In this document: positions 1 to 6,659 of the stretch, one piece after another
How the letters are laid out: the number at the start of each line of letters is the position of its first letter
Position numbering within the stretch: position 1 is the first letter of the stretch
IMG/VR virus record: IMGVR_UViG_3300018467_000013
Direction: 5' to 3' (one strand)
Length of the DNA stretch: 6,659 bases
DNA from: a virus
Lineage: Duplodnaviria > Heunggongvirae > Uroviricota > Caudoviricetes
Notes under the pieces: generated by a model
Told to the model about the DNA's origin: nothing
The model's database searches: none
The model's input: only the letters and a program-made list of their open reading frames with translations
Program-made: the position numbers and the translations under genes

Positions 1-804
1 ATGCTGCTGACCCGTGCTGATATGGAAGACCGTGAACGCTTCCTGAACGCCCGCGACACCCTGCGTGCGTTGCTCGATAACAATATCGTTCCGGTAATCA
101 ATGAGAACGATGCTGTCGCTACGGCAGAGATTAAGGTCGGCGATAACGATAACCTTTCTGCGCTGGCGGCGATTCTGGCGGGTGCCGATAAACTGTTGCT
201 GCTGACCGATCAAAAAGGTTTGTATACCGCTGATCCGCGCAGCAATCCGCAGGCAGAACTGATTAAAGATGTTTACGGCATTGATGACGCACTGCGCGCG
301 ATTGCCGGTGACAGCGTTTCAGGCCTCGGAACTGGCGGCATGAGTACCAAATTGCAGGCCGCTGACGTGGCTTGCCGTGCGGGTATCGACACCATTATTG
401 CCGCGGGCAGCAAGCCGGGCGTTATTGGTGATGTGATGGAAGGCATTTCCGTCGGTACGCTGTTCCATGCCCAGGCGACTCCGCTTGAAAACCGTAAACG
501 CTGGATTTTCGGTGCGCCGCCGGCGGGTGAAATCACGGTAGATGAAGGGGCAACTGCCGCCATTCTTGAACGCGGCAGCTCCCTGTTGCCGAAAGGCATT
601 AAAAGCGTGACTGGCAATTTCTCGCGTGGTGAAGTCATCCGCATTTGCAACCTCGAAGGTCGCGATATCGCCCACGGCGTCAGTCGTTACAACAGCGATG
701 CATTACGCCGTATTGCCGGGCACCACTCGCAAGAAATTGATGCAATACTGGGATATGAATACGGCCCGGTTGCCGTTCACCGTGATGACATGATTACCCG
801 TTAA
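1..804 (+). CDS. proB: Glutamate 5-kinase (ProB), C-terminal ~267 aa; 5' end lies outside the window (the Met at position 1 is internal)
   Basis: Translation reads as the amino-acid-kinase C-terminal half plus a PUA-like tail of enterobacterial ProB. TAA stop at 802-804 is followed 11 bp later by the proA start with a GGAG ribosome-binding site, the conserved proBA arrangement. Codon usage is host-like. Confidence 0.9.
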
Positions 805-815
805 GGAGCAGGCTG

Positions 816-2069
816 ATGCTGGAACAAATGGGCATTGCCGCGAAGCAAGCCTCGTATAAATTAGCGCAACTCTCCAGCCGCGAAAAAAATCGCGTGCTGG
901 AAAAAATCGCCGATGAACTGGAAGCACAAAGCGAAATCATCCTCAACGCTAACGCCCAGGATGTTGCTGACGCGCGTGCCAATGGCCTTGGCGAAGCGAT
1001 GCTTGACCGTCTGGCACTGACGCCCGCACGGCTGAAAGGCATTGCCGATGATGTGCGCCAGGTGTGTAACCTCGCCGATCCGGTGGGGCAGGTAATCGAT
1101 GGCAGCGTACTGGACAGCGGCCTGCGTCTTGAGCGTCGTCGCGTACCGCTGGGGGTTATTGGCGTGATTTATGAAGCGCGCCCGAACGTGACGGTTGATG
1201 TCGCTTCGCTGTGCCTGAAAACCGGTAATGCGGTGATCCTGCGCGGTGGCAAAGAAACGTGTCGCACTAACGCTGCAACGGTGGCGGTGATTCAGGACGC
1301 CCTGAAATCCTGCGGCTTACCGGCGGGTGCCGTGCAGGCGATTGATAATCCTGACCGTGCGCTGGTCAGTGAAATGCTGCGTATGGATAAATACATCGAC
1401 ATGCTGATCCCGCGTGGTGGCGCTGGTTTGCATAAACTGTGCCGTGAACAGTCGACAATCCCGGTGATCACAGGTGGTATAGGCGTATGCCATATTTACG
1501 TTGATGAAAGTGTAGAGATCGCTGAAGCATTAAAAGTGATCGTCAACGCGAAAACTCAGCGTCCGAGCACATGTAATACGGTTGAAACGTTGCTGGTGAA
1601 TAAAAACATCGCCGATAGCTTCCTGCCCGCATTAAGCAAACAAATGGCGGAAAGCGGCGTGACATTACACGCAGATGCAGCTGCACTGGCGCAGTTGCAG
1701 GCAGGCCCTGCGAAGGTGGTTGCTGTTAAAGCCGAAGAGTATGACGATGAGTTTCTGTCATTAGATTTGAACGTCAAAATCGTCAGCGATCTTGACGATG
1801 CCATCGCCCATATTCGTGAACACGGCACACAACACTCCGATGCGATCCTGACCCGCGATATGCGCAACGCCCAGCGTTTTGTTAACGAAGTGGATTCGTC
1901 CGCTGTTTACGTTAACGCCTCTACGCGTTTTACCGACGGCGGCCAGTTTGGTCTGGGTGCGGAAGTGGCGGTAAGCACACAAAAACTCCACGCGCGTGGC
2001 CCAATGGGGCTGGAAGCACTGACCACTTACAAGTGGATCGGCATTGGTGATTACACCATTCGTGCGTAA
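816..2069 (+). CDS. proA: Gamma-glutamyl phosphate reductase (glutamate-5-semialdehyde dehydrogenase)
   Basis: 417-aa ORF immediately downstream of proB. The translation ([37 protein letters not shown]...) is recognised as enterobacterial ProA, an aldehyde-dehydrogenase-family protein. GGAG ribosome-binding site sits 7-8 bp upstream and G+C is high, as in the host. Confidence 0.93.
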
Positions 2070-2114
2070 ATAAAACCGGGTGATGCAAAAGTAGCCATTT
2101 GATTCACAAGGCCA

Positions 2115-2143
2115 TTGACGCATCGCCCGGTTAGTTTTAACCT
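2115..2143 (+). promoter_or_regulatory. Putative sigma70 promoter for thrW (TTGACG -35, 17-bp spacer, TAACCT -10)
   Basis: TTGACG at 2115-2120 and TAACCT at 2138-2143 by eye, about 40 bp upstream of the mature tRNA 5' end and followed by GC-rich sequence. Motif match only; the -10 is weak. Confidence 0.3.
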
Positions 2144-2183
2144 TGTCCACCGTGATTCACGTTCGTGAACATGTCCTTTCAGG

Positions 2184-2259
2184 GCCGATATAGCTCAGTT
2201 GGTAGAGCAGCGCATTCGTAATGCGAAGGTCGTAGGTTCGACTCCTATTATCGGCACCA
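2184..2259 (+). tRNA. thrW: tRNA-Thr, anticodon CGU
   Basis: 76-nt sequence GCCGATATAGCTCAGTTGGTAGAGCAGCGCATTCGTAATGCGAAGGTCGTAGGTTCGACTCCTATTATCGGCACCA folds as a cloverleaf: 7-bp acceptor stem (GCCGATA/TATCGGC), D-arm AGCTC/GAGC, anticodon loop TTCGTAA with CGT, T-arm GTAGG/CCTAT with TTCGACT loop, encoded CCA end. Position directly downstream of proA matches the thrW locus. Confidence 0.92.
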
Positions 2260-2262
2260 TTC

Positions 2263-2425
2263 TAACGTCTCCCCAAGTCTACTCAAGTATTTAAAAACCT
2301 CTTATAATCCGCATGTTAGCGCCCCTTTTAGTCTTTTGACGTCTACTTAAGTACCCCAAAATCTACAGTCAATTGGGGGTACTTTTGGGGGTATTTGCTG
2401 TTCGGTTTAGTGGAGGTACCCCCAA
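2263..2425. repeat. attL-proximal repeat cluster, candidate integrase arm-type and excisionase binding sites
   Basis: Direct repeats GTCTACT(C/T)AAGTA at 2277-2289 and 2341-2353. G5TA/TAC5 motifs in inverted pairs: GTACCCCAAAA 2351-2361 with TTTTGGGGGTA 2384-2394, and TTGGGGGTAC 2373-2382 with GGTACCCCCAA 2416-2425. The last copy overlaps the integrase ribosome-binding site and GTG start. Confidence 0.5.
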
Positions 2426-3640
2426 GTGAAACTCAATGCCCGTCAAATAGACACTGCCAAGCCAAAAGAGAAGGCTTACAAGCTGGCTGATGGTGGTGGT
2501 CTGTATCTCCTGGTAAAACCTAGTGGAGGAAAATACTGGCGCTTTAAATATCGTGTAGCTGGTAAAGAGAAGCTGTTAGCACTAGGTGTGTATCCTGAAG
2601 TTACCTTGGCTGATGCTCGTGCAAAACGTGAAGAAGCTAAAAGGGGTATCGCTGGGGGTATCGATCCGATGGAAGCGAAACGAGAGGAAAAGATTGCCCG
2701 GGAAACGCAGTTAAACAATACCTTCAAAGATATTGCCCTTGAGTGGCACAGCAGCAAATTAAAAAAATGGTCTGCTGGTTATGCTTCAGATATCCTCGAA
2801 GCCTTCAACAAAGATGTGTTCCCTTACATTGGCAAAAAACCAATTGCCGAAATCAAACCACTTGAACTTCTGAATGTGCTGCGACGCATCGAGGGGCGCG
2901 GTGCTACAGAAAAAGCCAAAAAAGTGAGGCAGCGGTGCGGGGAAGTTTTCCGCTATGCAATAGTCACTGGTCGCGCAGAGTATAACCCTGCCCCAGATCT
3001 TACTAGCGCGATGCAAGGCCATGAATCTAATCATTATCCTTTCCTCACAGCCAAAGAATTGCCTGATTTTTTCAAGGCATTGTCCAGTTACTCAGGAAGT
3101 GCATTGGTTGTTATGGCGGCTCGTCTACTGATTATCACTGGTTTGCGAACTGGCGAACTGCGCGGTGCATTATGGGATGAAATCGATCTCAACAAGGCTA
3201 TCTGGGAGATACCTGCTTCACGGATGAAAATGCGTCGCCCTCATGTGGTGCCTTTGTCTAAGCAGGCTCTTTCTCTTATTGGGCAGATTAAAGAATTAAC
3301 TGGTAATTATCCGCTTATGTTTCCCGGCCGTAATGATCCAAGGAAAACAATGAGCGAGGCTAGCATAAACCAAGTATTTAAACGCATCGGCTATAACGGA
3401 AAGGTTACTGGTCATGGATTCCGGCACACCATGAGCACGATTTTACATGAGCAGGGCTATAACACCGCGTGGATAGAAACGCAGCTTGCACACGTTGATA
3501 AGAACTCAATTCGTGGCACGTACAATCATGCGCAATATCTGGACGGGCGGCGCGAGATGCTCCAGTGGTACGCCGACTATATGGATTCGCTCGAACATGG
3601 CGGTAACGTGGTGCATGGCAAGTTCGGAAAATGTGGATGA
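2426..3640 (+). CDS. Site-specific tyrosine recombinase, P4-family phage integrase
   Basis: 404-aa ORF with GTG start and a GGAGGT ribosome-binding site 8 bp upstream. The N-terminus (KLADGGGLYLLVKPSGGKYWRFKYRVAGKEKLLALGVYPEV) resembles the arm-binding domain of P4-type integrases. The C-terminal catalytic domain carries conserved R (RTGELRGALWDEIDL), the H-x-x-R box (HGFRHT) and the tyrosine nucleophile region (RGTYNHAQY). The gene is adjacent to the tRNA. Confidence 0.92.
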   Translation: MKLNARQIDTAKPKEKAYKLADGGGLYLLVKPSGGKYWRFKYRVAGKEKLLALGVYPEVTLADARAKREEAKRGIAGGIDPMEAKREEKIARETQLNNTFKDIALEWHSSKLKKWSAGYASDILEAFNKDVFPYIGKKPIAEIKPLELLNVLRRIEGRGATEKAKKVRQRCGEVFRYAIVTGRAEYNPAPDLTSAMQGHESNHYPFLTAKELPDFFKALSSYSGSALVVMAARLLIITGLRTGELRGALWDEIDLNKAIWEIPASRMKMRRPHVVPLSKQALSLIGQIKELTGNYPLMFPGRNDPRKTMSEASINQVFKRIGYNGKVTGHGFRHTMSTILHEQGYNTAWIETQLAHVDKNSIRGTYNHAQYLDGRREMLQWYADYMDSLEHGGNVVHGKFGKCG

Positions 3641-3762
3641 CTGGTTGCGTATACAGTAGTAGACTTTGAGCGACGAAAGAAAAGGCTGTGTCTAGGGTCG
3701 CTCCCGAAAATCCGTACACCTCGACGGACTGGTACAGCCACTACAGTAGAGGACGCTGAGGT

Positions 3763-4566
3763 GTGCGTATGATTGATATTCATGCCGAATTAAACGAATA
3801 CAAAAAAGATTTTATTTCTTTACGTGAATTTCTTGAGGTCGTGCTTAAGGTCGCTGGTGATGATTATGATGTTTCAGATGTCATAACTTGGATACTCAGG
3901 AGAATAAGCGGAGAACATATCCGCCTGTACACAGTAAATGAATTTAAGCTGTTGGAATCTTTTTGTAACCCGTATCGGGATGAATTTGATTATGATGTTC
4001 TTTATAGAAATCTGAATGCGGTTCGGAAACGTGGTTGTTTACCTGGTGAGAGGGATGAAAATGGTTTTCTGGTGTCCGGTTATTGGGAAGATCCCGAATT
4101 TGAGAACATTGGATTTATAAGGGGTGAAATTTTCGCAATTTTTCCCGATGTCCTTGACGCGTTAACGAAGCTGGAAGGCGCTAACTCTTCTGAAAATGAC
4201 GAGGCACAAGGACGCGATATTGAAAAGAAAGAGTTGCGTACAGAGGATGATTTATTATCCCAAATCGCAATGCTGGAAAAAGAAAACGCAGAGTTAAGGG
4301 CAAGGATAGAGCAGTTAGAGCAAGAGCGCCCGATACACTTATATAAATACTGGGATAAAGACCCATTAGCTAAGGCTATTGAGATTAGAAACAGAGAGTG
4401 GGCCAATTACGATCCAGAAAATGATTTTGCCACCAGGGGAAATCAAGAAGCGATAACCAGGGAGCTTAAGCAGTGGGGGGCAAGTAATGCACTTGCAACG
4501 CTCATAGAGAGGACTGCCTGCCCTATTAACCGAGACAACAGCCAAAAGAACGCAAAGCCGGATTAA
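3763..4566 (+). CDS. Hypothetical acidic coiled-coil protein (267 aa), orphan island cargo of unknown function
   Basis: Clean 804-bp ORF with GAGGT ribosome-binding site 7 bp before the ATG. It is strongly AT-rich relative to its flanks. The protein has a large excess of D/E over K/R, a central heptad-like segment (LLSQIAMLEKENAELRARIEQLEQER), and no Walker A, HTH or other motif I can recognise. It sits in the first cargo slot downstream of the integrase. Confidence 0.7.
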   Translation: MRMIDIHAELNEYKKDFISLREFLEVVLKVAGDDYDVSDVITWILRRISGEHIRLYTVNEFKLLESFCNPYRDEFDYDVLYRNLNAVRKRGCLPGERDENGFLVSGYWEDPEFENIGFIRGEIFAIFPDVLDALTKLEGANSSENDEAQGRDIEKKELRTEDDLLSQIAMLEKENAELRARIEQLEQERPIHLYKYWDKDPLAKAIEIRNREWANYDPENDFATRGNQEAITRELKQWGASNALATLIERTACPINRDNSQKNAKPD

Positions 4567-4581
4567 CGCACCATACCGCAT

Positions 4582-4723
4582 ACCCTGAGGGTGATTTACT
4601 GTTACCCTGAGGGTATTTTTTATCTTCCCCGTCAATTTTACCATCACCCTTAGGGTAGATTTCCTCCCGATTACCATCACCCTTAGGGTTAATTTCCTTC
4701 CGGTAACCATTAGGCCTGAGGGT
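4582..4723. repeat. Phased array of five near-palindromic 11-mers ACCCT(G/T)AGGGT, including 2.5 tandem copies of a ~33-bp unit; candidate operator or iteron array
   Basis: Copies at 4582-4592 and 4604-4614 (ACCCTGAGGGT), 4646-4656 and 4679-4689 (ACCCTTAGGGT, each within TTACCATCACCCTTAGGGT), and a degenerate copy at 4713-4723 (GGCCTGAGGGT). Start-to-start spacings are 22, 42, 33 and 34 bp, roughly whole helical turns. The array lies in the 226-bp gap between the orphan gene and alpA. Confidence 0.65.
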
Positions 4724-4792
4724 ATGAAAATATTCGTTATTTCTGTGCCATGATTACCTCGTCAAATTGAGTAGACGTTATGAGGTAAATAT

Positions 4793-4990
4793 ATGTCAAA
4801 TACGCTTATTCGTTTAACAGAAGTTCAGCGTAGAACTGGATATAGCAAGGCATGGATTTATCGCCTTATGGGGCAAGGTAAATTTCCTGTATCAGTTAAA
4901 ATTGGCTCGCGAGCTATTGCTTTCGTTGAGAGTGAAATTGACGAGTGGATTAATCAGCGTATTGCGGAATCACGCGGAACAGCTACCTGA
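4793..4990 (+). CDS. alpA: AlpA-family phage/island transcriptional regulator (Vis/Xis-like, MerR-type HTH)
   Basis: 65-aa ORF with GAGGT ribosome-binding site 9 bp upstream. The sequence LIRLTEVQRRTGYSKAWIYRLMGQGKFPVSVKIGSRAIAFVESEIDEWINQR matches the AlpA/Vis family signature (HTH followed by the ESEIDEW motif). Such genes typically sit near P4-type integrases. Confidence 0.85.
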   Translation: MSNTLIRLTEVQRRTGYSKAWIYRLMGQGKFPVSVKIGSRAIAFVESEIDEWINQRIAESRGTAT

Positions 4991-5067
4991 TTAAATGGCT
5001 ACGGGGCTATTGCCCCCAGCTATCCACCAGCAAATAAAAGTAACTTAATTCGATAGCAGGAGTTTTT

Positions 5068-5868
5068 ATGAAATTTCCAAAAACGCCCGTACAGGGGCGG
5101 GGCTTCGTTCGGCCTGAAAACCAGAATCTGCAAAATTTCGGCGAAATTATCCCGATTATTTCCGGCGTTATTGGCGGGAGTGAAACCACTATTGTTAGCG
5201 CCAGAGCGTTACATAAGGCGTTAGGTGTAGGGCGCGTTTTCCGTTCGTGGATCAAGGGGCGCATTGAAGAATACGGGTTCACGGAAGGCGTGGATTATGA
5301 GGTTGTTGAATATTTGAGCCGACCCGATCCGGTGAGCGCAAAATCTCGCCAGCAAACCGCTCTTGAGTACATCATCACAGTGAACATGGCGAAAGAACTG
5401 GCGATGGTCGAACGTACCGAACAGGGCCGCGCCGTTCGCCAGTACTTTATCAAATGCGAGGAGGAGCTACACAAGGTTGCGCCTGTTCGTTCCGCAGCGT
5501 TACGCCGGGAACTGAAAGCCCGTATCACAGTTGCCAGCTACTTTAAGCCAATGTGTGCCGCGCTGGAGGCGTACCGGGCTGAACTGGGTAAAAACACGTT
5601 CCAGCACCACTACACCACGGAAGCCAATATGCTGGCGCGTATCGTGCTGGGTGGCATGACTGCAAAACAGTGGGCGCAGGCGAACGGCATCACAGGCGAA
5701 CCACGCGACCACATGAGCACGTTGCAGCTTGAGCACCTTTCTTACCTTGAGCAGAGCAATATCACGCTGATTGAGTTAGGCCAGGGCTACCACCAGCGGA
5801 AAGCTGAATTAATTCGTCTTTCGCAGCGTTGGTTAGCCCGTCGCATGGAGGAAAACAGCCATGTGTAA
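5068..5868 (+). CDS. Phage antirepressor-like protein with AntA/AntB-type N-terminal domain
   Basis: 266-aa ORF with AGGAG ribosome-binding site 7 bp upstream. The N-terminal segment SARALHKALGVGRVFRSWIKGRIEEYGFTEGVDYEV resembles the AntA/AntB antirepressor domain consensus. G+C is closer to host-like, and the gene is co-directional with alpA. Family assignment is from memory of the domain signature, not from a search. Confidence 0.65.
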   Translation: MKFPKTPVQGRGFVRPENQNLQNFGEIIPIISGVIGGSETTIVSARALHKALGVGRVFRSWIKGRIEEYGFTEGVDYEVVEYLSRPDPVSAKSRQQTALEYIITVNMAKELAMVERTEQGRAVRQYFIKCEEELHKVAPVRSAALRRELKARITVASYFKPMCAALEAYRAELGKNTFQHHYTTEANMLARIVLGGMTAKQWAQANGITGEPRDHMSTLQLEHLSYLEQSNITLIELGQGYHQRKAELIRLSQRWLARRMEENSHV

Positions 5869-6628
5869 CGCTCTGACCGTTACAAAAAGAGAAAGCGCCC
5901 CGTTGCCGGAGCGCCTTTGTGAACGAATAGCCTACTGCGCCATATTGCTTACTGTCTACGAGGCAGATTATAGCGTTGTGGTCGCACAGAGTGAAGGCAC
6001 TGATCACCGTTACTACAGCACGCCAGAAATGCAGAATATTTCGCTGCAAAATGCCGTTGGCCACGCTGTCCGGAAAGCAAAAAATTTTGCTGGTGGCGTG
6101 ACTGATGCGATTTTGTCAGGTCACCAGGTGCTGATCAATCTGATGTCTGATTTCGTTCTGGATAAAACAAAGGCGACTGCAGAGGGCCACCAGTGGGAAA
6201 GCTACACACTTGAACACATTGCCAACAATGCCAGATTTGCGGCTGGTGGGCAATGTGATCAGTGTGCTGGCTTGCTGGTGGGCTATTCATGCTCTTTAAC
6301 ATTGCCATGCCGCGATGTTTTCCAGGTATGTGATCCCATTTTTGTGCGCCTGTACTCTTTAAGGAATTGCTCAAGGGCAAAAGCACATGGCGCGAATCTT
6401 TCTGATTCATGCTCTATCTTTCTGCGCCGTCTTTTCCGTGCCGGTGATAATGTTTTGGTCAATTCTTTATCGGTCATTGTGTTGTCCTGCATAGCAATGC
6501 GCCGTAATACCTTACACCACGGCGCTGATGGTGATTACTCTGGTTCTTTGGTCTTGCGACGCTGGAGTTCTTCGCGTGCAACGGTGACAAGCTGCCCGAT
6601 TTCTTCCGCTGCTTTGATGCCGATTTGA
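5861..6628 (+). CDS. Uncertain ORF; the 5' portion (to about 6300) may be a real coupled gene, the 3' portion is probably non-coding read-through
   Basis: The ATG at 5861 overlaps the upstream stop in ATGTGTAA, a translational-coupling arrangement. The ORF has no stop until a TGA formed at the adapter junction (6626-6628). Its last ~100 codons are rich in rare codons (AGG, ATA, TCA) and give a Cys/Ser/Arg/Leu-rich translation, whereas the opposite strand reads as a plausible protein C-terminus. Confidence 0.3.
   Translation: MCNALTVTKRESAPLPERLCERIAYCAILLTVYEADYSVVVAQSEGTDHRYYSTPEMQNISLQNAVGHAVRKAKNFAGGVTDAILSGHQVLINLMSDFVLDKTKATAEGHQWESYTLEHIANNARFAAGGQCDQCAGLLVGYSCSLTLPCRDVFQVCDPIFVRLYSLRNCSRAKAHGANLSDSCSIFLRRLFRAGDNVLVNSLSVIVLSCIAMRRNTLHHGADGDYSGSLVLRRWSSSRATVTSCPISSAALMPI
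6535..6627 (-). CDS. C-terminal fragment (30 codons plus stop) of a convergent gene whose body lies beyond the contig end
   Basis: Reverse-complement translation from 6627 gives QIGIKAAEEIGQLVTVAREELQRRKTKEPE followed by TAA (6537-6535), using common host codons and with a protein-like amphipathic composition. The frame is open to the adapter junction. Confidence 0.35.
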   Translation of the reverse strand, partial: QIGIKAAEEIGQLVTVAREELQRRKTKEPE

Positions 6629-6659
6629 GATCGGAAGAGCACACGTCTGAACTCCAGTC
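6628..6659. other. Illumina TruSeq adapter sequence (technical artefact, not genomic)
   Basis: AGATCGGAAGAGCACACGTCTGAACTCCAGTC matches the standard TruSeq read-through adapter prefix exactly. Confidence 0.95.

Follow-up and report, generated by a model that had tools for sequence, protein, structure and literature searches.

Does the 3' end of thrW in this 6,659-nucleotide stretch of DNA (the window) mark the point at which a mobile island joined a host chromosome, and if so, what kind of island is it and which bases of the tRNA gene did it use? The interval 2184-2430 is very probably the attL junction of an integrated PICI-type phage-satellite island with a P4-family integrase. The first-pass annotation had read proBA, then a tRNA gene, then an integrase gene, and this order is borne out by the features collected in Table 1. 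ARAGORN finds one tRNA in the window, a tRNA-Thr with anticodon CGT, and the Rfam tRNA model (RF00005) matches 2184-2256 with 71.8 bits. All 76 nt are the same as those of K-12 thrW when compared by eye, and the gene is 100% identical to that of the closest carriers of the island, TUM9757, UTAK-5 and 55989. The last bases of the gene, whose encoded CCA ends at 2259, are supplied by the island or common to it. The view that host-like composition ends at the tRNA holds only weakly: GC content falls from 0.543 in proBA to 0.428 in 2260-2425, with 0.472 in int and 0.428 in 3641-5067, but returns to 0.516 from 5068 on.

Table 1. Features of the thrW junction and the adjoining island DNA, in window positions.
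Feature	Position	Strand	Basis or remarks
proB, 3' part	1-804		AA_kinase and PUA domains
proA	816-2069		Upstream of thrW
thrW, tRNA-Thr(CGU), host target gene, intact, encoded CCA	2184-2259	+	ARAGORN, Rfam, identity to carriers
attL core, CTCCTATTATCGGCACCATT	2242-2261	+	Repeated at the distal island end in related genomes
Putative strand-exchange (overlap) segment, GCACCAT	2254-2260	+	tRNA G71 to A76 plus one base downstream
P' arm, island DNA between core and int	2262-2425	+	Includes int 5' region
Possible weaker arm-like copy, + strand AGTACCCCAAAA	2350-2361	-	Four G/C in the run; status uncertain
Putative arm-type integrase site P'1, TTGGGGGTACTT	2373-2384	+	+114 from CCA end; +113 in P4
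Putative arm-type integrase site P'2, TTGGGGGTATTT	2385-2396	+	+126; +125 in P4
Putative arm-type site P'3, inverted, + strand AGGTACCCCCAA	2414-2425	-	+155; +152 in P4
int, P4-family tyrosine integrase, 404 aa, GTG start	2426-3640	+	Pfam domains, similarity to P4 Int
int-alpA RNA motif, Rfam RF02996	3685-3752	+	45.5 bits (gathering score 35.8); the match spans the full model
alpA/vis-family gene	4793-4990	+	Pfam Phage_AlpA 4.6e-19; PHROG 'excisionase and transcriptional regulator'

How sharp is the boundary, and what does the locus look like where the island is absent? Window positions 1950-2650 were compared with 5,426 complete E. coli genomes, 5,412 of which gave a match. Among the sampled genomes lacking a related integrase, the best matches stop at query positions 310-316, corresponding to 2259-2265 of the window, with a single exception in which the match ends at 2276; the sharp boundary seen at the tRNA end is thereby upheld. 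A 600-nt synthetic empty site (attB), made from the window up to the CCA and the distal host flank, is found in one piece (600/600 nt) in ATCC 8739 and many other genomes, so the suggested comparison with island-free strains yields a precise attB in which both host flanks are joined to the nucleotide; 948 genomes cover at least 80% of this query. The island of the window is carried by 59 of the complete E. coli genomes, a related integrase is present at thrW in 737, and in K-12 the site is occupied by an unrelated element. Most carriers have the island directly at thrW; that of CAVP879 follows a lambdoid prophage. Elements related to it are found at thrW in many Enterobacterales genera. Described as an insertion hotspot, thrW is named in the literature among the most frequently targeted tDNAs of E. 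coli (PMC7545054).

Since the shift in composition is modest and GC content is again at host level after 5068, the region might be taken for an ancient, fixed, lineage-specific one in which adjacency to a tRNA gene and a short repeat are coincidental. The breakpoint and empty-site searches have already refuted this reading, and we give it next to no probability: presence and absence of the island are polymorphic at the locus, which has many other occupants besides, the empty site matches to the nucleotide, and related elements are present at the same tRNA gene in many genera. The first-pass annotation had likewise preferred a mobile island to a fixed region, and a scenario with no attR and the same gene content throughout is excluded by this polymorphism together with the distal repeat of the carriers.

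That distal repeat had been predicted to be a direct copy of the tRNA 3' end lying outside the window. The thrW 3' end is indeed present in a single copy within the window, and because positions 6628-6659 are (Illumina) sequencing adapter, the window's own attR cannot lie within it. In the four closest carriers, attR is located 15,671 nt (TUM9757), 14,576 nt (CAVP879), 20,158 nt (UTAK-5) and 15,344 nt (55989) downstream of the CCA end, in each case at the predicted yagP'/paoD host flank; in the window's own genome the far end would be expected to read TTCCTATTATCGCACCATT, then AAAATCAAAGAGTTACCCC of that flank. The prediction of a repeat at the far end therefore stands in these carriers, 14.6-20.2 kb downstream, and the expected position of attL, at about 2240-2260, agrees with the segment that is common to attR. 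The repeat is not perfect: the distal copy, TTCCTATTATCG-CACCATT, has 19 nt and one G fewer than the attL core. An indel-tolerant fuzzy search finds exactly two core copies per carrier locus, one at each island end. Exact and mismatch-only searches of the TUM9757 and CAVP879 loci with the thrW 3' end returned the tRNA copy only, owing to the 1-nt deletion in attR, and a repeat finder did not report the pair; in these two loci the repeat was recognised on reading the sequence and with the indel-tolerant search. An integrase fragment before attR in TUM9757 (L001, 37128-37504) was considered as a second, older element with its own attL and rejected: there is no core copy between the fragment and the island, and the adjacent P arm matches that of UTAK-5. 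We treat the fragment as cargo or a remnant inside the island.

The integrase beside the tRNA gene belongs, as had been proposed, to the P4 family. It has the Arm-DNA-bind_3 (3.6e-29), Phage_int_M (1.3e-34) and Phage_integrase (4.8e-26) domains of Pfam, aligns with P4 Int along its whole length at 43% identity (E 2e-117), and its catalytic residues R241, H330-x-x-R333, H356 and Y366, numbered by counting from the alignment, align with those of P4. Compared with the CAVP879 copy, int has 38 nucleotide differences and 0 amino acid changes, and compared with the 55989 copy, 47 nucleotide differences and 1 amino acid change; the gene is under strong purifying selection. The int-alpA RNA motif sits between int and the next ORF, and the alpA/vis-family product is a candidate for the factor that excises and activates the island.

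The P' arm between core and int is missing in empty-site genomes and is 98.8-100% identical in the four carriers. It begins with CACCATTCTAACGTCTCCCCAAG, resembling CACCATTCTTACTTCCAAG of P4, and contains a tandem pair of 12-mers with a period of 12 nt and one inverted copy (P'3), also picked up as an inverted repeat (I6). P'3 abuts the int start codon, and both here and in P4 it ends just before the M-K-L-N of Int. There are 4 occurrences of the motif TGGGGGTA in the window, where 0.14 would be expected. The tandem pair of the P' arm recurs beside attR, where the P arm of UTAK-5, TUM9757, CAVP879 and 55989 has it at -98/-86, compared with -96/-84 in P4. The five arm-type repeats are arranged as in the P4 attP, with positions agreeing within 1-3 nt. 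The weaker arm-like copy at 2350-2361 has 8-mers in common with the P arm in reverse orientation and has no annotated counterpart in P4. In a second thrW subfamily, whose Int is about 65% identical, GGGGGTA is changed to TGTGTATAG in both arms with positions kept. This covariation between motif and Int subfamily supports the 12-mers as putative integrase arm sites, to which Int would bind. In 2050-2500, a simple scan for promoters and terminators found no signal above shuffle controls.

Where within the core are the strands exchanged? In 12 loci where a single contig holds both island ends, GG stands in the tRNA copy and one G in the distal copy, which places the exchange to the right of the G position. 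In the TGTGTATAG subfamily, CACCAT is followed by C in attL and by T in attR and attB, and this difference sets a right-hand limit. Together, the missing G and the divergence of the flanks would confine strand exchange to about GCACCAT, with the exact cleavage positions presumably inside this segment. A single G is present in 36 of 39 diverse element-side P arms from IMG/VR, and also in many Enterobacterales genera; the other 3 of the 39 element-side cores have GG and are exceptions to this placement. A second kind of exception is seen in three species, in which a full-length thrW has a single G and a bulged acceptor stem: Citrobacter murliniae (CP163158), Lelliottia wanjuensis and a Buttiauxella MAG. 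We rejected the idea that the single-G attR is the fossil of a displaced host fragment: empty sites with the same host flank have GG, and the single G is found in dozens of unrelated P arms and tandem junctions from several genera. Element-side loss of one G of the tRNA pair G70-G71 may tentatively be regarded as functional, an asymmetry of the attachment site that has been conserved and not a sign of decay, although we hold this to be the less probable view.

Exchange at the very end of the gene differs from that of CP4-6, the classical thrW occupant of K-12. CP4-6 has the same tRNA gene and host flanks (proA ... yagP/paoD) but another integrase, IntF (466 aa), and elements of its type exchange in the anticodon-loop region, with 46-48-nt perfect repeats (for the concept of sublocation, see bioRxiv 10.1101/2020.11.02.365908). 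In the K-12 element the repeats are 48 nt long and keep GG, and intF lies at the far end. The phages P22 and SfV use thrW as well. Could the boundary in the window have been made by an integrase of this anticodon-loop class (CP4-6 IntF, P22/SfV-type), with the P4-like integrase a bystander? Such elements do use thrW, K-12 CP4-6 being an example, and in CAVP879 a lambdoid prophage is followed by a 46-nt thrW fragment. Nevertheless, we judge this very unlikely, because in the island carriers the distal repeat and the tRNA have just 19 nt in common, arm sites matching those beside the window int flank this repeat, IntF has only weak local similarity to the window Int, and the junction suits a P4 layout, in which int adjoins the tRNA.

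The P4-family integrase being the preferred author of the boundary, how closely does the island resemble known elements? Phage P4, which integrates at leuX rather than thrW, has the same integrase family, a P arm with two tandem 12-mers, a core that equals a tRNA 3' end, two tandem and one inverted 12-mer before the int start, near-identical site distances, a similar core-proximal P' sequence (CACCATTCT.AC.TC) and an AlpA/Vis-family gene. It differs in its arm motif, GGGGGCA instead of GGGGGTA; and unlike P4, the window island has no perfect 20-nt copy of the tRNA end as its core, the element side being without one G, and its relatives have a PICI-like gene content with no psu, sid or delta annotated. 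Among the Gram-negative PICIs (EcCICFT073/EcCIO42 family), the element of E. coli 55989 is listed as a 15.3-kb PICI at 296286-311648 (Fillol-Salom et al. 2018, PMC6092414 supplement). The repeats found here in 55989, at 296285-296304 and 311630-311648, coincide with the published coordinates. This element is a homologue of the window island and shares its thrW junction: there is 1 amino acid difference in Int, the P' arm is 98.8% identical, and identity over the rest of the window beyond int is 93.8%. It has the unidirectional int-alpA...pri/rep...perC organisation; in the window, int and alpA are both on the + strand, and the replication modules are known from relatives, in which primase, DUF927 or RepA helicase modules lie past the point corresponding to the window's end. 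Relatives differ in their replication and cargo modules. A DUF2213 gene is carried by TUM9757, and anti-phage systems are encoded at the variable island end beside attR, PARIS in 55989 and GapS1 in UTAK-5. Set beside the window island by description, the P4-like cryptic prophage CP4-57 of K-12 (integrated at ssrA, IntA/AlpA) likewise has a P4-family integrase beside the 3' end of a t(m)RNA gene and then alpA, with another target gene and other cargo. Excision of CP4-57 is reportedly driven by AlpA.

Is the island still mobile? The predicted attP is P arm...TTCCTATTATCG-CACCATTCTAACG, and the predicted restored attB is thrW...CACCATTAAAATC. IMG/VR contigs contain attP-like junctions in which a P arm and single-G core are followed by a P' arm. 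Terminal overlap is absent from these contigs, and we rejected their interpretation as excised circles and read them as tandem junctions. One (L003) belongs to the chromosome of another species and has the array order proA-thrW-element-element; only L053, a circular or tandem relative of 12,837 bp, has a terminal repeat, of 77 nt. All of the attP-like junctions could stem from tandem arrays, as that of L003 certainly does. Searches of phage and plasmid collections found no copy of the island. It is conceivable, though improbable, that the attL is genuine and the island a locked-in relic unable to excise, for instance because its attR core is one G short: attR and attL differ by a 1-nt deletion beside the presumed exchange segment, for exactly this island neither an excised circle nor an attP was observed, no copy is present in the phage and plasmid collections searched, and decayed remnants of such elements adjoin thrW in other species. 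Yet a single G is the normal element-side state in IMG/VR, where it also occurs in tandem junctions that must stem from integration; the strong purifying selection on int, the intact arm sites, alpA and int-alpA RNA, and the presence of the island in different strains and contexts with different cargo also speak for an active element. An island that can still excise is the preferred reading, and the copy in the window would presumably be competent to do so.

The attachment site of the circular island would be built like that of P4, with a short core that imitates the thrW 3' end, two tandem 12-mer arm sites about 85-98 bp to its left, and two tandem and one inverted 12-mer 114-166 bp to its right, just before int. 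Int, acting on arm and core sites, would exchange strands between the island core and chromosomal thrW within the last six tRNA bases plus one. Integration of this kind would leave an intact tRNA gene at attL, host-derived as far as the point of exchange, and int beside the tRNA, reading away from it; attR would be marked by the 19-nt imperfect copy of the tRNA end 15-20 kb off, beside the yagP'/paoD flank. Excision would be the reverse reaction, probably aided by the AlpA/Vis-family protein.

In its outline this finding is already known and ordinary: the island type at thrW was catalogued as a PICI in 2018, thrW is a recognised hotspot, integration of P4 type into the 3' ends of tRNA genes is textbook knowledge, and current understanding is unchanged. 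The boundary marks the start of a mobile satellite island and is useful for annotating draft E. coli genomes. Modest additions are a nucleotide-level set of attB, attL, attR and attP-like sequences for the thrW P4-like family, a narrowing of the exchange segment to about 7 bp, and comparative evidence, from a motif that covaries with the integrase subfamily, for the 12-mers as arm sites. Were the asymmetry of the G pair functional, exchange would be fixed to the 7-bp GCACCAT where the tRNA gene ends, and the left core sites of attP and attB would be non-equivalent, with a possible bias in directionality as a result. Rare reciprocal products, arising when exchange or repair occasionally takes place beyond the G, would then account for element sides with GG and for full-length thrW genes with one G only, and such events could damage thrW.

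Where does the island begin? The boundary at the tRNA end is real, and the argument for it rests on comparative evidence, not on composition. When window positions 1950-2650 were searched against 5,426 complete E. coli genomes, 5,412 matched, and in sampled genomes that lack a related integrase, similarity broke off at query positions 310-316, corresponding to 2259-2265 (in one genome at 2276); position 2259 is the last base of the encoded CCA. The match runs on into the gene of a related integrase in 737 E. coli genomes, and 59 contain 80% or more of the whole window. The compositional shift described in the first-pass annotation is present but modest: GC is 0.543 in proBA, 0.428 in 2260-2425 and 0.472 in the integrase gene (int), and is back to 0.516 after 5068. 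The window tRNA is identical to thrW of K-12 and of the closest carriers of the island.

A repeat of the tRNA end had been predicted downstream of the window as attR, and such a repeat was found in the four closest E. coli carriers. In the TUM9757 locus, which shares 98.8% identity with window 1-6626, the tRNA end turned up only once in exact and mismatch-only searches; TTCCTATTATCG-CACCATT was found by reading the sequence, directly before the yagP' fragment and paoD. This 19-mer also bounds the island in CAVP879, UTAK-5 (100% identity across window 1-3640) and 55989. The distance from the CCA end to the attR counterpart is 15,671 nt in TUM9757, 14,576 nt in CAVP879, 20,158 nt in UTAK-5 and 15,344 nt in 55989. 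A synthetic empty site, window 1960-2259 joined to the host flank after the distal repeat, gave an unbroken match along all 600 nt in ATCC 8739 and in many further genomes; coverage of this query reaches 80% or more in 948 genomes. The comparison with island-free strains that the first-pass annotation had suggested thus reconstructs attB as ...CTCCTATTATCGGCACCATT/AAAATCAAAGAG, the slash marking the junction. Occupied sites differ from empty ones by exactly the island plus one repeat copy. Both the original observation and its interpretation hold. Inside the TUM9757 island, directly before the P arm, there is a fragment from the C-terminal part of a second P4-like integrase (L001 37128-37504, minus strand), approximately 40% identical to the window Int, and no core copy lies between this fragment and the rest of the island.

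Which base pairs are exchanged? The junctions read ...CGGCACCATT/AAAATC (attB), ...CGGCACCATT/CTAACG (attL, in the window), P arm...CG-CACCATT/AAAATC (attR) and P arm...CG-CACCATT/CTAACG (attP-like). In 12 loci whose two ends share a contig, GG stands in the tRNA copy and one G in the distal copy, and a single G on the element side places the exchange to the right of that G. In a second thrW-targeting subfamily (Int approximately 64-66% identical), attL is CACCAT/CTCAAC, whereas attR and attB are CACCAT/TAAAAT, a difference that sets the right limit of the common segment. The exchange segment would then be the 7-bp GCACCAT at window 2254-2260, a length that fits the overlap regions of tyrosine recombinases, typically 6-8 bp. 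Such a segment also fits the "asymmetric 3' end" sublocation class, described for part of the integrase subfamilies, as a preprint (bioRxiv 10.1101/2020.11.02.365908) summarises. The element-side core has one G in 36 of 39 IMG/VR loci (L003-L005, L051-L086), with GG in three exceptions, and the single-G form recurs, next to very diverse P arms, in about 30 Enterobacterales species representatives (among L009-L050); about 12 further hits in unrelated taxa are at the chance level for an 18-mer. Three species representatives are exceptions to the proposed exchange, with a full-length thrW that carries the element-type single G. The acceptor stem of these genes is one base short, and downstream of each gene comes a decayed P' arm that lacks an intact int. 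These genes look like secondary deletion products, and indicate that integration or later deletion can leave a damaged tRNA gene. The conserved one-G asymmetry, one of only two mildly new points, narrows the exchange segment.

Region 2262-2425 is a P' arm of P4 type. In the GenBank annotation of P4, the 20-nt core equals the leuX 3' end, with two tandem 12-mers at one side and, at the int side, two tandem 12-mers and one inverted 12-mer abutting the int start. Counted from the CCA end, the P-arm tandem 12-mers are at -96 and -84 in P4 and at -98 and -86 in the window and relatives, the P'-arm pair at +113 and +125 versus +114 and +126, the inverted 12-mer at (-)+152 versus (-)+155, and the int start at +164 versus +167. 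The window and P4 Int proteins are 43% identical over their full length, with catalytic residues aligned. The window contains four copies of TGGGGGTA, where 0.14 would be expected. In the second subfamily the motif is (A/G)TGTGTATAG, in both arms and at nearly unchanged positions, and this covariation of motif and integrase, the other mildly new point, is good comparative evidence that the 12-mers are arm-type Int sites. The fourth exact TGGGGGTA (in GCTGGGGGTATC) lies inside int, 225 nt in; the P4 annotation likewise places an arm repeat within int, at 282 nt, but the codon positions differ, making homology of the two doubtful.

Features of the window, and full-length thrW genes with a single G in other genomes
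Feature	Location	Strand	Remarks
proB 3' part	1-804
proA	816-2069
tRNA-Thr(CGU) gene (thrW)	2184-2259	+	sole tRNA gene in window
Putative arm site TTGGGGGTACTT	2373-2384
Putative arm site TTGGGGGTATTT	2385-2396
Putative arm site AGGTACCCCCAA	2414-2425		inverted; adjoins int GTG at 2426
int, 404 aa	2426-3640	+	Arm-DNA-bind_3, Phage_int_M, Phage_integrase domains
TGGGGGTA copy inside int	2651-2662	+
int-alpA RNA motif (Rfam RF02996)	3685-3752	+	between int and next ORF; full-length, 45.5 bits (gathering score 35.8)
ORF	3763-4566	+	no family matches
TACCCTnAGGGTA palindromes	4581-4703		four to five copies, some in 33-nt tandem units
AlpA-family gene	4793-4990	+
AntA-family gene	5068-5868	+
ORF	5861-6628		stop codon created at adapter junction
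Illumina TruSeq adapter (AGATCGGAAGAGCACACGTCTGAACTCCAGTC)	6628-6659		final 32 nt
Single-G thrW, Citrobacter murliniae CP163158	L010 3757-3833
Single-G thrW, Lelliottia wanjuensis	L044 759-835
Single-G thrW, Buttiauxella MAG	L045 2407-2483

The palindromes occupy the gap upstream of alpA and look like candidate operator sites for a regulator. The adapter matches unrelated phage records at their ends, and similarity to E. coli goes no further than 6626; the given sequence therefore stops inside the island, and the ORF whose stop codon is formed by the adapter join is cut off or not real.

Mobility is supported by strong, though indirect, evidence. Presence/absence polymorphism at thrW among E. 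coli genomes, occurrence of the island in different contexts, and related elements at thrW across many Enterobacterales genera all count for it. No excised form of the exact island was seen. A further point for mobility is the IMG/VR contig L053 (IMGVR_UViG_2751185930_000001; 12,914 nt), with a 77-nt terminal direct repeat starting exactly at TCCTATTATCGG. It stands for a relative of 12,837 bp, assembled as a circle or in tandem and 83% nucleotide-identical to the window in the int region; its attP-like junction carries GG. Divergence of int, which also counts for mobility, is almost purely synonymous, unusually so: the CAVP879 copy (L002 20213-21427) has 38 nucleotide differences and no amino-acid change, and the 55989 copy (L087 2426-3640) has 47 and one.

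The relatives are organised like Gram-negative PICIs: int, alpA, antA, an Icd-like gene, a module of primase, DUF927 or RepA-helicase type, genes for ProQ/FinO and PerC, and lastly variable cargo beside attR. That cargo comprises PARIS AriA (5e-43) and AriB (3.6e-22) in 55989 (L087 15314-17270) and a gene annotated GapS1 in UTAK-5 (L007 38029-39627), and gave no defence-library matches in TUM9757 (L001 34668-37087) or CAVP879 (L002 32743-34350). The attR-adjacent site of these otherwise related islands looks like a swap-in hotspot. A "PICI" is listed for E. coli 55989 at 296286-311648, 15.3 kb (Fillol-Salom et al. 2018, supplement, PMC6092414), and the 55989 repeats at 296285-296304 and 311630-311648 coincide with those coordinates, so the kind of island and its boundaries were already catalogued, and the finding is an ordinary feature of a known kind.

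The thrW gene is among the most frequently targeted E. coli tDNAs (PMC7545054). CP4-6 of K-12 occupies the same site, but its integrase is another one (IntF, located at the far end of the element), and its repeats, perfect over 48 nt, begin in the anticodon stem. In CAVP879, a lambdoid prophage (L002 1-20048) lies between thrW and the island, leaving a 46-nt thrW fragment. The CP4-6 repeats and the CAVP879 fragment indicate that at least two integrase classes use different sublocations of one tRNA gene and are able to stack in tandem. A temperate phage and a PICI-type island alike use thrW in CAVP879, at different sublocations, an arrangement that qualifies the statement in PMC6092414 that prophages never use the attachment sites of PICIs.

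Follow-up and report, generated by a model that had tools for sequence, protein, structure and literature searches.

RTCTAC boxes at the left end of a P4-like satellite in thrW are candidate binding sites of its AlpA protein

Gram-negative phage-inducible islands have AlpA as their master switch, a protein whose DNA target is undefined in the literature searched (PMC6092414, PMC11773190, PMC10111431). In the island EcCICFT073, AlpA turns on the promoter of its own gene and triggers int-dependent excision (PMC6092414). EMSA and footprinting show that Vis of phage P4 binds attP DNA, and RNA is a further ligand (PMC2603039, PMC2951348); Vis also bends attP and down-regulates int (PMC2603039, PMC7498355, PMC2951348). 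In KplE1 (CPS-53), attL holds five TorI sites, arranged in blocks of two and three in the interval from the core to the IntS arm sites, and control of Int is exerted by Int itself together with the directionality factor (RDF) (PMC2951348). Apl of phage 186 and Cox of P2 are each one small protein with similar direct repeats, spaced 10-11 bp, at att and at a promoter (PMC7498355).

The window examined here, a stretch of 6,659 nucleotides, consists of thrW followed by an int–alpA module and, judged from its sequence, carries the left end of a satellite of the P4-like/PICI type, inserted into thrW. Its main features are as follows.

Positions 2184 to 2259, plus strand: thrW, tRNA-Thr(CGT), the integration target (ARAGORN; Rfam tRNA, 71.8 bits).
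Positions 2242 to 2262, plus strand: att core, stretch CTCCTATTATCGGCACCATT, with a degenerate repeat at attR in the intact island of E. coli 55989.
Positions 2374 to 2394, plus strand: two direct TGGGGGTAY repeats on the int-proximal arm, integrase arm-type sites, matching the annotated P4 attP arm repeats TTGGGGGCAT.
Positions 2416 to 2424, minus strand: a third arm-type repeat, inverted (GTACCCCCA), located after the Shine-Dalgarno sequence of int and before its GTG start.
Positions 2426 to 3640, plus strand: int, P4-family tyrosine integrase, 404 aa (Pfam Arm-DNA-bind_3, Phage_int_M, Phage_integrase).
Positions 4793 to 4990, plus strand: alpA, AlpA/Vis-family winged-helix protein, 65 aa (Pfam Phage_AlpA, 4.6e-19).

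Int, with its arm-binding domain at the N-terminus, fits the P4 family of heterobivalent tyrosine integrases; it is 43% identical to P4 Int over its full length, while AlpA is 37% identical to P4 Vis. The parts of a P4-type module are present: a core at the tRNA 3' end, arm repeats that are doubled on each arm (attR being read in E. coli 55989), an inverted one where int starts, and an element-encoded directionality factor of the AlpA/Vis family. Searching PDB sequences with AlpA returned only 8c3t, an AlpA-family entry that offers no DNA complex from which to read specificity. The same island lies within 44 kb of E. coli TUM9757 (L001), where it adjoins a CP4-6 intF remnant, and in E. coli 55989 (L081), and it measures about 15 kb in both. 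A direct repeat of the tRNA end that would mark attR was searched for in L001 and not found; the intact attR was located instead in E. coli 55989, where it reads TTCCTATTATCG-CACCATT and where the attR core has the same TGGGGGTAY pair about 70 bp away. The annotated order in both genomes (int, hypothetical, alpA, antA/antB, YlcI/YnfO, Icd-like, DUF4222, primase or DUF927, ProQ/FinO, PerC) follows the zones defined for Gram-negative PICI and P4-like satellites, namely int, alpA, a Bro/AntA zone, replication by Icd-like and primase genes, and a late zone (PMC10111431). For comparison, 61 non-redundant related loci were used (Int 61-99% identical); because these share a common ancestry, their counts overstate the number of independent observations.

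The first-pass annotation of this DNA had drawn attention to four copies of a GTCTACT motif shared by the attL region and the alpA promoter region. Direct reading finds all four: TAACGTCT at 2263-2270 together with AGTCTACTCAAGTA at 2276-2289, GACGTCTACTTAAGTA at 2338-2353, AGTAGAC at 3658-3664 just after int, and TTGAGTAGACGTTA at 4767-4780, the reverse complement of which is TAACGTCTACTCAA. A further copy had been overlooked.

Positions 3123 to 3129, plus strand: fifth GTCTACT, inside int and unconserved in relatives, probably no site.

In the position bin of this fifth copy only 2 of the 61 loci have a copy, and it is probably coding sequence or chance. Set against dinucleotide shuffles, GTCTACT is found five times on the two strands where 0.27 are expected (0 of 200 shuffles reach five), GTCTACTYAA with at most one mismatch three times (0.40 expected), and TAACGTCT twice (0.11 expected). 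All five GTCTACT copies in L001 and L081 fall within 2.5 kb, from attL to alpA, with none outside this interval in the 44 kb of L001 or in L081; a further 92 kb of E. coli contains two. The count that the first-pass annotation proposed, made here against shuffled controls and the rest of the locus, yields a motif that is enriched and clustered between attL and alpA. Its companion claim, that the flanking identity of the copies extends beyond chance, holds for the window and fails for the family. The 10-14 nt shared by attL and the alpA leader are peculiar to the window (p 0.003), whereas a motif-free comparison of the longest common substring of attL and alpA leader, made per locus with dinucleotide-shuffle controls, showed no excess over chance across 35 related loci (combined p 0.42). 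Since this test is non-significant save in the window, the link between attL and the alpA leader rests on motif-specific enrichment and position. Common to the family is a core of 5-8 nt only, not the long flanks, and the TAAC flank of the first half-motif is variable among close relatives; E. coli 55989 and E. ruysiae have TAATGTCT. An unbiased 6-mer ranking places the same core first in alpA leaders, at attL and after int.

At attL the copies belong to a larger and regular arrangement.

Positions 2263 to 2289, plus strand: box block 1, containing the first two annotated sites (GTCTCC at 2267, followed 10 bp on by GTCTAC at 2277).
Positions 2329 to 2369, plus strand: box block 2, containing the annotated 2338-2353 site (GTCTTT at 2331, GTCTAC at 2341, degenerate GTACCC at 2351 and ATCTAC at 2361, with 10 bp between successive members).

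Block 1 keeps its position among relatives integrated in four different tRNA genes. Across the 61 loci, direct repeats of the RTCTAC box fall into two blocks that occupy the interval from the att core to TGGGGGTAY. Box-to-box distances peak at exactly 10 (52 pairs) and 20 bp (33 pairs) and at 53/63/73/83, the distance from block to block is conserved, and plus-strand GTCTAC peaks from -200 to -50 of int (63 copies). RTCTAC is essentially limited to the int-proximal arm; the attR arm has a single degenerate box, AGTCTAATCA. Head-to-tail repeats about one helical turn apart, in the interval between core and arm sites and on one arm, are what directionality-factor sites look like, and the block layout matches known examples (PMC7498355, PMC2951348).

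A second group of boxes, in inverted orientation, follows the int stop, upstream of a predicted RNA.

Positions 3649 to 3674, minus strand: post-int boxes 10 bp apart (GTATAC at 3649 with one mismatch, GTAGAC at 3659, which is the fourth annotated copy, and degenerate AGCGAC at 3669).
Positions 3685 to 3752, plus strand: int-alpA RNA, Rfam RF02996, candidate small RNA (45.5 bits, above the gathering threshold of 35.8; E 3.5e-7), between int and alpA.

Minus-strand GTCTAC occurs in 33 copies within 150 nt past the int stop in the 61 loci, and the family consensus of these post-int boxes is GAATAGACAGTG..GTAGTAGACTTCTGTAGACGAAC.

The remaining copy lies next to alpA, in a setting of its own.

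Positions 4746 to 4754, plus strand: probable extended -10 of alpA, TGcCATGAT (read from the sequence and conserved relatives).
Positions 4755 to 4787, plus strand: predicted alpA leader hairpin with a 17-nt loop, an 8-bp stem (TACCTCGT / ATGAGGTA) and the Shine-Dalgarno sequence GAGG in its 3' arm.
Positions 4767 to 4780, minus strand: alpA leader box TAACGTCTACTCAA, core GTAGAC at 4771-4776 on the plus strand, inside the hairpin loop.

A consensus promoter scan found no canonical promoter upstream of alpA and no plus-strand promoter between the tRNA gene and int. The site does adjoin alpA, as first annotated, but it is located in the transcribed leader, past the probable -10 and ahead of the Shine-Dalgarno sequence, and is not a classical operator upstream of a promoter. 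RNAfold assigns the hairpin -8.7 kcal/mol, with 8 of 9 Shine-Dalgarno positions paired. Counted along the probable transcript, the box lies at about +10 to +16, within a hairpin that sequesters the Shine-Dalgarno sequence, and this position suggests repression or a post-transcriptional effect, not classical activation. PICI AlpA is described as a positive autoregulator (PMC6092414), which agrees poorly with a box placed after the probable -10. Among 28 non-redundant alpA leaders, CGTCTA is the top 6-mer, present in 13 against a background of 0.8%. The cognate box is found in 11 of 18 leader types and is absent from 7 (types were grouped by ungapped identity; a global alignment chained all leaders into one cluster). 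In several loci (L003, L009, L029, L032) the leader box has the same sense as at attL, and L008-type leaders carry TGGAC, whereas their attL boxes read GTCTAC.

Taken together, the RTCTAC boxes are probably, with moderate confidence, binding sites of the island's AlpA, acting as a Vis/Xis-type directionality factor and transcription regulator. The common Vis/Xis-like binder proposed in the first-pass annotation gains from comparison and homology (10-bp-phased boxes, a P4-like layout and the leader 6-mers); AlpA as the binder, and the sign of its feedback, are inferred. [quoted passage not shown] DNA bent by AlpA could then allow Int to bridge arm and core, leading to excision. AlpA may also occupy the inverted post-int boxes at 3649-3674 and the single leader box at 4767-4780, which would feed back on alpA transcription or translation.

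The distribution of AlpA alleles bears on this assignment. RTCTAY boxes are present in 28 of 28 loci with the window-type AlpA, an allele found in 0 of 15 RTCAAY loci, several of which are without an identified RDF; these counts reflect few independent events. Box class flips from RTCTAC to RTCAAC when sister Int clades are compared, and turns up again in distant clades, within the same host genera. For instance, the sister Int clade L019-L027 combines RTCAAY boxes with a divergent AlpA allele, the leader loop of which contains GTTGAC in 2 of 5 non-redundant loci and GTTGAT in a third. Counted as strict 6-mers, cognate boxes outnumber non-cognate ones by 8 to 2 in 31 window-type leaders and by 2 to 0 in 5 divergent-type leaders. 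One locus, L011, is an exception, with divergent AlpA, T-type boxes and a leader without a box. A clean covariation of T and A classes in the leaders was considered and discarded, blurred as it is by ATCAAY, which is frequent in window-type leaders too, and by L004 and L011. Covariation of the box with the AlpA allele is no more than suggestive.

According to the alternative that survives best, protein sites are confined to the attL boxes and, probably, the post-int boxes. The copy in the alpA leader would then be conserved as loop and 3'-arm sequence of a hairpin that masks the ribosome-binding site, its likeness to the att boxes being coincidental. A fold that sequesters the Shine-Dalgarno sequence recurs in most relatives, with arms that differ yet stay complementary (mean z -1.0, 31% below -2, scored over 45 nt, which cuts off long-loop leader types); given these moderate scores, a leader RNA structure is plausible, not established. 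The seven leader types without a box, the non-significant locus-by-locus identity test and a CP4-57 leader that lacks its own att box agree with this explanation. A stem alone, however, gives no reason for conservation of the loop sequence, or for CGTCTA as the most frequent leader 6-mer. The box also appears in several mutually unalignable leader types, in both orientations, and the divergent-allele class and P4 each have their own att-type core in the loop. We therefore regard a coincidental leader copy as rather unlikely, and AlpA sites at all three places as the better account.

A less probable alternative places the boxes in RNA. Read-through from the tRNA gene would put GUCUAC into the int 5' UTR, where it could pair with GUAGAC of the alpA loop or of the int 3' end, or AlpA could bind the loop, so that int transcription would be coupled to alpA translation. 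ICEKp1 int, of the same integrase family, is transcribed from the tRNA-Asn promoter, with negligible promoter activity in the 5' flank (PMC13023037), and Vis is reported as an RNA binder (PMC2951348, PMC2603039). In the window, a 12-nt pairing is possible between the alpA loop UUGAGUAGACGU and 2339-2350 (inverted repeat I22), and 2260-2290 and 3651-3681 form a 31-nt inverted repeat that is 74% complementary. On the other hand, the strict 10-bp phasing is a property of the DNA helix with no rationale in RNA, the same-sense leader boxes could not pair with the int 5' UTR, and complementarity ends at the box of about 10 nt. Similarly improbable is a narrower version, in which the leader box alone would act at the RNA level, read by AlpA (compare Vis and int mRNA) or by the int 5' UTR boxes, with the post-int boxes and the int-alpA RNA in the same circuit; alpA translation would then be tied to the level of AlpA or to tRNA read-through.

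A binder other than AlpA was considered as well, either Int, with the boxes as a second class of arm or accessory site, or an architectural protein of the host, for example IHF or Fis. By comparison of sequences, TGGGGGTAY is the integrase arm site, because it stands on both arms, covaries with Int and matches the annotated P4 arm repeats, and the Int arm domain is therefore already accounted for. The arm repeat varies by Int clade (GGGGGTA, GGGGGCA, GTGTATAG, TTGTATAG) while AlpA and the RTCTAC boxes stay unchanged, as between L038 and L059. RTCTAC boxes failed as integrase arm-type sites, being mostly on one arm and constant across Int clades with changing TGGGGGTAY-type repeats, and the integrase arm domain, which the first-pass annotation had offered as an alternative binder, is disfavoured. 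The lambda arm-type consensus is (C/A)AGTCACTAT, with P'1-P'3 in tandem, and the IHF consensus is WATCAANNNNTTR. Although the lambda consensus resembles AAGTCTACT, its sites are tandem too, one degenerate box stands on the attR arm and the boxes are kept across all Int clades sampled, the motif is unlike the IHF consensus and the box-class switch within the same host genera argues against both Int and a host factor, which makes either binder a slim prospect.

With AlpA as the preferred binder, the comparison yields a candidate AlpA operator, RTCTAC with 10-bp phasing, and candidate AlpA boxes can now be separated from integrase arm sites. This may be of use in designing att substrates and in predicting cross-induction of islands by AlpA alleles. 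It may also help to place the orphan int-alpA RNA beside a regulated site. The three-place layout of attL, post-int and alpA leader is seen again in EcCICFT073, where the box is different, and in P4, where it is related.

Among the known systems, 186 Apl and P2 Cox are likewise dual-purpose excisionases and transcription regulators; their protein families and integrases differ from those of the window, and their promoter sites are arrays of 6-7 repeats, in contrast to the single box of the alpA leader. KplE1 resembles the window in its tRNA-proximal int and in arm sites that overlap the int control region. It differs in an unrelated box (GTTCG core), in the position of torI at the far end of the prophage, and in the torI leader, where no RDF box is reported. 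EcCICFT073 has the same order of int, alpA and then YlcI/YnfO, Icd-like, DUF4222 and primase genes, without an annotated counterpart of the window's AntA/Bro gene. Its Int and AlpA are only 25% and 36% identical to those of the window, and it adjoins roxA and not a tRNA gene. Its unrelated box, TTGTNNC, is 10-bp phased at attL, post-int and upstream of alpA, where it stands 50-90 bp from the start codon and not in a Shine-Dalgarno hairpin loop. The original AlpA system, CP4-57 of K-12, shares the att architecture: its boxes read AAGTCC, and its arm repeats, present on both arms, are TAGGCCCA; the AAGTCC box has no copy in its alpA leader or after intA.

P4 is closest to the window. Its attP has a tRNA-end core, two 10-bp-phased box blocks, two direct GGGGG-type arm repeats, an inverted arm repeat over the int start and a second arm-repeat pair on the other arm. 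The homologous interval has NTCC boxes, in place of RTCTAC, with offsets of 30/40/50 and 93/103/113/123. Vis reportedly protects two boxes between int and the core, a finding attributed to Cali et al. in 2004. The P4 vis leader ends in ..TGGACATTAACGAGGTAG.., can be aligned with the window-type alpA leader and has TGGAC alongside GTCC-type att boxes. Unlike the window, P4 is without post-int-stop boxes and int-alpA RNA, and its vis is remote from int, at the late promoter PLL, whereas alpA of the window reads in the same direction as int and lies 1.2 kb downstream of it. The locus reveals no mechanism of a new kind; the proposed control of excision and of alpA expression by AlpA is an arrangement already known from phage P4, and the window is a further case of it.

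GTCTACT occurs five times in the window against 0.27 expected, and 0 of 200 shuffles reach five. The first-pass annotation had described four copies, two near attL, one after int and one just upstream of the alpA ribosome-binding site, and all four lie where it had placed them; the fifth (3123-3129), missing from its list, is within int and shows no conservation in relatives. Two 44-kb loci carrying the same island contain only these five GTCTACT copies, and 92 kb of other E. coli DNA holds it twice. This enrichment and confinement to the island module indicate that the motif is real and tightly clustered, so the original observation is confirmed, and it is extended below. Of the long motif that had been proposed, the clustering stands but the 10-14-nt flanking identity does not hold as a family feature, being peculiar to the window: for the other 35 loci, a motif-free shared-substring test did not reach significance. 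The features discussed here are as follows.

Upstream of thrW: 3' part of proB, then proA
2184-2259: thrW, tRNA-Thr(CGT); the island starts directly after it
2267 (GTCTCC) and 2277 (GTCTAC): block 1, a pair of boxes 10 bp apart that follows the tRNA end directly
2331, 2341, degenerate 2351, 2361: block 2, boxes 10 bp apart, ~50 bp beyond block 1
2374-2382 and 2386-2394, plus strand: two TGGGGGTAY direct repeats, after block 2
2416-2424: inverted TGGGGGTAY copy, flanked by the int Shine-Dalgarno sequence and the GTG start codon
2426-3640: int (Pfam Arm-DNA-bind_3, Phage_int_M, Phage_integrase)
3685-3752, plus strand: int-alpA RNA (Rfam RF02996, 45.5 bits; gathering score 35.8)
3763-4566, plus strand: orf267, 267 aa, between int and alpA, without a Pfam match
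4746-4754: probable alpA -10, TGcCATGAT (our own reading of the sequence)
4767-4780: alpA leader box, within the loop (17 nt) of a hairpin at 4755-4787
4793-4990: alpA (Pfam Phage_AlpA, E 4.6e-19)
5068-5868: AntA/Bro-type gene

The island is ~15 kb long and is found at 96-99% identity in 106 assemblies (complete E. coli genomes). Its downstream genes are YlcI/YnfO, Icd-like, DUF4222, primase or DUF927, ProQ/FinO, and PerC, and its gene order matches the layout (integration/Bro/replication/late) that characterises Gram-negative PICIs and P4-like satellites (PMC10111431). The slot of orf267 holds variable cargo in relatives, with distant homologues (33-43% identity, partial length) in three related loci (L012, L013, and L031). 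The window end (6628-6659) reads AGATCGGAAGAGCACACGTCTGAACTCCAGTC, which we take to be Illumina TruSeq read-through adapter; since the match to E. coli genomes also breaks off near 6617, the final ~32 bases are an untrimmed-adapter artefact at the contig end and not genome.

For comparison, 79 loci from many Enterobacterales, with integrases 61-99% identical to the window's, were fetched and reduced to 61 non-redundant ones. The architecture between the tRNA end and int is conserved though the elements occupy at least four different tRNA genes, and block 2 has three to four boxes at 10-bp spacing in relatives. Within the 61 loci, plus-strand GTCTAC is present in 63 copies at -200 to -50 of int and is nearly absent elsewhere; the spacing between boxes shows sharp peaks at 10 (52 pairs) and 20 (33), followed by 53/63/73/83, and an unbiased 6-mer ranking of attL places GTAGAC/GTCTAC first. 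A consensus scan also picked out a minus-strand promoter-like site (2259-2286; TTGAGT, 16 nt, TAGAAT), with box B in reverse complement as its -35; transcription from it would run antisense into thrW, but the match is probably due to chance.

The copy after the int stop is likewise a family feature, as the 61 loci contain 33 minus-strand GTCTAC copies within 150 nt past the int stop, usually as GAATAGACAGTG ... GTAGTAGACTTCTGTAGACGAAC at 10-bp spacing, and AGTAGA/GTAGAC ranks first among post-int 6-mers once a poly-A word is set aside. The window's set matches perfectly in the middle box only (3659-3664). The RF02996 RNA begins 20 nt downstream of these boxes, which are also present in loci lacking it (L004, L028). 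The RNA itself displays compensatory changes among relatives (GGCTGTG/TACAGCC vs GGCTATG/CATAGCC; CCCGTA/TGCGGG vs CCAGTA/TACTGG).

In the alpA leader, the hairpin that presents the box holds the Shine-Dalgarno sequence of alpA within its 3' arm, and it is kept in relatives while its arms vary (CTCGTAA/TTACGAG, CTCCTGTAG/CTACAGGAG, CCCCTGTT/AACAGGGG, CCTCTC/GAGAGG). CGTCTA is the commonest 6-mer of an unbiased ranking (13 of 28 non-redundant leaders, against a background of 0.8% per window), and a cognate box is found in 11 of 18 leader types against 8% expected (binomial 2e-8, the types not being fully independent). A consensus scan found no canonical promoter upstream of alpA. Because the box lies downstream of the probable -10, repression or translational control would fit better than the positive autoregulation described for PICI AlpA (PMC6092414). 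Separately, a palindrome, ACCCTnAGGGT, recurs five times between orf267 and alpA (4582-4723; copies at 4582, 4604, 4646, 4679, and a degenerate GCCTGAGGGT at 4714 that adjoins the -35 position of the probable promoter), with similar sequences in relatives that have an orf267-like gene (L013). These are candidate dimeric activator or repressor sites, the regulator possibly being the helper-phage signal or the orf267 product.

The integrase arm domain, offered earlier as an alternative reader of the boxes, is disfavoured, as its arm-type sites are already accounted for by the TGGGGGTAY repeats. In E. coli 55989, which has the intact island, attR comprises a degenerate tRNA-end copy (TTCCTATTATCG-CACCATT) and, ~70 bp inside it, the same TGGGGGTACTTTTGGGGGTAT pair as attL (L081 ~35359-35379), while the GTCTA box is present only once and is degenerate. 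The G-rich repeat shifts with the integrase clade (GGGGGTA, GGGGGCA, GTGTATAG, TTGTATAG) and so does its inverted copy at the int start, whereas AlpA and the RTCTAC boxes are unchanged across such a switch (e.g., related loci L038 and L059). P4, whose Int is 43% identical to the window's, has the same layout, annotated 'attP arm sequence repeat', with TTGGGGGCAT twice per arm plus an inverted one over the int ATG. Presence in both arms, covariation with the Int clade, and the P4 annotation thus assign TGGGGGTAY to Int, and the RTCTAC boxes require another reader. In ICEKp1, of the same integrase family, int transcripts arise by read-through from the tRNA promoter, and promoter activity of the 5' flank is negligible (PMC13023037). 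If transcribed likewise, direct and inverted TGGGGGTAY copies could form an RNA hairpin masking the int start. Such read-through would also place the attL boxes in RNA, which keeps an RNA-level role alive as a quite improbable reading; RNA-RNA pairing is spoken against by the strict phasing to the DNA helix and by four loci whose leader boxes are same-sense (L003, L009, L029, L032).

AlpA is the better candidate. RTCTAY boxes are present in 28/28 loci with window-type AlpA, and RTCAAY boxes occupy the same positions in 15 loci, 0/15 with that allele, a suggestive covariation that reflects few independent events and has exceptions. The RTCAAY group L019-L027, sister to the window's integrase clade, has a divergent AlpA (~35% identical), with GTTGAC (L021, L025) or GTTGAT (L027) in the leader hairpin loop. 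The P4 vis leader aligns with the window-type leader and carries TGGAC there, alongside GTCC-type att boxes. As exceptions, L011 combines divergent AlpA with T-type boxes, and L008-type leaders read TGGAC, yet their att boxes are GTCTAC; ATCAAY is frequent in window-type leaders. Class covariation, the P4 leader, and the EcCICFT073 layout point to AlpA as the common reader. The earlier proposal of AlpA as a Vis/Xis-like factor linking att and alpA is therefore retained as the best-supported reading, with AlpA a candidate binder by comparison that rather probably acts at att and at its own gene.

The attL boxes resemble known directionality-factor sites. In the homologous interval of P4 attP, NTCC boxes lie at offsets 30/40/50 and 93/103/113/123 from the core, so that, as in the window, two 10-bp-phased blocks precede the arm repeats. 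Vis was reportedly mapped by Cali et al. in 2004 to two boxes between int and core. P4 Vis, 37% identical to the window's AlpA, binds attP DNA in EMSA and footprint assays, bends that DNA, reduces expression of int, and binds RNA as well (PMC2603039; PMC7498355; PMC2951348). Dual-purpose factors, 186 Apl among them, use 10-11-bp-spaced direct repeats at att and promoters (PMC7498355). In KplE1, attL contains five sites for TorI, grouped as two plus three, which lie between the core and those arm sites of IntS that overlap the int control region (PMC2951348). CP4-57 (E. coli K-12) has the same att architecture, with two GAAGTCC(T/G)AAGAG boxes after ssrA (att regions, L082 560-760 and 22500-22560), TAGGCCCA twice, inverted TGGGCCTA ahead of intA, and a TAGGACCA/TGGGACCA pair at attR; its own att box was not found in its alpA leader. 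EcCICFT073 (E. coli CFT073), whose AlpA switches on the promoter of its own gene and triggers int-dependent excision and replication (PMC6092414), differs in its Int (only 25% identical) and its box (TTGTNNC), but shares the 10-bp phasing and all three locations (L084 9195-9513): four boxes at attL, adjoining doubled GGTGTAGTTAAT arm repeats that are present at attR too, six just past int on the minus strand, and two to three upstream of alpA. For that island, the TTGTNNC boxes are candidate AlpA operators. What the comparison yields is a candidate operator for AlpA, together with a layout of three locations that seems to be general among int-alpA modules; the module itself belongs to a known kind, being a P4-type recombination module whose directionality factor is putatively dual-purpose.

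Follow-up and report, generated by a model that had tools for sequence, protein, structure and literature searches.

Integrases with two DNA-binding domains place their N-domain on arm sites and their C-terminal domains on core sites, and in this way build a recombination complex. P4, whose target is leuX (thrW here), carries attP arm repeats that, together with its int gene, are said to have been described by Pierson and Kahn in 1987, and P4 Int reportedly represses itself, an observation attributed to Piazzolla in 2006. The P4 record (NC_001609) lists five features annotated as "attP arm sequence repeat", set 2+2+1 around a tRNA-derived core with a 12-nt pitch, which is also the arrangement predicted for the element analyzed here.

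In KplE1 (CPS-53), IntS and the RDF TorI both repress the intS promoter (PMC2951348). ICEMlSymR7A IntS has five arm sites of consensus TGKTGGTATC, all of them required for integration (PMC11963761; Verdonk 2019 cited there); it represses its own promoter (~25%), and the RDF binds just upstream of P3 (PMC11963761). IntI of PAI I536 in uropathogenic E. coli, a P4-like island integrase, represses its own promoter (PMC7286903). Criteria of an 'STI shape' for negatively autoregulated tRNA-then-int genes were set out by Panis 2010 (PMC2951348) and include overlap of the int promoter with sites bound by integrase or RDF; among tested relatives with this gene order the searched literature records autorepression for KplE1 intS, intC, intL, PAI I536 intI and R7A intS (PMC2951348, PMC7286903, PMC11963761).

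Here we compare these systems with the start of a genomic island at thrW. It is contained in what we call the window, the whole 6,659-nt stretch of DNA that was analyzed (IMGVR_UViG_3300018467_000013). A preliminary description had noticed G5TA repeats ahead of the integrase gene and read them as arm-type integrase sites or operators with a role in int autoregulation.

The thrW island and the repeats ahead of int

The window is E. coli DNA and runs from a partial proB through proA and thrW into the start of the island (Table 1). Positions 2150-3700 are 100% identical to the chromosome of E. coli UTAK-5, in which the island covers ~20 kb between thrW and a truncated LysR gene adjoining paoD. 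Its first genes are, in order, a 404-aa integrase gene, an unknown ORF, an AlpA-family gene 1.2 kb downstream of int and an antA-type gene; its cargo comprises antA, a RepA-family helicase and gapS1 and is not that of a P4-like satellite. Homologues of the AlpA-family gene lie downstream of int in many relatives. A query spanning thrW and int was found, at 80% coverage or more, in 819 of 5,426 complete E. coli genomes. The element is inserted at the tRNA 3' end and the core, TCCTATTATCG(G)CACCATT, is duplicated at the far element end, at the two positions given in Table 1. The thrW 3' end is thereby present once more at the UTAK-5 attR (TCCTATTATCGCACCATT), and the core is also present at both ends of the corresponding island in QML220614.

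Table 1. Coordinates of features in the window, counted from its first nucleotide
Feature	Position	Strand	Evidence or remark
thrW, tRNA-Thr(CGT), integration target	2184..2259	+	ARAGORN; Rfam tRNA 71.8 bits
attL core block TCCTATTATCGGCACCATT	2243..2261	.	recurs minus 1 nt at attR, L001:40253-40270
Candidate int -10 TATAAT	2303..2308	+	prediction; weak -35 TACTCA 2280-2285
Degenerate distal copy (TTTGGGGTAC, four Gs), outside the canonical five	2351..2360	-	one mismatch
Predicted arm-type site P'1 (TTGGGGGTAC)	2373..2382	+	at ~-52 in relatives
Predicted arm-type site P'2 (TTGGGGGTAT)	2385..2394	+	12 nt from P'1; at ~-40 in relatives
SD GGAGG	2412..2416	+	last G common to P'3
Predicted arm-type site P'3, inverted, top strand GTACCCCCAA	2416..2425	-	occupies the SD-to-start spacer
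int, P4-cluster tyrosine integrase, 404 aa, GTG start	2426..3640	+	Pfam; PGAP same start
alpA-family gene, candidate RDF (excisionase) of the int module	4793..4990	+	Pfam Phage_AlpA E = 4.6e-19

Other features of the island and its relatives were observed as well. The gap upstream of the AlpA-family gene (4581-4726) holds five copies of the palindrome (T/C)ACCCT(G/T)AGGGT, which resemble operators at which a dimeric protein would regulate alpA. At the window end, the sequence AGATCGGAAGAGCACACGTCTGAACTCCAGTC (6628-6659) corresponds to an Illumina TruSeq adapter, so that the contig end is an assembly artefact; an ORF at 5861-6628 extends to the adapter junction. In the UTAK-5 locus, an isolated TTGGGGGTAC lies beside IS1 at L001:30556-30811 with a 22-nt match to the attR flank (TTAAATATCAAT...). 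This is possibly a remnant junction of an older element, in which case the 20-kb island could be composite. Among the related loci, L004:1-790 (E. coli MLI106K4), L234 and L295 have, ahead of int, a further integrase gene or the attR of an element of another class, with just a partial tRNA between the elements; these are tandem or decayed island arrays at a single tRNA.

A motif search located TTGGGGGTA exactly at 2373(+), 2385(+) and 2417(-), all within 53 bp, and with one mismatch at 2352(-). The strings named in the preliminary description are all present, GTACCCCAAAA at 2351-2361, TTGGGGGTAC at 2373-2382, TTTTGGGGGTA at 2383-2393 and GGTACCCCCAA at 2415-2425, although the last two had been placed at 2384-2394 and 2416-2425. 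They had been grouped into two inverted-repeat pairs. The second of these pairs stands: 2373-2382 and 2416-2425 form a perfect 10-bp inverted pairing, and 2369-2382 with 2416-2429 give a longer one of 14 nt that is 93% complementary. Exact pairing in the first is confined to the 8 nt CCCCAAAA/TTTTGGGG, because the copy at 2351-2361 has four Gs, not five, and this degenerate copy is not conserved: of the window and the 80 related loci considered below, only the window, L006, L012, L014, L016 and L017 have it. The array is better parsed as a tandem direct pair with a 12-nt pitch followed by one inverted copy. This last copy does lie between the ribosome-binding site and the GTG (2426-2428), as had been stated.

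The integrase combines an N-terminal Arm-DNA-bind_3 domain (DUF4102; residues 3-88) with Phage_int_M and Phage_integrase domains (Pfam E = 3.6e-29, 1.3e-34 and 4.8e-26, respectively), which is the arm-binding, central and catalytic organization of the P4-type integrases (IntSXT subgroup). Its residues 2-99 match the solved arm-binding domains 3JU0 and 3JTZ. AlphaFold, run on residues 1-110 as a single sequence, points to strands at 25-30, 37-45 and 49-59, with a mean pLDDT of 56 that is too low for residue-level mapping. The GTG start at 2426 proposed earlier holds up well: it is the first start codon past an in-frame TAG (2408-2410), NCBI PGAP agrees on it, the Pfam domain begins at residue 3, and the equivalent codon is ATG in 75 of the 80 relatives. 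It is GTG in the other five, which makes GTG the trait of a small subclade and not a conserved device for low integrase expression.

Far-end sites and the arm-binding domain

The tandem pair ATTGGGGGTACTTTTGGGGGTAT recurs as an exact 23-nt copy at L001:40169-40191, ~20 kb away and 82 bp inside the attR core. In QML220614, whose 9.3-kb island has different cargo and an integrase 92% identical to that of the window, the same pair lies 70-80 bp from the attR core. A pair at attR and three int-side sites give the element five predicted sites, which we assign as P1 and P2 (L001:40170-40191, outside the window) and P'1, P'2 and P'3, arranged 2+2+1 around the thrW core. The arm motif is repeated on both sides of this core, and the 12-nt pitch is that annotated in P4. 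If attR and attL are joined, as in an excised circle, 212-213 nt are expected to separate the two pairs, and IMG/VR contigs that carry both pairs and then int have spacings of 212, 222, 219 and 219 nt. The remaining IMG/VR matches are of two kinds, one consisting of the pair, an inverted copy and the int start, and the other of the pair, ~60 nt of AT-rich DNA and a tRNA 3' fragment; many IMG/VR prophage ends show tandem pairs and then the same core fragment as the window.

The comparison set comprised 80 loci encoding relatives of 56-99% identity. Most of these loci retain direct copies at ~-52 and ~-40 and a third copy at ~-10, counted from the start. In relatives of the G5[T/C]A class, the third copy directly follows a conserved GGAG and is 0-3 nt away from the start; in seven loci, CGGGTAY replaces G5[T/C]A and the third copy has direct orientation. 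In the G5[T/C]A class, int starts 162-166, 175 or 198 nt past the tRNA end, with 166 nt from thrW in the window, and the two loci of the CGGGTA class for which a tRNA was found give 154 and 148 nt. This spacing holds across five targets: tRNA-Thr(CGT), Thr(TGT), Arg(CCT), Arg(TCT) and Gly(CCC).

A second repeat, (G/A)TCT(A/C)C, was observed between the core and P'1, at 2266-2271, 2277-2282, 2341-2346 and 2361-2366, and one of its copies overlaps the weak -35. In another clade it changes to TCAAC or TCAAG, independently of the N-domain swap described below, and loci of the TCAAC class are without alpA within the fetched flank. By analogy with the sites of TorI and RdfS, this repeat may be the region bound by the RDF (AlpA).

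Across the window and the 80 loci, GGGGG is followed by T in 42 and by C in 32, and the recognizable copies of a locus always agree. Of the 404 integrase columns, the five with the highest mutual information for T versus C (29, 31, 50, 53 and 58) all fall in the arm domain. The residue changes from T to C are L29 to E/Q, K/N31 to F/V, L50 to R, L53 to F and E/D58 to T/A, and P4 Int, which has C-type repeats, carries E29, R50 and F53. A direct comparison is offered by L021 (T) and L023 (C), which are 95.7% identical after residue 95 and 62.8% identical before it, and whose upstream DNA is the same up to the start of P'1. As also seen within L019-L030, these are near-identical thrW integrases that differ from P'1 through ~residue 95, and the block is a natural swap of arm sites together with the arm-binding domain. 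Motif class requires 2 Fitch changes on the N-domain tree versus 8 on the rest-of-protein tree, and together with the swap this indicates that arm sites and arm domain travel as a module. The sites adjoin the N-domain coding sequence (all within ~350 bp), however, so physical linkage could explain part of the co-segregation.

The IMG/VR data follow the same pattern, with L50 next to T-type pairs in 22 of 24 distinct N-domains and R50 next to C-type pairs in 16 of 19, the three exceptions to the latter being truncated or disrupted genes. Mixed T/C pairs occur in 23 and 14 stretches, versus at least 120 for each pure pattern. The far-end context of the C type was taken from IMG/VR contigs; the C-type island of E. 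coli 806883 (>50 kb) is decayed, with IS elements and CTX-M-15. In one prophage family (L328-L346, IMG/VR contigs of ~52 kb), a mixed pair, GGGGGTAtctgtGGGGGCA, stands ~70 nt before a different tRNA 3' end, and L341 has TA, CA and TA sites together with an L29/L50 integrase. Based on this mixing, discrimination of base 7 does not extend to every lineage.

Arm motif specificity follows the arm-binding domain, subject to the caveats of linkage and mixed pairs. A strict T/C code was considered and rejected as absolute, because mixed pairs stand in real att contexts of other lineages. A softer recognition rule can be offered tentatively, and we hold it as quite possible without calling it probable: Leu29/Leu50/Leu53 would go with GGGGG-T-A, Glu or Gln29/Arg50/Phe53 would go with GGGGG-C-A, and the block would be exchanged as a unit. 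Under this rule, the block from arm sites to N-domain would swap between integrases that keep their catalytic domain and tRNA target. If the residues contact base 7, P4-type arm specificity would be predictable from sequence and reprogrammable.

Sequence comparison strongly supports the assignment of the G5TA repeats as arm-type sites for the adjacent P4-type integrase, in line with the first of the two roles proposed for them initially. An integrase of this type with an Arm-DNA-bind_3 domain adjoins the repeats, the same pair stands by the attR core in two islands of different cargo, the motif covaries with the arm-binding domain, and the P4 attP arm repeats share both motif family and layout. 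An open-access literature search for GGGGGTA or TACCCCC with attP returned no link, only primer noise.

Recombination and the expression of int

Taken as a whole, the explanation that we consider very probable is that the repeats are predicted integrase arm sites for the recombination complex, with repression of int also expected. We propose that the repeats would be bound by the N-terminal Arm-DNA-bind_3 domain of the adjacent integrase, and that the int-side sites would form the P' arm of attL, one end of the ~20-kb island at the thrW 3' end. Judging from the integrase family, their main job would be to let integrase bridge arm and core DNA, building the intasome for integration, and excision would use the same complex together with an AlpA-type RDF. 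By analogy with related systems, integrase on P'1-P'3 would also lower int transcription, either as a roadblock or with the promoter wrapped into the complex.

The position of the sites makes this second effect plausible. P'1-P'3 lie between the likely promoter and the start, with P'3 filling the SD spacer, so that integrase bound there would be expected to repress transcription of int. The candidate -10 is ~120 nt upstream of the int start and lies upstream of the G5TA sites, not under them, so repression would involve either a roadblock or a loop that brings the promoter into the complex. TATAAT or TATACT is kept at the -10 position in most thrW-linked relatives; a sigma-70 and terminator scan of 2050-2600 returned no plus-strand promoter and no terminator. 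As no terminator separates thrW from int, thrW read-through could contribute. TTGACG at 2336-2341 was also considered as a promoter element and rejected, being without a usable -10 and not conserved. The locus resembles the 'STI shape' in having tRNA and then int in the same orientation and an intergenic region long enough for attL (166 nt), and by analogy negative autoregulation of int is plausible. The preliminary description had expected integrase occupancy to occlude int translation or transcription initiation. Occlusion of translation has to be dropped, since a DNA-bound protein cannot do this and could only block or roadblock transcription.

It is also conceivable that the arm sites serve recombination only, that P'3 at the start reflects the packing of int against an attachment site of fixed geometry, and that occupancy is without meaningful effect on int expression. 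The predicted promoter does lie upstream of the sites, and autorepression in ICEMlSymR7A is modest, at ~25% (PMC11963761). The nearly constant distance from tRNA end to start across targets suggests that geometry drives placement. Against this, every tested relative of the same gene order and orientation shows autorepression, and P4 int is said to do so too; we regard an exclusive role in recombination as unlikely.

A role in the mRNA, by which P'1 or P'2 would pair with P'3, hide the SD and the start and limit integrase translation, alone or alongside protein binding, appears improbable. RNA 2366-2432 folds at -24 kcal/mol (z = -3.1 versus shuffles) with the GTG within the stem, a P'2:P'3 stem covers the SD in the longer RNA 2340-2450, and concerted T-to-C switches keep the pairing. 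The longer RNA is not unusually stable, however (z = -1.84), and the hairpin requires a transcription start upstream of 2373. Rfam returned no cis-regulatory RNA over 2340-2450, where other hits were far below gathering scores and just the tRNA passes. The same pair stands at attR without a gene to regulate, and a direct third copy precludes the hairpin in the CGGGTA class and in L103, L150 and L206, where the site is nevertheless kept. Based on the pair at attR and the direct third copy in some clades, a hairpin cannot be the main role. As the sole explanation it fails; as a side-effect of the arm sites it is possible.

That the repeats are operators for another regulator, AlpA or a repressor, and not integrase sites is highly improbable. 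The AlpA-family gene downstream of int would supply such a regulator, and RDFs bind the int-side arm in KplE1 and in ICEMlSymR7A (PMC2951348, PMC11963761), but the motif follows the integrase N-domain and not the cargo, islands of unrelated cargo have the same motif, the P4 record names the homologous repeats attP arm repeats, and the GTCTAC repeat is the better candidate for an RDF site.

In 2000 first-order Markov simulations of the window, counting any 9-mer on either strand without overlap in a 60-nt span, two copies were common (1819/2000) and three copies rare (1/2000), so the significance of the pattern rests on the third copy. A chance cluster of G-rich words, which the frequency of two copies would favor, has a negligible probability and is already refuted by the rarity of three, by positions conserved in most of the 80 loci and by recurrence at attR. 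The repeats first noticed are thus real features, with three exact copies, positions kept across most of the related loci and more copies at attR.

Comparison with P4, KplE1 and other integrase systems

The five predicted sites, taken with the core, fix both ends of the thrW island exactly and delimit its minimal recombination module, and the geometry of a pair, ~210 nt, a pair, an inverted copy and the start provides a signature by which attL, attR and attP can be found for integrases of this family. The motif-residue link hints at arm-domain positions that set DNA specificity, which suggests a use in engineering these integrases. The finding itself matters little, as the design of the attachment site is an ordinary one for the P4 type.

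Read in the sense of int, the P4 sequence is TGGGGGCACaaaaGGGGGCAT, core, TGGGGGCATaatTGGGGGCAT, 19 nt, GTGCCCCCAA and ATG. Its fifth repeat is inverted and falls on the int start, and P'3 does likewise in the window. The distance from core to int start in P4 (~164 nt) is similar to that in the window, and the Int N-terminus includes MKLNARQ in both. The motif is TGGGGGCAY in P4 and TGGGGGTAY, the T-variant, in the window; base 7 is C with E29/R50/F53 in P4 Int and T with L29/L50/L53 in the window integrase. P4 has no counterpart of the window's degenerate distal copy. P4 also has a second in-frame ATG inside the repeat, whereas in the window the in-frame TAG excludes an upstream start. The annotated P4 int start (MCPQMKLNARQ) lies inside the fifth repeat (L366:216-227; record 3915-3926), four codons ahead of the ATG to which all relatives align, which leaves P4 with two candidate starts and the window with one.

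KplE1 has the tRNA and then int in the same orientation as the window, with 161 nt from argW to the ATG, and its IntS is 49% identical to the window integrase. Its int-side arm also holds three sites, the last of which abuts the ATG, as in the window. Its arm motif is GGGTAAAA, present as one direct and two inverted copies, whereas the window has two direct and one inverted. The mapped KplE1 promoter is inside the site cluster, with the -10 overlapping P'1 and transcription starting 28-29 nt from the ATG (PMC2951348), whereas the window's candidate -10 is the upstream one discussed above.

In ICEMlSymR7A, intS is directly downstream of attL, as int is in the window, and the consensus TGKTGGTATC is close to TGGGGGTAT(C) of the window. 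Unlike the window element, ICEMlSymR7A is an alphaproteobacterial conjugative element in which the RDF activates the intS promoter and has its gene far from int. PAI I536 is a different island again, for which the searched text of PMC7286903 emphasizes IHF and does not describe arm sites. Set beside these systems, the attachment-site feature of the thrW island is the standard P4-type integrase design, found at another island.

Follow-up and report, generated by a model that had tools for sequence, protein, structure and literature searches.

A helically phased array of ACCCTKAGGGT dyads upstream of alpA in a Gram-negative PICI-type satellite, and its co-inheritance with the neighbouring orphan gene

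Analysis of the window (the whole 6659-bp stretch of DNA presented above) placed an array of 11-bp dyads between an unannotated gene, referred to here as the orphan gene, and alpA, and we consider it highly probable, at roughly 85%, that the array binds protein and regulates PalpA, the alpA promoter. A cooperative operator array at the alpA induction switch was among the explanations offered by an earlier, sequence-only reading of this DNA, and it proved to be the right class of explanation, because the sites are dyad symmetric, phased, conserved amid diverged flanks and situated just upstream of an extended -10 element. The array always travels with the orphan gene, which points to the product of that gene as the binding protein; on this genomic association, the odds that the orphan protein is the specific binder of the array appear to us to be about even.

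Island context and layout of the alpA upstream region

The window covers the left end of a satellite of the Gram-negative PICI type that has inserted at tRNA-Thr. For this membership call the tRNA-Thr gene, int, alpA and antA were taken from the window and the remaining genes from the closely related copy in E. coli EC11 (L001), in which a 99.8% identical stretch is followed by an Icd-like gene, small ORFs and genes for DNA primase, ProQ/FinO, PerC and DUF2213, all co-directional. The element was thus found to contain int, alpA, a Bro/Ant zone, a primase gene with a downstream ori and capsid-related genes, running in one direction from a tRNA site, and this four-zone layout is that of the Gram-negative phage-inducible chromosomal islands (PMC6092414; PMC10111431). 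In related PICIs, AlpA is the master activator of the satellite cycle (PMC6092414; PMC11773190), and P4-type C4 and isrK immunity RNAs lie downstream of alpA in relatives (PMC10111431). The intergenic region with the array was present in 148 of 5,426 complete E. coli genomes. The positions of all features are collected in Table 1.

Table 1. Features of the window, with dyad centres given relative to the predicted PalpA start site
Feature	Position	Strand	Remarks
proB, proA	left part of window, before tRNA-Thr		
tRNA-Thr(CGT)	2184-2259		
int, P4-type tyrosine integrase	2426-3640		
int-alpA RNA motif, Rfam RF02996	3685..3752	+	45.5 bits (gathering score 35.8); just 3' of int
Orphan gene	3769..4566	+	ORF, unannotated family
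Orphan long-helix codons	4243..4326	+	aa 161-188 of the 267-aa form; AF2 secondary structure
Orphan C-terminal four-helix domain codons	4354..4533	+	aa 198-257; invariant W, IExxACPIxR
Gap between orphan gene and alpA	4567-4792		226 bp; contains the dyad array
Dyad 1, ACCCTGAGGGT	4582..4592	.	centre ~ -174
Dyad 2, ACCCTGAGGGT	4604..4614	.	centre ~ -152; followed by a T-run (T6) not kept in relatives
Dyad 3, ACCCTTAGGGT	4646..4656	.	centre ~ -110; inside the first 33-bp unit
Dyad 4, ACCCTTAGGGT	4679..4689	.	centre ~ -77; position-invariant dyad
Two tandem 33-bp units	4638..4703	.	three helical turns per unit
Promoter-proximal 16-bp dyad, CCATTAGGCCTGAGGG	4707..4722	.	centre ~ -46; contains the degenerate fifth copy
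Extended -10, TGcCATGAT (TGCCATGAT)	4746..4754	+	consensus TGnnAnnAT, from an alignment of 24 lineages
alpA leader hairpin	4755..4787	+	3' arm holds the Shine-Dalgarno GAGG (4782-4785)
alpA	4793..4990	+	Phage_AlpA, PF05930, E = 4.6e-19
AntA/AntB-domain (antA-like) gene	5068-5868		

The exact motif ACCCTKAGGGT occurs four times in the window, every time upstream of alpA, and comparison with shuffled sequence bore this count out as far above expectation (0.01 copies expected; 0/200 shuffles reach four). Five copies had been proposed in the sequence-only reading; four of these are exact, while the fifth (GGCCTGAGGGT, 4713-4723) has two mismatches, and when two mismatches were allowed the window held 5 copies against 1.6 expected, a number reached by 3/200 shuffles and no longer remarkable. 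The fifth copy is better read as part of a separate 16-bp dyad, CCATTAGGCCTGAGGG, which is a perfect palindrome (CCATTAGGCCTAATGG) in some relatives. Within the 29-kb EC11 stretch covering the island copy, no ACCCTKAGGGT with one mismatch or fewer was found outside the array.

The geometry of the region was as first described, with start-to-start spacings of 22, 42, 33 and 34 bp within a gap of 226 bp, and the proposed tandem unit of ~33 bp with a degenerate third copy was recovered as a pair of 88% identical units (4638-4670 and 4671-4703) and a 64% copy at 4596-4628. The number of 33-bp units is polymorphic among E. coli strains (1, 2 or 3), so the array varies between strains by whole three-turn units. 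An antisense ORF (4366..4710) does carry the repeated peptide pointed out earlier, in the versions LTLRVMV, STLRVMV and NTLRVTV; the ORF is a by-product of the DNA repeat. To the left of the dyads, relatives often have a third half-site, giving the arrangement ACCCT-T-ACCCT-N-AGGGT, of which the TTACCATC flank in the window is a degenerate equivalent. A TTACCAT flank was considered as a separate conserved (AlpA) site and was rejected, as the flank is not conserved and relatives have the third ACCCT half-site in its place. The NarL/NarP 7-2-7, MqsA and lambda CI operators presumably share no more than a half-site resemblance with the motif, their spacing being wrong, and a literature search with four motif variants returned only irrelevant eukaryotic primer or sequence matches.

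Downstream of dyad 4 the order of elements is the 16-bp dyad, TGnnAnnAT and the leader. A consensus scan found no full sigma-70 promoter, and no sigma-54 promoter was seen by eye. We read TGnnAnnAT as an extended -10 that would act without a -35, which would place the start of PalpA at ~4761, to judge from the sequence. In most lineages the centre of the proximal full dyad lies 108-109 bp ahead of the alpA ATG, and the fixed distances from the array to the ATG and to the -10 across lineages favour a promoter function. Eight variants of the alpA leader had the same fold design with different stem sequences in single-sequence folds.

Conservation, helical phasing and co-inheritance with the orphan gene

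Viral contigs were scanned for two dyads 8-38 bp apart, which yielded 53 loci; ~36 of these were islands of the same kind, comprising int, the orphan gene, the array and alpA (identity: orphan protein 34-100%, AlpA 73-100%, Int 61-100%). When the orphan C-terminal domain was used as the query, further islands came to light in Kluyvera, Raoultella, Pantoea, Symbiopectobacterium, Cedecea, Atlantibacter, Xenorhabdus, Photorhabdus and Pasteurellaceae and in metagenomic contigs. Across ~26 diverged lineages in several enterobacterial genera the spacers were unalignable, with <30% shared 8-mers in the distal spacers, and the motif-carrying enterobacterial lineages had 2-5 dyads each (median 3-4). 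Among 63 sites in 26 lineages, 54-63 conformed at any one of the 10 specified positions; the central base was random (A9 C16 G20 T18) and the outer flanks were loose. Purifying selection acts on the sites only and leaves the spacers free. This comparison of homologous islands, in which motif and spacing were conserved while the flanks diverged, had been put forward as a check on the array, and the array withstood it.

Spacings between adjacent dyads clustered at 21-24, 32-34, 42-44, 55, 67 and 76 bp; a single spacing, of 29 bp, fell outside these clusters. The period that fitted best was 10.7-10.8 bp (Rayleigh R = 0.82, mean phase near zero), a statistic that does not amount to an independent-sample test because the lineages share ancestry. 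The clustering shows that phase-breaking indels are not tolerated in the array, and the proposal of helically phased near-palindromes held across lineages, with a period of ~10.8 bp that keeps the sites on one face of the helix. More distant variants of the motif were seen in Photorhabdus (ACTATCAGGGT) and Cedecea (ACCCTGATAGT), and Pasteurellaceae had a different layout in which ACCCT and AGGGT half-sites are still present. A separate observation concerns a 127-kb contig (L060) that contains 21 motif copies and matches no deposited phage.

The association between array and orphan gene was scored at alpA loci sampled by AlpA homology alone, in 67 unique upstream contexts, counting dyads with one mismatch or fewer within 300 bp. 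Every one of the 31 contexts with a strong match to the orphan C-terminal domain (E <= 5e-26) had at least two dyads, compared with 0 of 27 contexts that had no match and 0 of 9 that had a remote paralogue only (E ~1e-6 to 1e-8); in all 36/36 contexts without a strong match there was no dyad at all. The same contrast was seen between islands with nearly the same alpA. Orphan gene and array are both present in L221, L224 and L200 and both missing from their respective partners L220, L228 and L208, the AlpA proteins being identical at 65/65, 65/65 and 60/65 residues. Similarity within these pairs starts only 33-39 bp before the alpA ATG, and between L006 and the window it stops at ~3688, just 3' of int, and resumes at 4772. 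The swap boundaries thus fall just 3' of int and 21-39 bp upstream of the ATG, and ORF, sites and -10 are exchanged together as a single block, flanked by the RF02996 int-alpA RNA motif on one side and the alpA leader on the other. In 9 related loci whose cassettes differ, the RF02996 motif likewise stands ahead of the variable ORF.

L005 and L006 encode an AlpA two residues from the commonest allele (three from that of the window) and have neither the orphan gene nor the array. L230 has an orphan-type gene followed by ACCCTTAGGGT and TACCCTATGGGTA and then by a 78-aa protein without detectable similarity to the AlpA of the window. In L047 the next confirmed gene after an orphan-type gene and three dyads is a convergent one for an XRE repressor; the L047 leader is homologous to the leader of L230, which does have a small ORF behind it, so this locus looks like a rearranged copy. 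Other cassettes at the slot pair other ORF families with other repeats, among them ACCGCAATTGCGGT (two copies), TGCATGCA (two copies), direct repeats of ACTTCCAAA (4-6 copies) and inverted repeats of TGACATGACA and CACCTGGATTG, and remote paralogues of the orphan C-terminal domain go with GGTGGGCACC-type motifs. Each alternative cassette having its own ORF and its own repeats, the pattern is the one expected of cognate regulator-operator pairs. The array therefore shows the co-variation and module exchange looked for in an operator array of an adjacent cognate regulator, in addition to the clustering of dyads at a promoter and their conservation amid diverged DNA looked for in operator arrays generally. 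Counting against the orphan protein as binder is the distance of 15 bp between gene and array, at which linkage alone would give co-inheritance.

The orphan protein has 265 aa when read from the ATG (3769) and 267 aa from a GTG (3763), is hypothetical in RefSeq and had no family match in Pfam, NCBIfam, PHROG or PADLOC. Its N-terminal domain is variable and is joined by a long helix to a conserved C-terminal domain (AF2 model, mean pLDDT 81.6). In the model the long helix is a putative coiled-coil dimerisation element, and RefSeq lists one homologue under the name coiled-coil domain-containing protein. Only the C-terminal domain is common to every protein preceding such an array. It was also found alone, as proteins of 61-83 aa, and it occupies the C terminus in almost all listed representatives, which range from 64 to 515 aa and whose N-terminal parts are unrelated; only 138 representative clusters among 1.84 billion contain it. 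A search against solved structures and known families gave no sequence match, and such weak structural neighbours as the C-terminal domain has belong for the most part to the winged-helix or HTH DNA-binding domains. By a count from the sequences the domain is roughly charge-neutral, which is atypical for DNA-binding domains, and the presumed recognition-region residues vary among proteins adjoining the same motif. No promoter or terminator consensus was found between int and the orphan gene, so the orphan gene is probably expressed together with int in the quiescent state.

Proposed mechanism and competing explanations

In the mechanism that we propose, dimers of the orphan product would bind the dyads cooperatively, all from the same side of the helix, and thereby control PalpA, making contact through the conserved C-terminal four-helix domain and dimerising through the long helix that precedes it. 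Orphan gene, operators and core promoter would together be a single exchangeable cassette filling the stretch from int to the alpA leader. Made together with int in the quiescent island, the orphan protein would keep the self-activating alpA promoter shut until a product of the helper phage brought about release by targeting either the protein's variable N-terminal part or its DNA-binding domain. We lean slightly towards such repression, as opposed to helper-triggered activation by the orphan protein. AlpA is a positive autoregulator whose over-expression leads to runaway replication (PMC6092414), and self-activation with this outcome calls for a brake. Repression is likewise favoured by the probable expression of the orphan gene with int, by the minimal versions in Photorhabdus and Xenorhabdus, where a domain-only protein goes with a single site that abuts the -10, ending ~9 bp before its TG, and by the variable N-terminal parts, which resemble the sensor diversity of SaPI Stl. 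Most sites, however, lie at -77 to -174, which are activator-like positions, and a helper-triggered activator is therefore a live alternative. The 6-bp centre-to-centre distance of the half-sites is unusually short for two HTH units and counts against the proposal. The cassette is not universal, since EcCICFT073 lacks any ORF in the int-alpA interval and yet has a helper-responsive PalpA (PMC6092414). More tentatively, and with the chances standing against it, the int-alpA interval may be a hypervariable slot for exchangeable sensor-regulator cassettes, a counterpart of Stl, each bringing its own operators and core promoter and setting the inducing helper; the ~60-residue ...IExVACPIxR domain might then be an undescribed DNA-binding module that reads ACCCT half-sites 6 bp apart.

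The most serious competitor, which we nevertheless regard as rather unlikely, is that the dyads are sites for a factor encoded elsewhere, most plausibly a helper-phage activator and otherwise a host regulator, which would activate alpA directly, the orphan gene being merely a linked accessory gene. Such a gene would not be out of place, as accessory genes are known beside int in PICIs (PMC6092414), and helper phages switch on PalpA in EcCICFT073 and EcCIMP1 (PMC6092414; PMC11773190). The promoter lacks a -35, most of its sites are activator-like in position, and the orphan protein is without a recognisable DNA-binding domain. The P4 late promoter upstream of vis, a homologue of alpA, moreover, is activated through a dyad site. 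Against an outside factor stands the perfect association of the array with one protein family (31/31 versus 0/36), for which a second coupling would be needed, and which holds down to 34% identity, through several genera and next to unrelated downstream proteins; the alternative cassettes, each with its own ORF and repeats, speak against it too. Nor did any viral contig scanned show an orphan-type array in a helper-like context, the paired-dyad scan for a helper phage with the same sites having returned mostly satellites themselves and unrelated tandem repeats. It is improbable, in our judgement, that the orphan protein binds the array to another end, with the array serving as a centromere-like or partition site, as a packaging site, or as a roadblock or insulator at the 3' end of an int-orphan operon. 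Phased multi-copy arrays beside the gene of their binder are typical of plasmid centromeres, and here 15 bp separate the orphan stop codon from the beginning of the array, much as sopC follows sopB and parS follows parB; in L047, furthermore, it is the XRE repressor gene and not alpA that comes after the array. Yet the array has neither a partition ATPase gene nor a terminase gene beside it, lineages keep it at a fixed distance from the alpA ATG and the -10, and L047 looks rearranged relative to L230. The roadblock version is compatible with the operator-array explanation and is partly contained in it.

Binding by other proteins of the island was also weighed. AlpA, the N-terminal domain of Int and the antA-like protein had been suggested as binders, and none of the three co-varies with the motif, whereas the orphan gene does. 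That the dyads are AlpA's own sites, for positive autoregulation or an excisionase-like role, is quite improbable: AlpA activates its own promoter in EcCICFT073 and EcCIMP1 (PMC6092414; PMC11773190) and the array lies in that promoter region, but islands whose AlpA is identical at 65/65 residues lack every motif copy. In addition, the motif persists beside an unrelated downstream protein (L230), L001 has no copy at its other promoters or close to the att end, and EcCICFT073 has 10-bp phased direct repeats instead. Excisionase-type proteins, for their part, usually bind direct repeats. Int arm-type sites were rejected because the array lies 2.3 kb from the tRNA end, outside the att arms, and because a 99.8% identical Int occurs without the array (L006) and arrays occur with Int proteins that are 61-67% identical. 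The link once suggested to the G5TA repeats beside int (2375, 2387 and 2417) found no support, the same Int occurring without the array. AntA sites were rejected as well, since AntA is present without the array in L005-L007 and several array-bearing islands are without AntA. Iterons of a replication origin, the other function that the sequence-only reading had offered, are very improbable. The repeats are indeed phased and intergenic, but they lie upstream of alpA, 4582-4723 holds no AT-rich unwinding element, and what is swapped along with the array is a gene without a replication role, the primase module staying in place. The ori of Gram-negative PICIs is located downstream of pri-rep and has two iteron sets flanking an AT-rich region (PMC6092414), and the EC11 copy has this canonical arrangement downstream of its primase gene, where an ori-type region (L001 20560-20920) contains GTAGACRGTTGGTAGACAG iterons, unrelated to the dyads, on either side of an AT-rich core. 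It is hardly credible, finally, that the palindromes work as hairpins in RNA or DNA, such as terminators for the orphan gene. Two stretches, 4581-4593 and 4603-4615, came up as terminator-like in a scan, and T6 follows copy 2, but the stems would be only 4-5 bp with loops of 1-3 nt, the T-run is found at copy 2 only and is absent in relatives, and it is the sequence itself that is conserved, not pairing with compensatory change; moreover, no Rfam family covers the array, the RF02996 model matching 3685-3752, upstream of the orphan gene.

Significance and comparison with known systems

How Gram-negative PICIs are silenced and how a helper switches on alpA has been an open question since these elements were described, and PalpA was still a black box in the 2025 EcCIMP1 paper. 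A literature search found no described repressor or alpA operator of a Gram-negative PICI, and no description of the dyad motif, of the orphan protein family or of a cassette at the int-alpA slot. With a defined cis element (11-bp dyads of known position and phase) and a named candidate trans factor, the question becomes directly testable. If the cassette view is true, module exchange would explain the helper specificity of satellites, a new small DNA-binding domain would be added, and parts would become available for PICI-based delivery vehicles with controllable induction.

The array has counterparts in several systems. ParR-parC, SopB-sopC and the omega heptads also combine phased multi-copy sites with an adjacent binder gene, the binder here being a candidate, and some of them double as operators; unlike these plasmid centromeres, the present array has no partition motor, keeps a fixed distance to alpA and belongs to an integrated satellite. 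In lambdoid immunity cassettes a regulator and its operators are swapped as a module among otherwise similar genomes, with several cooperative dyads; module exchange and multiple dyads are found here as well, the regulator role and the cooperativity being proposals in our case. The lambdoid cassettes differ in gene order, protein family and operator layout, and the sites described here lie upstream of the promoter and are phased over ~140 bp. P4 PLL is likewise a promoter beside int that drives a gene of the AlpA/Vis family and has upstream dyad sites; it is helper-responsive through a Delta/Ogr activator site. The PLL site is a single TGT-N12-ACA dyad, unlike the 4-6 copies of a different, tighter dyad found here together with an extra upstream gene.

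Closest in element class are EcCICFT073 and EcCIMP1, in which alpA also comes after int and PalpA is helper-induced and AlpA-autoactivated (PMC6092414; PMC11773190); neither paper defines a PalpA operator. EcCICFT073 differs in having no int-alpA ORF, in having 10-bp phased direct repeats of the GAACAAC type in place of dyads and in encoding a distant allele of AlpA. The nearest functional parallel may be SaPI Stl with the stl-str operators, where a highly variable regulator gene beside int controls the promoter that starts the satellite cycle, as is proposed for the present islands; non-homologous versions are found in different islands, as here, and release is brought about by a helper-phage protein, a step that is likewise proposed here (PMC6092414). 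Stl is divergently transcribed, whereas the orphan gene is co-directional with alpA and its product has its conserved domain at the C terminus and belongs to no recognisable family. The target here, unlike that of Stl, would be the gene of an activator, alpA, and repression with anti-repression is proposed for it by analogy with the Stl system.

The variable slot between int and alpA

In the window, the int-alpA RNA motif (Rfam RF02996) is located 3' of int and 5' of the orphan gene and does not adjoin alpA; it is likewise found 5' of the variable ORF in nine related loci with differing cassettes. Because it is common to these loci, the motif is a conserved marker of the left border of the variable slot. 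At least seven further families of upstream ORF occupy the int-alpA slot, and every one is accompanied by a repeat family of its own, as determined by comparing the 300 bp before alpA in other-cassette loci L179, L184, L195-L198, L203, L204, L208, L209, L216, L219 and L222. The repeats include ACCGCAATTGCGGT (two copies, 21-22 bp apart), TGCATGCA (two copies), ACTTCCAAA (four to six copies) and long inverted repeats.

In the Pasteurellaceae-type contigs of the ...IEKIACPI(N/D)RKKN subfamily (L125, L126, L130, L134-L136, L141-L143), a long hairpin followed by a T-run is located about 40-80 bp 3' of the orphan-type gene. The hairpin is probably a true terminator, since its stem varies among loci with compensatory changes; 3' of it, the dyads are replaced by CCCTATATC-type direct repeats. 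The 365-bp int-alpA spacer of EcCICFT073, an experimentally studied PICI, holds no ORF and carries five or six GAACAAC-type direct repeats with 10-bp phasing and, in addition, a second set adjoining alpA. These repeats, which appear not to have been described previously, are candidate AlpA sites.

Coordinates of features in the window and in related loci or contigs
Feature	Location	Strand	Remarks
int-alpA RNA motif	window 3685-3752	+	RF02996, 45.5 bits
GGGGGTA	window 2375-2381, 2387-2393, 2654-2660	+	motif count
GGGGGTA	window 2417-2423	-	motif count
Antisense ORF	window 4366-4710	-	114 aa; LTLRVMV, STLRVMV, NTLRVTV repeats
alpA leader hairpin	window 4755-4787	+	predicted fold; Shine-Dalgarno in 3' arm
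GAACAAC-type direct repeats	L149 (E. coli CFT073, EcCICFT073) 7188-7252, 7449-7473
Probable replication origin	L001 (E. coli EC11 island copy) 20560-20920		directly after primase gene
P4-type immunity RNA genes	related islands L022 4857-5084; L061 6804-6989; L070 5331-5416; L198 and L204 about 3060-3190
ACCCTNAGGGT copies	L060 (IMGVR_UViG_3300037313_000197) 84-8049		127-kb viral contig
Four pairs	L055 4508-6972		high-GC viral contig; 18-19 bp spacing

Other repeats and RNA genes

GGGGGTA occurs four times in the window against 0.32 expected, and three of the four copies are grouped directly 5' of the int start codon. Their likely role is that of int regulatory or arm-type sites. The weak kinship with the alpA array that the sequence-only reading had entertained is not borne out, and we regard the two as unrelated. 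The same reading had dismissed the antisense ORF covering the orphan gene 3' end and the array as spurious, its heptapeptides imprinted by the array; we concur and reject it as a gene, the ORF being no more than the shadow that the 33-bp repeat casts in this reading frame.

In the closely related island copy of EC11, iterons of GTAGACRGTTGGTAGACAG, in direct and inverted copies, flank an AT-rich stretch at what is probably the origin of replication. Related islands encode P4-type immunity RNAs 3' of alpA, namely the C4 antisense RNA, its a1/b1 targets and isrK, none of which was detected at threshold in the window. Within 14 kb of contig L060, which matched no deposited phage, ACCCTNAGGGT occurs 21 times, in the majority of cases about 10 nt 3' of TGTCAA, an arrangement that resembles a promoter or regulatory motif specific to the phage.

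The alpA leader hairpin

Across eight leader variants associated with different cassettes, the design of the alpA leader hairpin is kept while the stem sequences differ, with energies from -5 to -18 kcal/mol; that of the window is weak (-7.3 kcal/mol). Since the 5' arm contains the inferred start of the alpA promoter, PalpA, the ribosome-binding site would be free on PalpA transcripts but not on those that arrive by read-through from int and the orphan gene. The hairpin may thus provide fold-back insulation similar to that of IS10.

What the first reader, a model, noticed from the sequence alone, without database searches (positions are those of the whole stretch)
4793..5868. alpA plus antirepressor-like gene pair suggests a helper-responsive satellite or PICI-like control module
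Seen directly: a 65-aa AlpA-family gene followed 77 bp later by a 266-aa gene with an AntA-like N-terminal domain, both co-directional with the integrase. Established knowledge: in P4-like elements and Gram-negative phage-inducible chromosomal islands, an AlpA/Vis-type protein acts as the master activator or excision factor, and antirepressors interfere with resident or helper-phage repressors. Inference: the island may sense or manipulate a helper phage. The antA-like gene has host-like G+C, unlike the orphan gene, suggesting a mosaic origin.
Basis: partly seen in the sequence, partly recalled or inferred. Interest (0 to 1): 0.45.

Follow-up and report, generated by a model that had tools for sequence, protein, structure and literature searches.

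The report
Control end of a phage satellite
The alpA and antA-like genes are real and form the left-hand control region of a phage-inducible chromosomal island (PICI), a known kind of phage satellite, inserted in the E. coli thrW tRNA gene; this is an ordinary new member, and the "antirepressor" role is untested.

Summary
alpA (4793-4990, 65 aa) and an AntA-domain gene (5068-5868, 266 aa) lie 77 bp apart, co-directional with a P4-type integrase next to tRNA-Thr thrW.

The island is a Gram-negative PICI:
- Int is 97%, AlpA 81% and AntA 58% identical to those of EcCIMP1, an experimentally proven PICI at the same site, where alpA is the helper-induced master regulator.
- Near-identical islands in complete E. 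coli genomes are about 16 kb. They carry a primase-helicase, ProQ, PerC, a TerS-like gene and defence cargo, but no capsid, tail, lysis or transfer genes.
- The backbone matches the prototype EcCICFT073.
- The layout fits the published four-zone scheme: integration, Bro, replication, late.

The AntA-like protein is a Bro-network protein with a DNA-binding-type fold. It has no KilAC domain and no tested antirepressor activity. EcCICFT073 keeps only a stump of this gene yet is induced and transferred, so antA is accessory.

Beyond the finding, alpA appears to have its own upstream control elements: an int-alpA RNA motif, a non-orphan gene whose conserved C-terminal domain tracks an array of ACCCTnAGGGT palindromes, and a hairpin that hides the alpA ribosome-binding site.

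The parts
2184..2259 (+). tRNA-Thr(CGT) thrW, the integration site. The attL core TCCTATTATC lies at 2243-2252.
   Evidence: ARAGORN and Rfam tRNA, 71.8 bits. The core is the same as the one published for EcCIMP1 and was located. A second copy lies 15.7 kb (L001) and 16.0 kb (L052) to the right in complete genomes.
2426..3640 (+). P4-type tyrosine integrase (404 aa), transcribed inward from the left end.
   Evidence: Arm-DNA-bind_3, Phage_int_M and Phage_integrase domains. 97% identical to IntS_1 of EcCIMP1.
3685..3752 (+). int-alpA RNA motif (Rfam RF02996). It ends in the ribosome-binding site of the next gene.
   Evidence: 45.5 bits against a gathering score of 35.8. The motif is in the same place in 6 of 6 related loci that contain int.
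3769..4566 (+). The 'gap' gene between int and alpA (265 aa from the ATG at 3769, or 267 aa from the GTG at 3763). It has a variable N-terminal domain, a coiled coil and a conserved C-terminal domain ending in ACPI(K/N)R. Candidate DNA-binding regulator of alpA (inference).
   Evidence: No Pfam, PHROG, NCBIfam or PADLOC match. 43 homologues; alignment A2. Homologues occupy the same slot in other genera. The C-terminal domain defines 55 clusters among 1.84 billion representatives and is nearly always at the C-terminus. Model pLDDT 76, with only weak winged-helix and RecX-like fold matches.
4581..4726 (.). Array of five 5-N-5 palindromes, (T)ACCCTnAGGGT(A), centred at 4587, 4609, 4651, 4684 and 4718. 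Spacings are 22, 42, 33 and 34 bp. Candidate operator array of the alpA promoter.
   Evidence: 5 matches, all within this stretch of about 145 bp; 1.4 expected by chance in the whole window. The palindromes are conserved islands within diverged spacer DNA in Salmonella, Yersinia, Raoultella, Symbiopectobacterium and Cedecea. They are present only where the upstream gene has the ACPI-type C-terminal domain.
4754..4788 (+). alpA leader hairpin. UUACCUCGU (4754-4762) pairs with AUGAGGUAA (4780-4788) and sequesters the Shine-Dalgarno GAGG at 4782-4785. A conserved TGnCATGAT (extended -10-like) sits at 4746-4754; its role is inference only.
   Evidence: P(SD paired) is 0.97 in the window, with 14 of 200 shuffles as good. 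15 of 25 alpA leaders have P>0.8, and 10 of 25 beat at least 95% of shuffles, using different stem sequences. The block is conserved in alignment A4.
4793..4990 (+). alpA (65 aa), an AlpA/Vis-family winged-helix regulator. Probable master activator of the island.
   Evidence: PF05930 at 4.6e-19. 81% identical to the AlpA of EcCIMP1 that is required for excision and transfer. 37% identical to P4 Vis.
5068..5868 (+). antA-like gene (266 aa), a Bro-network protein. It has a disordered N-terminus, an AntA domain (residues 43-117), a long helix (118-172) and a conserved helical C-terminal domain.
5892..5917 (-). G+C-rich hairpin followed by a U-run on the minus strand. It terminates the leftward unit and probably also marks the end of the alpA-antA unit.
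   Evidence: -22.6 kcal/mol, z=-3.97, 0 of 200 shuffles as good. 91% conserved in EcCICFT073.
6283..6492 (-). Small gene (69 aa, phrog_21027) of the leftward unit.
   Evidence: phrog_21027 at 1.4e-30. Annotated in relatives. 86% identical in EcCICFT073.
6535..6627 (-). 3' end of a YlcI/YnfO-family gene, cut off by the end of the contig.
   Evidence: tblastn: residues 72-101 of the L001 protein, 87% identical, at 6627-6538. Annotation of L001.

Best explanation
The window holds the left (integration and control) end of a Gram-negative phage-inducible chromosomal island (PICI) integrated in thrW. It combines an EcCIMP1-type Int, AlpA and AntA with an EcCICFT073-type backbone.

Most likely mechanism:
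1. While the island is quiescent, alpA is kept off.
2. When a helper phage enters lytic growth, alpA transcription rises and AlpA activates its own promoter. This is shown for EcCICFT073 and EcCIMP1 and is inferred here from 81% identity.
3. AlpA turns on the rightward genes. The first of them here is antA, 77 bp away with no terminator between. With Int, this leads to excision, then replication by the island's primase-helicase and packaging in helper particles. These steps are shown for the two reference islands. The necessary genes are present in near-identical islands, but the window itself does not reach them.
4. AntA is therefore an AlpA-dependent early protein of the 'Bro zone'. It is probably a dimeric DNA-binding regulator that modulates helper or island transcription. 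It is accessory rather than essential, and its target is unknown (inference).
5. Helper sensing more probably sits upstream of alpA. There, a variable gene with a conserved C-terminal domain is followed by an array of palindromes that co-vary with that domain, and a hairpin hides the alpA ribosome-binding site (inference from comparative data).
For: Homology to proven PICIs:
- Same att site and core as EcCIMP1; Int 97%, AlpA 81%, AntA 58% identical.
- In EcCIMP1, alpA deletion abolishes excision and transduction, and alpA-lux is induced only in helper lysogens (PMC11773190).
- In EcCICFT073, AlpA activates its own promoter and the downstream ORF3, and its over-expression induces excision and replication (PMC6092414).

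Downstream content:
- Three complete genomes whose left end is 97-99% identical to the window carry Icd-like, DUF4222, primase-helicase, ProQ, PerC, a TerS-like HTH gene and terminal defence cargo. None has capsid, tail, lysis or tra genes. Islands measure 15.7 and 16.0 kb between core repeats.
- Backbone shared with EcCICFT073: primase 70%, Icd 74%, PerC 53% and phrog_21027 protein 86% identical.

Conservation of the arrangement:
- Across 43 species-level loci with an AntA homologue, AlpA lies just upstream in 26, Int upstream in 31 and a primase downstream in 34.
- The layout fits the published four-zone PICI organisation, in which a Bro-network gene follows alpA (PMC10111431).
- AntA, YlcI/YnfO and Icd are listed together in Enterobacter PICIs (PMC13612085).

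Upstream control elements.
Against: - The window stops at 6627 (adapter from 6628), so the replication and packaging modules of this very island are unseen.
- No helper phage is known for it, and nothing here was tested experimentally.
- EcCIMP1 and EcCICFT073 lack the gap gene and the palindromes, yet both are helper-inducible. That upstream switch cannot be general.
- The hairpin statistic for the window alone is weak (14 of 200 shuffles as good), and 10 of 25 leaders show no such hairpin.
- Co-variation of the palindromes with the adjacent gene could partly reflect physical linkage.
- AntA's role is inferred from fold and position only.
Confidence: 0.85

Rival explanations
1. AntA is a true antirepressor. 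Once made, it binds the CI-type repressor of a resident helper prophage and induces it, as P4 epsilon does with P2 and as P1 Ant does with C1. The satellite would thus provoke its own helper.
For: - Family name and PHROG labels.
- P4-like satellites do carry a helper derepressor (PMC10085698).
- The gene is strongly conserved in EcCIMP1-like elements and sits in the AlpA-controlled early position.
- A full-length homologue exists in a temperate phage, Edwardsiella EPP-1.
Against: - No ANT/KilAC domain.
- The AntA domain has a DNA-binding-type fold. In AriS it modulates transcription of its own phage, and its 'exact function is still unclear' (PMC9043618).
- Bro-network relatives act as DNA-binding repressors, for example PLE CapR.
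- EcCICFT073 has only residues 1-48 of this gene plus a Bro-N-like fragment, yet it is induced and transferred.
- AlpA expression already requires an induced helper, which leaves little need for derepression.
Confidence: 0.25
2. The island in the source strain is an immobile, decaying remnant. The alpA-antA pair would be a relic with no current function.
For: - The window shows only the left end.
- L001 has an integrase pseudogene near its right end, and L053 carries IS1 and IS66 insertions.
- Type C PICIs 'may be defective'.
Against: - int, the gap gene, alpA and antA are all intact, with good ribosome-binding sites.
- Sequence is 96-99% identical in 106 complete genomes of unrelated origin.
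- The operator-like sites and the leader are conserved across genera, which indicates purifying selection.
- The closest studied relative is mobile.
Confidence: 0.08
3. The element belongs to another alpA-bearing class: a P4-like satellite, a capsid-forming PICI, an integrative mobilizable element (PIME) moved by conjugative plasmids, or a conventional prophage.
For: - int plus alpA plus a primase is also the core of P4-like elements and of PIMEs.
- AlpA is 37% identical to P4 Vis.
- A DUF2213 / head-protease-like fragment occurs in L001.
Against: - In the three complete relatives there is no psu, delta, sid or ash among the annotations or in the family scans of selected genes.
- No C4/isrK immunity RNA in the window or in L001 positions 21400-26600.
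- No capsid, portal or TerL; no trbJ, trbL or relaxase; no tail or lysis genes.
- AntA has no detectable similarity to the P4 ORF in the same position.
Confidence: 0.05

Closest known systems
EcCIMP1, the PICI of E. coli MP1 (Pick, Stadel and Raivio 2025, ISME J, PMC11773190)
   Same: Same integration site (thrW, between proA and yagU) and the same att core, TCCTATTATC. Int is 97%, AlpA 81% and the AntA-family 'antirepressor' 58% identical over the full length. The gene order int-alpA-...-antA and the orientation are the same.
   Different: EcCIMP1 has no gene between int and alpA (a 427-bp gap with no ACCCTnAGGGT array and no int-alpA RNA at gathering score). It has a 143-aa gene between alpA and antA. 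antA is followed by DUF4222, ash, C4/isrK RNAs and icd. It uses a Toprim/DUF927 primase and P22-like ejection-protein genes. The window lineage instead has a leftward unit (phrog_21027 gene plus YlcI/YnfO) and a D5-type primase.
EcCICFT073, the prototype Gram-negative PICI (Fillol-Salom et al. 2018, ISME J, PMC6092414)
   Same: Backbone to the right of antA: leftward small gene plus YlcI/YnfO, then Icd-like, small ORFs, DUF4222, D5-type primase (70% identical) and PerC. The terminator hairpin after antA is 91% identical. AlpA is a helper-induced, self-activating master regulator.
   Different: It has a different integrase and att site, near roxA (Int 25% identical), and a different AlpA allele (37%). 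There is no gap gene. antA is reduced to residues 1-48 fused to a Bro-N-like fragment and is not annotated. It carries capsid-like and head-decoration genes.
General four-zone organisation of Gram-negative PICIs (PMC10111431, NAR Genomics and Bioinformatics 2023)
   Same: An integration zone (Int plus AlpA) followed by a 'Bro zone' of domain-swapping Bro-network proteins. AntA is one of the ten listed Pfam families. Replication and late zones follow. The window shows zones 1 and 2; relatives show zones 3 and 4.
   Different: In the passages of that paper retrieved here, the conserved gene between int and alpA, its palindrome array and the alpA leader hairpin are not mentioned. The window lineage lacks the C4/isrK immunity RNAs found in many Bro zones.
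Satellite phage P4 (vis, then the eta/cI/kil region, then epsilon and alpha)
   Same: An AlpA-family gene (Vis, 37% identical) heads the early operon that leads to a primase. The ORF that follows it is described in the literature as a Bro-network gene. The satellite carries a helper-directed regulator (epsilon).
   Different: There is no psu-delta-sid operon and no CI RNA. AntA is not homologous to the P4 ORF in that position (hhalign probability 0.2%). P4 Vis is an excisionase and repressor rather than a master activator.
AriS of Listeria phage phi10403S and P1/P7 Ant (AntA/AntB-domain proteins)
   Same: N-terminal PF08346 domain. In AriS this domain acts on the genes of the element that encodes it.
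   Different: [quoted passage not shown] The protein here has a different helical C-terminal domain. That domain is shared with Rha-family regulators of P22-like phages and with PADLOC candidate PDC-S22.

Membership tests
Gram-negative PICI | Integrase at one end, transcribed inward, with a specific chromosomal att site | tested here: met
   int at 2426-3640 (+), 167 bp from thrW. The attL core TCCTATTATC is at 2243-2252. An attR copy occurs in relatives.
Gram-negative PICI | alpA downstream of int in the same orientation, acting as master activator | tested here: met
   Presence and position are met. Activity is not testable here and is inferred from 81% identity to the proven EcCIMP1 AlpA.
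Gram-negative PICI | Bro-network gene(s) after alpA (the 'Bro zone') | tested here: met
   AntA (PF08346) lies 77 bp after alpA. Rha or Bro-N genes fill the same slot in relatives.
Gram-negative PICI | Own replication module (primase-helicase, pri-rep) downstream | tested here: inconclusive
   Not inside the window, which ends at 6627. Present in all three complete islands whose left end is 97-99% identical and in 34 of 43 species-level loci.
Gram-negative PICI | About 10-20 kb, with no phage structural or lysis modules | tested here: inconclusive
   Met in relatives: 15.7 and 16.0 kb, with no capsid, tail or lysis genes. Not visible for the source strain.
Gram-negative PICI | Helper-phage-dependent induction, packaging and high-frequency transfer | not testable with these tools
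   Shown only for EcCIMP1 and EcCICFT073.
AlpA family (PF05930) | AlpA/Vis-type winged-helix domain of about 50 residues | tested here: met
   68.5 bits against a cut-off of 21; residues 5-53.
AntA/AntB antirepressor family (PF08346) | AntA domain | tested here: met
   82.8 bits against a cut-off of 27; residues 43-117.
AntA/AntB antirepressor family (PF08346) | C-terminal ANT/KilAC domain, as in P1 Ant and AriS | tested here: not met
   No PF03374 match at E<=0.01. The C-terminal domain matches phrog_2657 and PDC-S22 instead.
AntA/AntB antirepressor family (PF08346) | Binds and inactivates a phage repressor | not testable with these tools
The literature calls the function of the domain unclear.
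P4-like satellite | psu-delta-sid capsid-hijack operon, epsilon/ash, CI (C4-type) immunity RNA | tested here: not met
   None in the annotations of the relatives or in family scans of selected genes. No C4/isrK in the window or in L001 positions 21400-26600.
Capsid-forming PICI (cf-PICI) | Own capsid, portal, protease, connectors, TerS and TerL | tested here: not met
   Relatives have only a weak TerS-like HTH protein and a DUF2213 fragment.
PIME (integrative mobilizable element) | trbJ/trbL and tra mobilisation genes alongside int, alpA and repA | tested here: not met
   No such genes are annotated in L001, L052 or L053. Definition taken.
Conventional temperate prophage | Immunity, replication, lysis, head and tail modules | tested here: not met
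   Absent from the complete relatives.

The most novel reading that the evidence does not exclude
In this PICI subfamily, the gene between int and alpA (3769-4566) would encode the missing helper-sensing regulator of Gram-negative PICIs. It would be a dimer that binds the ACCCTnAGGGT operator array over the alpA promoter through its conserved C-terminal domain. Its fast-evolving N-terminal domain would recognise a helper-phage protein, analogous to Stl of the staphylococcal islands. The Shine-Dalgarno-hiding hairpin would keep read-through transcripts from producing AlpA. AntA would then be an effector made only after this switch flips.
Probability: 0.3. Interest if true: 0.65.

Novelty: new member of a known kind. 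Interest (0 to 1): 0.33.

Why it matters
As stated, the finding only identifies one more PICI. These islands are common in E. coli: this alpA-antA pair is in about 3% of complete genomes. Both the gene pair and the island type have already been described.

The value lies in two points.
- It corrects the reading of 'antirepressor'. The gene fills a swappable Bro-network slot and is dispensable in the prototype, so it should not be taken as evidence of helper manipulation.
- How helper phages switch on alpA in Gram-negative PICIs is still unknown. In 2018 the EcCICFT073 authors wrote that the inducer was 'under study' and that the existence of a repressor was 'unclear'. The conserved palindrome array, the co-varying upstream gene and the leader hairpin found here give concrete, cheap targets for testing that question in one subfamily.

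Tried and rejected
- **Solved structures.** A profile search with the AntA alignment gave no match at E<=1.
- **Family scans of the gap protein.** NCBIfam, PADLOC, Pfam and PHROGs all gave nothing. A Pfam scan of 25 relatives found no recurrent N-terminal domain. One relative (344 aa) has only part of the domain, near its N-terminus. Separately, one of the 25 relatives scanned has LacI-type Peripla_BP domains. I did not check whether they are the same protein. If they are, it is probably a chimeric gene call.
- **Terminator or structured element between alpA and antA.** Rejected (z=-1.26, no U-run).
- **Sigma-70 promoters.** The scan found none on the + strand between 2100 and 6659. The proposed extended -10 therefore rests only on conservation.
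- **C4/isrK immunity RNAs.** Absent from the window and from L001 positions 21400-26600 even at E<=1, although present in EcCIMP1 and in four other loci.
- **AlpA as the protein that binds the palindromes.** Judged unlikely. Loci whose AlpA N-terminal halves are nearly identical have different upstream repeats.
- **The palindromes as integrase arm sites or as the replication origin.** Judged unlikely, from position. They lie 2.3 kb from the att core. In the quoted text, the pri-rep genes are followed by the origin in Gram-positive PICIs, and Gram-negative PICIs are said to share a conserved origin organisation.
- **The 255-aa + strand ORF at 5861-6628.** Rejected as a gene. It has no family match and runs antisense to conserved, annotated minus-strand genes. 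The same artefact appears in CFT073.
- **First look for EcCICFT073.** It landed on a lambdoid prophage. The island was found in the second attempt.
Full report
**What is in the window**

The first 2.2 kb are E. coli core genes: proB (partial), proA and tRNA-Thr(CGT) thrW at 2184-2259. From 2260 onward, G+C falls from 54% to 47%. The + strand then carries:
- a P4-type integrase (2426-3640);
- a 265/267-aa gene (3763 or 3769 to 4566);
- alpA (4793-4990);
- the antA-like gene (5068-5868).

Downstream, a strong minus-strand terminator (5892-5917; z=-3.97) closes a leftward unit. That unit consists of a phrog_21027 small gene (6283-6492) and a YlcI/YnfO gene, which is cut at 6627. Bases 6628-6659 are the Illumina TruSeq adapter AGATCGGAAGAGCACACGTCTGAACTCCAGTC. 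The contig therefore ends artificially, and the rest of the island is not available.

**Check of the observation**

- AlpA matches PF05930 at 4.6e-19. The 266-aa protein matches PF08346 (AntA) at 2.6e-23 over residues 43-117.
- PHROGs label them excisionase/regulator and anti-repressor Ant.
- The composition claim is also correct: antA 53.4% G+C, alpA 42.4%, upstream gene 41.7%, flanking core genes 54.3%.

**What the island is**

The closest studied relative is EcCIMP1.
- It is a 20-kb PICI of E. coli MP1, integrated in tRNA-Thr between proA and yagU, with the core TCCTATTATC (PMC11773190). The same core sits at 2243-2252 of the window.
- Int is 97% identical, AlpA 81%, and the AntA-family 'antirepressor' 58% over its full length.
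- In that paper, the alpA next to int is required for excision, circularisation and transduction. [quoted passage not shown]

Near-identical islands are complete satellites.
- megablast finds the 4.4-kb left end at 96-99% identity in 106 complete E. coli genomes. The alpA-antA pair is in 169 of 5,426 genomes, always chromosomal.
- Three of these islands were read in full (L001, L052, L053). After antA come the leftward small gene and YlcI/YnfO. Then, rightward: Icd-like, small ORFs, DUF4222, a primase-helicase (D5_N/DUF5906 in two islands, RepA-type in one), ProQ/FinO, PerC, unknown 'late' genes and a 175-aa HTH protein weakly similar to TerS. Variable terminal cargo follows: an ORC/Cdc6-like ATPase with a zinc ribbon; a methyltransferase with DUF262 and a HEPN nuclease; or GapS1.
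- A second copy of the att core lies 15.7 and 16.0 kb from the first.
- No capsid, portal, TerL, tail, lysis or conjugation genes are present.

The backbone is that of the prototype PICI EcCICFT073 (L055): primase 70%, Icd 74%, PerC 53% and phrog_21027 protein 86% identical.

It cannot be applied to the source strain itself.

**Is the alpA-antA arrangement a conserved module?**

An AntA profile scan of one genome per species returned 43 loci in Enterobacterales genera.
- A co-oriented AlpA lies within 1.5 kb upstream in 26 of them.
- An integrase lies upstream in 31, a primase lies 2-8 kb downstream in 34, and all three are present in 20.
- Six loci have none of the three: five from Edwardsiella and one from Dryocola. 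A full-length homologue sits in a genuine Edwardsiella phage, EPP-1.
- Serratia and Yersinia examples show the same order at other att sites.

[quoted passage not shown] A 2026 survey lists AntA/AntB, YlcI/YnfO and Icd together in Enterobacter PICIs and cf-PICIs. The pair is therefore a known feature of a known class.

**What AntA is and is not**

Structure and domains:
- The AlphaFold model (pLDDT 81.7) has a disordered N-terminus, an alpha/beta AntA domain (24-114), a 55-residue helix and a helical C-terminal domain.
- There is no ANT/KilAC domain. The C-terminal domain resembles that of Rha-family regulators of P22-like phages (H45; phrog_2657) and PADLOC candidate PDC-S22.

Function:
- The literature states that the function of the AntA/AntB domain is unclear. 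In AriS it modulates transcription of its own phage (PMC9043618).
- In EcCICFT073 the slot after alpA holds only residues 1-48 of this gene (73% identical; DNA 90% over window 5086-5213), joined to a weak Bro-N-like fragment. It is not annotated. That island is nevertheless induced, replicated and transferred at up to 1e6 transductants per ml. In that paper an 'ORF3' downstream of alpA is AlpA-activated; it may be this fragment.
- In other relatives the slot holds Rha or Bro-N genes.

I conclude that antA is an AlpA-dependent early accessory gene of the Bro zone and most likely a DNA-binding regulator. 'Antirepressor' is a label, not a result. The break in CFT073 homology inside the gene also explains the host-like G+C as mosaicism.

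**Upstream of alpA**

This goes beyond the finding, but it bears on 'helper-responsive control'.

1. **int-alpA RNA.** Rfam's int-alpA RNA (RF02996) is at 3685-3752, above its gathering score. Its 3' end is the ribosome-binding site of the next gene. It is in the same place in all six related loci examined that contain int.

2. **The 'orphan' gene is not an orphan.**
   - It has 43 homologues and occupies the int-alpA gap in many genera.
   - Its N-terminal half is highly variable. A coiled coil follows, and the last 75 or so residues (...ACPI(K/N)R) are strongly conserved.
   - That domain defines a small family: 55 clusters among 1.84 billion representatives, nearly always at the C-terminus.

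3. **Five palindromes lie between this gene and alpA.**
   - They read (T)ACCCTnAGGGT(A), are spaced 22, 42, 33 and 34 bp apart, and are the only such sites in the window.
   - The same array, at the same distances from alpA, recurs in Yersinia, Raoultella, Symbiopectobacterium, Salmonella and, in degenerate form, Cedecea. The palindromes stand out as conserved islands in otherwise diverged spacer DNA, and they occur nowhere else in those loci.
   - The array occurs downstream of every gene with the ACPI-type C-terminal domain. More divergent domains (37-41% identical) are followed by ACTATnATAGT-like variants.
   - It occurs in no locus whose gap gene has another C-terminal domain; those loci have other repeats, such as ACTTCCA.
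   - It does not track AlpA. Near-identical AlpA N-terminal halves go with different repeats.
   - The simplest reading, which is an inference, is that the gap protein binds this array as a dimer and controls the alpA promoter.
   - Fold evidence for DNA binding is weak, and physical linkage may inflate the association.

4. **A leader hairpin hides the alpA ribosome-binding site.**
   - The last 40 nt before alpA form a hairpin whose 3' arm is the Shine-Dalgarno sequence (4754-4762 pairs with 4780-4788).
   - 15 of 25 alpA leaders, including that of EcCICFT073, have P(SD paired) above 0.8. 10 of 25 beat at least 95% of shuffles, using several unrelated stem sequences.
   - For the window alone the statistic is modest (14 of 200 shuffles as good).
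   - A conserved TGnCATGAT just upstream could be an extended -10 element. Transcripts starting there would lack the anti-SD arm, so only promoter-proximal transcripts would be translated. This is speculation.

EcCIMP1 and EcCICFT073 lack the gap gene and the palindromes, so this switch cannot be universal.

**Classification and novelty**

The element fails the tests for a P4-like satellite, a cf-PICI, a PIME and a prophage in its complete relatives. It meets the sequence-level tests for a Gram-negative PICI. Helper-dependent induction and transfer cannot be tested here. It is a new, unnamed member of a known kind: a mosaic of an EcCIMP1-type left end and an EcCICFT073-type backbone. Interest is low to moderate. 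The part worth following up is the candidate alpA switch.

Noticed in passing
window 6628-6659: The last 32 bases are the Illumina TruSeq read adapter AGATCGGAAGAGCACACGTCTGAACTCCAGTC. The contig end is an assembly artefact, and the ORFs that run into it are not real.
   Followed up: yes
window 3685-3752 (+): Rfam int-alpA RNA motif (RF02996; 45.5 bits against a gathering score of 35.8). Its 3' end overlaps the ribosome-binding site of the following gene. It is found at the same place in six related loci, whichever gene follows. It looks like a 5' leader rather than a free-standing sRNA.
   Followed up: partly
window 3769-4566 (+): The 'orphan' low-G+C gene belongs to a fast-evolving family fixed in the int-alpA gap of PICIs in many Enterobacterales. 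It has a variable N-terminal domain, a coiled coil and a conserved C-terminal ...ACPI(K/N)R domain (55 clusters in 1.84 billion representatives; no Pfam family).
   Followed up: partly
window 4581-4726: Five ACCCTnAGGGT palindromes spaced by whole helical turns. They are conserved in position across genera and co-vary with the C-terminal domain of the upstream gene, not with AlpA.
   Followed up: partly
window 4754-4788 (+): A hairpin sequesters the alpA Shine-Dalgarno sequence. Equivalent hairpins with different stem sequences occur in 15 of 25 alpA leaders, including EcCICFT073. A loop motif TAGAC and an upstream TGnCATGAT are conserved as well.
   Followed up: partly
window 5869-6282: About 410 bp with no convincing gene lie between antA and the leftward phrog_21027 gene. 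The leftward terminator (5892-5917) is roughly 365 nt beyond that gene's stop. A promoter-like site on the minus strand (5995-5967; 10 of 12 matches) sits about 50 nt upstream of the terminator, so a short minus-strand RNA is possible. The 255-aa + strand ORF at 5861-6628 is an antisense artefact.
   Followed up: no
L055 17715-18242 (E. coli CFT073, EcCICFT073): The unannotated stretch after alpA of the prototype PICI holds a truncated, domain-swapped antA: residues 1-48 plus a weak Bro-N-like fragment. It may be the 'ORF3' of the 2018 paper.
   Followed up: partly
window 5581-5829 (AntA residues 172-254): The C-terminal domain of AntA matches PADLOC phage-defence candidate PDC-S22 (E=1.8e-9) and the C-terminal part of Rha-family regulators of P22-like Salmonella phages.
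   Followed up: no
L001 32485-34904; L052 26601-29699; L053 31846-32434: The right ends of otherwise similar islands carry different probable anti-phage cargo: a 229-aa protein with an ORC/Cdc6-like ATPase that has a zinc ribbon; a methyltransferase with DUF262 and a HEPN nuclease; and GapS1. This is a defence hotspot next to attR.
   Followed up: no
L011, L029, L033, L035 (about 300-850 bp after antA) and L002 24600-24827: In EcCIMP1 and four other loci, antA is followed by an isrK plus C4 antisense RNA pair (P1/P4-type RNA immunity). The window lineage has replaced this segment with the leftward YlcI/YnfO unit.
   Followed up: partly

Follow-up and report, generated by a model that had tools for sequence, protein, structure and literature searches.

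An untrimmed Illumina adapter very probably forms the 3' end of an Escherichia coli thrW island contig

The stretch of DNA analyzed here (the window, 6659 nt) closes with 32 bases that raise a simple question: do they belong to the island that precedes them or to the library from which it was sequenced, and what does the answer imply for the genes and bases next to them? Apart from these bases the window is E. coli DNA, running from a partial proB through proA and the tRNA-Thr(CGT) gene thrW into an integrase-led island. The features of the island and its integration site are as follows.

2184..2259, plus strand: tRNA-Thr (CGT), thrW, integration site of the island
2426..5868, plus strand: retained left part of the island
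2426-3640, plus strand: P4-type tyrosine integrase
3685-3752, plus strand: int-alpA RNA (Rfam RF02996, 45.5 bits versus a gathering threshold of 35.8), flanked by the integrase and 267-aa hypothetical genes
3763-4566, plus strand: hypothetical gene, 267 aa, conserved in these islands
4793-4990, plus strand: AlpA
5068-5868, plus strand: AntA-domain protein
6283..6477, minus strand: small gene of 64 codons (phrog_21027), straddling the allele switch point described below

A tyrosine integrase beside a tRNA gene, together with an AlpA-type regulator, is consistent with a tRNA-integrated, satellite-like island (P4-like or PICI-like). The 267-aa protein has no Pfam, NCBIfam, or PHROG match. The primase and the att repeats lie outside the window, and relatives carry a D5_N/DUF5906 primase. 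Known thrW phage-satellite-like islands (TUM9757, 55989, and GCA_050243355.1) encode an integrase, AlpA, AntA, YlcI, an Icd-like protein, DUF4222, a D5-type primase, ProQ, and PerC. Beyond ylcI, the TUM9757 island continues with an Icd-like gene, several small ORFs, and the genes for DUF4222, the D5-type primase, ProQ, PerC, and more, and two near-clonal drafts, L008 (GCA_050243355.1) and L011 (GCA_012067315.1), share its island gene order. The window follows this same order and is 100% identical to L008 and L011 over 1-5870, with one difference over 5871-6448; in its last 179 bp the allele type changes.

An automated repeat search returned no perfect attR repeat; inspection by hand located an imperfect 18-nt copy of the tRNA 3' end that lacks one base (TCCTATTATCG-CACCATT; L002 29915-29932) and is likely attR. 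From this copy and the gene content of relatives, the region measures ∼15.7 kb, of which the window holds ∼4.4 kb. Thus ∼11 kb of the thrW island is missing and ∼28% is retained, in agreement with an earlier reading of the window, made from its letters alone, that the island is incomplete at the junction. Two further observations concern the architecture of these islands. Just inside the putative attR of L002 lies a degraded second integrase (29128-29504), which suggests a composite or tandem island in TUM9757. Just upstream of alpA are two tandem 33-nt direct repeats that are 88% identical (L002 16639-16704, approximately 4638-4703 in the window) and that could be a candidate binding site for a regulator or an arm-type site for the integrase.

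The terminal bases themselves can be matched exactly to a laboratory oligonucleotide. The 3' end of the window reads ...GCTTTGATGCCGATTTG up to G6627 and then AGATCGGAAGAGCACACGTCTGAACTCCAGTC, so that native GCCGATTTG gives way to AGATCGGAAGAGC... at the junction. The feature at issue is therefore:

6628..6659, plus strand: Illumina TruSeq-type indexed adapter (P7 side), leading 32 nt in read-1 read-through form, non-biological, exact over 32/32 positions

The read-1 adapter is AGATCGGAAGAGCACACGTCTGAACTCCAGTCA and the read-2 adapter is AGATCGGAAGAGCGTCGTGTAGGGAAAGAGTGT, as given in a trimming-software paper (PMC10038132). Templates for NEBNext index primers also terminate in the TruSeq-type read-1 adapter sequence. 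Against the TruSeq indexed adapter, that is, the read-1 trimming sequence AGATCGGAAGAGCACACGTCTGAACTCCAGTCA(C), the window is identical over all 32 available bases, which are the first 32 of the 34 pre-index bases. The adapter opening AGATCGGAAGAGC, made up of the A-tail base and the common 12-mer, stands directly after the insert and is exact at 6628-6640. From there the sequence runs on as ACACGTCTGAACTCCAGTCAC, the indexed or P7 side, and not as GTCGTGTAGGGAAAGAGTGT, the universal or P5 side; it takes the branch CACACGTCTG... shared with the read-1 adapter, which separates it from the read-2 branch GTCGTGTAGG..., and the longest prefix match is accordingly 32 nt to the read-1 adapter versus 13 nt to the read-2 adapter. 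The copy in the window stops 1 to 2 nt before the index and has neither index nor P7 tail, unlike the full copy in MK249308.1. Allowing up to three mismatches, the 32-mer has a single match in the window on both strands, and 200 dinucleotide-preserving shuffles yielded no match. The window, its 5' end included, contains no further Illumina, Nextera, P5, or P7 piece. It should be noted that this string is common to TruSeq and TruSeq-compatible kits (e.g., NEBNext), so that the type of adapter is identified and the kit is not.

To place the junction, the window was compared with E. coli DNA. Of 5426 complete E. coli genomes, 5413 match the window, and among the full-length matches listed all end at or before 6626. 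Most of the last 248 native bases are present in 287 genomes, and O157:H7, O26, and O103 strains are 100% identical up to G6627. The closest allele, L003 (O157:H7 PV15-279), is 100% identical over 6349-6627 and then reads TTCGACCTTAGCC; past 6627 it runs on TTCGACCTTAGCCAGGGC... (TTCGACC...), where the window has AGATCGG..., while TUM9757 and JNU run on TTTTCCACCTGCGCC... after the equivalent position. Because the native alleles diverge from the window after 6627, the junction falls between 6627 and 6628, which bears out its earlier placement at 6628. At 6628-6659 there is no homology to the genome of the organism, and relatives carry other sequence there. The 12-mer core AGATCGGAAGAG is absent from 17 independent loci of the island family (∼300 kb), and a 31-mer spanning the junction is absent from genome, viral, and metagenome contig collections. 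For AntA and the 267-aa protein, exact-product searches found no record other than those of relatives; the product of the adapter-terminated forward ORF had no exact match in the databases, nor did the 69-aa version of a small minus-strand ORF.

These comparisons leave virtually no room for the reading that the 32 bases come genuinely from the E. coli genome or the island, in favour of which nothing was found. By arithmetic, an exact 32-mer is expected by chance ∼7e-16 times in 2 x 6659 positions, the 32-mer occurs in no related genome or locus, and the relatives carry at this place ylcI coding sequence that is under purifying selection. Nor would genuine island DNA account for the recurrence of the same string at the record termini of unrelated phages, even of the RNA phage MS2. 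The genuine-DNA reading is effectively already refuted.

This recurrence extends to 17 phage records from at least nine unrelated host genera, and among the 15 matches listed, 12 are no more than 100 nt away from a record end. The hosts include Staphylococcus, Bacillus, Vibrio, Mycobacterium, Caulobacter, Klebsiella, Salmonella, and Paenibacillus, with the RNA phage MS2 in addition, and what these records share with the end of the window is the adapter itself only. Recurrence across unrelated records is the signature of a laboratory oligonucleotide. The record of Vibrio phage ValB1MD-2 terminates on the identical 32-mer, Salmonella phage TS13 (MK249308.1) carries the whole construct (the 32-mer, AC, the index CTTGTA, and P7 ATCTCGTATGCCGTCTTCTGCTTG), and Mycobacterium phage Kashi_RDG1 carries an adapter-dimer palindrome. 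Internal copies occur in ON551388.1 (at 141731 of 155659) and KY555145.1 (at 150511 of 229319). With the exact string, the published read-1 adapter, and the full construct of MK249308.1 in agreement, the identification of the last 32 bases as TruSeq adapter read-through in the sequence-only reading is upheld, and we are close to certain that 6628-6659 is untrimmed Illumina adapter assembled onto the contig.

As a separate observation, several phage genomes deposited as complete carry terminal adapter: KY442063.1/NC_047813.1 (24-59), MK249308.1 (1-67), MT662115.1 (36584-36616), and ON687736.1 (1-86). The record of Staphylococcus phage Andhra contains the adapter twice, and a repeat_region is annotated over it; some of the terminal repeat annotated there may therefore be adapter. 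Adapter and barcode remnants in assemblies are a class targeted by the NCBI adaptor screens. Contamination of GenBank by ONT adapters has been surveyed (PMC13182109), and these remnants are likewise synthetic oligonucleotides kept through incomplete trimming, mostly terminal, and spread across unrelated taxa; the remnant in the window differs in its Illumina origin and in its further effects, namely a false stop codon, a false start codon, and the truncation of a gene.

How the adapter came to be there can be proposed from established knowledge of ligation-based Illumina libraries. The string identity, the exact junction, the non-homology to related genomes, and the recurrence at the ends of unrelated records are observed, whereas we infer the read-through and assembly steps. 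A library fragment would have ended at genomic base 6627, been A-tailed (A6628), and then been ligated to the indexed, P7-side adapter. With an insert shorter than the read, read 1 would have run off into the adapter, and the adapter-bearing reads would have been left untrimmed. Since k-mers across the junction would be unique, the assembler could have extended the contig into the adapter; pure-adapter k-mers, common to thousands of other junctions, would then make the graph branch and the contig stop. The 32-nt remnant may correspond to k-1 of a k=33 graph or, equally possibly, simply to the end of a read. Remnants in other records range from 32 nt to the full adapter; a single further record stops at the same adapter base and others run longer, which leaves the k=33 idea without firm support.

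This route presumes that the contig, and not just the window, ends at 6659, which is probably the case. The alternative is a chimera in which the contig continues past 6659, the adapter joins an unrelated fragment, and the window happens to stop inside the adapter. The internal copies in ON551388.1 and KY555145.1 set a precedent for such an arrangement, but the odd window length of 6659 and the stop at adapter base 32 are in keeping with a sequence end, and most deposited remnants among the matches listed are terminal, as detailed above. We consider an internal chimera improbable and retain a terminal remnant as the working explanation.

The adapter creates several false gene calls at the junction and obscures a real one:

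5861..6628, plus strand: mechanical forward ORF of the ORF listing, 255 codons, ended by the adapter-completed TGA
6626..6628, plus strand: false TGA stop, in which T6626 and G6627 are native and A6628 is the first adapter base (A-tail position)
6474..6644, minus strand: spurious ORF of 56 codons with a GTG start (6644-6642) inside the adapter
6535..6627, minus strand: truncated ylcI/ynfO-family gene, keeping the final 30 of its 101 codons and the stop

In the native O157-type allele, which is 100% identical up to the junction, positions 6626-6628 read TGT and the frame stays open. This agrees with the earlier observation that the TGA at 6626-6628 is completed by the first adapter base. Read in the ylcI frame, the adapter encodes LEFRRVLFRS, ten residues with an in-frame GTG. 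The warning that calls across 6628-6659 are artefactual thus holds for at least three possible calls: the false TGA, the false GTG start, and the LEFRRVLFRS extension.

The gene that is truly cut by the junction is the minus-strand ylcI/ynfO-family gene. Positions 6535-6627 translate as QIGIKAAEEIGQLVTVAREELQRRKTKEPE followed by a stop, the C-terminus of the 101-aa YlcI/YnfO-family protein of L003 (WP_000179579.1), with identity over 30/30 residues and 93/93 nt of the 3' end of the gene. WP_000179579.1 scores 63 bits versus a cut-off of 30 for NCBIfam NF041551 (YlcI_YnfO_N), which the full-length protein matches at residues 9-50; it also matches phrog_6522 over 1-101 with E = 1e-63. The YlcI_YnfO_N domain (profile 1-42) and the start codon lie beyond the junction and are missing from the window. 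The 30-aa fragment has no family match and does not itself contain the N-terminal domain, so that the fragment alone cannot be filed by HMM. Selection on the gene was estimated by the Nei-Gojobori method over its 306 bp, in which L002 and L003 have 62 differences. For this pair dN/dS is 0.13 in the annotated minus frame and 0.31 in the frame of the forward ORF, and the remaining four frames give values above 1.6 and contain stops. For two more allele pairs, the minus and forward frames give 0.25 versus 0.27 and 0.33 versus 0.45.

Over this stretch the forward ORF at 5861..6628 probably does not encode a protein. Searches of Pfam, NCBIfam, and PHROG gave no match to it, and its dN/dS is ∼0.95 upstream and 0.27-0.45 over ylcI, which is the level of a shadow; over ylcI the frame behaves as a phase-linked shadow or non-coding frame. 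The candidate of a real forward gene was rejected on the absence of a family match and the unfavourable dN/dS. The sequence-only reading was right that the stop of this ORF is made by the adapter, but the ORF is probably no gene and it is the minus-strand ylcI/ynfO gene that is cut.

The forward frame has a wider distribution that can be described in its own right. It starts at an ATG that overlaps the antA stop (ATGTGTAA, 5861-5868) and is stop-free for 426-598 codons in 13 of 14 intact loci, in five length variants, running antisense through two minus-strand genes and ending as an Icd-like division inhibitor. Examples are L002 17862-19394, L015 12068-13654, and L005 10794-12590. Its first ∼140 codons (420 nt) and a later gap of 62 codons (186 nt) have dN/dS of ∼0.7-1.0, and neither segment has family matches; the upstream part of the frame thus shows no constraint on its amino acids. 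The annotation of E. coli 55989 calls the frame as a 528-aa CDS; PGAP does not. One speculative interpretation, which we consider unlikely, is that the antA-to-icd frame is a translated leader, with the passage of ribosomes and not the protein product as the reason why it stays open. Such a leader could couple antA to icd or could prevent polarity across the convergent gene pair. Alternatively, the open frame may reflect chance plus shadow ORFs.

The adapter remnant marks a weakly supported contig tip, which makes the neighbouring sequence suspect as well, and an allele switch lies within this region:

6349..6448: 100-bp block identical in both island types, the switch point
6449..6627: last 179 native bases, whose allele type differs from the rest of the window

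Over 1-6448 the single difference between the window and L008 or L011 is at 6331, whereas over the last 179 bases there are 34-35 mismatches (the tail is 81% identical). These 179 bases match at 100% only in L003, an O157:H7 island that is integrated at tqsA. The combination of this left and this right part occurs in 0 of 5426 complete genomes, where the best full-length identity is 92%. T6331, at which all 10 loci covering the site have C, was considered as part of the O157-type tract and rejected, as that homology starts at 6349 and the loci have C.

A tentative explanation for the switch, to which we give a little less than even weight and which extends the adapter explanation, is that the assembler crossed the 100-bp block common to two co-resident satellite islands and then took a short, weakly supported tip of the other island, ending in an adapter-bearing read. 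On this view, neither the adapter nor bases 6449-6627 would belong to this locus. Such a misjoin is consistent with the near-identity of L008 and L011 up to 6448, with the differences that follow exactly where L003 is 100% identical, and with the failure to find the combination in any complete genome. Islands of this kind occupy up to four to five places per genome, and the contig dies in adapter 179 bp after the switch. Against a misjoin, a contig from a plain de Bruijn assembler would usually end on reaching a 100-bp repeat, JNU joins another left part to the same middle, and natural mosaicism in precisely this segment is seen in an independent assembly, L017 (GCA_049209735.1). This assembly is of the O157 type at 6449-6471 and of the L008 type from 6479, and it is the one independent assembly in which the exact 64-aa product encoded at 6283..6477 was found. 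Since L017 is a natural mosaic, 6449-6627 may instead be a real recombinant. More speculatively, and separately from the leader role proposed above, the 179-bp switch could be a real gene conversion between co-resident satellites.

In L017 the segment (ABYMLX010000012.1, 6780-7337) belongs to a different satellite, with Bro-N in place of AntA, a DUF927 primase, SSB, and capsid. This satellite carries the same 64-aa gene together with a ylcI gene, and its recombination breakpoint lies between the window equivalents of 6471 and 6479. The ylcI/64-aa cassette thus seems to be exchanged among satellite families.

The adapter remnant is an ordinary and well-known class of artefact and not a biological feature, and it holds no biological novelty; its value is purely practical. 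The 32 bases are to be trimmed; neither the stop at 6626-6628 (TGA) nor the start at 6644-6642 (GTG) should be used, and the same holds for any partial gene extended into 6628-6659. An adapter-trimmed contig is expected to end at or before 6627 or to extend into ylcI (TTCGACC... or TTTTCCACC...). The untrustworthy zone may extend back to 6449, and bases 6449-6627 need confirmation from reads before they are used for allele or recombination analysis. The ylcI/ynfO gene is to be handled as 5'-truncated and the island as ∼28% complete.
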